Positions 1-64,000 of a stretch of DNA of 64,000 nucleotides are shown here, piece after piece. The position numbers and the translations under genes were made by a program. The notes under the pieces are model-generated. The model was not told the origin of the DNA, did not search any database, and saw only the letters and a program-made list of their open reading frames with translations. The first letter of the stretch is position 1. Every line of letters begins with the position of its first letter. Where the stretch lies: sequence record PV472050.1. One strand, given 5' to 3'.

Positions 1-690
1 CAGCTCCTGGAAACCCTCTACAAGGTGAAGTTCGAAAACGAGGCGTTGAATGAAGGGTTCCATACCGTCCGGGAGACCCTTAAAGAGAACATTCAGGCTC
101 AACGGGTGAAGTTGACCCGGGTGAACACTCCGGTGATCATGGACCTCGTTCAGCAGCTCAACGCAGCGTATATGACGATCTCGGATAAGGCGATCGACAT
201 GTCTCGGATTCGTCTGAGTGAGTTGGGTAATCTGGTGGATGTAACCGATGCCGAGAAGGTCAAGAGCATTGCGGGATACTACCAAGTCCCTGGACTCCTC
301 AGTGATTACCAGGGCGTGGCGGTTGCCATGCGTAACTTCAGCCAATATTGCCAATCTGTAACCAGTCAGCTGTTGGCGGTCGAAAACCAGGTAGCAGCGT
401 TGGTGGGTTGGTATCACCGTTCTCACATGTGGTATTACCATGGTCTGTTGGATGACATTGAAAAGCTTCGTGAAATCAATATCCAAGCTCGCGAGGCGGG
501 GCACTCTCCTGTGGCGAATGCGGAGGGTTATCCGACATTGGCGTTGGATTTTATTCCGGAAGCGGATGCAAAGACCTTCCTGGAGAAGATGAGTGGGACG
601 ATGAAAATCGTGATTGAAAACGACATTGGTGAGCTTCGTTCCAAGTACAATGCCTTGGCACGACAAACTGGATGGGGGAGACCCGTATGA
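1..690 (+). CDS. Putative virion structural protein, 5'-truncated by the window edge
   Basis: The frame is open from base 1 to TGA 688-690. It is coupled to the next gene by an ATGA overlap and lies at the edge of the structural module. Confidence 0.55.
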   Translation, partial: QLLETLYKVKFENEALNEGFHTVRETLKENIQAQRVKLTRVNTPVIMDLVQQLNAAYMTISDKAIDMSRIRLSELGNLVDVTDAEKVKSIAGYYQVPGLLSDYQGVAVAMRNFSQYCQSVTSQLLAVENQVAALVGWYHRSHMWYYHGLLDDIEKLREINIQAREAGHSPVANAEGYPTLALDFIPEADAKTFLEKMSGTMKIVIENDIGELRSKYNALARQTGWGRPV

Positions 691-1418
691 ATCGTGAAGT
701 GTGTGAACTGGGTATTAAAGCCCTGCACGAACTGGAATTGATCCGTAAGACCAGTGAGGACGACCTCGCTCTGCTGAAAGAAGGGATAGGACCTGAAGCC
801 GCTTACGCCATCATTGACCGGTACTGGTCTGGTGAACAGGCGGAAAAAATGAAAGTTCGTGTTACGGCTCAGTTCCCTAAGGACAACGGAGGTATTATCC
901 TCTGCACGTCGTTGGGTGAGCAGGCTGGTTATATCCTGGCTCTGGGGGCTACCAAGGCCTTCTTTGCGGTGGTGTTCCCCAGGATCGGGGGTCGACTGGA
1001 ACAGGTGTTCTCGTCTATTAACCGAGCGGACCTGAATGATCCCGTTGCCCTGGAGAAGTACAACGAACTCCGTAAGGAACCGGCCCGGTTCTTTGAGTAC
1101 TTTGCTAACGGGTTTTTCGAAGGGAAAGAGAAGGTTGCGGACGGTGAGATTACCTGTTGGACTCAACTGCGTGATCAAGCCCGTTGTGTGGATGACGGGG
1201 ATTACCTCCTTCTGGATGACTATGACTTCGAATTGAAGCAGGTCAAGGAGAACTTCTACCAGTATTACCTCTCACCCTCTTCGATCAAAGAGCAATCTCT
1301 GGCCGGTATCGATTACTACACCCAACAACTTGGTGTTCGGGTGCGGTTGGCTAAGTTGTTCTCGTGTTTCTTGGACGAGTTGATTGAAGGTAATCTTCCC
1401 TCTAAAGACACCGAGTAA
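687..1418 (+). CDS. Hypothetical protein, probably virion-associated (243 aa)
   Basis: ATG 687 overlaps the upstream stop (ATGA) and has GGGGAG upstream. It is followed by a long hairpin. Confidence 0.6.
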   Translation: MNREVCELGIKALHELELIRKTSEDDLALLKEGIGPEAAYAIIDRYWSGEQAEKMKVRVTAQFPKDNGGIILCTSLGEQAGYILALGATKAFFAVVFPRIGGRLEQVFSSINRADLNDPVALEKYNELRKEPARFFEYFANGFFEGKEKVADGEITCWTQLRDQARCVDDGDYLLLDDYDFELKQVKENFYQYYLSPSSIKEQSLAGIDYYTQQLGVRVRLAKLFSCFLDELIEGNLPSKDTE

Positions 1419-1426
1419 CGTAAAGG

Positions 1427-1467
1427 TACCCCTACCCACTCCCCTTAACGGGGAGTGGGTAGGGGTA
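1427..1467. terminator. Bidirectional terminator-like hairpin (18-bp perfect stem)
   Basis: TACCCCTACCCACTCCCC-TTAAC-GGGGAGTGGGTAGGGGTA lies between convergent genes. Confidence 0.8.
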
Positions 1468-1473
1468 TACGTC

Positions 1474-4404
1474 TTAAATGGTGGTCGTCATTCTGACGTC
1501 ATGGGGTTGGAAGATGATATCAATGGCTTCCTGTATCGATACCAGTCCATCGCTGGTTAAGGCGAGTCGTTTACGAATACTGAACCCGGTGAGGTCATCC
1601 AAGTTACTGATGACATCCACGGTACTGTCGCCCGCAAACGCACTCAACTTAACACTCACCACCTCTTCACTCACATTCTCCTTTAAGGCTTCTGCAAGGT
1701 CTAAGGTACTGACTGTTGTCTTATCAAACAATGCCATATTGAGTTGGCGAGGGGTGCTCTCCTCCAAGGCGGCGCGGAGGTTGGGGTTACGGTAGCCATT
1801 TTCCGTGAGGTAGTAGGTGACCGAGAACGCCAGATCCTGCCGAAGGGTGGATTCATAGTTACTGTTGATCACCACCCGCTGATACCCCAGCTTACTCCGA
1901 GGTTGGTAGAACAGGTCGGTCTGGTCAATCGCTTCCGAGCTAAAGGCCAGCATGTCTTGGTTAATACCGTTGACAAAGAAGTCCTTCGTGTATTTAGCAA
2001 ATTGGATATCGTATTCGTCTTTGCTGAACTGATAGTTCGCATCGAAGGCAATGAAGTCCCAATAGTACTTCAGCTTACGGGGTTCCAACTCAACCGGAAC
2101 ACCATTCTCGTAAACGATATCAATCCCCCTCCGGTACAGCAACCGCATTGTACCATCCGGGTTATAGACGATGTCACCCGCCTTATGTTCGATCACTGGT
2201 TTCCCTTCACTGTCGAACACAATCTGACCATTCTCCCGTTTCACCTGGGTAGTCTCATACCGTTCCGGAACATCCGCTTCGTAGTGCTTGTACTGGGCTT
2301 CACCCACCAGGGGACGAATCCGACTGTACAGGTTACCCAACCGACGACCGAACTCAACTTTGTAATGGGTTTCAATCACCCCCACCATCGGGATATCAAA
2401 GATGGTCTCATCAATCTTGTCATCGATTTGAGACTGAGTCACCTCTTTATCCCCCGCCCGGGTAAAGATAAAGGTGATATCTGTGGTCAGTTCACTACCG
2501 GTCTTACTCTGCTGACTTCCAAACTGCCAGAAGTTAGTAAAGTACAAGACGTCCGCCACATCCACATCAAACTGGGTGTTTAAGGTGAACTCCCAGACCC
2601 GTTCCTTATTGGGCAGCACACCCACCAGTTTACCAGCTACACTGGCCAGGCTGTTACTGTCCAGCGGGTTAATGGACAGTTGGATCCCTACACTGGTATT
2701 CGGCAGTTCCTTATACGAATCCCCCGATTGAGTCACCAAGGTAATGAGATACCCGGTTTCTCGGTGTTCAATGGTGATTTGCCCCACGCCCAGTTCCAGA
2801 CCCAATGCCGCGTTGTCGTCCACAAAGGTTTGATACCGAATCATCGGAGAGTCCAGATGATAGGTCCTGAGGACGGCTTGCTTGTTCGTGGTATCCAGTA
2901 CGTAGTAGAAAGGGGTATAGACCAGGGTATTCTCCGCCATCATGTCCACCTGCTGTTCAGGGGTCATGTTGAAGTAGGCATCCCGAGTCAACTTGTTCAC
3001 CAGAACACTGGTGGGTTTATTGATGTTGAACAACACATTGTGAGGAATAGTCACCCGTTCCCCGTTGTCCAATACCACCCCGCTAGCCACCAGGTCTTCG
3101 ACTGACGCCAAATAGCTTCCCACGTAACACGCCATCGGCGCGTAGAAGCCTTTGTTATCCTGAATAGGCAATTCCTTCGTTAATGCAAAGGAACGCTTCG
3201 TCATGTAGTCAATGACCTTAACCGAACTGTACCCGCGGTTCTCTGCCGCTCCTTTCAGGTTGTTTTCAGTGATCGGGAGGGTGCGTTGTTGACGACCATC
3301 AATTACCCGTTGTTTAATTTCCGTAAAGGGAATAGGATCTGTACCACCCGAGACAATCGCATCCATCTTCCAGGCAATACCCCCCGCATTCACCAGAGGG
3401 ACTGAATAGGGATCCAACTTATCAGACCCATACCGATAGTCCCGATAGGCGGGTTTAATGTCCATCGGGGACACCGTGGTAAGGTCTTTGGTCAACGCCC
3501 CTTTGGTGGTATACGTGTAGATGTTGATAATACCCCGACCAATGTCATTCCCTGACGTGATGTACACATCTGGGATCTCATACGAGAACCGTTTATTCAC
3601 GGTATCGATACTGAGGGCTAGGGTTACATTCAACGGATCAAAGACATCTTGGTCGTAGGACACCCGGATCTCTTTCAGTTCCCCATTCCGTTGCAACATC
3701 GCACGAACCCCATACAGGTTGTCCGTGTACTCAATAATCCCCCGACAGCCAGAGGCTTCGTTAGACGTGAGGTTCTCTGTGGCCTTACAGCTCAATTGAG
3801 CCACGGGAATCGATACCATCACATACCGACGGTTATCCACTTGTTTGAAGGTACGGTCCAAGAGGTTCGTGGAAATAGGAATAAAGGGGTTAGGCGAACT
3901 GTCGTCGTAAACGATCTTCCACCCATTCCGTTCGTTGTACTGGATCCGTATCCCATTGACGACCCAGAAGTCATATCCGTTGACATTCAAGATGGTATCC
4001 TTGGGTACGAGGATCTCTTTATAGACCACGGTGTTCTTACCGACGGTTTGCCGACGATCCACAGCAATCTTCAAGAAGTTCTCAATATCCATGGTGAGAA
4101 TCATCACTGAAGTCGAGGGATTCGCAAACAACCCAAACCGCTCTTCATCCGACATGTTCATGCTCAGCTCACTGACATTCCGAGCGTGCAGCAGGAACTT
4201 ACGGCTGTTGACATCCAACAGGCGGTTAATGAAGCCGTGCGAGGTACCTAGGATCAAATCCATGGCCAGGACAAAGGGGTGACTCTTACTGTTGAGTTTA
4301 ACGGTCCCATTGAACCAGTTATTCTCGATCTCATTCACAACGAGGTTAATACCCCGAATGGGGTTGTTTGCAATACGTTCCAATTCATCTTGACTAATAG
4401 CCAT
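1474..4404 (-). CDS. Baseplate wedge protein (phiKZ gp87-like; T4 gp6/baseplate J-like), 976 aa
   Basis: It contains 'VSGGTDPIPFTEIKQRVI', resembling the baseplate J/gp6 GG-x-D motif. Size and position divergent to the head-protein cluster match phiKZ-like phages (recalled synteny). Confidence 0.7.
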   Translation of the reverse strand: MAISQDELERIANNPIRGINLVVNEIENNWFNGTVKLNSKSHPFVLAMDLILGTSHGFINRLLDVNSRKFLLHARNVSELSMNMSDEERFGLFANPSTSVMILTMDIENFLKIAVDRRQTVGKNTVVYKEILVPKDTILNVNGYDFWVVNGIRIQYNERNGWKIVYDDSSPNPFIPISTNLLDRTFKQVDNRRYVMVSIPVAQLSCKATENLTSNEASGCRGIIEYTDNLYGVRAMLQRNGELKEIRVSYDQDVFDPLNVTLALSIDTVNKRFSYEIPDVYITSGNDIGRGIINIYTYTTKGALTKDLTTVSPMDIKPAYRDYRYGSDKLDPYSVPLVNAGGIAWKMDAIVSGGTDPIPFTEIKQRVIDGRQQRTLPITENNLKGAAENRGYSSVKVIDYMTKRSFALTKELPIQDNKGFYAPMACYVGSYLASVEDLVASGVVLDNGERVTIPHNVLFNINKPTSVLVNKLTRDAYFNMTPEQQVDMMAENTLVYTPFYYVLDTTNKQAVLRTYHLDSPMIRYQTFVDDNAALGLELGVGQITIEHRETGYLITLVTQSGDSYKELPNTSVGIQLSINPLDSNSLASVAGKLVGVLPNKERVWEFTLNTQFDVDVADVLYFTNFWQFGSQQSKTGSELTTDITFIFTRAGDKEVTQSQIDDKIDETIFDIPMVGVIETHYKVEFGRRLGNLYSRIRPLVGEAQYKHYEADVPERYETTQVKRENGQIVFDSEGKPVIEHKAGDIVYNPDGTMRLLYRRGIDIVYENGVPVELEPRKLKYYWDFIAFDANYQFSKDEYDIQFAKYTKDFFVNGINQDMLAFSSEAIDQTDLFYQPRSKLGYQRVVINSNYESTLRQDLAFSVTYYLTENGYRNPNLRAALEESTPRQLNMALFDKTTVSTLDLAEALKENVSEEVVSVKLSAFAGDSTVDVISNLDDLTGFSIRKRLALTSDGLVSIQEAIDIIFQPHDVRMTTTI

Positions 4405-5477
4405 TAGCGTTTACCCCACAATTCCAGTTCCATAGTCGCCAGGTTAATCCAGGGATACGAGCCGTAACCCGACAAGTACCGTTCCCTGAACGGAAGTTTG
4501 TAGTAATACTGATTCCTGACCCGAGGGTGCAGGTTAGGGTTGACCCTCAACGTAGTACGGTTAAAGGCATCCGCAATTTGGATATTGTTAAACCGGAATC
4601 CCTGACAATCAAAGGAGATATCCAGTTCATCAACCCCTTGACCCCTCAGACTGTTCTGAGTACGGTCAATGGTACTGTACGCCCCCGACGGGAAGGTCGT
4701 AGGCCACCCACCCCCACAGCAGAAGATCCATTCGATATTCCGCATGTTCTTGTTCATGATGAGGTGGTAAATACGGGTGGTGTAGTCCTTATAGTTCTGG
4801 AACAACGCATTGGGGTACGGTTCCATCCCTTCATCCCCGAGGGTCACCGCTTCAATGTAGTGAACCCACACTTCGTACATATACGCCAATACGTTGTGTT
4901 TAATACCGTGATAGGTTTGTCTTAGGGTATAGTCGTAGTTGACTTTCAAGACCCCATCGACCCACGCATACACTTCTTTACGGAACCCAGGTTCACTTTT
5001 GCCCGACGGTAACGAAAGATCAGGAAACCCTGAACTGACTTTAAGAAAGTTCGTTGCGGGAGGTATCCAGGGGTTCAAGGGATCCAGGGGAGTAACATCA
5101 TTCGCATTCGCCGCTCCCCAAACCGGATCCAGTAACCCTTTTACGTACGCGTTCAAACTGTTCCGTTGAGGACGGTACAAGGAGACCAATTGAGGATGAA
5201 GGATTACATTCTCATCCGACAGATTCAGCATGGGACGCGACATAAACGCTAATCCTATGGTGTCGTCTGGGATGGGCGCTAACTGATTGCCAGGCCCTAG
5301 AATACGAAATCCACGTAACAGGTTTGTCAAGGCGTTATCAAAACCAGGACCGCCATTCTCACGGAACGCGTAATTCCACCATTCCAGGATGGTTTCTTTC
5401 GTGACTTCTCTGCTGGGTGGCGTATTCCCAGGTGTTCTGTCCAACCAAGCGTCGTAATTATTCGGGTCTTCGGCCAT
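4404..5477 (-). CDS. Tail-tube-like baseplate/virion protein (phiKZ gp88-like), 357 aa
   Basis: It contains an 'FMSRPMLNLS' motif similar to the F-x-RP-x-LNL of jumbo-phage tube-like baseplate proteins. Its stop overlaps the start of the wedge gene. Confidence 0.55.
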   Translation of the reverse strand: MAEDPNNYDAWLDRTPGNTPPSREVTKETILEWWNYAFRENGGPGFDNALTNLLRGFRILGPGNQLAPIPDDTIGLAFMSRPMLNLSDENVILHPQLVSLYRPQRNSLNAYVKGLLDPVWGAANANDVTPLDPLNPWIPPATNFLKVSSGFPDLSLPSGKSEPGFRKEVYAWVDGVLKVNYDYTLRQTYHGIKHNVLAYMYEVWVHYIEAVTLGDEGMEPYPNALFQNYKDYTTRIYHLIMNKNMRNIEWIFCCGGGWPTTFPSGAYSTIDRTQNSLRGQGVDELDISFDCQGFRFNNIQIADAFNRTTLRVNPNLHPRVRNQYYYKLPFRERYLSGYGSYPWINLATMELELWGKR

Positions 5478-5510
5478 TGTTTATTACCTTAAAGTGATCA
5501 GGGGTTTATC

Positions 5511-6605
5511 ATGATAGGACAAGTATTGTCTCTAGGGTCCTTCTTCTTGGACATCGCCAAGCAGCTGTATCCTGAGAGCAAGGATATCGCCTCGGCGGCC
5601 CAAGTAACGGACCGGGCCAAACATTCATACAATGTGATTTCCACGAGCTCGGTACAACGTAGTGCAGCCCGCACTATTTTGAATCCGATGGTCGCCATTG
5701 AGGGGACTCTTATCCACCAGGAATACACCCCGGATCTCATGACGGTGGTGACCCTACGGGATATTACCGCAACACTGACTCACCTCGCGTTGCAGAATTC
5801 CGTAGAAGTGGGGGTTAAGGTAGAGAACCTCATCGGGAGCATCAGTCCCAACCGCGGTGGGATGATGAGTCTCTTCTCGGGACTGGAAGCGATGGATAAC
5901 AACATCAAACCCAAAGACCCGGCTACCCCGAACCAAGTTCAGGTCAATAGCAAGACCTACAGTGAACTGATGGAGTTCACCCCCCTGGCGGTGGGTAAAG
6001 TGGTGAACGCCACGCTCTACGGAGCGAATGGTAACAAGATCGAAGTTCCCCTCACCATCCGTCAGATCCCGATCCCGGTGACCCATGAGAACCTGGTGAC
6101 CCTCTTCTCTGCCGCTAAACCCGATGAAGGGTTGAAGATGCGGTGGATCATGAAGAAGAGTGGCGAGATCACCACGCCTCAGTGGTTTGATGGTAGCGAC
6201 ATCGTTAAAGCCCGTTTTAAAGCGAAGATGGGTGATACCTCCGGGTATTACAAGGAAGCCATGAAGCGGGATACCCAGAATAAGCTGGAAGCGATTCGCA
6301 CGGGTATCATTAGCATGAACTCCATGGCGAATACGGTTATCATCACTCAAGATACGGCGACTCAGCTCGAACTGGAAATCGGTCGTAAGTTTGCCGATCC
6401 GGTTAGCCGTGAAAAAATCTTCGAGAGTATTTCGGCGAATACCCTCGTTATCGTGAATGATGACCGGGGTATTTTCACGTTCTACACCGATGGTCAAACC
6501 ATGCCGGAAGTTTACACACGTCGAGACTTGTCCGTTAAGTCCAAGAAAGAAGGCTCTGCGAACACGCTACAAGATCTCGTTAAATTGCTCAACGGGGGTC
6601 TCTAA
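5511..6605 (+). CDS. Virion structural/head protein (phiKZ gp89-like), 364 aa
   Basis: Long ORF, first of the head-protein operon. A TAATG overlap couples it to the next gene. The assignment is from synteny. Confidence 0.55.
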   Translation: MIGQVLSLGSFFLDIAKQLYPESKDIASAAQVTDRAKHSYNVISTSSVQRSAARTILNPMVAIEGTLIHQEYTPDLMTVVTLRDITATLTHLALQNSVEVGVKVENLIGSISPNRGGMMSLFSGLEAMDNNIKPKDPATPNQVQVNSKTYSELMEFTPLAVGKVVNATLYGANGNKIEVPLTIRQIPIPVTHENLVTLFSAAKPDEGLKMRWIMKKSGEITTPQWFDGSDIVKARFKAKMGDTSGYYKEAMKRDTQNKLEAIRTGIISMNSMANTVIITQDTATQLELEIGRKFADPVSREKIFESISANTLVIVNDDRGIFTFYTDGQTMPEVYTRRDLSVKSKKEGSANTLQDLVKLLNGGL

Positions 6606-7489
6606 TGAATATCTTTGAATACGTGAAGGGTGTTAAGACGTTCAAGAAGAACGAACTGATAACCAAACTCACTACCCTCACGGTGGCCAGTAACGACCTG
6701 ATTTCGAACCTCGAACGAATGGTAGCGAATAAGGTGGATTTGAGCCATGAAATCAATCAGTGGGTGATTACCAAGAGTATTGTTCGTGAACTGGACAATA
6801 ACGGGTACCGGGGTGTAGGCTTTGTGGGTGCTACCCGGGGATCGTGTGAAACGATTATCAGTTTGGTCCCCGGCTTAACGAAACGGGTGAATGGGTATAA
6901 AGACGAAGTCTGGGATGGTAAGCTCCTGACCTTGCGTCAAGTCAATATCCTGAACCTGATGGAACACGTGGAGTATTGGTTGAAATACACCAATATGGTC
7001 TACAGTGTTCTGCTGGACTTGAACAACCAGTCGGTCACCACCCCTGAGAAGGCCTTGGATAAGGCTGACTTGAAACTGGTGAATGGGACCCTGGAGTTCT
7101 ACAAGTCGGTTACCTTGGACCTCCTGAAAGGGTCTCGCCGTCTCCTGGAGGGTCTGGATGATCTTCCGGATGTGGAAGTCAATGAAACCTCGTTGGCTGT
7201 TCTGGAAGCCACTGATCCTAAAGCCGCTCCGGATTACCTGAAGCGAGGCTTTGGGGTCCATTTGCTGAATCCGAAGTATTGGATCAGTTTGGCGAACATG
7301 AACCTGAACATTGCACGTATCGAGAAGATGCGTCGGGACAACGAACTCTTCGCCATGAAGATCTCGAAAGCCGTGAACATGAAGAACGGTGTCAACGATG
7401 CTGAAATCGATCGTCAGATCGAGGTGCTTCAGGACGAGATCATCAAGAACGTTAACACCATTGAAACCATCGAGAGACGCTATGAATAG
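6605..7489 (+). CDS. Virion structural/inner-body protein (phiKZ gp90-like), 294 aa
   Basis: Translationally coupled ORF with a helical, coiled-coil-like C-terminus. The assignment is from synteny. Confidence 0.55.
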   Translation: MNIFEYVKGVKTFKKNELITKLTTLTVASNDLISNLERMVANKVDLSHEINQWVITKSIVRELDNNGYRGVGFVGATRGSCETIISLVPGLTKRVNGYKDEVWDGKLLTLRQVNILNLMEHVEYWLKYTNMVYSVLLDLNNQSVTTPEKALDKADLKLVNGTLEFYKSVTLDLLKGSRRLLEGLDDLPDVEVNETSLAVLEATDPKAAPDYLKRGFGVHLLNPKYWISLANMNLNIARIEKMRRDNELFAMKISKAVNMKNGVNDAEIDRQIEVLQDEIIKNVNTIETIERRYE

Positions 7490-7994
7490 TTTTCGTCGCT
7501 CCCCCAATGGGTTTGTGAACGCAAAGCTGACGGATGCGGAGATGACGGAGGCCTTTACTAACCTCAATCTCCTCCGGAAGGATGCGTACAGTGATTTCGA
7601 ATTGGTCATCAAAGGTCATGTGGCCATTGAAACCATTCGGGATGTCACTCGGTTGGTGGGTCCCAGTTTCCGTCAGTTCATGGAAGCCAACTACGACAGT
7701 GGTCGTGCACCTATTGCAGGGTTGATCAAAGACATTGTTCATTACCTCAATGGGCGTATGGGTCACCACTCGCTGATTACGTCGCTTCGTATTGAGGAGC
7801 GTAAACTCCTGAGTGCGTCGAAAGTGCGTAAAGCGACCTACCGCCAAACCCAAACCACGGGCAGTCCGCTTCCGCTCCTGGAAGACGGTTACATCGTCCA
7901 CGATTACGATCTCTATCGCCTAATGTCCGGTATCAGTCCTTCCAATGTAGGGCGGACCTTGTTGCTACTGGGCGGTGAGAATTACTACAGCTGA
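7482..7994 (+). CDS. Conserved hypothetical protein in the head operon (170 aa)
   Basis: ATG 7482 overlaps the end of the upstream gene. The longer 7389 start lies deep inside the upstream CDS. Confidence 0.6.
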   Translation: MNSFRRSPNGFVNAKLTDAEMTEAFTNLNLLRKDAYSDFELVIKGHVAIETIRDVTRLVGPSFRQFMEANYDSGRAPIAGLIKDIVHYLNGRMGHHSLITSLRIEERKLLSASKVRKATYRQTQTTGSPLPLLEDGYIVHDYDLYRLMSGISPSNVGRTLLLLGGENYYS

Positions 7995-8016
7995 CCCTTA
8001 GGTGGAGAAGAGTGCA

Positions 8017-9312
8017 ATGAATGATGATGAAAAGACGTTGGCTGCTGAAATGGCTGCGGTCAGCGCAGTCAAATCCCAGGAGATCGTGGAAGCCGCCCGT
8101 TCCACGGCGGAACTGTCGGAGTACCAAAACAGCCTCGATGATCTGTTCGATCGCGTGATTGAAGTCCAACGCACGTTGAACACCCTGGAAGCTCACGAGG
8201 TGACGCCGGAGTTGGCTGAACAGCTCGATAAAGACCTGATTGCCGCAGAAGCCCTCCCAGAGGCCGTAGAAGGGGCGGAAGCCTTGGGGCTTACCCTTCT
8301 CCCTAAGGCATACCTTGCGACGCGTCTAGCGGGCTGTGAGAGCTTCCTGAGCGACTTCTTTAAGAGCTCCCGGGAAGTAGTCAGTTTGATTGGAACCTTC
8401 TTCCGGGATTCGTACGTTCTCTTTATGGAATCCCAGGAGAGTCTGAGTAAGCAGATTGACCTGCTGGAAACCCGGTTGTCCTCTGTCGAGAAGTTTGGCA
8501 GTCAAGGTACCTTTATCCTGGGTCACCGTCTCTTTAACCGGTTTAAGATCAACGGTAAAGTGGATGAGAACTGGGCGGGTAACCTGACCAAGCTCAATCA
8601 AACCCTGTCGGGTCTGAGTAATAACTACTACCTCAACAGCAAGAATGCGTTGGCGGCATCGTTCAGTTACTTCGGTGGGTTTGCAGGTCTGACCCAAGTG
8701 GAAGTAGACGAACGCCTCTGCATGATGCCGGTGAGTCTACCATCAACGCCGTTTAAGGAATGTACTTATCCGGATAAACGCCGTTCGGGACCTAACGTGG
8801 TGGCTAAACGGTCGGTCGAGCTGATGGGTGGTGCATACTTCTACGATGTTCGCAGTACCGTTAAACCGGTGATCCTGAAGAACCCTGACGACATTCAAGA
8901 CTTTGTGATCCGTTACACTGAAATTGATCACACCGGTTTCGATAACAACGAAGAGTATACCCTTCGGGATGTTGGGGCTGAAGTGAAGGCGTTGTCGAGT
9001 GAAGACATTAAGACTGTCATCAAACTCCTGCGTCAGCTCTTGAAAGACTGGGGTAAGGTCTTTGAAATGGCGGAGACCTACCGCGTAACGGATTCGGATT
9101 ACAACGACATCATTAAAGGTTTCCTGGAAGCCGATATCAGTGATGAGGCGAAGACGGTGTTGTCGAAGACGTTCGCTAAAGTCGTTCGTAAGAACCAAAC
9201 CGAGCTCTTGGGTATTCGCGCTGAGGTCTCGAACTACCTCACTCTGATTGTCAACGGGATGGTGTCTATCTGTAACGATTCCATTGGGCTTTACGAAGAA
9301 AGCCTGGACTAA
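8017..9312 (+). CDS. Internal head protein with acidic propeptide (phiKZ internal head protein family)
   Basis: The N-terminal ~110 aa is Glu/Ala-rich and ends in G-x-E sites (EGAE, AGCE), followed by 'SFLSDFFK', typical of processed phiKZ head proteins. Confidence 0.65.
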   Translation: MNDDEKTLAAEMAAVSAVKSQEIVEAARSTAELSEYQNSLDDLFDRVIEVQRTLNTLEAHEVTPELAEQLDKDLIAAEALPEAVEGAEALGLTLLPKAYLATRLAGCESFLSDFFKSSREVVSLIGTFFRDSYVLFMESQESLSKQIDLLETRLSSVEKFGSQGTFILGHRLFNRFKINGKVDENWAGNLTKLNQTLSGLSNNYYLNSKNALAASFSYFGGFAGLTQVEVDERLCMMPVSLPSTPFKECTYPDKRRSGPNVVAKRSVELMGGAYFYDVRSTVKPVILKNPDDIQDFVIRYTEIDHTGFDNNEEYTLRDVGAEVKALSSEDIKTVIKLLRQLLKDWGKVFEMAETYRVTDSDYNDIIKGFLEADISDEAKTVLSKTFAKVVRKNQTELLGIRAEVSNYLTLIVNGMVSICNDSIGLYEESLD

Positions 9313-9325
9313 GCGGGGTGAGGGT

Positions 9326-10339
9326 ATGAGCGCGGGTTATAAAAGCCAATACGTTGATGCCCTCGAACAACACCAGGACCTGATACAGGCTCACTCAGAA
9401 CTCCTTGAGTTGGGCAGTATCATGGGAATGGATGATGTCGAGGGCAGTGAGGCGTTGAAAGAAGCCGCCATGGACAGCTTGTCTTCGGTGGGTCGGGGTT
9501 TGTTCAGTGTGAGTAAATGGGTCGGGGGTAAAGCGATTGATGGCTTTATTCGTGGTATGACGACCGCAGGTAATCAACTGAACAAGAGTTTCAATGACAA
9601 TCAAGGACTTATTAAAAATGTCCTTAAAGACGCTGGTAAGGTGGCTGACAAAGATATTCAGGTTACTGGCAAGAAGATTGGACTGATTACTGCGACGGGT
9701 AACCCTGACCGTATTCTTCACGACATGGATCTTCTGGTTAAGGACCTCGAAGTCGTTGAACAACACGCCAAAGACCTGATGGGGTTCTTGGACCGTGAAT
9801 TGGTGACCTTGAAGCAGTTGAAATCGGCTAAGAAGTCCGAAGACATTCACAAGGTCATTGATGCGTTCAATGAGTTGGAATACCCGGTTATGAAGTTCGC
9901 TGACCGGTTGGATAAGGCGTATAAGTCTGAGGTGCTACCGGGTGGTCGTTTCTTCCTCTTCAAACAGGAAGAAGACGATAAACCTGCGGTGTATTCCATT
10001 GGGGGTGAACCGCATGAAGGGGAAGGGGTGACCCTGAACCTGTCTAAAACCGAGGTCACTGACATCCTGAATAAACTCGGGAAGGTCAATGCGTTGCACT
10101 TGCGGGTTAAGGCATCGTATGAGAGTTATCTCGGATTCATCAAATCTTGGGCTGAAATGGTCAAAGGTGTTGATGGTAACTTGAGTCAACTCGATCAAGT
10201 GAGTAAGACGGTAATAGGCGAAGCTGAGAAGCTGATGGCCGGGAACATGGGAGCGCTCGCATTTTATAGCGGATTCACTCCTCGTGTGGTCGGTTATACC
10301 GATAAGTACATTCATGGTGTACTTGGGGTATTCGCTTGA
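9326..10339 (+). CDS. Internal head protein paralogue (337 aa)
   Basis: A short acidic leader ends in 'VEGSEA'. There is a GAGGG RBS upstream of ATG 9326, and the gene lies in the head-protein cluster. Confidence 0.6.
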   Translation: MSAGYKSQYVDALEQHQDLIQAHSELLELGSIMGMDDVEGSEALKEAAMDSLSSVGRGLFSVSKWVGGKAIDGFIRGMTTAGNQLNKSFNDNQGLIKNVLKDAGKVADKDIQVTGKKIGLITATGNPDRILHDMDLLVKDLEVVEQHAKDLMGFLDRELVTLKQLKSAKKSEDIHKVIDAFNELEYPVMKFADRLDKAYKSEVLPGGRFFLFKQEEDDKPAVYSIGGEPHEGEGVTLNLSKTEVTDILNKLGKVNALHLRVKASYESYLGFIKSWAEMVKGVDGNLSQLDQVSKTVIGEAEKLMAGNMGALAFYSGFTPRVVGYTDKYIHGVLGVFA

Positions 10340-10391
10340 TTTGTTTATAAACAATCATTTCATTTCGTTAACGAAACAAAGGAAACAACTC

Positions 10392-11648
10392 ATGAGTATT
10401 CTCGATCGCTACACTGGCATGGAAGAGCTTCTGGAGAACGGCGCGGACAACCTCGAAGATGGTGTGACCGAAGCCGCTGTCGAAGAAGTGCGTGCTGACA
10501 TCGCCGAGGTTGTGGCAGAGGTAGAACAGGTCGCGGCTGAAGTCGAAGAACTGCGCGATGACCTGGAAGAGCACGAAGAAGTCGTCGAAGAACTGGCTGA
10601 AGAAGTCGAAGGCCTGGAAAGCATGCTGAGCTCGGGTCAGTTCAGCTCCGTTGGTTTCGCTCACAGCTACAACAAGGCCCTGCGCCTGAACGCCAAGCTG
10701 GGCGGCCAATCCTTCGAACGCCTGGGCGCGGAATCCATCTCCGACGCTGCCACCGCCAAGATCGCTTCGGTGACCGGCGTTGAAGCCTTCATGGACACCG
10801 TGAAGAATGCCGGTAAGAAAGCCGCCGAGTTCATCAAGGCGATCTTCAACACCGTCATCAACTTCTTCGTGGGTCTGTTCAGCACCGCTGCCGGTATCGA
10901 CCGTCGTCGCGCTCAGCTCGCCGACAAACTCGGTAAAGCCGACAAGCTGAAAGAGAAAATCAAGCTGGGCAAATGGAACGTCGGTATCGACTACGCCAAG
11001 AACGGCGCGGACATCCTGGACAAAGGTCCGTTCACCAAAGTCCTGAGCGATTCCCTGCCGGCCTTCATCGACATCGGCAAGAACCTCGACGGCGTCAACG
11101 CCTCCCAGTTCAAGACTGCGTACAACAGCCTGGTCGCTGACGTCAAAGCCGTTGTGAAAGAAACCGGTGGCAATGCCGCTGAGAAAGGTTCCGGTGACAA
11201 GCGTCAAGTCCTGGCTGCACGTGCCGGCTTCGGCATCTACCTGACCTACGAAGAGAAGGTCGATACCGACGAAGACGTCCTGGCTGCTGCGCGTTCCGTC
11301 AAGCTGTCCTTCGGCAAGAACAAGGAAGCCGCCGAGTTCGCCAAAGGCGAAGTGGCTGTCAAGGCAACCAAAGCACAACTGGAAAGCCTGCTGAAAACTG
11401 TGGGCGCTACCGTATCCGTTCTGAAAGACAGCAAGATCAGCCAGAAGTTCTCCAAGGCTGAACGTGACCGTGTCGTCGGCACCCTGAACGCCAAAGGTGG
11501 TGACAAAGACGCCAAGGCTGACACTGACAAGGCGATCAAACTGGTGCGCGCGCTGTACAGCACCGGTGCAAGCCTGACCCAGTCGGTCAACCGTCTGCTG
11601 GCTTACCAAGCCAAGCAATCGCTGGATCTGGTTGCGGCTCACCTGTAA
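10392..11648 (+). CDS. Abundant internal head (inner body/ejection) protein, phiKZ gp93/gp95-like family, 418 aa
   Basis: It has a highly acidic coiled-coil propeptide with several G-x-E sites (GMEE, EGLES, LGAES, TGVEA), a Lys/Ala-rich mature part and strong C-ending codon bias. Confidence 0.75.
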   Translation: MSILDRYTGMEELLENGADNLEDGVTEAAVEEVRADIAEVVAEVEQVAAEVEELRDDLEEHEEVVEELAEEVEGLESMLSSGQFSSVGFAHSYNKALRLNAKLGGQSFERLGAESISDAATAKIASVTGVEAFMDTVKNAGKKAAEFIKAIFNTVINFFVGLFSTAAGIDRRRAQLADKLGKADKLKEKIKLGKWNVGIDYAKNGADILDKGPFTKVLSDSLPAFIDIGKNLDGVNASQFKTAYNSLVADVKAVVKETGGNAAEKGSGDKRQVLAARAGFGIYLTYEEKVDTDEDVLAAARSVKLSFGKNKEAAEFAKGEVAVKATKAQLESLLKTVGATVSVLKDSKISQKFSKAERDRVVGTLNAKGGDKDAKADTDKAIKLVRALYSTGASLTQSVNRLLAYQAKQSLDLVAAHL

Positions 11649-11679
11649 GGTCGAGCGTTAGGATCTATTCCTAGAGGTA

Positions 11680-11711
11680 CTACAGGTAGGGGGATCTCCC
11701 CCTACCTGTAG
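11680..11711 (+). terminator. Terminator-like hairpin (14 bp)
   Basis: CTACAGGTAGGGGG-ATCT-CCCCCTACCTGTAG, just after the 10392 gene. Confidence 0.7.
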
Positions 11712-11775
11712 CCTTTATGTCGCAATACTGTAATTTCGATGCTATGTACTCAACTTGACTATTAGGTTGTTAACG

Positions 11776-12822
11776 ATGAATACGCATCCTGTAGCACCCC
11801 TCCGATACGTGAATTCACCGACGGTGTATGAAGAGTATGAGGAGGATAGGGAGGGTTATGATCTAGTCAACGACGAAACGACTATGGTTGCACTCTCCAG
11901 AGAGAACGACAAGATCAGTGGATTAGAAAGTGTCTACAACTACGTTCTCCACCGACATCAGAATCGGTTGACTGCTTCGACCGGTACTGAGGGGTTTATT
12001 GATTCCGTTAAACACGGTATCAGTAAACTCATTCAAGTGGTTAAGGATTTCTTCAAGTGGATTTGGAGTTTCTTTGGGACCAAAGGGAAAGCCCTGAAAG
12101 ACAAAGGAGATGAACTGGAGGTCGCTCTTAAAGCCAATGGTGTACGGGAGGATGACATTCCGTATCCCAAAGCCGCCTTTTATATCTTCCCTAAAACGGG
12201 CAGGTTACCGTCGAATGTGGGGTGGGTAGGTACCGTCATCGGGGATATTGAGGGTGGGATTAAGACGATTGAACGGTACAGTTCGAGTGTGGGGAACTTC
12301 TGTAAGGAATTGGGTCGTCTGATTGACCATTCGAAATACACGGAATTCAGTACCAAGGGGTATGCCTTCTACCAAGAGGTTAAGGGTCTGTTAGGGGTGA
12401 ATGCGAACCAGGAAGCCACACTGGTGTTTAAAGATGACCTGGTCGTGGGTAAGAACACCGTGGACGTGACGATTAACCTGACGCGGGAACTGGGTGTCTT
12501 GTCGAATGATCGAGTGAAGAACGCGACCTTTAAGACCAATGTCTCGCAGGTACGTGAACTCCTGGTCAAGCACAATCGCCTAACAGAATCCCTCAAGGAC
12601 ATGAACACCAAGGTCCATTCATTGGAGAATGACTTTGTAACGGCGTTAATGGCAAGTCTGGACGTTAAAGAGGCGTCTCCTGAAGCTCAGACTGTCATTA
12701 AGGAGATGAAAGCCGTGATTCGTAATGCCATGGCGAGTCTTAAAGTCATGGAGACGGAAGTGTACCGGAGTGCTAACGCTGTTTACGCGGTGTTGGAAGC
12801 CGCTGTGAAGAGAAGGAGCTAA
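11776..12822 (+). CDS. Internal head protein paralogue (348 aa)
   Basis: 'SGLES...TGTEGFIDSVKHGISKLIQVVKDFFKWIWSFF' parallels 'TGVEAFMDTVKNAGKKAAEFIKAIFNTVINFF' of the 10392 protein. Confidence 0.7.
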   Translation: MNTHPVAPLRYVNSPTVYEEYEEDREGYDLVNDETTMVALSRENDKISGLESVYNYVLHRHQNRLTASTGTEGFIDSVKHGISKLIQVVKDFFKWIWSFFGTKGKALKDKGDELEVALKANGVREDDIPYPKAAFYIFPKTGRLPSNVGWVGTVIGDIEGGIKTIERYSSSVGNFCKELGRLIDHSKYTEFSTKGYAFYQEVKGLLGVNANQEATLVFKDDLVVGKNTVDVTINLTRELGVLSNDRVKNATFKTNVSQVRELLVKHNRLTESLKDMNTKVHSLENDFVTALMASLDVKEASPEAQTVIKEMKAVIRNAMASLKVMETEVYRSANAVYAVLEAAVKRRS

Positions 12823-12827
12823 AGGCT

Positions 12828-13313
12828 ATGCAGCTTAGCTTATTGAATCAATCTGTTGTGGTGAAAGCCGCATTGGGTGATTACACCGGCATTAACCCTC
12901 GGTTTGGGATTACTACGAGGGTTAATGATGCAGTGTTCAAATACATCCCCCATGGAGAACTGCGTCAGGGTGTCCTGATTGAACGCTTGGATCTCGGAGA
13001 GTTCCTAAAGGGGATTCCCCAGGACATTAGCCAGGTGACTTATAAGGAAACGCCTGAGATCGTTGTGAGTCTTCTCCAGGAAAAGCTGGGGGTGGTCCCA
13101 GAGGAACAGGAACCGATTGTTCAACCCAGCACCCCCCTCGTCCTCAAGGAGGATGATCCTCATACCACGTACTTTGAACTCTGGCGGAGTTTTGTAGGGT
13201 TACCCGGTCTCTACCGTCACGAAGTCGACTTGGGCCTGGTTAACGACACTCTCATAATTGACGCACGTTACTCGACGATTTACAAGGGTAATGTCACCGT
13301 TAAGGTTAAGTAA
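12828..13313 (+). CDS. Hypothetical virion protein (161 aa)
   Basis: ORF in the structural operon with tight spacing to its neighbours. Confidence 0.55.
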   Translation: MQLSLLNQSVVVKAALGDYTGINPRFGITTRVNDAVFKYIPHGELRQGVLIERLDLGEFLKGIPQDISQVTYKETPEIVVSLLQEKLGVVPEEQEPIVQPSTPLVLKEDDPHTTYFELWRSFVGLPGLYRHEVDLGLVNDTLIIDARYSTIYKGNVTVKVK

Positions 13314-13320
13314 GGGGACG

Positions 13321-14730
13321 ATGATGAACGCAGCCTATCGTTTAGGTTTGCTGGGGATGATCCTGGGGGAAGTGGGTAAGGACGTTCTCTCCGAGGAGAA
13401 GACCCCCGAATTGATTAGCTACCTGGAGAAACATGGGGTTAGTCAATTAACTGAAGAACACATCATGGGTCAGATTGTCAACACACTGAATATTATCAGT
13501 CGTGAGTTTGACTATTACGACGCCAGTGAGTTGAAAGTGAATGCTGTCCTGGACCGTTACCTGAAGGAAACCCTGAGCAGTATTGAGAATGGAATCTATC
13601 AATTCCCTCGGGACATTTCCATGCTGATTTGTTCGTTGGGGAATAAGGGTGGTGCATTTACGGAGGCGGAAGGAGTAGGTGCACTGATCAGCAAGGGTAA
13701 AGGGTTGGTCAATTACCTGCTGGAACAGGATGAGGATAGTCTGAAGCTCACCCCGGCTGAAGTGTATTCCGCTACCGCGCGTAAACTGGAATACATTGAC
13801 AAGATTCTGAGTTTGGTGGACATCTTCGTAACCTCTCGTCAGGGGCTGTTGGCGGGCTTGGAAGAATATGCGCCGATGGACTACACCTACCTCCATCCGA
13901 TTGAGGTCAATCATTGGGGGGTTCCTGGGTTGGAGTGTGCGGGGGGTGATACCTGTGAATGCGGGTGTGTGCTCGACCATCCGTTGCACGTTCTCCAGGG
14001 TCTGGAAGATTACTTGGACGGTATTCAAAGCACCGACCGTGATTATTTCATGACTGTTGCTGAAATGAACGGGGTTAAACTCCGTTCCATTGAAGGGAGT
14101 GAGGGTCAAGTCTTTGACTCCATTAAAGCGGTTGCTCGGAACGCCTACCAAGCGGCTTTGAGTGGCTGGGAACAACTGAAAGCCTGGTACGAGTCGTCTG
14201 AGAAAGAGAAAGCCGACAACGATGCCGTAGCAAAGACTGGGGAGGACAATAAGAAAGCGGTCCAATCCATGCCCACCAAGAATGTCAGCATCAACGACAA
14301 GGCACGTGAGGGGATTAAGACCCTAGCGGAGAAGGTGGATGTCTCTGGGGCAATGTCTCAGGTTGTGAATCGGCTTCGGACACCCACGGACGTAGGGGGT
14401 GTGATCGATGGATTGTTGGGTCTTCTTAAGAAAGAAGAAGTCAACGGTGAGAAACTCCGGGCTGATAAGAAAGCGGTTGATACCACCCTGGCCGAATTGA
14501 GGAAAGCCTCTCAGCAGACCAGTGGGAATGATGAAGACAAAGAAGCGGTTAGTGCGGCTAAGGCAGCAGTACAGGAAACGGTTAAAGCTGCTAAAGAAGC
14601 CGTTGCGGAGGCCAAGAAGAAGATTGGTGAGCACGATAAGTTGGTTAAAGGTCTTCGTAAAGCCATCAAAGGTATTACACCCCACATCTTTATTAAAGAG
14701 GGTGGGAACACTGGGGGTACGAACACATGA
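13321..14730 (+). CDS. Internal head protein with long propeptide (469 aa)
   Basis: It has clustered G-x-E sites (AGLEE, PGLEC, QGLED, EGSEG), then a Lys/Ala-rich helical C-terminal half. Confidence 0.6.
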   Translation: MMNAAYRLGLLGMILGEVGKDVLSEEKTPELISYLEKHGVSQLTEEHIMGQIVNTLNIISREFDYYDASELKVNAVLDRYLKETLSSIENGIYQFPRDISMLICSLGNKGGAFTEAEGVGALISKGKGLVNYLLEQDEDSLKLTPAEVYSATARKLEYIDKILSLVDIFVTSRQGLLAGLEEYAPMDYTYLHPIEVNHWGVPGLECAGGDTCECGCVLDHPLHVLQGLEDYLDGIQSTDRDYFMTVAEMNGVKLRSIEGSEGQVFDSIKAVARNAYQAALSGWEQLKAWYESSEKEKADNDAVAKTGEDNKKAVQSMPTKNVSINDKAREGIKTLAEKVDVSGAMSQVVNRLRTPTDVGGVIDGLLGLLKKEEVNGEKLRADKKAVDTTLAELRKASQQTSGNDEDKEAVSAAKAAVQETVKAAKEAVAEAKKKIGEHDKLVKGLRKAIKGITPHIFIKEGGNTGGTNT

Positions 14731-15482
14731 AGACACTCCATCCACGTGTCTTGGAACAGATCCAAACACAGCTGCCCAAAGACAGCGTTATCCTGGGTAC
14801 TCAACCTGGAGATGAAGACGTCGGGTATGTGGTGGTTCAGTTGAATAACGACGAAACCATGCTCCCTATTCCGAAGAAGGATATTGGGGATTACATGGGA
14901 GTCAGTATTCCTGAACTCCCGGTGGCTGACCAAGAACCGTTGGCTCAGGTGTTTAAACGGCTCAGTAACACGTTTAAACTCTTCCTCGTGGAAGGGGTGG
15001 ACTATACGGTTCCGGAAGGGAAAGTAGACCTGCCCAAGAATGCACCTTCTCCTTTCCAGATGGTCACCCTGGAGATCGCTCCGACCAGTATCCTGTGGAA
15101 AGGACGCCTGGTCCTTAAACTGCTCAATAAAGCCCGCTTAGGCCCTTCGGGGATTCTTAAAGCCACCGACTTGGATACCCCTCGTCTCCAGATGGCGTTA
15201 AGTTCTAAAATCTTCCAGGGGAATGGGAACCTCTTTACGGAGAACCGGTCTCGGTTGTCTGACACCTTCTGTCAGCAGGTGGTGGATTACCTGAACTCCG
15301 TTAAGATCCAGTCGGTTACGGTGGATCGGTTGAAAGGGGGAGAACTGATCGATAACGTATCGGATTGTTTCTCAGGCTTGGTGATCATTAAGCTTGAGGA
15401 GGGTCCTCATCTGTTTATTCGGTACCGTTCCGAAGGGGAAGAAGATCCCCAACCATCGCCCGGTGACGTAGACCCGGAATAA
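14727..15482 (+). CDS. Hypothetical virion protein (251 aa)
   Basis: ATGA overlap with the upstream gene; followed by a hairpin. Confidence 0.55.
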   Translation: MKTLHPRVLEQIQTQLPKDSVILGTQPGDEDVGYVVVQLNNDETMLPIPKKDIGDYMGVSIPELPVADQEPLAQVFKRLSNTFKLFLVEGVDYTVPEGKVDLPKNAPSPFQMVTLEIAPTSILWKGRLVLKLLNKARLGPSGILKATDLDTPRLQMALSSKIFQGNGNLFTENRSRLSDTFCQQVVDYLNSVKIQSVTVDRLKGGELIDNVSDCFSGLVIIKLEEGPHLFIRYRSEGEEDPQPSPGDVDPE

Positions 15483-15498
15483 CCAACGTCTGGTACTG

Positions 15499-15530
15499 GG
15501 GAGGGAGAAGGGGGGAACCCCTCTCCCTCC
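15499..15530 (+). terminator. Terminator-like hairpin
   Basis: GGAGGGAG...CTCCCTCC inverted repeat just after the stop at 15482. Confidence 0.55.
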
Positions 15531-15556
15531 TAGACCACATCGTGCAGGCAGTGAAT

Positions 15557-17050
15557 ATGCTTAAAACTTTTGTTGAATGCGAAGAAAACTACGACGCTTA
15601 TTTGCGTCCTGCGATTTATGATTCCATTAAGGCTGTATTGAACTTCTACGGGTTAGACTCCGCCACCGCCATTTACTACAACGGTGAGAATGAGATTGCG
15701 AAGACCGTAGGGAGTAATATGAGCGACGGCCCTCATGCAGATCGGTACACAGATGGGATTTTCAGGAACAAGATCTTTATTGTTCCTGAGGTGAACCGTA
15801 GTGAAGCCTGGACGAACCGTCGTCAGATGGTAGAACGACCCGTACTGTACAACAAGGAACTGGGTATCCTGTTGTGCCCTACGTTTGAGAACAAACGGAT
15901 TGATGTCAAAGTCGTGTCGATGTTCAACTCGGAGAACACCGCTCGGCAGATGAAAGACCGTATGAACCGGCTCAAGGAGAACCAAGTCGTTGACTTCACC
16001 TTCTCCCCAACGACTCATATGGTCATTAATCCTCCTATTCTGGAATTCCTGGAGGTGATTTACGACCTCTTGAAGAAGAACAACCCGTCGGTACCCGACC
16101 CGTCTGAATGGCTGGGTGAGATGTGGCAATTTCCGGTGCGTGTGATCAGTAACGTAGCGGGTAACCACAAACGGGTAGTTATCCCGCTTAAACAGAACCG
16201 AGTCGGTATTCAGTTCTCCGAACCCTTTGTAGCGAAGACGAATAAGAGCGCGACCTATGGTCGGTGGGAAGTGGAGTTTACGTACAGCTTCTTCTTCAAT
16301 GATTTCATTGGGTGGGAGTTTGAGTATCCCCTGAACATTTATCAGGATGAAATACCCAGTCAGTATATTCCGAGGGTCCAACCTCAACATGAATTACCGG
16401 AGTTCATTAAAGCCGCTCCTGAAGTAGAAGCCGGACGGGAGATTATGTTCCCGGAAGGGTTCAGACACACCCCCTTCTATTTGAAGCTGCCTAAGCATGA
16501 CCCTTGGGCGTGGCCGAACTTTGATTGGATGCAACCGGTGATCCAAGCCCGACTCAAAGTCGAGGATGAACCCACTCAGGTACTTTGTAACCTGTTTGAT
16601 ATTCCTGACTTTGTTTGGTATGACAATGCCAAGGCGTATTTACTTCGTCGTCATGCAGTTGCCTTCCAGCATTTTGAAACCCCTTTTCTGATTCAAGTCT
16701 TTGAAAATGACCAGTTAATTGCCCCTGAACACCTGACCCTGGATGAGAAGGGGTCTATAACGCTCCACAGCAGGCCTGTTTTAAACAAAACGTACCGAGT
16801 AGTGGTAACCCTCGACTATGCGATAAGAGACTATTCTGACGCATTCTGGAGCGATTTAATCGATCATCCTGAAGACTGGGGTATTTTGCCTCAGATCTTT
16901 GATTGGTTCGATTTCAGTGAAGTACCTGAACCGTGGTACTTACACATCAACTACCTCCGGAAACACATCCATAAGGGATGGGGTCGTTGGACCGAGCGCT
17001 TTAACCGATATGAGATGGGCTTTGGCTTGTGGGCCTACCGGAACGATTAA
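15557..17050 (+). CDS. Virion structural protein (phiKZ gp98-like), about 497 aa
   Basis: Long ORF, first of a four-gene conserved block. The start could be GTG 15542 or ATG 15557. The assignment is from synteny. Confidence 0.55.
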   Translation: MLKTFVECEENYDAYLRPAIYDSIKAVLNFYGLDSATAIYYNGENEIAKTVGSNMSDGPHADRYTDGIFRNKIFIVPEVNRSEAWTNRRQMVERPVLYNKELGILLCPTFENKRIDVKVVSMFNSENTARQMKDRMNRLKENQVVDFTFSPTTHMVINPPILEFLEVIYDLLKKNNPSVPDPSEWLGEMWQFPVRVISNVAGNHKRVVIPLKQNRVGIQFSEPFVAKTNKSATYGRWEVEFTYSFFFNDFIGWEFEYPLNIYQDEIPSQYIPRVQPQHELPEFIKAAPEVEAGREIMFPEGFRHTPFYLKLPKHDPWAWPNFDWMQPVIQARLKVEDEPTQVLCNLFDIPDFVWYDNAKAYLLRRHAVAFQHFETPFLIQVFENDQLIAPEHLTLDEKGSITLHSRPVLNKTYRVVVTLDYAIRDYSDAFWSDLIDHPEDWGILPQIFDWFDFSEVPEPWYLHINYLRKHIHKGWGRWTERFNRYEMGFGLWAYRND

Positions 17051-17065
17051 GAAGGAAATGAAACC

Positions 17066-18361
17066 ATGTCTCTGGATATTAACCCTATCGGAAGGGATAT
17101 TCCGATTGAACCTGAAACGCCCCGGATCTACAGCGAGACGTATCGGCATTCCATTGTGGATTCCGTTTGGCAACCCGAACAGAGCCTGCTCTCTGAAGTT
17201 GAAGGCCGTCCTCGTCTCTGTCAGTACTTCCGTCAATTCCTGAATCCAGGTGAAGAACCTAAACCCTTCTACCCTGGAAACACCGATACGTATCAGAGTT
17301 ACGTGCGTATTGACCGGTTACCTCTCAAGATCGATGGGGATGAGACGTTTAACTTTGATCCTCAGACCGGTGAATCCACCAAGATCTTTAACTTCTGGTT
17401 TACCACCGACGCCAACCCTATTCGCCATGATGTGTTTATTGTGGACATTGGGGATGGTCGAGCGGGGCTCTTTGCGTGTACGGAACAACCGGAGATCCGT
17501 AATTTCACCGCAAATAAGGTGTACTTCGTTACCGCGGTATTGAGGGGTATTCTCGACCAGGAGACGGATACCATTCTCCAAGGACGGGTGGTCCAACACC
17601 GTGTGTATTCCAAAGATTCTGTACTCCATGGAGGGGCTTCCCTGATTACTAAAGGGGAAGAGGAGGTTGGACAGAAACTCTTCCAGTGGAATCAAACCAT
17701 CGCGAGTCATATCCTGAAACGGTTCTACTGGAACCCTGAACGGACCATTGTGTTCGATAAGAAGGGGACTAATGAGAAGGATAAGGTGTATGACCCTTAT
17801 CTGGTGAACTTCCTGTCTGCGTTCATTACCCCGGACATGCGGCAGAACTACCCACCCATTAACCAGTTCTCGGTTCAGTACGGGGGATTGGAGTACAGTC
17901 GGTGGGGAACGAACAACATTTGGGAAGTGTTGTTGAGGGGGGATTTGAATCTCTTGAAGGTGTGCGACAACAAAGCCGCCTTGGTGGAAGTAACCCGGTT
18001 AATGAACAGCCGGTTGTATGGTAACCTGTCGTCGAGTAAGATCCGGTGGTTCGTGACCACCAACCCTAAGGACTTCATTGCGTATCGGGTTCATTTCAAT
18101 ATGGATGGGTATCCCATTGTTATTCCCGGGAAACAAGAGGACATCACGTACCTCTTTAGCCAAGGTTTCTACCATGGGAAACCCGAAGGCGCCTTTGAGA
18201 GCCTCCTGTACCGAACCCTTACCACGAAAATCACGGATCATAAAGAACTCTTAGCCTATTGCGAAGGGTACTTTGATAAGGAACCGGTGGAACAACTGTA
18301 CGAAGGGGCTATTCTGCTGATGTTGCTGAAGTACGCGCGTAAATTTGGAGGTCCGCTATGA
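17066..18361 (+). CDS. Virion structural protein (phiKZ gp99-like), 431 aa
   Basis: AAGGA RBS upstream; lies in the conserved block. The assignment is from synteny. Confidence 0.55.
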   Translation: MSLDINPIGRDIPIEPETPRIYSETYRHSIVDSVWQPEQSLLSEVEGRPRLCQYFRQFLNPGEEPKPFYPGNTDTYQSYVRIDRLPLKIDGDETFNFDPQTGESTKIFNFWFTTDANPIRHDVFIVDIGDGRAGLFACTEQPEIRNFTANKVYFVTAVLRGILDQETDTILQGRVVQHRVYSKDSVLHGGASLITKGEEEVGQKLFQWNQTIASHILKRFYWNPERTIVFDKKGTNEKDKVYDPYLVNFLSAFITPDMRQNYPPINQFSVQYGGLEYSRWGTNNIWEVLLRGDLNLLKVCDNKAALVEVTRLMNSRLYGNLSSSKIRWFVTTNPKDFIAYRVHFNMDGYPIVIPGKQEDITYLFSQGFYHGKPEGAFESLLYRTLTTKITDHKELLAYCEGYFDKEPVEQLYEGAILLMLLKYARKFGGPL

Positions 18362-19092
18362 GCATGCCCTTAAGTCGGTATAACACCATACGCACCCGAC
18401 TAATCGAACTCTACAACATTCTGAATAACCGGTCCTTCGATGTGTGGGTAACTCCTGCAATGCTCATGAGTTTGGAAGAACTCCGGGATCGGGAAGAATA
18501 CTCCCAGGAGGGGTTCGTTGGAGATCCGAATTACTACAACGAATACCAAGTTCGACGGATGAGTGTTCCCAGGATCATTGATATCCTACCTAACTTGTCC
18601 AGTGAGAAGGATTTGGGATTCAGGGAACCTCAGATTGTGATTCCGTTGATCTACGAATCCATCCAGGAGTACATTTGCCTCTGGTGTGAACTCTTTAAGA
18701 AAGCTCCGGAGTTTCCAACACCCTCCATTGATGAACTCCGTAAACTGGAACTCCTGGCGTATACCCTCTTTAACTTCTACAAACGGATTAAACCGTACCT
18801 GGATAAGAAGAAACTACGGGAACTGGGGGGTGATGTTCAAGAGACCGATAAACGGAACCTAATGCAGTTGTCAGCGCTGTTTAGCATCAACGCCATGGGA
18901 ACCCCTAAAGCAGAGATCAGTTTCGTCAGTCATTTGGATGAACTCTTCGGGGATGATACGTTGAACCCGGGTCTCTCACTCAGCGAACAGCCGTATATCA
19001 CGAACAAAGCCGTAGCGGACAGTTTAGCCGCACAGGATACACCTGAAGATCTCGGTCCTTGGCTGTTCAATAAACCAACAGGAATACTGTGA
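18358..19092 (+). CDS. Conserved hypothetical protein (phiKZ gp100-like), 244 aa
   Basis: Coupled to both neighbours by overlapping start/stop codons. Confidence 0.55.
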   Translation: MSMPLSRYNTIRTRLIELYNILNNRSFDVWVTPAMLMSLEELRDREEYSQEGFVGDPNYYNEYQVRRMSVPRIIDILPNLSSEKDLGFREPQIVIPLIYESIQEYICLWCELFKKAPEFPTPSIDELRKLELLAYTLFNFYKRIKPYLDKKKLRELGGDVQETDKRNLMQLSALFSINAMGTPKAEISFVSHLDELFGDDTLNPGLSLSEQPYITNKAVADSLAAQDTPEDLGPWLFNKPTGIL

Positions 19093-20432
19093 GTATGGAA
19101 TTACCACGTCCATTAGCTAACTTAATCGCCTTAGCAAACTCGGTGAATACACAACGGTCGGATAAGAAGATCCGACTGTTCGCAACGATCATTACTCCAG
19201 TGGAACAGATTGAACTGATTATCCCCACGGGGATGGCTCGGTTGTCGATGTATTCAGCGAACTGTTCCGATGACTGGCGTATTCAGGGCAACTTGCAACC
19301 CGGGGTTTACCTGAACCGAATCCTGCCCTATAAGGACAATCTCTTTATTGAAGTGGTCGAACGTCAAGGCCTTCATCAAACCATGAGTCGGTTCCGGTGT
19401 ATCCCCTTGAGTGACTCGAACCCTGAGATGGCCGGTAACAGTGTCCATTTGGCTCACCTGGAAGGTAAGGACAGTATTAACCTGATAACGGTTAAGTTCC
19501 AGATGATTGAACTGGGGTACGCTTTGCTGAAGAATGAGATGGTGTCTGACAAGCACTTAATGACCACCTTGGATGACGCGCTCCACTACCAACTCACCAA
19601 ATACGGTAAGCAACTTCAGTTGACGGGTAAGGATGCCTTTAGAGGGGTGGACATTGAACGCCCTATTGATAACCCTCGGGTCTTTAAGTTGATCGATATA
19701 CCGTCTGCGGTGCCTTTACCCCAGTTAGGGATGTGGATGCAGACCCATGAGGAGTTTGGGATCTATACCAAAGGCTTTGGGATGTATTACCAGAAAGGCC
19801 TTTGGATGATTTACCCGCTCTTCAAGATCGGTCGGTATGAGAACGGTAAACGGGTACTGAGTATTTATCGACTACCCCCTGATGCAGTCCCTACCCTCCA
19901 CGCCACGTACTTCACCCAAGACCGGGTTACAACGATCCTGGCAACCGGTACAGGTCGCCATGTGGATGGGGCTGACATTGATCGTCAGAATGAGGGTACG
20001 GGTAAACGGCTGATCAATTCGGACGCTGTCATGGGTGAAGTGGGTAACTACTACGCTAAGGGTCAGTCCGCATCTACCCGTCCTGATTCCCTCTCCGAAT
20101 ACCAAACCGCTAAGCGGAGCAGTGGGGAGGAGATTATACCCTTTGAACCGACTCCTACCAATAACCTCTGTAAGCACTTATCCGTGAATGCTTACAATGA
20201 TGGGACATTGGAAACGATTCAGTGGAATAACTCGAACAGGGACTTACTAGAACCGGGTATGCCTGTACGGTTCTTCTTTATGAGTGGGGATGATCGCTTG
20301 AAGTACAAGGAGGGTACTCTGATTGGTGCTCGTACTGAACTCATGAAGGATACGGAAAGTCCAGATATTATCTTCAGGGAACATTCTGCTTTAACCCTCT
20401 TCTTGAATGATAAGGTGTTTGATGCTCCTTAG
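19089..20432 (+). CDS. Baseplate hub-like virion protein (phiKZ gp101-like), about 447 aa
   Basis: Last gene of the conserved block, with a beta-rich composition. The assignment is from recalled synteny. Confidence 0.55.
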   Translation: MSMELPRPLANLIALANSVNTQRSDKKIRLFATIITPVEQIELIIPTGMARLSMYSANCSDDWRIQGNLQPGVYLNRILPYKDNLFIEVVERQGLHQTMSRFRCIPLSDSNPEMAGNSVHLAHLEGKDSINLITVKFQMIELGYALLKNEMVSDKHLMTTLDDALHYQLTKYGKQLQLTGKDAFRGVDIERPIDNPRVFKLIDIPSAVPLPQLGMWMQTHEEFGIYTKGFGMYYQKGLWMIYPLFKIGRYENGKRVLSIYRLPPDAVPTLHATYFTQDRVTTILATGTGRHVDGADIDRQNEGTGKRLINSDAVMGEVGNYYAKGQSASTRPDSLSEYQTAKRSSGEEIIPFEPTPTNNLCKHLSVNAYNDGTLETIQWNNSNRDLLEPGMPVRFFFMSGDDRLKYKEGTLIGARTELMKDTESPDIIFREHSALTLFLNDKVFDAP

Positions 20433-20780
20433 GTAATTTATCACTTAATGTATTTATTGTATTGTAAACTGGCTGACAAGCAGTGGGGAAAGGGGTTTAT
20501 TTCCTAATAAAGAGTGGAGTAGTTACGGAGTAACTACGACTTCCTTGTTCTCTCTTTTGATCTTTCTCTATTCTCTTTAGATCTTTCTTTTGATCTATAC
20601 GGAATACAGAGAGAGAGGGAAGAGAGGGAATACCCCCTTATACCCCCGGAAGGGGGATGAGGAAAAAGGAGAGAGAACCGTAGGTTAATCAGTATTCCAA
20701 CACGTTCTGATTAATACATTCAGCAAGCAGAGCTGAGAAGATTGCTCTGCCATTACTGATTCACTACCGGAGTAAATACC

Positions 20781-21026
20781 ATGACTGGGGATTTCGACCA
20801 TCTCAGTAACCGTCAACTGGCAGACTTACTGGCGGGTTACCATTTGTACGGCACTACGCGGACGAGCGAGATACCCGGGCCTGTAATGCTCAAACTCATC
20901 CGAAAACGTCTCCGGGCAACTGAACCTCTACCTGATATCATTCCCTGTCTCGACGACGGCAAAGACGAACGTGTGCTCGGTCTGCTTGGTGAACGCATCA
21001 CGGTTAAAGGAAAAGAAAAACAATGA
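20781..21026 (+). CDS. Hypothetical protein (81 aa)
   Basis: GGAG RBS upstream; ATGA overlap with the next gene. Confidence 0.65.
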   Translation: MTGDFDHLSNRQLADLLAGYHLYGTTRTSEIPGPVMLKLIRKRLRATEPLPDIIPCLDDGKDERVLGLLGERITVKGKEKQ

Positions 21027-21463
21027 CACATCGTGGGGTTAATGAAATTAAGAATACATTCGATCTCTTACACGTGAGTGTAGAGGATCAAACGAATGCG
21101 GGGATATTGATACGGTTATTGGAAAGGGAGGCGAAGATTACCTTTGCTAAGGCTGATGCGTTGTTTGTGATGCTGGTAAGGCGTCTAGCAGCGCTTAGGC
21201 GAGGCGATCAGGTAGAAAGGAGTACGGTAGAGGCGGGTAAGGACAATCGGCTCTATTGGAAGCTTACAGAAGCGTACAGAGTACTTCAAGATAAACCCCC
21301 TACCGATCCTCCGTTGTGTAAAGTCCCTGACGGGTTGGAAGATGTCTTCTTAGCCTTTACGAAGACAGAACCGTTGTATCAAGAAGGCCCCGGGTATTAC
21401 GGGGCGGTGTATGCAGGTGACCGCTTACTGACTGCACCTCCTCCTGTAGACTTTGAGTCATGA
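21023..21463 (+). CDS. Hypothetical protein (146 aa), probable paralogue of the upstream gene
   Basis: Coupled ORF sharing motifs with 20781-21026. Confidence 0.65.
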   Translation: MTHRGVNEIKNTFDLLHVSVEDQTNAGILIRLLEREAKITFAKADALFVMLVRRLAALRRGDQVERSTVEAGKDNRLYWKLTEAYRVLQDKPPTDPPLCKVPDGLEDVFLAFTKTEPLYQEGPGYYGAVYAGDRLLTAPPPVDFES

Positions 21464-21513
21464 AAACAGTAAATGTTTACTGGTATACCCACTTACTACC
21501 CCATTACTGACCT

Positions 21514-21540
21514 CCCTACCTAAGCCCAGCTTAGGTAGGG
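21514..21540 (+). terminator. Terminator-like hairpin
   Basis: CCCTACCTAAGC-CCA-GCTTAGGTAGGG. Confidence 0.7.
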
Positions 21541-21574
21541 GGTGTTATACCGCATTTAAGCTAAAGGGGAAATC

Positions 21575-21587
21575 AAACCTATATTAC
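21575..21587 (+). promoter_or_regulatory. Candidate phage RNAP promoter AAACCTATATTAC
   Basis: It contains TATTAC, the phiKZ early promoter core. Near-identical motifs occur at 27321 and 40325. Confidence 0.6.
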
Positions 21588-21629
21588 CGGCGTGATTATA
21601 CCCAATGGATCATTTAGGAGATTCGGTTT

Positions 21630-22337
21630 ATGCATTACCAAGTGGTGTTTGAACAAGACCTATTGGGTAAAACCCATACACATGACACCGGTCTGTTCAT
21701 TAACGGTGAATCCAAACGGTTTTTTACCACGTTGTTGGATCATAACGAATCGGTGTTGTATGACGTGTATGCCGGACACCTGGTGATTATCCGTGAAACC
21801 AGCGAGGGGGAAGTGGAGGAATACCTAAGCGATCGGTCGTATGATTACCAGACGTTACCGTTGTTGGTGGTGATTGCGTGCTATAAGCACAATAAGCGGG
21901 TGGTGAAGATGGGACGGAGTACCCATACCCTGATGTTCCACGACAACAAGGACGGGCGGTTTGAAGCCGTATTAGAAGCTGGTAAAGTCACCCTCCACGA
22001 TAAGGAGGGGTTGGTCTTTACCCAAGACGGGGATTATTACCTGTCTCTACCGGAAGAACACGTGGCGAATATCATGCTGGAACGGTTGAATCACAGCTTG
22101 AAGTTCTTTGACGAGAAATACAAGGTTCGGTTTAAAATAGGACGGAACTATGTGTATTTCCCGTTAACGGAAGTCTTTGCAGACCCTGAGGTCCGGAATA
22201 TCCGACTGCGGTTGGATAACCTAACGATTACTCAACAGAGCTGGGATCGTCTCAGGGAGCAGCTCATGGACCTGTTGGAAGACTACACCCAACCGACTCG
22301 AACTGTTCGCATGGATCTACCTATCAAGGGGGCGTAA
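21630..22337 (+). CDS. Hypothetical protein (235 aa)
   Basis: AGGAG RBS upstream; lies downstream of the promoter motif. Confidence 0.7.
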   Translation: MHYQVVFEQDLLGKTHTHDTGLFINGESKRFFTTLLDHNESVLYDVYAGHLVIIRETSEGEVEEYLSDRSYDYQTLPLLVVIACYKHNKRVVKMGRSTHTLMFHDNKDGRFEAVLEAGKVTLHDKEGLVFTQDGDYYLSLPEEHVANIMLERLNHSLKFFDEKYKVRFKIGRNYVYFPLTEVFADPEVRNIRLRLDNLTITQQSWDRLREQLMDLLEDYTQPTRTVRMDLPIKGA

Positions 22338-22696
22338 TGGCGTATCAGGAATATGGATCTACGTTCGTTCACGACGGTAAAGTCTACCACCTCAATGACT
22401 TCCTCCGTCGAAGTGAAACACTCCCCATTCAAACGGTTCCTTTAAAGGACTTTGAATGGCTCCTGGCACATGCCGTTGAAGAGGATAAGGACAGGATTAA
22501 GCGAGCGGACTATTCCTTTCCGTTGTTGATTACGGAATGGGAAGGGGAGTGGGTGATCATTGATGGCTGGCACCGGTTCCTTAAAGCCCATTGGGACGGA
22601 CAACCCACCTTGAACGTTAAGGTCATTCCAACGGACTGGTTTAAAGGTAAAGGAAGGTCCTTTAAACTAAAGGGTTACCGTAATCGCGTTACATAA
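22337..22696 (+). CDS. Small ParB/sulfiredoxin N-terminal-like domain protein (119 aa)
   Basis: 'ADYSFPLLITEWEGEWVIIDGWHRFLKA' matches the P-x(n)-IIDG-x-HR signature of the ParB/Srx fold. Confidence 0.7.
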   Translation: MAYQEYGSTFVHDGKVYHLNDFLRRSETLPIQTVPLKDFEWLLAHAVEEDKDRIKRADYSFPLLITEWEGEWVIIDGWHRFLKAHWDGQPTLNVKVIPTDWFKGKGRSFKLKGYRNRVT

Positions 22697-22705
22697 CGTG
22701 ACATA

Positions 22706-22741
22706 CCCCTACCCCCTAGCGCTCAGGCTAGGGGGTAGGGG
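22706..22741. terminator. Bidirectional terminator-like hairpin (15 bp)
   Basis: CCCCTACCCCCTAGC-GCTCAG-GCTAGGGGGTAGGGG lies between convergent genes. Confidence 0.75.
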
Positions 22742-22761
22742 GTCTATTATTCATTTTGTCT

Positions 22762-24294
22762 TTACATGGCGTCCCAATCTTTCACGACATCACCATTCTC
22801 ATTAAAGCGTTGTTGCAAAGACCGTCTAAAGGCGGGTTTACCATTAATGTCATGTACAAGCCCTAACACGGGATCAAGATCATAAATAAAGAACCGCTTC
22901 TCAGGTGAACACCCTTCACCCCGTTGTTTACCAATGGAACAGGTAAAGTAATTCTTCATGGACGTCTTCGCCACATGAATGGTAATGACACCATCCACTT
23001 CGTTGGTAATCTTCGTAGACGTTTCTGTCATTGACTTACCAGAGACTTCCCGAGCGAAGTAGACCTCAGACTCATCATCCAGTTCTTTTAGTAGTTTCTT
23101 AGCTTCAGGGCTCAACTGGTGAGGTGTTAAGAAACAAATACCCCGCGCAATCATAAATGACCGGACAGTGCGGAACAGTAATTGAAGTTTATCGGACTTA
23201 TTCTCCCCAGGGAGTTTATCGAAATTCTGCAACGCCAAGTAATCATACCCGTACAGAATGATCTCGTGACCTTTGAGTTCCAATTGCCGTACCCGAGCGA
23301 ACATCTTATCCCGGTTGTCTTTATGGGCTTCAATCTGGTTAATCACCAGGTACCACCCATTCTTCCGGAAGCAATCCGCAATAGCGGTTACAATGTCTAC
23401 GCTTTCAGTCACCTGAAAGTCCCGGTCTTCTTTGTACTTGGTGGTTACCGCCAGCTTGTAGATCCGACGAATCACCAGCTCCATGGCATCCTCAGCCGAT
23501 TCATACAGGATCGTTGGAATCTTAGCCTTATTCCGCAGCATGGGTTTGTTGTACATCCCTGCTGAGGCAATCAGGTGAGCCATACCGAAAGACTTACCTC
23601 GGTTCGTCATGGCTTCTAGGAGGTACATCTTACTTCGACGTAGTCCTCCATCCGGTTCCAATCCTTGATTGAGACCTTGAATACCGGTTTTAATGATCCC
23701 TTCTACACTGTTCTCCGTCTTCGCCATCTCGATGATATCGAGCATACTTTCCGGCGTGCCTGTATTGACGGAACTCACCACTTCAGATTGACGTTCCCCA
23801 TACGCGTTATTCACACGCTCTTGGATCAAATCAATCAGTTTAGCAAAGTCTTCGGGTTTGGTATCAACGAGGTCCTTGTACAGAACTTCTTTCATAGCCT
23901 TCTTGAACTGCTTCTCGAAGACCTCATCTTCCATACTGGAACGAATCTCCGTAATCTGTTTATACACCAGACGACGAGACAGTTCCTCTGTTTCCAGGTC
24001 TTCCAACCCGACATTCACCGCATCCCTGAGACTGTCATCATTCTTACAGAAGATCGCTACCCGCTGCATCAGCAACGATTTTATAAGTGGATCGTCATTG
24101 GACTGGTCTAATAGCCAGCTAATTGAAGACCGGATACTGTCCCTGACACGTCGGTCTTGCGACATCACATCGGGATTTGGGGCTGGGAGTTCTTCCAGTA
24201 AGTCTGTCAGTTCTTCGATCAGGTTCGTGTCTTTTAGTTTTTTGGCCTGATATATTGCTGATAACAGTTTTACTAACACCAGCAAATCGTTCAT
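22762..24294 (-). CDS. dnaB: DnaB-like replicative helicase (phiKZ gp118-like), 510 aa
   Basis: It has Walker A 'EAMTNRGKS', 'YESAED', Walker B region 'YGYDYL', 'LTPHQLS' and the arginine-finger region 'GKQRG'. It sits two genes upstream of the capsid gene, on the opposite strand. The start was set at ATG 24294. Confidence 0.85.
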   Translation of the reverse strand: MNDLLVLVKLLSAIYQAKKLKDTNLIEELTDLLEELPAPNPDVMSQDRRVRDSIRSSISWLLDQSNDDPLIKSLLMQRVAIFCKNDDSLRDAVNVGLEDLETEELSRRLVYKQITEIRSSMEDEVFEKQFKKAMKEVLYKDLVDTKPEDFAKLIDLIQERVNNAYGERQSEVVSSVNTGTPESMLDIIEMAKTENSVEGIIKTGIQGLNQGLEPDGGLRRSKMYLLEAMTNRGKSFGMAHLIASAGMYNKPMLRNKAKIPTILYESAEDAMELVIRRIYKLAVTTKYKEDRDFQVTESVDIVTAIADCFRKNGWYLVINQIEAHKDNRDKMFARVRQLELKGHEIILYGYDYLALQNFDKLPGENKSDKLQLLFRTVRSFMIARGICFLTPHQLSPEAKKLLKELDDESEVYFAREVSGKSMTETSTKITNEVDGVITIHVAKTSMKNYFTCSIGKQRGEGCSPEKRFFIYDLDPVLGLVHDINGKPAFRRSLQQRFNENGDVVKDWDAM

Positions 24295-24319
24295 GCTAAC
24301 CCCTGAGAGTGTAAAGTAG

Positions 24320-24865
24320 ATGATTTTTAAATACCCTAACGGTTTACCGTTCGAGTTGTATGTGGTAACCGGGGAGTTGGTTGACACCCTGGTGGCTCAA
24401 TCCATCCCGCTCAGTGGATTGAAAGAAATTTCTGCATACCATGACAAGATCACTTTTGGTGAAATGGCTAACTTTGTAGCCTTGCAGTATGCGGCGGCCA
24501 AAGTCTTTGGTGTAGAAATGCCTGACCCTACGGCGTACTTTGGTCATGGGTATAACGCGGGGATGGTAGCCGAAGCATTTAATGGGGTGGACAGTGATGC
24601 AATAGCCACCCTCCTTCGTACCGCCAATCATTTCCGATCGACGGTTAATGGTCAAGTGATTCTCATTGGAGTCGAGGTAGGGGACCATAAAGCCACCGCT
24701 AGCTGGGAGAAACTTCAAGCCAAAACAATCTCAACCGCCGTATTGGAAACACTTTATGCAAGGGTCGGTTATTTGGAAAGTCATTTCGGTCCTGTACCGA
24801 AAGCAGGTTTAGGGGAATTGACTCTGGCTGAAGTGTTCAAGCTGATCCACCTTCAAAACCCCTGA
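24320..24865 (+). CDS. Conserved virion protein upstream of the capsid gene (phiKZ gp119-like), 181 aa
   Basis: Position between the helicase and the major capsid protein, as in phiKZ-like phages. Confidence 0.55.
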   Translation: MIFKYPNGLPFELYVVTGELVDTLVAQSIPLSGLKEISAYHDKITFGEMANFVALQYAAAKVFGVEMPDPTAYFGHGYNAGMVAEAFNGVDSDAIATLLRTANHFRSTVNGQVILIGVEVGDHKATASWEKLQAKTISTAVLETLYARVGYLESHFGPVPKAGLGELTLAEVFKLIHLQNP

Positions 24866-24882
24866 TTAAAAGGCTGCATGCA

Positions 24883-24890
24883 TTTTATGT
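24883..24890 (+). promoter_or_regulatory. Candidate late promoter (TATG at the start site) for the capsid gene
   Basis: TTTTATGT about 60 nt upstream of the capsid ATG. phiKZ late promoters have TATG overlapping the TSS, but the motif is short, so support is weak. Confidence 0.4.
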
Positions 24891-24947
24891 GCAGTTCTAT
24901 TGCGCAACAAACATGTTTGTTACTCATCTCGAACAGGATTTACATCC

Positions 24948-27173
24948 ATGGCAAAGCAACTACGAACCTCCATTAATGGAGACAACAATCTTTTCAGCGA
25001 TGTCTGCAAGTCTCTGGTAGCCGGTAGTCTTTCCAACATCACCGGTAACGAGAGCTTCGCAGACTTCCGTAGCACTCTTCAGAGTGCGGGTGGTCAGGAA
25101 GGTTTTCTGGTCAACCGTCTGATCGGTCGTTCGCTTCCGAACGTCAGTGGTACCGAGGGCCTGGACCTGCACACGGGCTTCAACTCGGCTACTTACGACA
25201 TCGTCCAAGGTATCCTGGAACGCAAGAGCCGTGACCTGATCCCCATGGACTGCGTTCGTATCTTCCAAGAAGCCGGTGATAACTTCGCCAAGGTGGAAGG
25301 TGCTGAAGGCTTCTCGATGCAGAACTTCGAGGGTCGTGAGCAAGAGATCCGTGCCGCCAACCTGACCCTGAACGCCCAGAGCCACCTTCAAACCGAAGGC
25401 GCTGAAGCCCTGTTCGCCACCGTCGGTGTGCGTTATCAAGACGAAGGCGCTGAGCTGATCGTTCGTGCAGCAGGTCTGGGTACCTACGCGTACGGCAACA
25501 CCCCGTGGCAATCGGCTTCGGAACTGCGTCCGATCTTCGGCCTGCTCCGCAGCGGCGATATGTTCAAAGACGAAGCCCTGGCCGTCTACCCGGTATACCC
25601 GGACGATAACGCGAGCGAAGACCGTGCCTTCTTCGTGGCCAGCAGTGTCATCGCCCCGCGTCCTGTGAAATACCCGCAAGGTGACGCCTACGGTCGTGGT
25701 GAGCACGAAACCCAAATGCTGGCGGTTCCGGTATCGATTCCGAACCTGCTCGCCCTGACCCAAGCGCCGGGCCAACGTCCGTGGAATTCCACCGACGAAC
25801 TCGAATCCAACTCCATCTCCGTGTCTCTCATCGCCGCGAGCGGTAAGTTGGACGGCACCGATATTTCGTTCTTCATCAAAACCGGTGCCATGTCGAACAA
25901 CACCTTCGCCCCGACCAGCAACGGTCAGTCCAGCGATGAGCGTCAACTGAACCTGCAAGTCAAACAACTGCCGGGCTTCTCGGTGAGCGACAAAGACGGC
26001 AAAGTGGTGGGTGAAACCATTTTCGCCAGCTTCAAGTCCGCGGGTTACGAACCGCTGCTGGCCTTCCGCCTGACTGGCAGCTACCAACGCCAGACCAACG
26101 AGTTCAACCTGCAACCGGGTACTGTAACCATCACCGCTGTTCGCAACATCACCACCGGTGTGGTCACCAAGATCGGCTTCGCTGACAGCACGGTTAAAGC
26201 CCTGATGCGCTCCTTCACCGAAGGTAAACTGATCGGCGCTATTACCACCCAGAACGTATCGAACACCAACCGCGGTAACTTCGGTTATCGAATTGAAGTG
26301 TACGATGCCAAGAAACACCTGTCGGTGAAACGTCGTTCCCCGATCTCGGTGAAATACCCGATCTCGGCTGATGACGTCAACCAGGCGAGCCTGGACTTCG
26401 CACTGAGCCAGATGTCGGTGGTGATTAACAACCAATGCTCCGCTCACGCCTTCCAAGCGGCTGAGAAGCACATCGAGTATGTCACCTCGATTACTGGTCA
26501 GCCGGTGGTGGCCAACGACCAAGGTTCGGAAGTGCTCGCGGGTCAGCACTTTGTAAGTCCGATCGCCATCAACCGTAGTTTCAAGCTGTCTGATGTGATC
26601 TCGGCTAACAGTTCTTCGGATGTGTTCGTGTCGGTGGCATCGGCCATTACCAACGAGATCGCTGATATCGTTGCGGCCCTGAACACCAAGTCCGGCCTGG
26701 CATCCATTGCGGAATACAGCACTGGCAATACCAAGAACGCCTGGACGGTGGTCGTCCATCAGAACTTGAGCCGTTTCATCTTCCGTTCGGGTGATGCGCG
26801 GACCATTGGTCCGATCAACAACCTGAAAGTGGTTGAAACCAACTTCGACAGCATGATCGGTAAGATGTACATCGTTCCGACCAACGATTCCAACAACGAA
26901 ACCATTAACCCGCTGGCGGGTATTGGTGTTCTGGTATCGAAGGAGAACGTGGTCGTACAGGGTAACATCACGCGTGACAACAGCGACTTCGGTGTCGTGA
27001 TGACCCTGCCGAGCTACAAACACTGGCCGCTCAACGTGGTCATTGGTTCTCTGGTCATCGAAGATGCTGAAGACCTGCTGAGCGACAAAGGTCTCATCAA
27101 CCAACTGGCCGTCAAACGTGTCAAGGTTGAGAACATCAAGGATGCGAAACCCGACCCAAACGCCGGTCCGTGA
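24948..27173 (+). CDS. Major capsid protein (phiKZ gp120-like), 741 aa
   Basis: The size fits, and the propeptide has G-x-E sites ending near 'EGAEGFSMQNFEG'. It shows strong high-expression codon bias, sits in the helicase-gp119-MCP-gp122-RNAP order, and is followed by a terminator. Confidence 0.9.
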   Translation: MAKQLRTSINGDNNLFSDVCKSLVAGSLSNITGNESFADFRSTLQSAGGQEGFLVNRLIGRSLPNVSGTEGLDLHTGFNSATYDIVQGILERKSRDLIPMDCVRIFQEAGDNFAKVEGAEGFSMQNFEGREQEIRAANLTLNAQSHLQTEGAEALFATVGVRYQDEGAELIVRAAGLGTYAYGNTPWQSASELRPIFGLLRSGDMFKDEALAVYPVYPDDNASEDRAFFVASSVIAPRPVKYPQGDAYGRGEHETQMLAVPVSIPNLLALTQAPGQRPWNSTDELESNSISVSLIAASGKLDGTDISFFIKTGAMSNNTFAPTSNGQSSDERQLNLQVKQLPGFSVSDKDGKVVGETIFASFKSAGYEPLLAFRLTGSYQRQTNEFNLQPGTVTITAVRNITTGVVTKIGFADSTVKALMRSFTEGKLIGAITTQNVSNTNRGNFGYRIEVYDAKKHLSVKRRSPISVKYPISADDVNQASLDFALSQMSVVINNQCSAHAFQAAEKHIEYVTSITGQPVVANDQGSEVLAGQHFVSPIAINRSFKLSDVISANSSSDVFVSVASAITNEIADIVAALNTKSGLASIAEYSTGNTKNAWTVVVHQNLSRFIFRSGDARTIGPINNLKVVETNFDSMIGKMYIVPTNDSNNETINPLAGIGVLVSKENVVVQGNITRDNSDFGVVMTLPSYKHWPLNVVIGSLVIEDAEDLLSDKGLINQLAVKRVKVENIKDAKPDPNAGP

Positions 27174-27250
27174 GTCCTGCGAATTACGGGCGGCTTGAGT
27201 ATCCAGAGCTGCCTTAGTAGGTACCTCACGGAAATTGCGTGTACCATTAG

Positions 27251-27284
27251 CCCTACCCACTCCCCTAACCGGGAGTGGGTAGGG
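27251..27284 (+). terminator. Capsid gene terminator hairpin (14 bp)
   Basis: CCCTACCCACTCCC-CTAACC-GGGAGTGGGTAGGG followed by TTATATTT. The stem is identical to the one at 1427-1467. Confidence 0.8.
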
Positions 27285-27320
27285 TTATATTTGCAGTTAT
27301 ACCGTTTATTGGAATATTTT

Positions 27321-27333
27321 AAACCTACATTAT
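27321..27333 (+). promoter_or_regulatory. Candidate phage RNAP promoter AAACCTACATTAT
   Basis: Same motif as at 21575 and 40325. It lies upstream of the operon carrying the RNAP subunit. Confidence 0.6.
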
Positions 27334-27390
27334 CCTTGGGTACAAGACAATAGGTTATCTGACCGCGCACCAGATGATCTTGACACTAAC

Positions 27391-28542
27391 TTGAGGATCC
27401 TCACCATGAATGACGTTTCACCCTACCGGCATTTCCGGCTGACTTATGATATCACTAATATGAGCAGCAAACAGATTATCGTCAAGGCGAAAGGAGGATT
27501 GAGTTACCTTATTCGCAAACCGCTAGAGGCTTCGTGGTATCCCGGGGCGATGATTGACATCAAATTCGATCGTCTGTATGTCGGTGATTTCAGTTTTGAT
27601 AAGTCAGCAGCGCGGAGTAAATTCGATCGTCTGTTGATTGATAAGATCCAAGCTCACCTGAGCTTTGTGTCGAGCAAAGAGTCGCACGTGGACATTCGGC
27701 AGTATCATGACTTCGGTGTCACGATCAAACTGAACAGGGATGTGGTTGAAGACCTGGAAGGCGAACCGATCCACAGTGATATCCTCGGTATCACGTTGTA
27801 TAACCGGGAAGAGAATAGCAGCGATCTCTATCCCCTGAATACACCAGACTACACCCTCAATGACCTGATGAAGTGGGGAATCAGTGAGAGTGATGAGCCG
27901 GGGGGTCTTCATTACTACGTGTATCTGAACGATCCCCTGAGTGTTCAAAACCCGTTGTACACAAATGTCATGGGTAAAGCGGTAATGGTCCCTACGGTCA
28001 GGGAGATGAATAAAGACCATGGGTTGTATGTGGGATTGGTCTGCGGTAATTCACTACCGAAGAAGCTATTCTACACCTTTGACCATCTCTGCGATGAAAC
28101 CCTGGGTTTCCTGGGTATCTTTAAGACCAAAGCAGAATGTGAAATGGGAGGGAACACGGAACGGGCAATGACTGCTGAGAAGAAAGTGGTTGAACTGAAT
28201 AAACAACTGAGTTCAGCCAACAACGAGATTTCCAAACTGAAGGACCTGGTGGACGAGAATGTCCGTAAGAGTGTTGAGTTGGGCATCGAGCTGACCCACC
28301 TCAAAAGTGCTCATCGGTTGGAACTCATGCAAGCGAGAAATGAACGTCAACTGGAGGTGAATCGGCTGCAAATCAACAATGATGCGACCAAAGTACGGAG
28401 TGAAATGGATAAGACCTTGAGTAAGGCGAATATCGAGTTCACCCGCCAGCGAGCCAGCGCTAACAACTGGGGAGAAGTGGCTAAGGCGATCGGGGCGATT
28501 GCAACCGTGTTTGCTGCGGGGTATAAACTATGTACTTCCTGA
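27391..28542 (+). CDS. Conserved hypothetical protein (phiKZ gp122-like), start uncertain (27391/27406)
   Basis: 383-aa ORF with a C-terminal coiled coil and hydrophobic tail, between the capsid and RNAP genes. Confidence 0.6.
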   Translation: MRILTMNDVSPYRHFRLTYDITNMSSKQIIVKAKGGLSYLIRKPLEASWYPGAMIDIKFDRLYVGDFSFDKSAARSKFDRLLIDKIQAHLSFVSSKESHVDIRQYHDFGVTIKLNRDVVEDLEGEPIHSDILGITLYNREENSSDLYPLNTPDYTLNDLMKWGISESDEPGGLHYYVYLNDPLSVQNPLYTNVMGKAVMVPTVREMNKDHGLYVGLVCGNSLPKKLFYTFDHLCDETLGFLGIFKTKAECEMGGNTERAMTAEKKVVELNKQLSSANNEISKLKDLVDENVRKSVELGIELTHLKSAHRLELMQARNERQLEVNRLQINNDATKVRSEMDKTLSKANIEFTRQRASANNWGEVAKAIGAIATVFAAGYKLCTS

Positions 28543-28554
28543 TAAGGTGGTAGG

Positions 28555-30267
28555 ATGGACCGGCAACTCATTAAACACATTGAAAATTCCATGCCGAAGT
28601 TCAATAAGTTACTGGTGGATGGATTTCATCAGAAGGAGTTTAGTAATGCGTTAGGAGTGTTCGATCATTCCATGAGGGCCATTCTGAAAAGTGTTGAGAA
28701 ACGGGGTGTCTTTTACAAGAAAACCGTACGAGCTTCACCCCGGGAGTTCATTGACTACTTGATCAACAGCAGTCGTAAAGTCTTCGATGTCCATAAGGAA
28801 AGCCTGTATCCGGTTAAGATCTGGATCCAGTATAAGGACCGAGGGGGTAAGTTAACGGACTTTTACACCTACACGATGCTCCCGTATACGGATAAGTACG
28901 GGGATCTGTGGTTGAGGGGATCGTTGTATAACCCTCAGATCGTACTCGCTGAACAGGGTCTACCCGTAACGAAAGAGAACGCCTTGTTCGTGAAAGTGCT
29001 GGGTTTCAAGTTTAAGATTGGAATCGAGCATTTCAATTTCTGTCAAGTCTTTACCGACACAGGGATTGAGACCCATCGTCACACGGATATCAACCTGGCG
29101 GCTAACCGGTTCTACAGTCCAACCGAATCCCGGAAGATCAAGGACAGTAAGACCCCTGTTCCGTTGTTGGCGTGGTATATCTTTGCGGACATGGGCTTCA
29201 GTACGGCCATGGAGGAATATGCGGAGTGTGACTTCCGTATAGGCTCTCTGGATGCGCTGCTTAACGAATGCAAGGCAGAAGACCGGTGGGAAGTCTTTAC
29301 TGGTCCTAAGCGTGCTTCGGATAATAAACCTTCGTTAGGTGATTATGTCAGTTTGGACATCGGTATTGCGGTACGGAACAAGTCTAGCAGTCGTAAGGAA
29401 CTGAGTGCAGTCGGGTTACAGTACAGCTGTGCTTTATTGTTCATTGCGAACTGTTGTTCGTCGTACTTTGATATTGAACGGTTGGATGATCCGGACTATT
29501 GGAAGCTGATCATAGGGCGGTGTTCCGTTAAGGCGGGTGACAGTGACGAGTACATCATGCGTTTGATGTATGAGCACTTCGATTCCATTCGGGAGTACCT
29601 GGATGAAGATTCGATTAAGAAGTTCGCTGCTAAATCGATCGTAGTGACCAATATGTTTGATCTGTTCAACTACATCATTGCGAACCGCAGTGAGATTGTC
29701 CAGACCACCGACCGTGCGTCAGCGTTCAATAAAGACTTGGCCAGTTTGGAATTCACGCTGGACAGTCTGCTGACGTCTGCCAATAACTTCAAGCACGATA
29801 TCAAGAACAACTCGGAAATCAACCAGAAAAAGGTGGCGAGGTTCTTGACTCACAATTTCCCTATTAAGGAGATCGACAATGCACAATACGCCAACCTTAT
29901 CCTGGAACCCACCCCTACGGATAATCCGTTCGTAGACTACGGGTTGGGCTGCATGCCCCAACACAAGGTCTATACCGGTGGTGGTAAGCGTAAACGGGGT
30001 GACTTCGACACGTCAGATAGTTCAACCTTCACCCACGCGTCGCTTCCCTTTGTTCATAGTTTTTTACGGGTTACGAATCCTAATCCTGATGCACGGGGAT
30101 TCCTTAATCCAAGCATTTATCTGATCAATAATCGTACAACGGGCTTAGACCCTCAATTTAAAGAACTCTACGAACGAACAGATAAACGCCTCAAGAAAAG
30201 AGAACCATGGCCATGGCAAACATCCTCCGTCCATCCGGACAAGTCAACCGAGGAACCGTCTCAATAG
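28555..30267 (+). CDS. Non-virion RNA polymerase beta subunit, N-terminal part (phiKZ gp123-like), 570 aa
   Basis: Size and position two genes after the capsid gene fit. 'LPYTDKYGDLWLRGSLYNPQIVL' resembles the beta N-terminal segment. No catalytic motif is expected in this split subunit. Confidence 0.75.
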   Translation: MDRQLIKHIENSMPKFNKLLVDGFHQKEFSNALGVFDHSMRAILKSVEKRGVFYKKTVRASPREFIDYLINSSRKVFDVHKESLYPVKIWIQYKDRGGKLTDFYTYTMLPYTDKYGDLWLRGSLYNPQIVLAEQGLPVTKENALFVKVLGFKFKIGIEHFNFCQVFTDTGIETHRHTDINLAANRFYSPTESRKIKDSKTPVPLLAWYIFADMGFSTAMEEYAECDFRIGSLDALLNECKAEDRWEVFTGPKRASDNKPSLGDYVSLDIGIAVRNKSSSRKELSAVGLQYSCALLFIANCCSSYFDIERLDDPDYWKLIIGRCSVKAGDSDEYIMRLMYEHFDSIREYLDEDSIKKFAAKSIVVTNMFDLFNYIIANRSEIVQTTDRASAFNKDLASLEFTLDSLLTSANNFKHDIKNNSEINQKKVARFLTHNFPIKEIDNAQYANLILEPTPTDNPFVDYGLGCMPQHKVYTGGGKRKRGDFDTSDSSTFTHASLPFVHSFLRVTNPNPDARGFLNPSIYLINNRTTGLDPQFKELYERTDKRLKKREPWPWQTSSVHPDKSTEEPSQ

Positions 30268-32552
30268 ATCCTAATGCACCCATCCCCGGGGCTTCTGGTA
30301 CGGCGATGGGCCTCGGCGCCCGTCAAGGTATGTACAACCAGATGTCACCGTCCATGCAACTCCGTGGTGTCCTCGAACACGGCCTGCAAGGGAATAGTCA
30401 GGGTGGGGGTGGGGGTTCCATCCATTGGGAACGCTACGGTAACTCCCTCTATGAAGACGCTGCGCTCCGGGAGATCCGGGAGAATGCGAATTCTGAAATA
30501 GACAGTAACCAACTCTTCTTGGAGAAGTTTTCCCGTGCTGGGGTGGAATTGATTCAGCAGCTAGGAAGACGGCAAGGGGCGTTCTATAACGAATACCGGG
30601 AGACCTTAGAAAACTTTCGTTTTGTTCCCAAAACCCCGGTTAAATGTCCCATTCGGGATGAATTCGTTAACAACCTGAACAAGTACCCTGAAACCCTCCG
30701 CTTTATCTCAACGGCCTCTGTGCCGATGTTTGTCCAGCGACTGATTGTCCTGGGTAAACAAGGGTCTTCGGAGTTGACGACGTCGGACTATATGGGATCC
30801 GCAGTCTTTGCCTATCGGTCGGTTTTAACCATGGAGATGATCTCCTGGTTGTGCAAGAGTCCGGCAGGCCGACAGTTCACGTATAGGTTGACCCCTGAAA
30901 TCCAGAAAATGATCGCTAACCTGGAGCATTTCAAGGATACGTTTAGCCTCGCCTGTAACACGTTAGGTTGTACGAATCCTTATGCGTCCCTGGTGTACGA
31001 GGTGAAGACGCCAACCACGACGGAGAGCCATCTGATCCACGAAGCACAAACCGCCTTCCTTCATTCTAACTTTGGAGCGAACAACGGCGTGGAATCCCAG
31101 AACGATCCAACCACTGAAGACATCTTTGAAATGGTGAGGAAACGGGCTGAGCTGGCCAGAAGGGACAACCAGGGGCATACTCGCCCTGAAGATCCTCGGT
31201 TCCAACCCCCAGAAGTCCAACGCTGGAATAAGGTCCGGAATGATCTTGAAAACCTGACCGTTAAGAACAAGGATGAGTTTGATCTCACCAGTTATTTCCA
31301 TTACATCGGTAAACCCAAGCATTATCTGATTCCGGAAACTGATTGGAAGCGGATAAAGAAGGTTTATAAACGCCACCCTGAACAGTCTCCTCAAGAAGAG
31401 AGTATCCTCCCGGGTTGTTTCCGTATTGTGATTATTGACCTGGAAAAGGATAACGGCTGGTTCAGCACTGTCGTAAGGAGTCGTACACTCGATATGGTCA
31501 CTGCTCTGTCTAGCCCTGAAAAGCTGTTGCCGTTGCTGGAAGCGACGGAAGACGGTAATGACGTGGTGGTCCTGCCGGTGGAGAAGGTGGTAGAGGATAC
31601 CAAGTCCCTGGAGATCACGCTGGAAACCTGCGAAGAATTGGAAGGGATCCCAGTGGTTACGGTGTCTGAAGGCATCGTCAGCGCGACGTCTAAGAAGCTG
31701 ATGGCGGCTGTGGTGACGACCAACACCGCCCTGAGTAAGAACATGCCAGGGACCAACGCCACGTCGTTCTCCGCTACGATCTGGGATACCTTCACCTGTT
31801 CCGACGCTCGGGATAAAATCCGACTCAAGAACGATCTCCCGTTCCTGTTTAAAGACTTTAAGGAGAGCGATCACTCCCTGTCGTATTACCACCGGATGAA
31901 AGCGGTTAAGGAGTACTTGGATGAAGGGATTCTGAATGAGGAGTTGGGTGAGTTCATTCGGACTCGTCTGACCGCAACGGTGAATGCGTGGTTTGTCAGT
32001 TCCCTGGGGTATGAACGTCTGCCCAGCTCACGGAACCATCTGTCGGTAACCGACATCGTCGAGGACTTCGACGAGCTGGATAAGATCCTGGAAGAAGATC
32101 ATCCCGAAGGGTACCGACGGTTCAATGAACCGGGAGGGGCGGGTAACTACCTGACGGAACAAATGAAACTGTTCGTTCCCGATGGGAAATACGATGGCGT
32201 AGAAAGTGAAGAGGGTGGGTTGATCCAGGAAGCTCAGAAGAAGTTGGAGCTCCCGTTGGAACGCCGCTTCCACATCACGGTGATCAATAAGCGCAATGGG
32301 CCGTTGCCGGATCCATCGGGAGAACCCTTGATCATTAAGCGCAGTCGATTCCCGGAGTACTTCGATCTCATAGAGAAAGGATTCAAAGGAACGATGAAAG
32401 AGACGGATAACCTGGACGTTATTGATAAACTGATTCAATTCTCCGGAGGTGATCAACTCTGGTTATTCAGTTACTCAGCCGTCGATAAGAATGTCGCCAC
32501 TCTTCGGGTGGTCAGTCGAAGAAGCCCCTTGGTCCTGTTGGATCTCTTCTGA
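30207..32552 (+). CDS. Large conserved hypothetical protein (phiKZ gp124-like), about 780 aa
   Basis: Long ORF overlapping the end of the RNAP gene (ATG 30207 or 30213), with a Gly-rich N-terminus. Confidence 0.65.
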   Translation: MAMANILRPSGQVNRGTVSIDPNAPIPGASGTAMGLGARQGMYNQMSPSMQLRGVLEHGLQGNSQGGGGGSIHWERYGNSLYEDAALREIRENANSEIDSNQLFLEKFSRAGVELIQQLGRRQGAFYNEYRETLENFRFVPKTPVKCPIRDEFVNNLNKYPETLRFISTASVPMFVQRLIVLGKQGSSELTTSDYMGSAVFAYRSVLTMEMISWLCKSPAGRQFTYRLTPEIQKMIANLEHFKDTFSLACNTLGCTNPYASLVYEVKTPTTTESHLIHEAQTAFLHSNFGANNGVESQNDPTTEDIFEMVRKRAELARRDNQGHTRPEDPRFQPPEVQRWNKVRNDLENLTVKNKDEFDLTSYFHYIGKPKHYLIPETDWKRIKKVYKRHPEQSPQEESILPGCFRIVIIDLEKDNGWFSTVVRSRTLDMVTALSSPEKLLPLLEATEDGNDVVVLPVEKVVEDTKSLEITLETCEELEGIPVVTVSEGIVSATSKKLMAAVVTTNTALSKNMPGTNATSFSATIWDTFTCSDARDKIRLKNDLPFLFKDFKESDHSLSYYHRMKAVKEYLDEGILNEELGEFIRTRLTATVNAWFVSSLGYERLPSSRNHLSVTDIVEDFDELDKILEEDHPEGYRRFNEPGGAGNYLTEQMKLFVPDGKYDGVESEEGGLIQEAQKKLELPLERRFHITVINKRNGPLPDPSGEPLIIKRSRFPEYFDLIEKGFKGTMKETDNLDVIDKLIQFSGGDQLWLFSYSAVDKNVATLRVVSRRSPLVLLDLF

Positions 32553-32588
32553 ATACTTGATTTAATCGCGATTGAATTAAAACTATTA

Positions 32589-32620
32589 ACCTACCCTAGT
32601 GGATCTCCACTAGGGTAGGT
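32589..32620 (+). terminator. Terminator-like hairpin (14 bp)
   Basis: ACCTACCCTAGTGG-ATCT-CCACTAGGGTAGGT followed by a T-rich tract. Confidence 0.8.
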
Positions 32621-32750
32621 ATTCCTTATTGGTTTATTTATTTAACTTACAGTTATTTTCAGATCTAAATAATCAGGGTGAATAGCAACAATCCTATTAG
32701 TTGTTAACTGTTTTACTCCCCATTTCCTACACACGAACGAGGATTCACCC

Positions 32751-33107
32751 ATGACCACTTCCAATGACAAAGCCAAAACCACCAACAAGTCCTTCACCGG
32801 TGAGCGCAAGGAAGGTTTCGCAGCCACAACTGTCGCCGGGATCGTCGGAGGCGTCCTGGGTGCCGCCGCCCATTTCAATGGCACCAAAAACATCGGTTCG
32901 TCCCTGATCGCCGGTGCGGCCGGTGTGACCGTCGGTTGGGCGGCGGGTCGTCTGGTGTCCCCTGTTCAACACCTCGGTACGCCAGCTACCATTCTGGGTA
33001 GTGCCTGGTCGGGACTGCTCGGTGCGTCGATCGCCATCACCGCGGGTGAACTGGCTGGTTCGGTAATGGGTGCTGCCCAAGAAGCCCTGCCGAGCGCCGG
33101 CGAGTAA
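32751..33107 (+). CDS. Glycine-zipper membrane protein (118 aa)
   Basis: It has three hydrophobic G-xxx-G segments, a GAGG RBS and C-ending codon bias. Confidence 0.75.
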   Translation: MTTSNDKAKTTNKSFTGERKEGFAATTVAGIVGGVLGAAAHFNGTKNIGSSLIAGAAGVTVGWAAGRLVSPVQHLGTPATILGSAWSGLLGASIAITAGELAGSVMGAAQEALPSAGE

Positions 33108-33181
33108 GTTCTGTCCCAAGGAGAAGGTTATCCCTTCTCCTCTTCTTTTCAGTAACCCGCTCAGCCAGGAAGGTGTTTATT

Positions 33182-33346
33182 ATGAAATCCAGCGGCCTGC
33201 TTCTTCTGTGCGTTGGTGTTATGTTCGGCTTCTTGTTCGTGAACGCGAACTACGGCCAAGAGACTCAGGAAGATGAATCCCAAGAAGTGATCTTGGGACA
33301 TCGTATTGCTCCTAACGGGCAAGAGATCCTGGTCTACCAACACTGA
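33182..33346 (+). CDS. Small membrane/secreted peptide (54 aa; not in the ORF track)
   Basis: Translates as MKSSGLLLLCVGVMFGFLFVNANYGQETQEDESQEVILGHRIAPNGQEILVYQH. There is an AAGGTG RBS-like sequence, and an N-terminal hydrophobic stretch precedes an acidic tail. Confidence 0.6.
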   Translation: MKSSGLLLLCVGVMFGFLFVNANYGQETQEDESQEVILGHRIAPNGQEILVYQH

Positions 33347-33436
33347 AGAACCCACCCCCCGCTTCCTTGTCCTGTTTAAGAGGGATGAGGAGGCGGGTTC
33401 TTTACGTCTCTTTCATTTTTCACATAGGGAAATACC

Positions 33437-33868
33437 ATGCTAACGCCAGATGAAGCGAAGAAACGTCGAGTAAGAGTGGCTGAAATCTTTAGTCTGATTT
33501 CGGAAGCTAATCAGCTTCTGGTTAAGGTCTCAGCCACCGCGAATGCTAACAGGAGTGAGGAGATGTTTGCGTTATCCATGTCTCTCCTGGAAGAGGCGGA
33601 TACCAAGCTGAATGCGTACAAAAAGGAATTCCCCAATTGTCTCTCCTTGAAGTACAACCGTTGGATGCAAGTCGGGGTGAATTCTGAGGGTGGGGTGAGG
33701 AATAAACAAGGGCTTCCTCAACCCCCTCTCTTGACTGAAGACAATCAGCTCTCCCCTGAGTGGGTGACTTGGTACAGTCAGGTTATGGGGTATTCCCATT
33801 CCCATGCCTTGGAGGTGGGTGAACTTCTGTTGAATGCGTATCAGAACCTTCCTCACTCCGAAGTGTAA
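33437..33868 (+). CDS. Hypothetical protein (143 aa)
   Basis: AGGGA RBS upstream; co-oriented with the island. Confidence 0.65.
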   Translation: MLTPDEAKKRRVRVAEIFSLISEANQLLVKVSATANANRSEEMFALSMSLLEEADTKLNAYKKEFPNCLSLKYNRWMQVGVNSEGGVRNKQGLPQPPLLTEDNQLSPEWVTWYSQVMGYSHSHALEVGELLLNAYQNLPHSEV

Positions 33869-33924
33869 AGGATTAACGGCAAACAGTCTCCCCTCCTTAG
33901 GGGAGACTTTCTTGAGGAAGACGT

Positions 33925-34176
33925 ATGTTTAGAATGAATAAGGGTTGTTACCCTACCGGAATAAATCCTAATGGAAAGTTTCTGAGTCAAGAGGAATTGC
34001 GGAAACTCCCCAATGGGACTTATGTAACCTCCCCTTCGCACCATCATCACGTCTATCACCATGCTCGTCGTGTTGAAGTTCGGGATGGTCAATGCTGGCT
34101 GGTCACTGATCCCAGGTATATTTATTCCCTTGAAGACTTCTTTAAATACAACTTGTTCTACAGGAGAACCGTATGA
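33925..34176 (+). CDS. Hypothetical protein (about 80 aa)
   Basis: GAGGA RBS upstream; co-oriented with the island. Confidence 0.55.
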   Translation: MFRMNKGCYPTGINPNGKFLSQEELRKLPNGTYVTSPSHHHHVYHHARRVEVRDGQCWLVTDPRYIYSLEDFFKYNLFYRRTV

Positions 34177-34307
34177 AAAAGACCTGGATGTTGACGCCTC
34201 ATAGGAGGCATTCGCCAAGCAGTATGGGATTGACCTAGGGAGTAAACTGGGTTCATCCATCGTTGATTAAAAACCTTTTGTCATTAATCCACTTATAGGA
34301 CACCGTT

Positions 34308-34775
34308 ATGTCGAAGAAAATGCCGCCGGACTTCCGTAAACTGCACCTGGAAGCTCTGTACACCTACCTGAATGAAACCACGGGTGCGTGTGTCATCCTG
34401 GTTAACAGCGACGCCGGCCCTGAAGTGAAAGAAATCGGTCAAGGGAACCCCAGCGTCTTCTTCAACATCGGAGGGTTCGCGGTGAAGTACCTTCATTTCC
34501 ATGAGGAGTACGTTCATTTCGAATGTCGTTGCCAGGGGAAGGTATACGAGCTCTTCATCAAGTATGAAGATATCTTGGGTGTACGGTATAACAGAGACTT
34601 GATTTACCTGGGTGGGGTGTGCCGAATAGTAGGTCAGGATGAAGACGGTCGGTTGATGCTCGCCCCTGCGGAAATCACTCCTCCAGAACAGGATGATAAG
34701 AAAGAATCCTCCGTCCCCAAACCTCAGAACGGACACACCTCTCCGTTCAAGGTCATTGAAGGCGGTAAAGACTAA
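34308..34775 (+). CDS. sspB: SspB-like ClpXP adaptor (stringent starvation protein B homologue), 155 aa
   Basis: 'LHLEALYTYL...VILVN...VFFNIGGFAVKYLHFHEEYVHFECRCQGKVYELFIKYEDILGV' parallels the SspB core (LLRALYDWL...IVLNI...AV..L..GND.V.F.ARFGG...V.VP..AVLAI). A Pro/acidic linker and the C-terminal 'PFKVIEGGKD' resemble the LRVVK ClpX-binding tail. Confidence 0.75.
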   Translation: MSKKMPPDFRKLHLEALYTYLNETTGACVILVNSDAGPEVKEIGQGNPSVFFNIGGFAVKYLHFHEEYVHFECRCQGKVYELFIKYEDILGVRYNRDLIYLGGVCRIVGQDEDGRLMLAPAEITPPEQDDKKESSVPKPQNGHTSPFKVIEGGKD

Positions 34776-34790
34776 CCCCTCACCATCAAT

Positions 34791-34818
34791 ACCCCGGTAG
34801 GGATAACCTACCGGTGGT
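34791..34818 (+). terminator. Terminator-like hairpin
   Basis: CCGGTAGG-GATAA-CCTACCGG, just after sspB. Confidence 0.55.
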
Positions 34819-34899
34819 TAAATTATTCTGTTGAGTGTATCTAATACGTACATTGACCAGAATCATTTAGAGTTTCACAAACACCTGAGGTAATCCAAA

Positions 34900-35382
34900 A
34901 TGCTACCGATTAAATCACGGCTACAAGAAATGATCATCAATGCCCAACCCCTCCCCGGCGTTGTGGATGACATTTACAAAGGGTACGAGGAAGTTGGGGT
35001 GTTCTTCTCCAACTTCGATCGGGTAATCACCCAACTCCCTATCGATAAGGATATTCTCAATCACCTACCCCGGGGTGAAGCCAAGACGGAGGACTTCTTC
35101 TTTCTCCACACCATCTACCAGGAGCGGAACAAAGGTGCTATCCACGGTTTCGGAGAAGGGTATTCAGGGAACATTCGTTTCCGGATTAAGATCGTACGGA
35201 ACACTAAAGGGGTCATTGCAGGGTTGACCGTAGGGACTCTGGGCTGGGGAATGAAAGATCTGGAACGGGATTTCAAGAACAAACACCTGTTGCATGGGGG
35301 TGTGGATTACAAAGACGAGCTCCTGGGTAAAGTGGTTCGTCATATTGAATTGGTCAAACTCTTCTACGTCGAAGACTTTTAA
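34900..35382 (+). CDS. Hypothetical protein (160 aa)
   Basis: GAGGT RBS upstream. Confidence 0.7.
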   Translation: MLPIKSRLQEMIINAQPLPGVVDDIYKGYEEVGVFFSNFDRVITQLPIDKDILNHLPRGEAKTEDFFFLHTIYQERNKGAIHGFGEGYSGNIRFRIKIVRNTKGVIAGLTVGTLGWGMKDLERDFKNKHLLHGGVDYKDELLGKVVRHIELVKLFYVEDF

Positions 35383-35407
35383 CATCTTTCAGAAGGAGTA
35401 ACCCCCC

Positions 35408-35731
35408 ATGGCAACAGTTCGTAAGGAAGGGAAAGAACGGACCCCTCTGTCGAGTCCCATCGTAGGCGAACGGGATTCCGTTGATTTCCATAACAACAAA
35501 GAATACCTGGAGAATGGGACGTATCGAGTTATCGAGTACGACGGGGAAATCAATTATTGTGTGTTAGACCATCTCGTTGAATCTTGGTACAGCGAGGAAG
35601 AACACATGGAATTCCTCGATAATCTACACATGGACCATCTGGCCGAGAGAATAGGCGAGCCATACTGCGAAGACTTGGGAGAACCGTTCACCCAAATCCT
35701 ACATGACAATTTCAGTGACCTTTTGACTTAA
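35408..35731 (+). CDS. Acidic hypothetical protein (107 aa)
   Basis: AAGGAG RBS upstream. Confidence 0.7.
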   Translation: MATVRKEGKERTPLSSPIVGERDSVDFHNNKEYLENGTYRVIEYDGEINYCVLDHLVESWYSEEEHMEFLDNLHMDHLAERIGEPYCEDLGEPFTQILHDNFSDLLT

Positions 35732-35748
35732 CAAGACGAGGGGGTGGT

Positions 35749-36534
35749 ATGAACACGTTTTACATCATTCAAGTCGACCAACGTTCCACTTCCCACCCGG
35801 GAACCGTCACTCAGTATTACGCCGAGGATCCCTCTTCTCGTGGTTATCCCGATTTCAGCAAGTCCTGGATGGACTGTGTTACCTTCCACAGCCTCGAAAG
35901 TGCTACTGAAGTCATTAACCGGATGCTCACTGATAAGAACACTCGCTTCGGTGATGGTTCGGTCTATCTTCCCCTCACATTCCGGATACTGCGTCGTGAT
36001 TACAACGCACCTGTTCCCGGTACGAAATACGAGTTCGATCTCTCCATTGTCGAGTTCTCCTACACCGATCCCTCCGACTTGAAAGTCAAAACAGTTGATC
36101 GCTGGGGAGTCGACTTCATATGGGGTGGAGGAGATAAACTCGCCAGGACTTTCTACCGCGTCGAAACGAATCCCGATCAACCCAACATGCCCTACTTGCC
36201 GGGTAAGAATGAACCAAGTCTCTTCTACCCCAAGGCATTGGAGGGCGCTCACCCGTGGGTGTACTGGTATATCCGCAGTCATGAACTTGAGTTCACTTCC
36301 GCTTCAGTTAAAACTGCTTTGGAAGAGAAAGACAAGGTCATCGGTAAAATCAGTAACCAAAGTTCCAATGTGGAGCTTTACGACGAGATGTTTCCTAAGG
36401 CAGGGGATCAGGTTGCAGTGGGGGATCTAGTACTCCTGGGGGATGTTCTGGCTCTTCGTAATAAGAACCCCGATCTCACCCTGGAAGAAATCCACCAACA
36501 AAAATTGTCTCGTCGTGTTTCAGATAAACAATAA
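35749..36534 (+). CDS. Hypothetical protein (261 aa), intact paralogue of 37562-38370
   Basis: GAGGGGG RBS upstream. It aligns by eye with both split ORFs downstream. Confidence 0.75.
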   Translation: MNTFYIIQVDQRSTSHPGTVTQYYAEDPSSRGYPDFSKSWMDCVTFHSLESATEVINRMLTDKNTRFGDGSVYLPLTFRILRRDYNAPVPGTKYEFDLSIVEFSYTDPSDLKVKTVDRWGVDFIWGGGDKLARTFYRVETNPDQPNMPYLPGKNEPSLFYPKALEGAHPWVYWYIRSHELEFTSASVKTALEEKDKVIGKISNQSSNVELYDEMFPKAGDQVAVGDLVLLGDVLALRNKNPDLTLEEIHQQKLSRRVSDKQ

Positions 36535-36603
36535 AGACAATCGGTCAACAGAGGCCCTGTGAGGCCTCTGTTGGTATTTATTTCAGTAGTCAAGGAATTT
36601 GTA

Positions 36604-37068
36604 ATGGCTAGAAAAACCCTGTGTATGTTGATTCGTCATCGCCAGTACGCGCTGGTAACCAATGACATCCAAAAGAGCGACTTCTTTTACACCTGCCCGT
36701 TTGAATCGACCATTGAAGGCCAACCGATTCTCTGTGCGGTGTTCTACAAGAAACCCAACCCCGAACGCATGAAAGCTGCGTATTCGCTGACGACTCTCCC
36801 CTGCCATTTGACCCTTGAAGGATGGCAGAGCCTGATTGTGGATGCAGAACAACGCGCTATCCTCGTTACTCCCAGGCGGATCTATGATTTCCGTGGGGAG
36901 GAAATCAACGTGGTGATCGGGGAGAATAAAGGGTATGTCTTTGGTGCGGGTGAATTCGATCCGCTCTTTGGTAAATACCTCGACGTTAATGTTCCGTTGG
37001 GCGCTCTCTACGCCGACAAGCAAATTGGTGAAGCATTTGAAGTTATCGCTGTAAAACCCCGTAACTAG
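36604..37068 (+). CDS. Hypothetical protein (154 aa)
   Basis: AAGGAA RBS before ATG 36604. Confidence 0.7.
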   Translation: MARKTLCMLIRHRQYALVTNDIQKSDFFYTCPFESTIEGQPILCAVFYKKPNPERMKAAYSLTTLPCHLTLEGWQSLIVDAEQRAILVTPRRIYDFRGEEINVVIGENKGYVFGAGEFDPLFGKYLDVNVPLGALYADKQIGEAFEVIAVKPRN

Positions 37069-37142
37069 GAGGGGTTTATGGGTACCCAAACGATCAGTTC
37101 GGCGATTAACCTACAACCTTCCATTTCGTATTTGGGTGATTT

Positions 37143-37508
37143 ATGGAAAGAACGATTAAAGAAGTATTTGAATCGATGGCGAAGAATCTTCAAGATATCC
37201 AGCGCCTGAAGGGTCCTAACGCAAGGGTATGCATTACCTTAGAGATTGACGGGGAAATAGTCGATTTCATCCTGCATCAGGGATATAAACATCAACCCAC
37301 CCTCTTAACTGCGATTATTATCTCAATCCGTATTCAAAATGTTGAAGGTATCCATCCCCAGGGAGTCATCATGATGTACAGTGATGGCGAATTGTCGATG
37401 GGAATCTACAAAGATGCTAAGTACGGCGGCGAAACGTTGGAAAGTGTGCTTCGTGTCGCCGAAGAATGCATGAGTGAAGTCGAAGAAATCCCCCACACCC
37501 TCCATTGA
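37143..37508 (+). CDS. Hypothetical protein (121 aa)
   Basis: Co-oriented ORF with a GGTG RBS-like sequence. Confidence 0.6.
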   Translation: MERTIKEVFESMAKNLQDIQRLKGPNARVCITLEIDGEIVDFILHQGYKHQPTLLTAIIISIRIQNVEGIHPQGVIMMYSDGELSMGIYKDAKYGGETLESVLRVAEECMSEVEEIPHTLH

Positions 37509-37561
37509 CGGAATACTCTTCCCCACGTCCTACAACCCTACCCCCTTAAAAGGAAATCATC

Positions 37562-38370
37562 ATGTCCATTTCCTACATCATCCAGATTGATTCCCGTCTC
37601 AATAACCAAGGAGATGCCGTTACACGCTTCTATAACGTTCATGGTGGAGCGTTTGACCATCCCCGCTATATGACCCACTGGTACGACGCAAAAGCCTTCA
37701 CAACGTTCCCTGAAGCCGTTAAAGTGGTTAAACGGATCATTGATGAGGAACCGGGGTTGTACTCCAAGGATCCTTATCGGGCGCTGTACGACCTCCGCTC
37801 TGCGGGGTTGGATCGCCCTATAGACCCGGATGGGTCCTACACCTTCGTGATCTACATTATCCGTTGCAATTCGGAGGATCCTTCGGACCCTCGAATGGAA
37901 GTGGTGGATCGTTGGGATGTGGAGTTCTATCGGAATAAAACCCTACCCAACGGTCAGTTCAGTCCTATCGTACACCACGCAGGGGATAATTTTGAAGAGA
38001 GTGACCCCGGACGCCCTTCTACGTCCCAGGGGACAACGAACCCAGTGTCTTCTACTGTGACCGCTTGGGCGGCGCGCATCCTTGGATCCATTGGTACATC
38101 ATTACCCATGAGCTCGAATTCACCCACGAGAACATCGAATTCGCTAAGGATGAGAAAACCCGGGTAATCGAACAGCTGCTGAAACAACAGAGCTGGGTGC
38201 CGTACTACAGTGAGAAATTCCCTCTCACTTCCCGGGAAATCGTTGTCCACCAACCCCTGCTGTTGGGGTATGTGTTGAGTAAGCGTAATGACAATCCTTC
38301 CCTGTCGTTGGAAGAGGTCCATTACCAAGAAATCACCCGGCGTAACACCAAACCGTCTGCTCATCACTGA
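37562..38370 (+). pseudogene. Frameshifted paralogue of 35749-36534 (split into ORFs 37562-38167 and 38065-38370)
   Basis: The N-terminal frame matches the paralogue up to about 38004. The -1 frame then reads TPFYVPGDNEPSVFYCDRLGGAHPWIHWYI, against NMPYLPGKNEPSLFYPKALEGAHPWVYWYI in the paralogue. Confidence 0.75.
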
Positions 38371-38403
38371 GCATTCCGTTAATCCTTATTCCACCGAGGG
38401 AGA

Positions 38404-38751
38404 ATGAACATGAGAATGGTCCATTGGGCTCGATTGGTTAAAGAGTGCCTCCAACTTCAAACCGTCAGCGATGATCGCTACCTGGGGGTCTGCTCAGGGT
38501 TGAGTTTGTTGTACCACAAGTACTTCCTGGTCAACGATCTCCCCCTCGAAGCCAACTACCCGGTGCTTACAGCCGCCTTTAAGGAACGGGTAGACCTGGG
38601 CCCACCGGCTAAGGAATCGGTTATGAGCGCTGAACACGCCCAAGAACTGGTTGAGACGGTGGAGGAGACCCTTCGTTACTACGTCAAGTTCTACGCGGGG
38701 GGTCTTAACCTGAAGGCTTCCTTCTGGGCGGAGGTAAAGGGTCAGCATTAA
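38404..38751 (+). CDS. Hypothetical protein (115 aa)
   Basis: GAGGGAG RBS upstream. Confidence 0.7.
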   Translation: MNMRMVHWARLVKECLQLQTVSDDRYLGVCSGLSLLYHKYFLVNDLPLEANYPVLTAAFKERVDLGPPAKESVMSAEHAQELVETVEETLRYYVKFYAGGLNLKASFWAEVKGQH

Positions 38752-38808
38752 TCTTCCACATCCGTTCCAATCTATGTCGGGCGCTCTTTTTCTAGAAGAG
38801 GTAACCCT

Positions 38809-39000
38809 ATGCCAAGTGTATCACGTAAACAGGCCAACCTTATGCGAGACGCCGCCCACAGCGCTGAGTTCGCGAAGAAGGTGGGTATCGATCACGAGGT
38901 GGCTAAGCATTGGTACGAGGAAGACAAGAAGGCGGGGTGGTTCGACCCCAGTTCCAATAAAGCGGAATCTTCGAAAAAGACCCCTTCCAAGTCCAGTTAG
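38809..39000 (+). CDS. Small basic conserved phage protein (63 aa)
   Basis: GAGGT RBS upstream. 'MPSVSRKQANLMRDAAHSAEFAKKVGI' resembles a small-protein family I recall from other large phages; the function is unknown. Confidence 0.7.
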   Translation: MPSVSRKQANLMRDAAHSAEFAKKVGIDHEVAKHWYEEDKKAGWFDPSSNKAESSKKTPSKSS

Positions 39001-39030
39001 TCGTTTCCGTAGTCTTTCCCTTGTAAGGGG

Positions 39031-39151
39031 TGCTCTCGTAACAGTAATCCTTAGCGGTTACTCGCAGTCGTCCGTGGCCGAGAGCATAAAACAGTACAGG
39101 TCTATCTATTCCTTGTGATGGGGTGAATAGGTATGACAATGGCGAACGGAC
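39031..39151 (+). ncRNA. Candidate pseudoknotted structured RNA or leader
   Basis: Complementary segments: 39031-38/39079-86 (8 bp), 39043-50/39056-62, 39070-78/39141-51 and 39100-111/39125-137. Confidence 0.4.
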
Positions 39152-39189
39152 CCCTTTCGATTCAAGTGTAACACTGGAAGAAAAACACA

Positions 39190-39651
39190 ATGAATAAATA
39201 CTGTGATCTTTATGACGTATTGGAACGGTTTGTTGGGCTGGTTAAGCCTGTTGAATTTGGACTCCAACTGGGTTTTAAGGATCATCAGATCATCGGGGAG
39301 TTGAGATCTGTTGGTCTACACTTGCCGCGTCAATCGGGTAAAACGACCCTGTTGTCCAAGTGGTGTTCGAAACACCCTGATGAAGTGTTCATCGTACACG
39401 GGTCTTCTCCATGGTTGGAGGCTTTCAAAAGACTCTCAAACCTTCCCGAACTCCCCCCTTGGGTTTCGATCTCTAAAATACGAGACAACCAACCCTTGGT
39501 TACGGATCCTTCGACCCTGAAGAAGATTAAATACGTGGTCGTCTATGGTTCGTCGGTTATTTTCTCCTACTGTGGACTCAAGCGTAAAGACTTCAACCAA
39601 TGGGTGGCTGACACCTTTGGAACTGAAATCGTGGTGATCCATTTAGGTTAA
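39190..39651 (+). CDS. Small P-loop NTPase-fold protein with a terminase-like Walker A (153 aa)
   Basis: 'LHLPRQSGKTTLL' matches the RQ-x-GKT motif. There is no acidic Walker B and no nuclease domain. Confidence 0.65.
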   Translation: MNKYCDLYDVLERFVGLVKPVEFGLQLGFKDHQIIGELRSVGLHLPRQSGKTTLLSKWCSKHPDEVFIVHGSSPWLEAFKRLSNLPELPPWVSISKIRDNQPLVTDPSTLKKIKYVVVYGSSVIFSYCGLKRKDFNQWVADTFGTEIVVIHLG

Positions 39652-39657
39652 GTTTAC

Positions 39658-39733
39658 TCCGTGATAGCTCAGTAGGTAGAGCAACTGTTTCGTAAACAGT
39701 AGGTCCCGGGTTCGAACCCTGGTCACGGAACCA
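39658..39733 (+). tRNA. tRNA-Thr (anticodon CGT)
   Basis: 76-nt cloverleaf: acceptor TCCGTGA/TCACGGA, D-arm GCTC/GAGC, anticodon arm ACTGT-TTCGTAA-ACAGT, T-loop TTCGAAC and encoded CCA. Confidence 0.95.
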
Positions 39734-39876
39734 AACATCGTTACCCCAAAGACTGGGACACACAGGCTCGGCACTACCCTCCCCCAGATGCCCTGCGCCG
39801 TCCCGCTCCGCCAGCCATCCTGTTCTCTTCTCTCTTCCAGGGTGGACCGCGGCTTCTTGACAGGGGTGACGGTGTA

Positions 39877-39913
39877 CCTGTTCCCTACCTTTCTCAGAGG
39901 GGTAGGGAACAGG
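39877..39913 (+). terminator. Terminator-like hairpin (13 bp)
   Basis: CCTGTTCCCTACC...GGTAGGGAACAGG followed by ACCTTTTCTTT. Confidence 0.7.
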
Positions 39914-39950
39914 ACCTTTTCTTTATCCGCTATGTGCAGAGGATACCGTC

Positions 39951-40247
39951 ATGTCGTTCATTATAAAGGTCATGCGAGAGGACTGTGGGAATGGCACCTC
40001 CCGTGACTATGAAGGCATTATTGTGGGTCAGGGGGATCGGTTTGCTATCTCTTGGGATCCGAATAAAGAACGGCGGGAGCTCACGGTCGAGTTTGCTGAT
40101 GGGAGAACCTTGCTCCGGGTGATTGATGGGGATCTTTACGTGGTGAATGCGGACGGTAAGACCATTTCCGGCACCCTCAAGAATAAGCCCTTGCTCCCCG
40201 GTACTTCCCACTCGAACCCCCGAGACAAACTCTCTTCTAAGCTCTAA
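39951..40247 (+). CDS. Hypothetical protein (98 aa)
   Basis: GAGGA RBS upstream. Confidence 0.7.
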   Translation: MSFIIKVMREDCGNGTSRDYEGIIVGQGDRFAISWDPNKERRELTVEFADGRTLLRVIDGDLYVVNADGKTISGTLKNKPLLPGTSHSNPRDKLSSKL

Positions 40248-40268
40248 CCAGTAAACACCGTGTAAACA

Positions 40269-40301
40269 CCCTCCTACCTCCTTTACAGGGAGGTAGGAGG
40301 G
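40269..40301 (+). terminator. Terminator-like hairpin (13 bp)
   Basis: CCCTCCTACCTCC-TTTACAG-GGAGGTAGGAGGG followed by TTTATT. Confidence 0.75.
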
Positions 40302-40324
40302 TTTATTACGGTATAGCGTATTTT

Positions 40325-40337
40325 AAACCTAGATTAT
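40325..40337 (+). promoter_or_regulatory. Candidate phage RNAP promoter AAACCTAGATTAT
   Basis: Third copy of the motif, 30 nt upstream of ATG 40367. Confidence 0.6.
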
Positions 40338-40366
40338 TGATGCGTTAAGCCACGAGGAATAAATCA

Positions 40367-40903
40367 ATGTTTACTGAAAAACAAATGGAAGAACTCGCCG
40401 TTGCTCGTAGAGACGATGTGTGGAGTTATGACATATTTGAAATGACACTATTCCTGATGGAAACAGAGTGTGATGGTGGCGTCCCCTTCTTGAAACATAT
40501 CATCATGTACAGTTTCAAGAAGATGCTCTCTGGAGAATCACTAGATCGTTATGCGATTGGACTGATGAATAAAATGATCTACGATACTGAAGGCCGTGAT
40601 GCCAAGGGAATCGTAGAAAGGAGTGTATTACAACGATTGACTGAGAGTGATATCCTGGAAGCCCACGCCTACCTTAATGTTTACATCACCAAAGCTAAGG
40701 AATTCCTGGAAGACCTCAGTCAACGTTTCCCTGATCACTCCCAGAGTGTCACTCGAGAAGAAACACCCAAAAAGTTCTGCTTTGCGAATAAACCGGCTCC
40801 GGAAGGGACGGTCAGGGAACTCGCCGCTAAATACGGTAAGTCGATCAGTGAAATCCGTAAACTCAAAGCAGCCGGTCGTCTTCATGAACTAGCACAGGGG
40901 TAA
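40367..40903 (+). CDS. Hypothetical protein with a C-terminal HTH-like motif (178 aa)
   Basis: GAGGA RBS upstream. The C-terminal 'VRELAAKYGKSISEIRKLKAAG' looks like a helix-turn-helix. Confidence 0.7.
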   Translation: MFTEKQMEELAVARRDDVWSYDIFEMTLFLMETECDGGVPFLKHIIMYSFKKMLSGESLDRYAIGLMNKMIYDTEGRDAKGIVERSVLQRLTESDILEAHAYLNVYITKAKEFLEDLSQRFPDHSQSVTREETPKKFCFANKPAPEGTVRELAAKYGKSISEIRKLKAAGRLHELAQG

Positions 40904-40909
40904 TTGGCC

Positions 40910-41050
40910 ATGTTTTGGAAATTCACGTGTTACAACAAGGACACTTGGGAAGCCCCCCACCAAATGACCTTGATAGAAGCGGTTGAACTCTTTTTGCGAG
41001 AAACCCAATACACCCAGTTGGATATTCACTTCGTTGAGAATCTCCACTAA
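40910..41050 (+). CDS. Small hypothetical protein (46 aa; not in the ORF track)
   Basis: Translates as MFWKFTCYNKDTWEAPHQMTLIEAVELFLRETQYTQLDIHFVENLH and fills the gap between co-oriented genes. Confidence 0.55.
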   Translation: MFWKFTCYNKDTWEAPHQMTLIEAVELFLRETQYTQLDIHFVENLH

Positions 41051-41089
41051 ACCGTTGTTAAACAATCTGTTAAACAGAAGGATAGCATT

Positions 41090-41848
41090 ATGAAACCTTT
41101 TCGAGTACCTGTTGGACGTCTCAGTAAAGATCGACTGGAATGGCTCATCCGGCATCGTAAAGAAAAGAAACGTGAATGTCCCTTTGGTGTTGCTCACTTC
41201 CCCAAAGGAACGATCGCGGTGTTCGAGTCCCCAACCCAGCGTTTTCTGAAAGAGGACGAACATGAGTTTCCTGGTCAGCGGTACGCAACGTTCGAAGCGG
41301 AAGTGGAGGGTGTAGTCCCCAACGGACCGAACAGTTGGGTGGCTGTTCTAAAGGACCGTGCGGCGATTAACATCGACTGGGCGCGCAAGATCATTAAACG
41401 AGGGGAAGGCCCTCTCCGCGCCGAGGAGAATGACGTGGAGGACAGTCTGTGGAAAACCAGAGCCACCCACCCCCTGGATCCTGACACCCACCTTCCCATC
41501 AACAAACACCCCAACTACTACTACATCGACTCGATCTATCATGTTATCTACGGAAAATTGGAAGAGGTTAATAAAAATAACTTCGCCACTCATCTGATCG
41601 ATGTGGATAAGTTGATTTCGCTGATGTGCGGTGATATCATTCGTCAGGCAACCTCCTGTGGTGATGGTGTTTACTGCCATTATCTCATCAGTAAGAAGAA
41701 GTTCCGCAAGATCTTCAACCGTTGTCTGCCGCGTGCGCGCACCAGCCGGCGTAAGGAAGCTGAACGTCAGGCCAGGATCGAAGCATTCGAATACAACAGG
41801 TCGTTTGATGACCGTTATGAAGACGATTACGACGACCCGGAGGTGTGA
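41090..41848 (+). CDS. Hypothetical protein (252 aa)
   Basis: AAGGA RBS upstream; basic then acidic C-terminus. Confidence 0.75.
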   Translation: MKPFRVPVGRLSKDRLEWLIRHRKEKKRECPFGVAHFPKGTIAVFESPTQRFLKEDEHEFPGQRYATFEAEVEGVVPNGPNSWVAVLKDRAAINIDWARKIIKRGEGPLRAEENDVEDSLWKTRATHPLDPDTHLPINKHPNYYYIDSIYHVIYGKLEEVNKNNFATHLIDVDKLISLMCGDIIRQATSCGDGVYCHYLISKKKFRKIFNRCLPRARTSRRKEAERQARIEAFEYNRSFDDRYEDDYDDPEV

Positions 41849-42071
41849 AGAAGTGTTAGAAGCCCCTTAACCTGAAAACCGCCCCACTCCGTCTTTAAAG
41901 GAATAACTCCTACGTGAAGGAGGGGATTCACGTAAATGCCGTTAAATCACACGTGTAGTCCCCCAACCCTTCTCTAAACGGATCTTCGATAGAAGCCGAA
42001 CGGTTTACTTAATGGTCCGGTTAGCCTTTAAGCTACCGAGAGTGACAGATTAGATACCCCATCACTGTATT

Positions 42072-42788
42072 TTGGAGAAGGTTGTGAAACATAAAGAAAC
42101 ACCCTTTCAACGAGCCAGCTGTGGTCATGTCCTTCAGGTCGGTGACAACGGGTCTTGCCATGTGGGGGACAACGGCACAGCCATCGCTGGAAAAAATAGC
42201 CTCGCCACCGCTGCGAACAATGGACATGCTGTTTCTGGAGACTATGGGACAGCCATCGTTGAACGCTTTGGTATCGCCTCTGCCGGAAATAAAGGCATGG
42301 CTATCGCCGGAGATTGCGGCAGTGCCACCGCTGGAGACCATGGTATCGCCACCGCGGGAAATTACAGCACGGCTACCGTCGGATACTTAGGGACTGCCAT
42401 CGCTGGAAAGAAAGGGAAAGCCACCGCTGGAGATTGGGGAACCGCTATCGTTGGACTCGATGGCGTCGCGTCTGCCGGAAAGAATGGTAAGATCCACATC
42501 CAGTACTTCGACAGTGAAGCCATTCGTTACCGCACGGCAGTTGGGTATATCGGTGAGGACGGTCTCGAACCTGGCGTTCCCTACCAATTGGATGAAAACC
42601 ACGAGTTCGTAAAGGGAGATAATGCTGTGACAAAATTCTCTACAGAGGGTCACGTGACTATACTCTTCCGAGGATTGGGCGTAGGTCTTAACAACGTCCA
42701 GGTCGTAAGGGTCACTAAGGGTATAGGACATCCCAAACCCTTTTTCCATATTGAGGGATCTGAAGAAGGGTTACCGTTTGCTTCATAA
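42072..42788 (+). CDS. Octapeptide-repeat (xAxAGxxG) beta-solenoid-like protein
   Basis: About 13 tandem 8-aa repeats are followed by 'RYRTAVGYIGEDGLEPGVPYQLD'. There is a GGAGAAGG RBS before a GTG start. Confidence 0.75.
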   Translation: MEKVVKHKETPFQRASCGHVLQVGDNGSCHVGDNGTAIAGKNSLATAANNGHAVSGDYGTAIVERFGIASAGNKGMAIAGDCGSATAGDHGIATAGNYSTATVGYLGTAIAGKKGKATAGDWGTAIVGLDGVASAGKNGKIHIQYFDSEAIRYRTAVGYIGEDGLEPGVPYQLDENHEFVKGDNAVTKFSTEGHVTILFRGLGVGLNNVQVVRVTKGIGHPKPFFHIEGSEEGLPFAS

Positions 42789-43065
42789 CGGGAGTGAATG
42801 GATTGATCAGGTCTTTGAGGCTAAGAAAGCTGTACTCTTCATTGAGTCACTCTACCCCCCTGTGACACCCGATAAAGAGACCGTGAAACTTACGGTGCCT
42901 GAGGATCAGCAAATCCTGGTTAAAGTACGTCGTGTGAATAAGCTGGCCTTGGATGCTGTTGTGTTCCACATCGATACCCTGGGTGGTGCGTATCAGGTAT
43001 CTTATACTGATCAGCTGACCTCCGATCTCAATCAATTGACTCATGTTGAGTTAGTGGCAATTTAA
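42751..43065 (+). CDS. Hypothetical protein lacking a clear start (possible frameshift continuation)
   Basis: The frame is open from 42727 to 43065. Its only candidate start near the 5' end is TTG 42751 without an RBS, and it overlaps a CCC-TTTTT run. Confidence 0.5.
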   Translation: MRDLKKGYRLLHNGSEWIDQVFEAKKAVLFIESLYPPVTPDKETVKLTVPEDQQILVKVRRVNKLALDAVVFHIDTLGGAYQVSYTDQLTSDLNQLTHVELVAI

Positions 43066-43076
43066 GGACGTCAATC

Positions 43077-43322
43077 ATGGCTAAAAAGAACCTTAAGGTG
43101 TTCAAGACCCACGGGGAATTCGATACGGAGGTGATTCGTCGTGCTCGACTTATCCTCGACGCCAGGGGTTACCGGGGGAAGATATGTGTGAACGCACTCG
43201 GTGAAAGTCCTGTATGGGATAGAGCGGGCCGTACAGTAGACGGTCATCGTCTGATCGACGACGACACCATCGCCGAAGTGGCTCGGGAGGTGGTTTATGA
43301 GAGCCTTGATCGAGGAGAGTAA
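43077..43322 (+). CDS. Hypothetical protein (81 aa)
   Basis: AAGGA RBS upstream. Confidence 0.7.
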   Translation: MAKKNLKVFKTHGEFDTEVIRRARLILDARGYRGKICVNALGESPVWDRAGRTVDGHRLIDDDTIAEVAREVVYESLDRGE

Positions 43323-43349
43323 GTTTTAACACGTTGACCGTATTATATA

Positions 43350-43680
43350 CGGACAACATGTCGTTTTAATCCGCGTCTGCGGGTCCCGCCTGAACTTAAG
43401 GGTGATAAGGTGTGGTACTCGTCGAGTATGAGCTTGGCAAAGCTCATACTCCGAACCCTATGGACGGTATAGCCGCTATCGTCAAGTCACACTGTTCAGC
43501 TATTGACCTGGACTTCAGTCTCCTTTTCGGTGCTGTCGGCGGGAAGGTTCTCGGACGGTGGGGCGGCTTGTGAAGGTGCTAAACTAGCGCTGGTTGAACA
43601 CCTAGCAAGTTAAGGGGAGGAGGGACAACCATCGGCTCTAAGCAGGTGGGTTCCTCCTCCCCTCCCTCCTTTTATTTTTT
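43350..43680 (+). ncRNA. Candidate novel structured non-coding RNA (about 330 nt)
   Basis: There is no ORF of 60 aa or more, and there are nested helices 43384-90/43538-44, 43390-95/43494-99, 43410-14/43488-92, 43424-35/43440-51 (12 bp perfect) and 43463-69/43477-83. TTGACCGTATTAT lies upstream, and a 3' hairpin plus T-tract ends the element. Confidence 0.6.
43614..43680 (+). terminator. Rho-independent terminator-like structure
   Basis: GGGGAGGAGG (43614-23) pairs with CCTCCTCCCC (43653-62), followed by TTTTATTTTTT. Confidence 0.65.
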
Positions 43681-43772
43681 TGTCTTAATGCCGTGTTACT
43701 CGACCGGTTTCTAACGGATACAGACTGTACGAATATTATGTCTTATCCCTGACTTACCAAGAGGTTATAGCG

Positions 43773-44248
43773 ATGTCGAAAAACAACGATCAGAAGAACC
43801 CCTCCACTCCTGAGGACGAGAAGGCTAAAGCGGTAACCACCCCTCCGGTGACTCCTCCTGCCCCAGCCAGCACCGCTCCCCTCAAACGTCTCCCAAAACC
43901 TCGAAAGACGAGAGTGAAGACGACAACCAGGCCTTCGACAACATTCTGATCAATGTACTGTCGCTCTATGACAACGGGGAATTCAATAAAGAACTCCTTA
44001 TTGAGATGGTGGAAGAAGTCCGGAAGGTTACCCGTCCGGGTCTTATCCCGGAAGAATACTACATCGACGTCGCCGTACAGCGTTATGTGGAATTCGCTAA
44101 ACGCAAGAAGATCGACCTGAAAAACCTGTCGATCCTGGTGGGTAATCCTGAAACCTCGGTAGAACTGCGTTCGCTGAACTTCTACCGTGCAATGGAAGGC
44201 CTGGCCCCGACCTTCTTTATGCCGTACATCATTGAGAGTAAAGAGTAA
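43773..44248 (+). pseudogene. Gene split by a -1 frame break (predicted about 158 aa if rejoined)
   Basis: ATG 43773 has a GAGGT RBS and stops at about 43948. The -1 frame is open 43829-44248 and carries protein-like 'DESEDDNQAFDNILINVLSLYDNGEFNKELLIEMVEEV' upstream of its first ATG (44006). Confidence 0.65.
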
Positions 44249-44259
44249 CCCCGAATAAA

Positions 44260-44301
44260 CCCCTAACCCCTAGCCCCTTTAACAGGGCTAGGGGTTAGGG
44301 G
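44260..44301. terminator. Bidirectional terminator-like hairpin (17 bp)
   Basis: CCCCTAACCCCTAGCCC-CTTTAACA-GGGCTAGGGGTTAGGGG lies between convergent genes. Confidence 0.75.
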
Positions 44302-44320
44302 GTATAACGTTTATTTTTGA

Positions 44321-47293
44321 TTAAGCAAAGGGATTGGTATCGGGACTGTTCTCTTCAGGATTGGTCCCATCCTCATTGCCTTCTTCACCCTCAGGAGAGG
44401 TTTCTTCTTCCTCCTCTCCTTCAGTACCTGCTTCAGAACCTTCCTCTTCCTCTATACCTTCCGGTTCTTCCTCTTCCCCGGGAGGGGTATTCTCTAAGGC
44501 GTTCTGATCCCCTTCAGGGAGATTCGCCTTATCCCTGGCTTCTTGAAGGTCTTTATCAGCCTTATCGATCTTCTTGGCGTGTGCCTTAATGACCTTAGCG
44601 TCCGCATCACGAGTCCCCGCAATCAGGGCTGCCAGGAACTCCCCGACATTTTGACGCTGACTCACAACGGCGTTCACCAAGGAAGCAAGACCACCACCCT
44701 TACCATCGTTAAGGATGTCGTCAAATGGCATCGGGAGGTTATAGCGCCTGAAGGCTTCAACCGTGAGCACTGACTTCACTTGCTCGTTAATCGCTGTCAG
44801 GTTCTTGTTATTCCCTTCTCCATCATCGGATTCGGGAATACCCAAGAGCTCAGCAATCTGTTTCAGGTTACCCGAATGACCTGCCATAGCGACCCACGAC
44901 TCCACCAGCTGACTCACCGTATCCAAACTGTCCTTGAGCTTAGCAGTCGTTTCAACAGAACTGGGGATCGGGAAGTGGGCTTTAAGGTTAGTCAAGAAGT
45001 CAACGAGAATGATTTTAATGATCTCTTCGTCAGACCCTTCCAGTTTCTCCTTACTGTCCGGTGACCAGAGTTTCTTATTCTCCGAGATCTTCGTCACCAA
45101 CTTCTTCATTAAAGGCCCGTTCACGTGAGCATGCTTACGTTCGAAGTCAATAATGAAGTCTGCCAGGCGTTCTTGCCAGTTAACGATTTGGTTCAGGAGC
45201 ATCTGGTGTTCAGCCAGGGCCTCAATCTGGAAGTTGTTCTGATCGTCACTGACATCCAACCAACTCCGAGACAGGTGGAAGTAGTTGGCGATCTTGTTCA
45301 ACAGCTCCGTACGACTATTCTGATCGACCGGACGGAAGATGTTCTTTTCCAATTGATCGAGCTGAATATCCGAGGCGGGGAAGTAAGGGTTCTCGCCCGC
45401 ATTGACTTTAACCGTTAAGGAGTTCTCCCTCAAGGTATCCACAATCATGGGGACTGACAGTTGAGATGTTGAGAGAATACTGTGCAACCGTGGGTTCGCT
45501 TCAAAGAACGCCGCCCTGGTCGCCGCAATCCCCGCAAAAGGCTCTGCGTCGTTCTCCTGGAGGTTAATCGTCATTTGGGTGTGGGGTGTAGCCGCCTCCA
45601 GGTTCGCCAACGCGTCAGCGAGGTCTAAGGCCGCTAAACGGGCAATGTGCATTTTAGCCATTTGAGTCAACGACTGACCAATCCCTAAACGGTTATAGTT
45701 CAGGGCCATATAGGTCATCGCTTCCCCAGGCACATACAAGCACCGAATCCCCTGTCTCCGGAAAATGCGTTGTAGGAAGATCTTGTTGGCTTCCTCGTCG
45801 ATCTCAATACTGATGTTCTCCCCACGACCACTGAGGACTGACTGCATGTACCGTCGAATGATATTCGATTTCGAGATCTCAATGAACTCGGTCATATCGA
45901 AATCACATTCTTTCCCTTCTTGGATTTGACGAAGCTGTTGAACCAGGTTGTTCGTACTACCGTTTTTAGGGCGGTTAGCAATCATACTGGCATTGCTTCG
46001 GTTACTCTGGTAGTACTCGAAGTCATTCGTATTCTTCAGGAAACTCCCATCCCGAGGATCCGTGAGTAGGATAAAATCCGTTTGAGTTCCATTACTCCCG
46101 TTAATGTGAATCGGAATCACCGCTTCACTGGGAACCTTGTAGGTAATCCCCCGTCCATAGGGTGCGATCTTCAAGGCATCGACGGGTTTACTGAATTGAA
46201 TGATCTGACTCACCGGATTCCGTTGAGGGAACAAACGGTTACTCAACTCGTTCAATTCACCTTCCGTTAAGTTAACGGTAGTGGCTTGAGGATCAGCAGG
46301 CTTCTTACGTTTGCGTTTCTTACCATCCGCATCCGTATAGTGCTGTTGATCATCTCCAGGGTTCGTACGAGCCACCAGAGCGGTTTGGATAATAAGGTCC
46401 AACCCTTCCGCTCCCGTTACCGCGGCAACATTCGACCGACGTTTACTTTCCTCGAACTTCTGGAGGTACAAGACCGCTGGGTTATCGGTCAGGGTAATAT
46501 CAATCAGCTGAGCCAATTCCTTCGAGACAGAGTCTTTATCGTCTTCAAAGATATTGAATTCCACTCCAGCATTCTGAGAAGAAGGGTTCAGGAAAAGGGA
46601 TTCTAGACCACTGACGGTGTTATTTGTATTATGACGGGTTCTATTACCGACAAAGACACCTTTGTTCTTCACCCGGACTTTACCGTCGACGACTACGAAC
46701 TCATGACTTAGCATCTCTTTAGCCTGGGTCATGAACTGTTCGTTACCGGCAACATCCCCGGATTGCTCCGCACCGTTGATCAAATAATCGAGACCTGGGC
46801 GACTCAAGTTAAACAGCACATAACTCCCGGTATTGAAGAGAATATCCGCGATCATTTCCCTCAAATCTTTCTCGATCTTATAGTCATTGGTATAGTAGCC
46901 ATCCCAGATGGTGAGGAGTTCATCATGCAATTTTGCATTTTTAATAGGGGACGGCTGGGTGTCGTAGGTGAGGATCTTGTCTTGCTTCCCATTGGGGTAG
47001 AGTAGACACGTCTGCCAGATCAAGGTGGCTTTGTCGATATACGGCGTGATTAACCGCAAATCAGTAGCCGCGTTAATGTTGTTGCTGATGATATTACTCA
47101 GCTTTTCCAGTTTGTAAGGGTTAACCGTCCGATGACCGTTGATCTCATCCCGTTCAGGGGATGAACCGTTACGAGGCGTAGCATTACGCAGGGTCGCTGC
47201 AACCACTGGGTTTTGAGTCGTCAACGATTTACGCAAAGCAGCAAAATCCACCTGCGTGTTACCCTTGGACTGTCTACGAGATGTATCGACCAT
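44321..47293 (-). CDS. Portal protein (phiKZ gp129-like), about 990 aa
   Basis: The size fits, the C-terminal tail is very acidic, and there are internal G-x-E sites (AGNE, SGLE, TGAE). It is arranged head-to-head with the baseplate gene as in phiKZ-like phages. The start is ATG 47293 or 47323. Confidence 0.75.
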   Translation of the reverse strand: MVDTSRRQSKGNTQVDFAALRKSLTTQNPVVAATLRNATPRNGSSPERDEINGHRTVNPYKLEKLSNIISNNINAATDLRLITPYIDKATLIWQTCLLYPNGKQDKILTYDTQPSPIKNAKLHDELLTIWDGYYTNDYKIEKDLREMIADILFNTGSYVLFNLSRPGLDYLINGAEQSGDVAGNEQFMTQAKEMLSHEFVVVDGKVRVKNKGVFVGNRTRHNTNNTVSGLESLFLNPSSQNAGVEFNIFEDDKDSVSKELAQLIDITLTDNPAVLYLQKFEESKRRSNVAAVTGAEGLDLIIQTALVARTNPGDDQQHYTDADGKKRKRKKPADPQATTVNLTEGELNELSNRLFPQRNPVSQIIQFSKPVDALKIAPYGRGITYKVPSEAVIPIHINGSNGTQTDFILLTDPRDGSFLKNTNDFEYYQSNRSNASMIANRPKNGSTNNLVQQLRQIQEGKECDFDMTEFIEISKSNIIRRYMQSVLSGRGENISIEIDEEANKIFLQRIFRRQGIRCLYVPGEAMTYMALNYNRLGIGQSLTQMAKMHIARLAALDLADALANLEAATPHTQMTINLQENDAEPFAGIAATRAAFFEANPRLHSILSTSQLSVPMIVDTLRENSLTVKVNAGENPYFPASDIQLDQLEKNIFRPVDQNSRTELLNKIANYFHLSRSWLDVSDDQNNFQIEALAEHQMLLNQIVNWQERLADFIIDFERKHAHVNGPLMKKLVTKISENKKLWSPDSKEKLEGSDEEIIKIILVDFLTNLKAHFPIPSSVETTAKLKDSLDTVSQLVESWVAMAGHSGNLKQIAELLGIPESDDGEGNNKNLTAINEQVKSVLTVEAFRRYNLPMPFDDILNDGKGGGLASLVNAVVSQRQNVGEFLAALIAGTRDADAKVIKAHAKKIDKADKDLQEARDKANLPEGDQNALENTPPGEEEEPEGIEEEEGSEAGTEGEEEEETSPEGEEGNEDGTNPEENSPDTNPFA

Positions 47294-47315
47294 TCTTAAC
47301 CTCTTCGAGCGAACT

Positions 47316-49544
47316 ATGGACAATATTGAATTTAATGCTTATCTGACTGACGTGTTTCGTCTAGTCAGAACCATGGTCATCAAAATAGAAGCCATCGCCC
47401 TACGGGATAACAAAGTCCTGGAGGAAGCGGGTTATCCTGTCGGGTTGGATAAAAGGACCTGGCGGTACTACATGAACCTGAATGGGGACTACCACCCCAA
47501 TGATCAGATCATGACTATTACGTCGATTGATACCGGTGACGAAATTGTCTTCAATAAAGACAACTTGGTGACCCATTTAGCGACGGCCAGGGAGTATGCT
47601 ACCGGGGGGTATTGGTTCAATCGCTTGGTTGAACGGTACCCGGGACAAGCCGAATTGATTCGCGGCATTATTGCACCGATCCCCTACGAGGAGACCATAG
47701 AGGCCGAGGACTATAAGATCCTCAAATACAATAAGGCTTTGGTACAGTGGAATGAGGACCAATTGATCCCTCAACTCCAAGCTTGGATCTACAGTGAAGT
47801 GGAACAAGTCTTCCGCCACGAATACCGGTTAACAGATGACTTGATGCTCCCTTTCGGGATTATGTTGCTGTATGCTGACCTGTTCAAAGCCATTTGTACC
47901 ATTCGGCATGAAGCCATTGGGACGCGGTATGCTCACGATTTCTATATTTGGAGTCACATTGATTCCTACGGAGCGTTCTCCAAGTACAAGGAAAGTTTAG
48001 ACCGGTATCAAACCATGTGGTTGTACCGCAACATTGCGTGGATTGATAACAACCCCGGTCAGCAGTATACCTTTGGGAAGTTGATGGACAACCTCCTGAC
48101 CCACGCTCGTATTCCCCTGGCCAAGTTCGATATGGTGGAGAATACAGCGAATCAGTTGGAAGAATTGGTTCCCAATCCCCTGTACCGTAGACTCCAGCTT
48201 AACTTGCAGGAAGACTACGGTCGAGAAGCCACGTTTATCGATACCCAACACATGATCGATAAACAACAACCCTTGGCAAAAGAGAACCCTAATCAAGCGT
48301 CCATGTACTATCACGACGCGTTGCAGAAAGGGAAACACAGTAACCATTCTGAACTGCCCACGAAGACGTTGGAATCCAAAATGATGGATTACACCAACCG
48401 TCACATCGATACCAAGATGTCGGTGGTCTTTAATGAATGGATCTACTTAACCGCTAAGGGGTACTTTAAAGGACGTATTCTGGTTACCGATCCTAAATCC
48501 GGTAAACAGGTCAGACTCCCGGTTGGGGATGCCTACTACGTGTGGCGGTACTTGGTGGACTTCGCCAGGGATCAAAAACCGGTCAACATCTGTCCGGCGT
48601 ATTACCACAACGTATTAAAAGCGGTTCCTCCCACCCTGGAAGCCTTGATTGATATTGGGGGTCCTTCGTTCATTACGCCGATTATGGCGTATGACGTCCG
48701 TAACGTGTGGATTCCGGTGAACACCTTTATTGCACCGGAATACCTCATGGCGTATTCTGAAGAAGTCTACGCACTCATGTGGAAACACAAGAAAATGTCG
48801 AGTCAGTTCTACGACTTGAACATGCGTGCGCGGATGGAGAACACCACGAAGTTCATGTACGAGTCTGGAATCGCCACGATCACGGACCTGACTACCTACC
48901 AACAACTCCTGAACCGGTATGAGTTCGACTTTACGGAATACACTCCGGAAGAAGCCCGTAACTTTGCCTGGGAGATCTTCAAACGCATCACAGGTTGGGA
49001 CAGCAACAATAACCCGTCCTTGAGGATTAAACAGTCAAACCTCATTGATATCATGATGCAGCTGTCGTCTTACACCATCCAGGTCATTAAGGAAATCGAT
49101 GACGGCACGGACTTAACGGAGCTCCCCAGTGAGATCTTTATTGGGGATCCCCGGTGGATTGGGAAGGGAAATGGCGCCTTCGGGGATTACACCCATGTTC
49201 AGATGGATATTCCCACTCATTTCGATGGTGTTCGTACCGTTGAAGAGGTTCATCCCCTGGTTGAACCTATGGTCCCTGAGGTGGCAGCGATTGCAGAAGG
49301 GTATGGAGTAGCGCGTAGTGATGATATCTTTGAACGGGTGGATCTCAGTACCAAACTGTTGGACTACGCGGTTCGGATAATCGATGACTCCTATTTCAGG
49401 CTGTTACCAGCAGATCGTATGGGCCTCCCTGAAACTAATTACGGGCGTCTGGTATTTAAAGAGCTGCATAAGGAAACCCCTGTAGGTCCAGCGGACTATG
49501 GTCGCCTGGTGTTTAAGGAGCTGAGTCCCCCCGACGGTGATTGA
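47316..49544 (+). CDS. Baseplate/virion structural protein (phiKZ gp128-like), 742 aa, with a truncated C-terminal repeat region
   Basis: 'WRYYMNLNGDYH' and 'SLDTxEEIVF'-like motifs near the N-terminus are recalled from jumbo-phage baseplate proteins. It is divergent from the portal gene. Confidence 0.65.
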   Translation: MDNIEFNAYLTDVFRLVRTMVIKIEAIALRDNKVLEEAGYPVGLDKRTWRYYMNLNGDYHPNDQIMTITSIDTGDEIVFNKDNLVTHLATAREYATGGYWFNRLVERYPGQAELIRGIIAPIPYEETIEAEDYKILKYNKALVQWNEDQLIPQLQAWIYSEVEQVFRHEYRLTDDLMLPFGIMLLYADLFKAICTIRHEAIGTRYAHDFYIWSHIDSYGAFSKYKESLDRYQTMWLYRNIAWIDNNPGQQYTFGKLMDNLLTHARIPLAKFDMVENTANQLEELVPNPLYRRLQLNLQEDYGREATFIDTQHMIDKQQPLAKENPNQASMYYHDALQKGKHSNHSELPTKTLESKMMDYTNRHIDTKMSVVFNEWIYLTAKGYFKGRILVTDPKSGKQVRLPVGDAYYVWRYLVDFARDQKPVNICPAYYHNVLKAVPPTLEALIDIGGPSFITPIMAYDVRNVWIPVNTFIAPEYLMAYSEEVYALMWKHKKMSSQFYDLNMRARMENTTKFMYESGIATITDLTTYQQLLNRYEFDFTEYTPEEARNFAWEIFKRITGWDSNNNPSLRIKQSNLIDIMMQLSSYTIQVIKEIDDGTDLTELPSEIFIGDPRWIGKGNGAFGDYTHVQMDIPTHFDGVRTVEEVHPLVEPMVPEVAAIAEGYGVARSDDIFERVDLSTKLLDYAVRIIDDSYFRLLPADRMGLPETNYGRLVFKELHKETPVGPADYGRLVFKELSPPDGD

Positions 49545-49657
49545 CCCAGCCAACTACGGCAAACTGGTCTTAAGAGGGCCGGTTAAGGCGATCACTCTTA
49601 CTGCCGCGGAAGACTTCTATTTAAAGACTTTAATAAGGACTAAAGGAGAAGAGTCTA

Positions 49658-50056
49658 ATGACCAAAGAGTTGAGACTCATTAAGGAGTCTTTTTGTCGTC
49701 TTCACGGGTTAGATAAGGCAACGGCCTTGAACATTGAGTATCAAGGCCGTAATCCCGCCACCCTCAATGCGGTGTTTATCCTTCACGGGGACGGCATCCC
49801 TTGCACACGGTATGAGCACGAACGCATCAGTTTGACACCCCACACCCTGAATCGTTCCCTGGACCTTGACAGCAGTCTTAAACTCCACCGTTCTGATATT
49901 AACGCTGAGATGATCAGCGCTTGGTTTAATACCCATACGAACGAATCCCTGCTGCCCCAGGACGTGGGTAAACTCATTATTGGAGACCGCGTAACAGTGA
50001 TCTGTTCCACGGATTCTATGCGCTTTAAGCACTCCTTTTCGATGGCTTTTAAATAG
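49658..50056 (+). CDS. Hypothetical virion protein (132 aa)
   Basis: AGGAG RBS upstream; lies in the structural operon. Confidence 0.6.
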   Translation: MTKELRLIKESFCRLHGLDKATALNIEYQGRNPATLNAVFILHGDGIPCTRYEHERISLTPHTLNRSLDLDSSLKLHRSDINAEMISAWFNTHTNESLLPQDVGKLIIGDRVTVICSTDSMRFKHSFSMAFK

Positions 50057-50064
50057 GAATCACC

Positions 50065-51012
50065 ATGGCACTTTCTGCTAATGAACTCCAGGATCAGAAT
50101 CGATCTGAGGTTCCCGCTCAGACGACCACGAATACCTCCATGGGTAATCTGATCGCGAAATGTATCGTCACTGGTCAACCGATTACCATTCCCAAGTACA
50201 CCACGCTCAATGAGCATTATGGTATTCTGGCTGAAGAATCCCTGGGAAGTAAGAATTCCCGAGATTTCTACTTGAAGTATTTCGGGATTGGTGTAAGGGG
50301 ATCCAACTGTGATGGTAAAGACAGTCGGGGGGTCAGTCGATTGAAGGTGAACCAACACCAACCGATTGACATGAACCTGTTTACACCCGTTCCCTTTATT
50401 GCACGTCCTTTGGACGCCCCTTTGGACAACCTTAACCGCGAGAAGTTTCGTATGAGGACCGTGGAGGCTAGAAACGGTATTCCTTACGAGTTCTATTGGT
50501 TGAAGTTGGTTAATTTCGATAACTATAATCCAACCGAAAACAAGATCACTCGTGATCCTGTAACCGGTCTGGAGGATGTTAAACCTTACATTCACCGTAA
50601 AGACGACCTGGATAACCCACAACCGGTTGACTTTACCAGTGAGGGTAACATTCCTGTCAGCAATGAGTACATTAACAGTTCGGCTATTTTGGACTGTTCG
50701 TTGACTCAATCTGATTTGCGTGAGATTTCACAAGCCTGCAAAATCTACTACGGGGATGCGGGATACGCATCCATTAACGAAGTGGGTGTTGCCTATGGGA
50801 TTGATACTCAATTCCGTGGGGAGATTGCTGGAGGCGCAACCATCCAGTATACCGAGGTCATGAGTGCAGTCTTTGCTCACTACATGACCGAGCGTGATGG
50901 TCGCAATGCGCTCTCTAACATCAAGATCCAGCTTGCGTTTGACCACGGTGCAAGCGCGCCCATGCTCTTGCATACCAACTCAACTCAACCCCCAACTGGA
51001 CAAGGAAACTGA
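50065..51012 (+). CDS. Virion/baseplate protein (phiKZ gp127-like), 315 aa
   Basis: 'LKYFGIGVRG', 'PVPFIARPL' and 'INEVGVAYG' resemble the jumbo-phage wedge/tail-collar-like proteins. The assignment also rests on synteny. Confidence 0.55.
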   Translation: MALSANELQDQNRSEVPAQTTTNTSMGNLIAKCIVTGQPITIPKYTTLNEHYGILAEESLGSKNSRDFYLKYFGIGVRGSNCDGKDSRGVSRLKVNQHQPIDMNLFTPVPFIARPLDAPLDNLNREKFRMRTVEARNGIPYEFYWLKLVNFDNYNPTENKITRDPVTGLEDVKPYIHRKDDLDNPQPVDFTSEGNIPVSNEYINSSAILDCSLTQSDLREISQACKIYYGDAGYASINEVGVAYGIDTQFRGEIAGGATIQYTEVMSAVFAHYMTERDGRNALSNIKIQLAFDHGASAPMLLHTNSTQPPTGQGN

Positions 51013-51015
51013 CCC

Positions 51016-51648
51016 ATGGAAATCCCAGCTATACTAAAAGGAGAAGTTCACCTTCCACTGGTTGAGAATATGACGGCAGGTCAGGCAATTGAGATAGCCA
51101 ACGCCTTCTATCAAACCACCCTGAAACCGGAAGACTTCAAGGAAGCCCAAGCCATCGTTGATGGTGATAAAGTCATTCTGGACCTGCTCGACCCTGTGAC
51201 GGGTGAGGTTGTGGTGCATTTCGTCAACAAAGCGGGTGTTACACGTAAGCCGCTGGACGATACCACCCTGGTCAATCCCATGGCGGCGGTCGTGAATGCC
51301 GATGAGAACATCATCTGGGCGGGTCCACCGGAGTTTGTGGGGAGTGTCACGGAGCTGGATTGGCTGCGGTATATTACCGACGCGCCACCCCCCATGACAC
51401 CTGATCCGATGGACTATGCCAAACGGATGGCCACTCTGTTGAATCAGTACAACATTGCGGGTGGTCGGTGGACCAATAACTGGAGTGCGGACCTTCCGCG
51501 CTCTGTAACGGCCTTCCACGTGGCATATCGTGGTGACGCCCAATGGGCTCCGTCCAAGTTCATGTTGAATGATCTTGTGTCTGAGTTCATCGTGGTGATT
51601 TACCTACCCTACGCCCACCCCGCCTGTTACGTGTGCTTTGCGTCCTAA
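51016..51648 (+). CDS. Hypothetical protein (210 aa)
   Basis: Co-oriented ORF with an AAGGA RBS. Confidence 0.6.
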   Translation: MEIPAILKGEVHLPLVENMTAGQAIEIANAFYQTTLKPEDFKEAQAIVDGDKVILDLLDPVTGEVVVHFVNKAGVTRKPLDDTTLVNPMAAVVNADENIIWAGPPEFVGSVTELDWLRYITDAPPPMTPDPMDYAKRMATLLNQYNIAGGRWTNNWSADLPRSVTAFHVAYRGDAQWAPSKFMLNDLVSEFIVVIYLPYAHPACYVCFAS

Positions 51649-52223
51649 AGCCCTCTGATAGTGTACGGGTCTTAGCTATAGACCCGTCTACTACCTGTAT
51701 GGGGGTGAGTGTCTTCGACATCAATATTGCTAAAGCTGAACCGTTTAAGTTGATTTACGCGAACACGATCTTTGGTAATAAGTTGTTGTTTGACATTCCA
51801 GCACAATTTGATGATCGCGCGGACACTGGTATTGCGGCAAGAAGTTACGGTATGGCGCGCAGTTTAAGTCAACTGTTAGCTATCTTCGAACCCGACAGTG
51901 GGATCTGTGAGGATAACTTCCTCGGTATGTCTCCGCTTACATTTAAGCAGTTGATTCAAGTGGTCTCCTTGTTACGTGAAACCTTCGTTACCCACGGTAT
52001 TCATTTGTCGTATCTCCTCCCTCGTTTAGCTAAAGCCGTGGTGGGTGCAGATTTCAGTGGGAGTAAGAAGGAGGATGTTCATAAAGGGGTGATGGACTAT
52101 CCGTGGTTAGACGCCGGCGAGATTGATTTGACGGTTCTGGATGAACACTCCGCTGACAGTGTCGCTATCGGCCTCTATCGGTGTGAGCAGATCGCCCGGC
52201 ATTACGGTGTCTCAGAGAGGTGA
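51633..52223 (+). CDS. ruvC: RuvC-like Holliday junction resolvase
   Basis: The RNase H-fold catalytic pattern is present: 'VLAIDPSTTCMG' (D), 'ICEDNF' (E), 'KKEDV' and 'EHSADSVAIG' (D). Confidence 0.85.
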   Translation: MLCVLKPSDSVRVLAIDPSTTCMGVSVFDINIAKAEPFKLIYANTIFGNKLLFDIPAQFDDRADTGIAARSYGMARSLSQLLAIFEPDSGICEDNFLGMSPLTFKQLIQVVSLLRETFVTHGIHLSYLLPRLAKAVVGADFSGSKKEDVHKGVMDYPWLDAGEIDLTVLDEHSADSVAIGLYRCEQIARHYGVSER

Positions 52224-52227
52224 ACGT

Positions 52228-52599
52228 ATGACTGAAACAACTCAAGACGATGACCCAGAGCTACCCGCCAATTCTCCTCCTGTTGAAGGAGGAGTGGAAC
52301 GGGAGATCTTTGGTAAATGGAAAGTATTGTTGATTAACCTCGGTGGTATCCTTTCCGTGTTGGTGGTGTGTTTAACGGCACTGATTAACTCGTTTACTAT
52401 TTACCTGTCAGTAACCACCAATGGTAAATGGCCCAGTGAGATGAGTATGTTCATCATGATGGTGGGGCCGGTGATCTGTGCATGGGGGTGGATGAACGTT
52501 AACGGTACCTTAAAGACTATTATGTCTCAATCGGGGTTTAGTAACAAAATGAGAACCAAGGTGGCTGAGATCATTGCGCCTAAGCCCAAGACAGAATAA
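52228..52599 (+). CDS. Two-TM membrane protein, holin candidate (123 aa)
   Basis: It has two hydrophobic segments, an acidic N-terminus and a basic C-terminus, and lies next to the spanin candidates. Confidence 0.5.
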   Translation: MTETTQDDDPELPANSPPVEGGVEREIFGKWKVLLINLGGILSVLVVCLTALINSFTIYLSVTTNGKWPSEMSMFIMMVGPVICAWGWMNVNGTLKTIMSQSGFSNKMRTKVAEIIAPKPKTE

Positions 52600-52609
52600 A
52601 CCCAATAGG

Positions 52610-52647
52610 AATCCTACCTGTAGCCTGCAAAGGCTACAGGTAGGATT
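52610..52647. terminator. Bidirectional terminator-like hairpin (17 bp)
   Basis: AATCCTACCTGTAGCCT-GCAA-AGGCTACAGGTAGGATT lies between convergent genes. Confidence 0.8.
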
Positions 52648-52660
52648 TATCACGCGTCTG

Positions 52661-53110
52661 TCATTCAGGTAGAGCTAAACTCTCAATTAACACATTGATG
52701 TTATCAATCAACTGTGAAATGGTACGCTGGCTGGCGTATAACTTCATGTTGCTGTCATCCAAGGCCCGGGTCGTATTGATCAGCAGCACTCGGGTAACTC
52801 GATAACAGAGCTCTCGTGCCTCCCGAGAGGGTTTCTCCAAGCAGTCATACTCCAGCAGAAAGGTCGTTAAACTACTTAACTGACTAGGAGGCATCTCCGC
52901 GGGTGGGTTCTTGAGTTGAGGGAGCACTTGGGTCAGCCTTTCCTGAGCTGCCAGGACTTGCTTCCGGTACGTGTTGATCCTTACTTGCTCCGCTTGAACC
53001 TGGAGGATTGAGTTGGTCTCGGACAGTTTGGGGTTGTTGCTGCATCCCACTAGGATCAGGGATACTAGACAGATTAACATCCACCCCATACTTTTCAAGT
53101 AGTTTTGCAT
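52661..53110 (-). CDS. Outer-membrane lipoprotein, o-spanin (Rz1-like) candidate
   Basis: The signal peptide has the lipobox 'LILVGC' followed by SNNPK, and the periplasmic part has a Pro-rich hinge. It overlaps the 3' end of the i-spanin candidate. Confidence 0.7.
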   Translation of the reverse strand: MQNYLKSMGWMLICLVSLILVGCSNNPKLSETNSILQVQAEQVRINTYRKQVLAAQERLTQVLPQLKNPPAEMPPSQLSSLTTFLLEYDCLEKPSREARELCYRVTRVLLINTTRALDDSNMKLYASQRTISQLIDNINVLIESLALPE

Positions 53111-53345
53111 AGCCTGAGTTGTCCTCTTCAGTTCGCTGTTCCAACTGACGGGCGAGGGTTTGGGTTAAGGCGGCTGTGGCATTGGAATTGTTTTCCATGT
53201 TGTCAGCCACCCGTTGCAACTGGTTGGTAACGCGTTGAATCCCATTAACCGCTTCTACACTGATAGTGGGGTTACGTGGCACAATGGCCTGCCACGCGAC
53301 AACCGCCAGAATCAATATCAGAATCACGTCTCTTATCCATGTCAT
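52884..53345 (-). CDS. Inner-membrane i-spanin (Rz-like) candidate (153 aa)
   Basis: A single N-terminal TM segment is followed by a coiled coil. It overlaps the lipoprotein gene by 227 nt. Confidence 0.65.
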   Translation of the reverse strand: MTWIRDVILILILAVVAWQAIVPRNPTISVEAVNGIQRVTNQLQRVADNMENNSNATAALTQTLARQLEQRTEEDNSGYAKLLEKYGVDVNLSSIPDPSGMQQQPQTVRDQLNPPGSSGASKDQHVPEASPGSSGKADPSAPSTQEPTRGDAS

Positions 53346-53381
53346 AATGGATCCTCCCAACGGTATTGGGTTCATAACAGG

Positions 53382-54623
53382 TCAATCCTCTTGAATAACA
53401 CTTCGAATGTAAAGGTGGTAACCGTTGTACAACGAACTGGGTTCGAAGCGATTGGTATACCCGTGATAAAGGTTTCCACCGTTGGTAATACCGGTGGTCT
53501 TGTTGAGGAATTTACGTTGAATGCCTAGGTCGATGTCTAAAAGTCTCCTGTTGATGATTTTGCGAGTGAAGTACTTGGGAATAAGGCCATTACTGACCAT
53601 TAAGGGAATAGAACGGGTTTCATGGGTGTGGTAAGTGAAAGGGTACTGGTACGTGGTGATGGGCTCCACGGACACATACAGGTTGGGATTATCCAGTACG
53701 ATGAGGAAGGTACTGGGATCGGTTAACAGAGTCTTCCAGAAGCTCTCTGTACTGAAGAACCGTTTATCCACGACTTCACGTTCTGGATCAATGATCCGAC
53801 TGAGGTCGATCATCGATTTCGAAATAAAGAGGGCGGAAAACCAATCCACCTTCTCCGTACGCAGCGTTAAGGTACGGTCACTCATTACCTGTACCACGTC
53901 ATTCAGGTACAACCGACCTCCAATACTCATCCAGACTGTCTTATTCCTTAGACTGACCGGAGACCGTACGTGCAGGAAGTTGTAACTGTCGTGATCCTCA
54001 AAGTCGATATCCGTCTCTTGGAAGGTGTAGGTCTTGAGTTTAGAGAGGGTATTGAAGTTGAGGTAGTTCACATGAATGTTGTCATTCACATTGAAGTGCT
54101 TTCCACCGTTCAACAGGTACACCGCCTGGTCATCCGCCACTGCTCGTACCAAATGCCCCCCATTGATCGTCCACAACCCCCGTTCAACCAAGGCGTTATA
54201 ATCCACCGCCGTTCGATCGGTCTTGATGACCCGAATATCCGGCGCGCTCGCAACGTCCAGGTGTTCCTGGCGATCATTGGCAATCTTAGCGTCCCCAGGA
54301 TACAGGGTAAACCATTTGTATTGGATGTCTTGAGCCGTTACGTACCGGTACTCATTACCGGGGAGGGTATTACTGGTCTTAAGGGGGACGTTGATCTGGG
54401 TGTCTAACCACTGTTGGATCACCCCATCGAACAACAGGAACTGGTTATGATAATCCACCAGGTCAATGACCACATCCCGCCCATACAACCCATCTTTCAC
54501 CACAATCTTTAATTCACAAAACGTAGCCACCAGTTCCTTGGTGGTCATCTCACTGATATCCACCAATTCCTCTCCTCGGGGGAAGATTTGGTTGATCCCA
54601 ACCGCCCTTTTATAGATGTACAT
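53382..54623 (-). CDS. Conserved virion protein (413 aa)
   Basis: Long ORF with motifs such as 'LWTINGGHL' and 'VWMSIGGRLY', divergent from the tail-fibre operon. Confidence 0.6.
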   Translation of the reverse strand: MYIYKRAVGINQIFPRGEELVDISEMTTKELVATFCELKIVVKDGLYGRDVVIDLVDYHNQFLLFDGVIQQWLDTQINVPLKTSNTLPGNEYRYVTAQDIQYKWFTLYPGDAKIANDRQEHLDVASAPDIRVIKTDRTAVDYNALVERGLWTINGGHLVRAVADDQAVYLLNGGKHFNVNDNIHVNYLNFNTLSKLKTYTFQETDIDFEDHDSYNFLHVRSPVSLRNKTVWMSIGGRLYLNDVVQVMSDRTLTLRTEKVDWFSALFISKSMIDLSRIIDPEREVVDKRFFSTESFWKTLLTDPSTFLIVLDNPNLYVSVEPITTYQYPFTYHTHETRSIPLMVSNGLIPKYFTRKIINRRLLDIDLGIQRKFLNKTTGITNGGNLYHGYTNRFEPSSLYNGYHLYIRSVIQED

Positions 54624-54738
54624 AGGGGTTCAACTCCTTAACGATTCTATGAAATCTACCCTACAGGCCCTATGGGTACTATACTCTCTAGGGGATTAAT
54701 CATAAAATGCCTTATTCATTGACTTTGGAGAAATTCTA

Positions 54739-55482
54739 ATGGCAAACATCGTCTATGGTTGGAACCCCTTCCAGGAACGCGTCGATTGCAGAGTAACGAA
54801 CGAAACCATTAAAACCTCTGGTAATCTCAACCGCGTCGAGTTCGTTCCCCGAGCAGCTCCTTTCTTTGCTCACAACTTCAAACTGTACCGTCAAGGGAGT
54901 AACCAACCACTCCTCCCGGGACAAGACTTCATCTTTGGTCATCCTTTCCAACGGTTTATTAAGACCTATCAGAAGAACGTGTACAGTTCCGTGATTCTGC
55001 TGAAACCGGTTGAAGTGGTCCTGATGGGGGAATATGACACCATTGGCGGACCGTTCGTGTTGGATGACGTGGCATACGCCACCCTGGTAGCCAACATCAT
55101 TAACAGCCCCCGGGAAGCCCTCTGGGAGAACCTGGTCAATGTCCCGACCGAGTTCCCTTCGGATCCCCATGAACAACCGGCTGCCCAGGTCTATGATTTT
55201 GCTCAGATGATGGATTACCTGCGTGACCTGATCTTGGCGGTTACCCAAACCACCTCCGATTCCCCAACGACCTTGAAGACCCTGTTGGAACAACACCTGG
55301 CGGCTGACTTGGCGCAAGCCCACAGGGCGGATAAGGGAATGCTGGGTCTCGACAATGTAGAGAACTTGGGCAAAGCCACGGTCAATGATATCACGGGCAA
55401 TTCGGACAACCTCGTCGTCACCGTAGCCGTTATGAAGGAAGCCCTCCGTCGACTGGCTGCGGGTACGCTGAACCTTAATTAA
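54739..55482 (+). CDS. Short tail-fibre-associated protein (247 aa)
   Basis: It shares the N-terminal 'P-x-x-x-PFF' module, 'WENLVNVPTEFP' and 'LGLDNVENL' with the downstream fibres. Confidence 0.6.
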   Translation: MANIVYGWNPFQERVDCRVTNETIKTSGNLNRVEFVPRAAPFFAHNFKLYRQGSNQPLLPGQDFIFGHPFQRFIKTYQKNVYSSVILLKPVEVVLMGEYDTIGGPFVLDDVAYATLVANIINSPREALWENLVNVPTEFPSDPHEQPAAQVYDFAQMMDYLRDLILAVTQTTSDSPTTLKTLLEQHLAADLAQAHRADKGMLGLDNVENLGKATVNDITGNSDNLVVTVAVMKEALRRLAAGTLNLN

Positions 55483-55492
55483 GGAGCCGGTT

Positions 55493-58400
55493 ATGCATTT
55501 TCCAATCGTCCGGGAATACAAAACCGATATTGTTCACAATAACCTGGAGAACCAAATTCGAGGTGAACCGTTTAAAGTCGATCCAGGAATCTGGTCCCGG
55601 ATTATTGTGCCTATCCACAGTCCGTTCTTTGTCGACAGCCTGAAGGTGACGTTCCCGAACGGTCAACCCATGGACGAGTCCCAGTACCGTATTTATCGCT
55701 TGATGCCTCGGTTGACGGAACTCACCGCTCAGAAAGTTGCGTGTATGATCGAACTGCTGGACCCTACGATTACCGAAGGGAAGTTGGATTACGACATCGT
55801 AGGGGAATTCAGCCTGTTTGATACCACACTGCTCCACATGGTGATTGCCGCCTCTGAAGATGACCGTCCGGTCTGGTGGGAGAACATCAAGAACAAACCC
55901 GTGGTCTTCCCACCGGAGTGGCATACTCATAGCCTACTCTACGACATCATGGCCTTTGGTGACTTTGTTGAAGTCTTGGGGATGATCTCTGACGCGGTTG
56001 AAACGCATGGGAAACCGTACCTTCAGATTAAGATTGACCATGCGTTTGAACTGTTCAATCATTACCTGGGGATTTACAAGAAGTCACTGGCTGATTTCTT
56101 GGCTCGTCATAAAGCGAGTTATAACAGCCACGGACTGACGGCCTTGCAAGTGGGATTGGAGAAAGTAGACAACTTCCCCACCGCTACCGCTTCCGGTGCC
56201 TTGGAAGGTAGACGTGACCGTCACCTCACGGTATCGGGACTTCAAGCCATTATTGACCACTATGGCTTTAATCCCAAGGACTTCATTGAGAACGGTAAAC
56301 TTCCCATTGCTCAATTCGGTAACACGAACTTCATTCCCCCGTCTATTGATGGATCTTTTGAAGGCTTGGGGGGTAAGAGTGAATGTGCAGCCATCACCAT
56401 GGAAGCAGATGGCAGCATCGTCTTTCTGTCTAACCGAATGGATGGTCGTATTGACGGACTGTATTACTCGGTTCTGGAAGATCCCTATACCAACCCCCGG
56501 TTAGTCTATACCAGTTACCGCTATTCTCACCCTCTGCTCTTAGCGGAGAATGCGGAATGTGATCGGATTGTCCAAGGAAGTGGACGTGAAGTCATTATGC
56601 TGGGGGATATTCGCAAGAACTTGTTTTACATTGGGTTGACCAATGGTACCTTGGATCCCACTAAACACATTCTCACGCCCATTAACCTGGATGCGCTAAA
56701 GGCTCCCTGGAATGGCAATCCGAACTTCTCCTGGAATACTTGGTTCAGAAGTTTGAGCGTGGCGTACCTGGGGAACTGGATCTACATCTTCCACGCCCAC
56801 AACTTGGAAAATGGAGAACAAGCTGATGGTGTAACGGATTACCGGTATCGGTACCTGTACCGGGTTAGAACCAGTGATGTCAACGCCCAGATCCCGGTAA
56901 CCGCTACGTTGGTACGCCCCACCTTTAAAGACGGTGACGGTGTTCAATGGAATAACGCACCGTTCTTCCGGTGGTGTACCCCTCAGGGGTATCGGCGGGT
57001 GAATAACAATGATACCTGGGAACGGTATTACTTTACCTTTAAACAAAGCAGTAACCTCGCCTTTACGGGGATTTACCGTTCTCAGCCAACGGTGGCGTGC
57101 CCTATTCCGAACAAGCCGGGTAAATACCTGGTACGCTTTATGGCGGCCTGGTGGGCGCGGTACGTGGTCCCTGGGGTAATAGGTACCTGGGATCTCCCGC
57201 TAGAGATGGTGTATGAGATGGACCCTGAAACCGGTGTGATGACCCTCCTCCATCAAACACCTCGAAGGGAAATCGATTTCCTGAACATTCCGTCATCTGG
57301 CGACCCAAAAAACCGCCGCCTTAACCAATTGGTGTTCAACGATTCGGAACAAGGCATGGATGTGCTGGATGACGGTACGATTGTGGCGTCTTATGGTGCC
57401 TATCAGTCGTTCCCCCGGTCAGCCTTCTACGTAGTACCCAGGTCGTTCAAGTCCCGGTATGACGTCATGAACCGGACGTGGATGACCGACTTAGGGGATA
57501 TTGAAAACCAGCAACTCATTGCGGAGAAAATTACCAGCCCGATTGCTTCCTCGATCAAACCACGTTCCTTCTTGTTGGGTAATGGGGGGGATGTGTATAC
57601 CGCGGGGACCAATACCCTACCGAGTGTTATCACCAACCAACTGTGGTACCGGCAGTCCCCTGGGAAGTTAGCGGAGCGTCCTGAGGTCTCTAACCTCTTC
57701 TTCAACAAGGTTGTTTCTCGTCCTCTGAGTAACGCGGTCTTCCGGGTGGAAGGTCCTCCTCAGGTGGGTGGGGCGTATGTGACTGTCCCTTCTAACCTGT
57801 TGGATCAGTACAACACGGACTTGGGGGAATTCACCTTCTGTATGGGAACGCAGAAAGCGAACCTCGACCTGTCGAAAGCAGAAGGGGAATGGCCCGCTGG
57901 TAATCTTCCTCAAGACATCAAGGTTATGTCAGGACATACCCAGCAGATCAATCCGGATGGTTCGATGACCATGGTACCTACGGGGACTATTCTCTACCCA
58001 TCGTCCATTACGGCTCGGTTTGTAAACCATGTCGCCAATCCGACTGCCTGTAGAAACTCCCCCGCGATGTTTATCGGGCTGTGTGATCCCACTGGTTTCC
58101 TGACCGATAAGTTCGGTTGGTTACCGGTGATAATGATCATCAACTACGGAGAACCTGGCACCACGTCTCGTCACTGGACAATCTTGGTCATCGACCCGGT
58201 TTATACCGGACCCGTCAATGCCCGAGTGGTCAGTGATTATACTGTGCTGGATGTGGTACACAATGTCCATCTACAGGGTGCTACTGGGTTGACACCTGCC
58301 AGCTGGGATGCCTTCCTGGGCGGGGGAGCTAACACATCGGGTGGGGGTGCGATGAGGGTAGGGTATTACCTCAAGAGCGCGACCGAGTTGGAAGGCTTTA

Positions 58401-59047
58401 TTGACAGTGGGGTCATTGCAGCAGGTCCAGGAGACTCACTCACCTCGTTTGGGACATTCCGGTATACGAACCGTAGTACGAAACGGTGGACTGAATGTAT
58501 ACCCAGTATTACCGGTCAAAGTGGGGGTGCTAACCACAAGACCGTTACACCGGATAACGGGGTAGCTAACCAAATGGCGTACAACGTTTCCACTGGGGGA
58601 GCCGCTACGATCTTTGAAGGGTCGGTGAATAACCCCTTGCTGGGATCGGTTTACCCCGCTACCGGTTGGTACTTGTTCTTCCAATCGGAACTCAGGGTGG
58701 TCTTCAACGGACAGAACTACACGTTGAAGTCCATCTCCGTGGATTTGTCGGCAATAGTCCCTAATCCCGCTAATAAGACGTTCTATTTGTACGCAGTTCT
58801 TAAGAACGGGAATGCGAGCTACGAAGTGACTTTGGAGAAACGAGCTGAGACACCGTTTATTGTGTGGGTCGGACGAGCGGTTACGAATGACCGTCAGATC
58901 CTCACCATTGAACGGTTTAATGTCTTTACGATTAACGGGAACCGGATCTCCGAGACGAAACGGGGGAACTGCATCCCGGCGTCGTCAGGCTTGGTGAATG
59001 CTGAAGGTCAACTCCCGTGGTTACGTTCTTCTGAAATGCTTCCGTAA
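55493..59047 (+). CDS. Tail fibre/tail appendage protein (phiKZ gp131/134/135-like family), 1184 aa
   Basis: It has the N-terminal anchor module ('IVPIHSPFF', 'VGLEKVDNFPTAT'), the conserved 'PPSIDGSFEGLG', a beta-rich body and a conserved C-terminal domain. Confidence 0.7.
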   Translation: MHFPIVREYKTDIVHNNLENQIRGEPFKVDPGIWSRIIVPIHSPFFVDSLKVTFPNGQPMDESQYRIYRLMPRLTELTAQKVACMIELLDPTITEGKLDYDIVGEFSLFDTTLLHMVIAASEDDRPVWWENIKNKPVVFPPEWHTHSLLYDIMAFGDFVEVLGMISDAVETHGKPYLQIKIDHAFELFNHYLGIYKKSLADFLARHKASYNSHGLTALQVGLEKVDNFPTATASGALEGRRDRHLTVSGLQAIIDHYGFNPKDFIENGKLPIAQFGNTNFIPPSIDGSFEGLGGKSECAAITMEADGSIVFLSNRMDGRIDGLYYSVLEDPYTNPRLVYTSYRYSHPLLLAENAECDRIVQGSGREVIMLGDIRKNLFYIGLTNGTLDPTKHILTPINLDALKAPWNGNPNFSWNTWFRSLSVAYLGNWIYIFHAHNLENGEQADGVTDYRYRYLYRVRTSDVNAQIPVTATLVRPTFKDGDGVQWNNAPFFRWCTPQGYRRVNNNDTWERYYFTFKQSSNLAFTGIYRSQPTVACPIPNKPGKYLVRFMAAWWARYVVPGVIGTWDLPLEMVYEMDPETGVMTLLHQTPRREIDFLNIPSSGDPKNRRLNQLVFNDSEQGMDVLDDGTIVASYGAYQSFPRSAFYVVPRSFKSRYDVMNRTWMTDLGDIENQQLIAEKITSPIASSIKPRSFLLGNGGDVYTAGTNTLPSVITNQLWYRQSPGKLAERPEVSNLFFNKVVSRPLSNAVFRVEGPPQVGGAYVTVPSNLLDQYNTDLGEFTFCMGTQKANLDLSKAEGEWPAGNLPQDIKVMSGHTQQINPDGSMTMVPTGTILYPSSITARFVNHVANPTACRNSPAMFIGLCDPTGFLTDKFGWLPVIMIINYGEPGTTSRHWTILVIDPVYTGPVNARVVSDYTVLDVVHNVHLQGATGLTPASWDAFLGGGANTSGGGAMRVGYYLKSATELEGFIDSGVIAAGPGDSLTSFGTFRYTNRSTKRWTECIPSITGQSGGANHKTVTPDNGVANQMAYNVSTGGAATIFEGSVNNPLLGSVYPATGWYLFFQSELRVVFNGQNYTLKSISVDLSAIVPNPANKTFYLYAVLKNGNASYEVTLEKRAETPFIVWVGRAVTNDRQILTIERFNVFTINGNRISETKRGNCIPASSGLVNAEGQLPWLRSSEMLP

Positions 59048-59051
59048 ACCC

Positions 59052-59084
59052 AAGGAGGGAGAGGGTTAACCCCCCTCCCTCCTT
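59052..59084 (+). terminator. Terminator-like hairpin
   Basis: AAGGAGGGAGAGGG-TTAA-CCCCCCTCCCTCCTT followed by CTTTT. Confidence 0.6.
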
Positions 59085-59102
59085 CTTTTCAAGGTTTAGT
59101 CC

Positions 59103-62100
59103 ATGGATCCGTTTAAAATCGTTCAATTTGATATTCGTGGAACGCGCCCGGAGAATAAGATCACCGGGGAGAAAATGCTGATCAAGGATAAGACCTGTCC
59201 TTGGTTAATCCCGAATGGGTCCCCGTTCTTTGCTGAACCTGGCCTGTTCACGTTGTATGACGAACGGGGCGCCGAGATGACCCTCAACCGGGATTACTGG
59301 TTGGAGGAAGCCTTTATCCCGTTCTGTGAGATCAGCGGTCGGAATGTTTGTTGTTTCATTCGGTTAAGTGAGAGTATTCGTCAGAACAACGCTTTCGTTA
59401 CCGGAGACTACCAAACCATCGGGGCGTGGTTCGTACCGCGTAATAACCTGGATGAATGGCTGGAAAAAATGAGGGAAGGGAAGATCCCCATTGAGTGGGA
59501 GAAGGTCTTCGGTGTTCCACCCACCCTACCGCCCGAATACCATTTGCATAAAGCCGATACCGAAATTGGGGATTGGTATGAGCTGACGTTCTTCCTGGAC
59601 ACCATGGCGAACATTTACCGGAGCCGAGATCCAGAGCTGGAGGATCAATCGGAAGTTGTGATCAATGAGGCGTTTACGAAGCTCAGGAACTTCCGTGACG
59701 CCCAGATGCGTCGTCTTGTCGAACACGACAAGAATTACAACGCCCCTCACCTCCAAACGAAGACCAACCTTAACCTGGGCAATCTGGATAACTTTGCTAC
59801 AGCTACTCCCGAACAGGATAAGGCGGGTACGGCTGATAACCTCTTCAGTACCACGCTGGGTGTTAAGGAACTGGTCAGGGGGTATACACCGGATACGTCG
59901 GCTTCCATGCGTTCAGGGATTATTGCCATTAGTCGATTTGGAGGAACGGATTATATCCCTCCGGGTATTAGTGGTTCGTTTGAAGGGTTAGGGGGTGTTA
60001 CTCCTGACTGCGCCGCGGTATTGGAACTGAATGATAACCTGGTCTTTATTCGGGCTCATTACGACGGACGGACGGAAGGGTTGTATTACACCGTGGTTCG
60101 GAATCACTTGAGCCTGAATCCCGACGTTTCCTTCACCGGGTATAAATACCAACCCCCGTCGTTAACGGCCATTGGCTTCGTACCTAACCGGGTCTTTACA
60201 GGGAGTGGTCGGACTATCATCATGGTAACCCGGGATGGGACGAACCAGGTGTACGCGGCGCTGACCAATGGCACACTGGATCCTTCCGCGCATGTGTTTG
60301 TGAAGTGTAACATTGATTTGGCTATCCAAGATCTGGGGACGTCGGTTCGCCTAACGGAGTGGAGTCAAATACACACGTTGGGTAATTGGGTCTACTTGTT
60401 TGTGACAGCTATAACTGAAGGTCAATGGGGTGGTTGGGGGCATAGTCGTACACGGGCCTACAGAGCCCCTCTCAGCGCGATTAAGAATGGGCAGCCTCTT
60501 ACCTTCAGTCGGGTTAAAGTCTCACTGACGAACGTCCCAGGGGCCTTACAGAGCAATGTTGACTACATTGAGTTCACCCCTGCTCCTCCAGACGGTGAAT
60601 TCAGTACTTACGGCCCCATTACCTTTGCGCCTTATAAGGCCAAGAAAGGGGTTAAGGGATCCCAACGACGTCCCCTGATGTTCTTCTCTGAAACCAGTGA
60701 CATAGGACCTCAATATTGTTCCATGCATTACTTCGGGATGATGTTCTTTACTGGGAACATCAACGGGGTGGACCGTGTAACCGGGGTGTACATCGATTGC
60801 AGTTACGATTTCAACCCTGAAACCGCGACCTTCGTAGTGGTTAAACAACCCCCCGTACAGACCGTTGACCTGAGCAAGATCATCAGCAAAAATTCAACGG
60901 CCTCTGTGCATTATGCAGGTATTAGTGACGTCTTCTTCAACATCTCTGATCACTCCAGTCACCTCCTGTTGGAGAATAAGGTGATTGTTGGGATGTCACG
61001 TCTAGGGTTGAGGGTCTCTTTCCCGGGGTTGTTTAGCCGTTTGCAGTTCAACAAAAACCCGAATGTAACCGCCAGTGGGATGTTGCGGGATTACATGCAC
61101 GCAGACAATGCGAACTTCTCGGGGGTGGGAGAATGGGAAACACCCAGTTACCCTATCAAGAACGGGGGGCGAGTCAGTGCAGTGGGGTATGAACTTACCG
61201 GTGAGTATTTCTGGGCAGACAGCGCGGTGGATCATAATCGGTCGTTCTTCTACCGGAAGGTCAGCGGTGAATACGCCGTCCGTCCTGGGATTACCAACAG
61301 CAACTACCCCACCTTATTGGCTCGACCGATCAGTGCGGAGGTGTACGAGAACCGGTTAGACCGTAATACTTCCCTGATCAGTGTAACCGGGAGTGCGGCG
61401 TTCCTGACCGCTGAAGGGATTGAAATGGGGAACAGTTGTTTCTCTGTAATGGGAATGAACCATTTCGACGACCTGACCTCAGGGGTTGAATCCGATACCA
61501 CATGCCCCCGTGAGTTTACCTTTAAAGCCCCTAAAGGAAATGGGATCGTGTTATCCTGCCCTAGGACCTTCAGTCGGGTAATGGACGCTGGGGATCAAAC
61601 CTTTACTCTGAAGGGTGAAAGCCATTGGGGTGTTAAGCGTAACGTCATGGATAAACTGATCCAGTTGATCCCCGATACCCTCAGGGAGAAATGGGCGGTT
61701 GAGTTGATGGTGATCAATCCCGTCAGTGGTAAAGGGTTCAGTCGGATGAACTACGTACTGGCGTTGGTTCATACCCGGGACATCGAAGTGGGTCGGTATG
61801 TGGTCAAGAGTAAACTGTTGGCGTGCACACCGGTGATTGGTAATCCAGTCTCGGGGGTCTACCCGATTGATGACCTTACGATTCTTGATCAAACCGCATT
61901 TATCACCACGGTGAACAACAGTGGGGCTGGGGATGAGTGGAGTGACACAGAAGCGGATGTTGTGGCGTGTCCTCAGGTGTCGCTTTATGTGGATGAAGCG
62001 ACGAATACCCTCTCCGGGCGTATTTCGTCGTTGTACAACGTCCGAGGCGAAGCCTTGGGGTTCAACAAAGCAGTCCTGACCTTCAGCCTTAATAAGACCA

Positions 62101-62684
62101 CTCAGAAATTCTCCAGTGTTACACCCTTTAACAACGGGGAAGGGATGTCCGCGGCGTGGTGTGTGCAGAACCACGCCATTCCTAACGCCGGGTTAATTAC
62201 CCAACAGCAAGGCTACGTCTTTGAGGACACTGGCGGTGCAGGGTATGTAGGGAAGATCGGAACGAACACGTATCTGATTGGTTCCTGTTACCCGGAAGTG
62301 GGTTGGACGATTTTCTTCCAAGAAGAAGTCGAGATGATGATCAACGGTACCGTGTACAAAATGCCCGGTGGGTCTATCGACTTGAGGAATGTGTCCTCGA
62401 ATCCTCGTAACAAAACGTTCTACATCTATGCGACGGTTGAAGAGTCGGAAGGACGGTATATCGTCTCCGATGTTAAACTGCGGCGTTCCAGTGAGTTGCT
62501 GCATGTCGCAACCGCCGTGACGAACACCAACCAGATTGCCAGTATTACCCGGCAGAAAGTCTTTACCATCGGTGAGTTCCTATTAAGTTACACACGGACG
62601 GGAGGGATTATTCCGGTGAGTTCTGGTTTACCGCAGGATGAAGGTACGTTTAGCTTCTTGAAAGCCTCGGAACTTTTACCTTAA
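59103..62684 (+). CDS. Tail fibre/tail appendage protein paralogue, 1193 aa
   Basis: Same architecture as 55493-59047: 'LIPNGSPFF', 'LGNLDNFATAT', 'PPGISGSFEGLG' and a C-terminal 'YPEVGWTIFFQ...IPVSSGL'. Confidence 0.7.
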   Translation: MDPFKIVQFDIRGTRPENKITGEKMLIKDKTCPWLIPNGSPFFAEPGLFTLYDERGAEMTLNRDYWLEEAFIPFCEISGRNVCCFIRLSESIRQNNAFVTGDYQTIGAWFVPRNNLDEWLEKMREGKIPIEWEKVFGVPPTLPPEYHLHKADTEIGDWYELTFFLDTMANIYRSRDPELEDQSEVVINEAFTKLRNFRDAQMRRLVEHDKNYNAPHLQTKTNLNLGNLDNFATATPEQDKAGTADNLFSTTLGVKELVRGYTPDTSASMRSGIIAISRFGGTDYIPPGISGSFEGLGGVTPDCAAVLELNDNLVFIRAHYDGRTEGLYYTVVRNHLSLNPDVSFTGYKYQPPSLTAIGFVPNRVFTGSGRTIIMVTRDGTNQVYAALTNGTLDPSAHVFVKCNIDLAIQDLGTSVRLTEWSQIHTLGNWVYLFVTAITEGQWGGWGHSRTRAYRAPLSAIKNGQPLTFSRVKVSLTNVPGALQSNVDYIEFTPAPPDGEFSTYGPITFAPYKAKKGVKGSQRRPLMFFSETSDIGPQYCSMHYFGMMFFTGNINGVDRVTGVYIDCSYDFNPETATFVVVKQPPVQTVDLSKIISKNSTASVHYAGISDVFFNISDHSSHLLLENKVIVGMSRLGLRVSFPGLFSRLQFNKNPNVTASGMLRDYMHADNANFSGVGEWETPSYPIKNGGRVSAVGYELTGEYFWADSAVDHNRSFFYRKVSGEYAVRPGITNSNYPTLLARPISAEVYENRLDRNTSLISVTGSAAFLTAEGIEMGNSCFSVMGMNHFDDLTSGVESDTTCPREFTFKAPKGNGIVLSCPRTFSRVMDAGDQTFTLKGESHWGVKRNVMDKLIQLIPDTLREKWAVELMVINPVSGKGFSRMNYVLALVHTRDIEVGRYVVKSKLLACTPVIGNPVSGVYPIDDLTILDQTAFITTVNNSGAGDEWSDTEADVVACPQVSLYVDEATNTLSGRISSLYNVRGEALGFNKAVLTFSLNKTTQKFSSVTPFNNGEGMSAAWCVQNHAIPNAGLITQQQGYVFEDTGGAGYVGKIGTNTYLIGSCYPEVGWTIFFQEEVEMMINGTVYKMPGGSIDLRNVSSNPRNKTFYIYATVEESEGRYIVSDVKLRRSSELLHVATAVTNTNQIASITRQKVFTIGEFLLSYTRTGGIIPVSSGLPQDEGTFSFLKASELLP

Positions 62685-62689
62685 GGTAA

Positions 62690-62710
62690 AGGGGGAGGTT
62701 AACTCCCCCT
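62690..62710 (+). terminator. Short hairpin, possible terminator
   Basis: AGGGGGAG-GTTAA-CTCCCCCT followed by GATCTTTT. Confidence 0.5.
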
Positions 62711-62733
62711 GATCTTTTAAATGGAGTAGCTTT

Positions 62734-64000
62734 ATGATTATCCTTGGCGGGGAACCCCCTTTCATCGAAAACCCTGAACCCAGGTTCGGTGGAGTGATCT
62801 CCAAGCTCAATGAGATGACCTACAAACTGGAAGCGTGTGTTCACAGCTACAATGAGGGGACTAAAGAAAAGATCCGGTTGTTCAACGCAAACCTGAATGA
62901 TTTCATTAACCAAGCTATTGTCCCCATTGACGCCCACATCAATTCCCGTGGGGCAGTCCACGGTGAAACCAAACGGACGATTGGGTTGGGCCTTAAGGAC
63001 AACTACCGGACAGCTACCCTGGAGGAACAACAGTCGCTGGCGCCTGTGTTGGCGTACGTGACCCCTCACGGTGCTCGTGCTGCGGTTGTAACCCACAACG
63101 TCGGTTATAACGGTGCGGATTATCAACCCAATGACGTATTCCAATTCTCGTCGTTCTACAACCCGGATGAATACCCGGTGGTTGCTCCAACAGTGATTCA
63201 ACCCATTCGTTATTTTGGGTACTCCCTGAATGTCGGGATGATGATCAACAATGACCGTCTGGTGTTGTCTCCGGTTACCGATCCGTCTCGTTACCAACGG
63301 TACACCGCCTTCCTGTCCGGTTCTCTGGCGAACGCAGGGGGAACACAGTTCTCGGAGATTCAGAACCTCAACGCGTATTACACCGGACGGAATTGGAATG
63401 CGGTAGGAGGGTTTACCAGTTCGGGCAAAGTGGCCTTCTTTAAACCCCTGGCTGAGAAGAAGATCTACGAGTTCAAGAACACCCTCCCATTAACCCCCAG
63501 TAGTGCTAACTTCCTGCTGTATCAAGGGTATAGCACGGCGGTGTATAAAGGGCTGGGGGTTAGTTGGGACCGAGTCGGTACGGTTCTGACCCTAAAGCAC
63601 TATTTCTTCAACGTGAACTTCCTGGAAACCGATCCCACGTTGGTGGAGCAGGTGACTGCGTCGTACACCGCCCGGTTTACTCAAATCAATAAGGCACCGT
63701 ATACCGGACCGGCTAACGGGAGTCATTCGTACGACATTAATGACTTTGTGACCCTGAGTGCAGGTCAGACCCTGGAAATGAACGGAGGACTGCAACCCAC
63801 CACTGCCCTCTTCTGGAACATTCAAGACCGGGAAATCTACCTCTTTGTCGTTATTCCGGTGAATGTGGTCCAAGGGGGTATTCGTCGACCGTATAACCTC
63901 TCCTTCGTGGAATCCATTGTCCCGGGTACCTTGGAGAATGGAGGGACGGCAACCTTTACCCAACTGGGTAATTTAGCCAAGGACATTATTCAACCGAATA
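62734..64000 (+). CDS. Tail fibre-related protein, 3'-truncated by the window (missing from the ORF track)
   Basis: Translated by hand: ATG 62734 has a GGAG RBS and no stop to base 64000. It contains 'HINSRGAVHGETKRTIGLGLKDNYRTATLEEQ', the same anchor motif as the other fibres. Confidence 0.75.
   Translation, partial: MIILGGEPPFIENPEPRFGGVISKLNEMTYKLEACVHSYNEGTKEKIRLFNANLNDFINQAIVPIDAHINSRGAVHGETKRTIGLGLKDNYRTATLEEQQSLAPVLAYVTPHGARAAVVTHNVGYNGADYQPNDVFQFSSFYNPDEYPVVAPTVIQPIRYFGYSLNVGMMINNDRLVLSPVTDPSRYQRYTAFLSGSLANAGGTQFSEIQNLNAYYTGRNWNAVGGFTSSGKVAFFKPLAEKKIYEFKNTLPLTPSSANFLLYQGYSTAVYKGLGVSWDRVGTVLTLKHYFFNVNFLETDPTLVEQVTASYTARFTQINKAPYTGPANGSHSYDINDFVTLSAGQTLEMNGGLQPTTALFWNIQDREIYLFVVIPVNVVQGGIRRPYNLSFVESIVPGTLENGGTATFTQLGNLAKDIIQPN

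Follow-up and report, generated by a model that had tools for sequence, protein, structure and literature searches.

A constrained non-coding stretch beside the portal locus of Elvirus jumbo phages carries local hairpins and a strong terminator

Elvirus phages are nucleus-forming jumbo phages that infect Pseudomonas aeruginosa. The window analysed here, a stretch of 64,000 nucleotides, comes from an Elvirus member, Pseudomonas phage MIZ-Pa99 (PV472050.1), and is 94-98% identical by blastn to phage EL and to eight other Elvirus records. Near the portal gene, the gap between EL ORF101 and ORF102 is filled by a non-coding unit of about 360 nt on the plus strand (43323-43681), which runs from the stop codon of ORF101 to the end of the T-run of a terminator. 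An earlier, sequence-only reading of the window had singled out most of this gap as a candidate large structured RNA with a promoter of its own, lying between an accessory island and the portal locus, and the motifs that it quoted are all present where it placed them.

The upstream neighbour, ORF101 (43077-43322, plus strand, 81 aa), is the last gene of the ORF098-ORF101 unit and a distant homologue of PHIKZ010. Among Elvirus genomes it is hypervariable, with a nucleotide identity of 87-100% and clearly distinct alleles. ORF100 (42072-43065, plus strand) matches Pfam DUF4774, contains nine 24-nt (8-residue) tandem repeats at 42174-42477 and has one frameshift in the window relative to EL. On the other side of the gap, a 92-nt spacer containing a TATG, the sequence described as the late-promoter core of phiKZ (PMC7598289), precedes ORF102 (43773-44251, plus strand, 158 aa in EL), which has a ribosome-binding site and whose true start is likely to be the ATG at 43773. 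Compared with EL, ORF102 carries one frameshift in the window, and the MIZ-Pa99 record lists it as two short genes; this may reflect an assembly error because ORF102 is intact in the other genomes. A perfect 17-18-bp hairpin (44260-44301) lies between ORF102 and the convergent portal protein gene, EL ORF103 (44321-47323, minus strand; PHROG 3004, head and packaging). ORF103 matches PHIKZ129 (9xpe_M, 12 chains) and 'Portal Protein gp36' at E of about 1e-29, and the earlier identification of a portal locus is therefore correct.

The gap had also been called ORF-free, and this held up, as it contains no ORF that is conserved across the relatives. The longest ORF starts with a GTG, spans 43412-43573 (53 aa) and has a stop present in 5 of 10 relatives; by tblastn it was found in Elvirus records only, with no protein homologue beyond the genus. 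Two small ORFs placed in the gap by automatic annotation are truncated or frameshifted in some relatives. A small conserved ORF was rejected on the grounds that each candidate is broken in some relatives and that the changes are mostly non-synonymous, and a decayed gene on the grounds that translated pieces of the gap have no protein homologue outside the genus.

The unit is known from about a dozen nearly identical Elvirus genomes only. A search of 50,697 phage records with blastn in distant mode returned 10 Elvirus records and no others, scans for exact patterns returned EL itself only, both in GTDB genomes (two scans) and in IMG/VR, and an nhmmer profile of the unit found no copy in 24 portal-gene loci from IMG/VR and JGI metagenomes whose portals are 39-67% identical. 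Within the approximately 200 kb of EL there is no paralogue. Protein searches with ORF101 and ORF102 for intermediate relatives yielded only proteins that are at least 83% identical, and the four extra contigs that came from them added few variable sites; the collections searched contained no Elvirus-like phage with a portal 70-95% identical. In the distant relatives the ORF102 homologue also lies beside the portal gene, with another gene directly upstream and no gap, and the unit is therefore part of an Elvirus-specific island. A complete Elvirus-sized contig (JAOCIH010000006.1, 208,496 bp) was found in an assembly labelled Pseudomonas aeruginosa (GCA_029843445.1) and is probably phage DNA that was co-sequenced with its host.

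An intrinsic terminator, defined as a stable GC-rich stem-loop with a T-run immediately after it on the transcribed strand, closes the unit at 43613-43681 on the plus strand, where a stem at 43613-43626/43650-43663 is followed by a T-run at 43670-43681. This feature had been noticed before and proves to be very strong, with a stem of -37.4 kcal/mol and a T-run on the plus strand only. It corresponds to inverted repeat I1 and has a purine-only 5' arm, a pyrimidine 3' arm and a nested inner hairpin; its two variable inner pairs are preserved by wobble, its pair probability is 1.0 in four genomes and its 12-nt tail is T-rich. A simple terminator scanner missed 43613-43663 because the loop contains the nested hairpin. 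Elsewhere the intergenic DNA of the window holds a family of perfect 12-18-bp hairpins built on CCTACC/GGTAGG-type stems, often followed by TATA-rich letters and no plain T-run (1427-1467, 11680-11711, 21514-21540, 22706-22741, 27251-27284, 32589-32620, 40268-40302, 44260-44301 and 52610-52647), which are presumably the usual terminators of the phage. The terminator at 43613-43681 is unlike this family in having a purine-only arm and a long T-run.

The promoter proposed for the unit consists of TTGACC together with the AT-rich palindrome GTATTATATAC (43334-43350, plus strand), and its promoter function is unsupported. The only defined Elvirus promoter class has the form ATTTyAAACCTAnATTATy followed by ..GTG on the plus strand, and on a matrix made from the nine annotated EL sites the true sites score 32-39 bits, whereas the proposed site scores -5 bits and ranks 1945 of about 400,000 positions. 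A sigma-70 scan of 43323-43420 found no site on the plus strand, and TTGACC is not accompanied by a properly spaced -10 hexamer (16-18 nt apart). The TTGACC hexamer also differs among relatives (TTGACG, TTGATG), while the 11-mer GTATTATATAC is unchanged in all genomes compared. A de novo search for hexamers enriched between genes brought up the stems and T-runs of terminators, the core of the known promoter class and Shine-Dalgarno motifs, and no class into which the proposed site would fit. On the minus strand the same letters yield the best sigma-70-like match near the unit, at 43369-43342 (TTAAAA, 16 nt, TATAAT; 10/12), and it points into ORF101 in antisense. For a phage with no dependence on the host RNA polymerase this match is of doubtful relevance. 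Elvirus-type phages use their own RNA polymerases for transcription, independently of that of the host (PMC7598289).

The class promoter nearest to the gap lies at 40319-40337 on the plus strand, upstream of ORF098, and is an exact match to ATTTyAAACCTAnATTAT; it is likely to be the start of the unit that ends in the 43613 terminator. A scan between this promoter and 43613 found no terminator-like site on the plus strand, hence none between ORF101 and the gap, and transcripts of ORF098-ORF101 must therefore enter the gap. With the nearest class promoter at 40319 and no terminator in between, the gap is most simply read as the 3' tail of the ORF098-ORF101 unit. A conserved motif is expected upstream of presumed early operons in such phages (PMC7598289) and this, together with the homology of ORF101 to PHIKZ010, would agree with an early accessory unit. 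Promoters of the EL class are themselves very sharply defined: the matrix revealed about ten further unannotated sites, with scores down to about 10 bits, and all sites of the class are on the plus strand and followed by ..GTG, including those at 27315-27333 and 40319-40337 in the window.

The claim of the sequence-only reading that was most striking in its detail, a set of properly nested long-range helices closing a multiloop, is not supported by the analysis. Perfect long-range pairs are as frequent in the unit as in shuffled sequence (one 7-mer, 6 six-mers and 23 five-mers versus 1.3, 5.5 and 23.0 in shuffles), and the mean pair probabilities of the helices in four genomes are 0.00-0.20. 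In each of the helices R1, R2 and R3, and likewise in the 'outer' helix, a single pair is polymorphic; every one of these four pairs is broken, in 1-5 of the 10 genomes, and none is compensated. The C at 43390 had moreover been counted in two helices simultaneously, and RNAalifold picked other long-range pairs, with a covariation term of -0.14 kcal/mol. A large structured RNA is thus unsupported, its long-range helices being at chance level and broken by natural variants. There is nevertheless an excess of folding and it is specific to the plus strand: the fold z-score is -3.2 with the terminator included and -2.1 without it (6 of 200 shuffles equally stable), and in GC-adjusted MFE the unit ranks 4th-9th among 1158 windows on the plus strand and 313th or lower on the minus strand. 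Several natural changes retain pairing on the plus strand only by means of G-U pairs, and the G-U pairs of both the compound hairpin described below and the terminator are confined to that strand. The eye-catching nested fold is what would be expected by chance, and what is solid amounts to two or three local hairpins and the terminator.

A second ORF-free gap in the window, at 20430-20780 on the plus strand between EL ORF071 and ORF072, folds more strongly than the unit at 43323-43681, with a z-score of -4.9 that none of 100 shuffles reached. It has an AT-rich start, a long imperfect inverted repeat of CU-rich and GA-rich arms and a GC hairpin, gives no Rfam match, and may represent either a structured RNA or an element that acts as DNA.

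Among the local hairpins, the perfect 12-bp stem with a GGCA loop (43424-43451, plus strand), which is not followed by a T-run, had been pointed out before and is indeed non-random: a stem of this length was reached in none of 500 dinucleotide shuffles, in which the longest stem averaged 5.1 bp. Its pair probability is 0.67-0.99. A single metagenomic genome has a double compensatory change from A-T to G-C in this hairpin, and the same relative also has a change from G-C to G-U; one pair near the loop is broken in 4 of 10 genomes. Directly 5' of the terminator lies a compound stem-loop of 47 nt (43565-43611, plus strand; -17.3 kcal/mol, pair probability 0.62-0.98), of which the earlier reading had seen only a part. 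It forms only on the plus strand because of its three G-U pairs; one change from U-A to U-G keeps the pairing, and one pair is broken in phiRU. Across the robust local helices 5 of 7 variable pairs are still paired, one of them via the double change. The 7-bp hairpin GACGGTA/TATCGTC (43463-43483, plus strand) contains a G-U pair and is weak; it and the 4-bp hairpins are invariant, with pair probabilities of 0.0-0.47.

The gap also varies less than its surroundings. All homologues of the unit are at least 96% identical, such that statements on selection and on structure rest on some 20 variable sites. Ten genomes differ from one another by a pairwise mean of 2.2% in the gap body, compared with 3.2-4.7% in two nearby intergenic stretches and with 6.5, 10.7, 6.9 and 4.6% at the third codon positions of ORF100, ORF101, ORF102 and ORF103, respectively. 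Segregating sites number 18 of 290 (6.2%) in the gap body versus 118 of 752 (15.7%) at the third positions of the four flanking genes (Fisher p = 2e-5), which is 2.5 times rarer, and they are also rarer than at the third positions of the portal gene alone (p = 0.024), while the difference from the adjacent 92-nt spacer is not significant (6.2% versus 8.9%, p = 0.35). Long invariant runs (43366-43410, 43450-43496 and 43500-43538) lie mostly outside the robust hairpins. Taken together, the few sites suggest that the gap is under moderate purifying selection. The genomes are mosaic around ORF101, which complicates the comparison of rates: phiRU has an ORF101 identical to that of EL and a gap that differs by 4%, indicating recombination breakpoints at the locus.

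The earlier failure to assign the unit to a known RNA family was borne out, in that at the gathering threshold no Rfam 15 family matches it, among them tmRNA, RNase P, 6S, SRP, group I/II introns, riboswitches, RsmY/Z, CRISPR repeats, pRNA and large bacterial RNAs, and the one hit over the whole window is a tRNA at 39658-39730. When 43200-43850 was scanned permissively, with E up to 10, only miRNA-type matches below threshold appeared, all on the terminator hairpin and at most 23.5 bits strong versus a threshold of 83. ARAGORN finds neither tRNA nor tmRNA in the unit. GGAC occurs five times, a count equalled in only 1.3% of windows, and GGACGGT and GGACAAC occur twice each, an enrichment that was noticed post hoc, after inspection of the sequence. 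A CsrA/RsmA sponge of the RsmY/RsmZ kind was rejected, with GGA present 8 times against a background of 7.6, the GGAC motifs lying in predicted stems and no Rfam match. Also rejected were a replication-origin-like element, as the stretch has neither such a composition nor iterons; a MITE-like element, as the unit is present only once and the 8-nt inverted repeat at 43421/43697 is no more than chance would give; and an RNA antisense to phage start regions, as in a crude search among 51 genes the best duplex is -45.1 versus -43.6 +/- 2.5 for shuffles.

The unit is non-coding, Rfam-negative and constrained, and it folds on the same strand as its terminator, and therefore a function at the RNA level is plausible. 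The reading we favour, with about even confidence, is that 43323-43681 would form the 3' end of the ORF098-ORF101 unit, constrained and non-coding, as a 3'UTR or an sRNA derived from it, organised as local hairpins. Transcription from the 40319 promoter would pass through ORF098-ORF101 into 43323-43681, where the RNA would fold as independent local stem-loops, namely the 12-bp hairpin, the 47-nt compound hairpin and then the very stable terminator. The hairpins may protect the 3' end of the accessory-gene mRNA, and the terminator would block read-through into the ORF102/portal module and insulate it. The terminal part, comprising two tandem hairpins and the U-tail, may accumulate as a stable 3'-derived sRNA with a function in trans; the position of the unit fits that of an operon-end sRNA, with no terminator separating it from ORF101.

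Why a purely cis role at the 3' end should call for constraint over about 290 nt is not obvious. The stretch could instead be an Elvirus-specific, trans-acting non-coding RNA of some 330 nt belonging to no described family, for example an RBP decoy or sponge acting through the GGAC motifs and the long invariant single-stranded runs. On the sequence evidence we hold this as a possible but doubtful reading. It would make the stretch an independent gene, lacking the large nested fold, transcribed from its own phage-RNAP promoter near 43334-43350 as far as the terminator and acting on a partner that is a protein or an RNA, a version that we likewise think improbable. In its favour are the invariance of the 11-mer GTATTATATAC, AT-rich elements of about 10 nt being typical of jumbo-phage early promoters (PMC7598289), the constraint on a region with no Rfam family, the possibility that the repeated GGAC, GGACGGT and GGACAAC are protein-binding repeats, and the precedent of sRNAs with a promoter and a nearby terminator in 201phi2-1 and phiKZ (PMC11512511). 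However, the proposed promoter falls far short of the only defined class and includes a variable TTGACC, no terminator lies between ORF101 and the stretch, no excess pairing with the 51 start regions and no paralogue in EL were found, and the GGAC motifs, noted after the fact, lie in stems and not in loops, while GGA itself is not enriched.

A DNA-level element, such as a site for a dimeric protein at the 12-bp inverted repeat or a shared boundary at which homologous recombination swaps variable accessory genes, and less likely a replication or packaging signal, is in our judgement distinctly unlikely. The perfect palindrome is non-random, its symmetric double change preserves DNA symmetry as well, ORF101 alleles differ where the gap is conserved, the phiRU pattern implies breakpoints here, and the stretch sits at the border of an island that is missing from distant relatives; but a folding excess that is confined to one strand and helped by G-U pairs is not expected from a site in duplex DNA, and the change from G-C to G-U in the hairpin keeps RNA pairing and breaks DNA symmetry. 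Nor are there iterons, tandem repeats, an AT-rich unwinding region (GC is 0.51-0.53) or a related copy elsewhere in the genome. We give similarly little credence to a functionless spacer or the remnant of a decayed gene, in which only the terminator would be functional and the conservation would reflect close kinship. The high identity of all homologues, a 53-aa ORF that only half of the genomes keep open, as might happen in a decaying gene, a constraint not distinguishable from that of the neighbouring spacer and a fold z-score of only -2.1 outside the terminator would all fit it. Against it stand the rarity of variable sites relative to flanking and portal third positions, a 12-bp hairpin far above chance with a compensatory change, and translated pieces that have no protein homologue outside the genus. 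Least probable is a cis-regulatory leader of ORF102, of the attenuator or riboswitch type, for although the classic attenuator layout is present, with a structured RNA, a terminator and a short spacer ahead of a ribosome-binding site and its gene, the best alternative pairing of the terminator 5' arm reaches only -16.5 kcal/mol versus -37.4 kcal/mol for the terminator, and a transcription attenuator was rejected. There is also no Rfam match to a riboswitch or leader, the ORF102 homologue of distant relatives adjoins the portal gene with no such leader, and the spacer has its own TATG, the phiKZ late-promoter core (PMC7598289).

The practical outcome is mainly a correction of the nested-fold claim. 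A single-copy non-coding stretch that is specific to the EL genus and under purifying selection is also a reasonable place in which to seek a jumbo-phage non-coding RNA; to our knowledge, the mapping of such RNAs is only beginning and none has a known function.

Several known systems invite comparison. The pRNA of small phi29-like podophages, whose target is the connector, is also a phage-encoded structured RNA, and the unit lies near a portal gene. The suggestion of a packaging-RNA analogue nevertheless finds no Rfam pRNA match, even at E up to 10, and ORF102 and a terminator separate the unit from the portal. ToxI-like antitoxin RNAs consist of tandem direct repeats of about 34-36 nt, after which come a terminator and the gene for the toxin. 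Here too a non-coding RNA, a terminator and a gene of about 160 aa follow one another, but the unit has none of the tandem repeats that the idea of an antitoxin mimic would lead one to expect; a type III antitoxin RNA was rejected, with Tandem Repeats Finder returning 0 rows (minimum score 30) and ORF102 having no PADLOC match, and in relatives that lack the RNA ORF102 is kept beside the portal gene. The PeSL cassettes of T4-type phages are conserved promoter/stem-loop elements of about 50-70 bp that flank variable genes, many per genome. The unit resembles them in being conserved non-coding DNA with a stem-loop that borders variable accessory genes of a large lytic phage and shows traces of recombination around it, and differs from them in being about 360 nt long and single-copy.

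The 3'-end reading finds a parallel in DicF of the Qin prophage, an operon-end sRNA that shares an mRNA terminator. Like a DicF-type sRNA, the unit stands at the end of a polycistronic unit, has a terminal hairpin and U-tail after another hairpin, and has no convincing promoter of its own; it differs in having no excess complementarity to phage start regions. In the related jumbo phages 201phi2-1 and phiKZ, long-read transcriptomics has mapped sRNAs with a promoter and a nearby terminator (PMC11512511). These are shorter than 250 nt, have measured 5' and 3' ends and share no sequence similarity with the unit, which is known here from its sequence, and the one sRNA reported to be conserved in EL lies elsewhere, upstream of a tail gene (PMC11512511). 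They are nonetheless, like the stretch between ORF101 and ORF102, short non-coding units of Chimalliviridae that are bounded by intrinsic terminators and are intergenic or derived from UTRs (PMC11512511).
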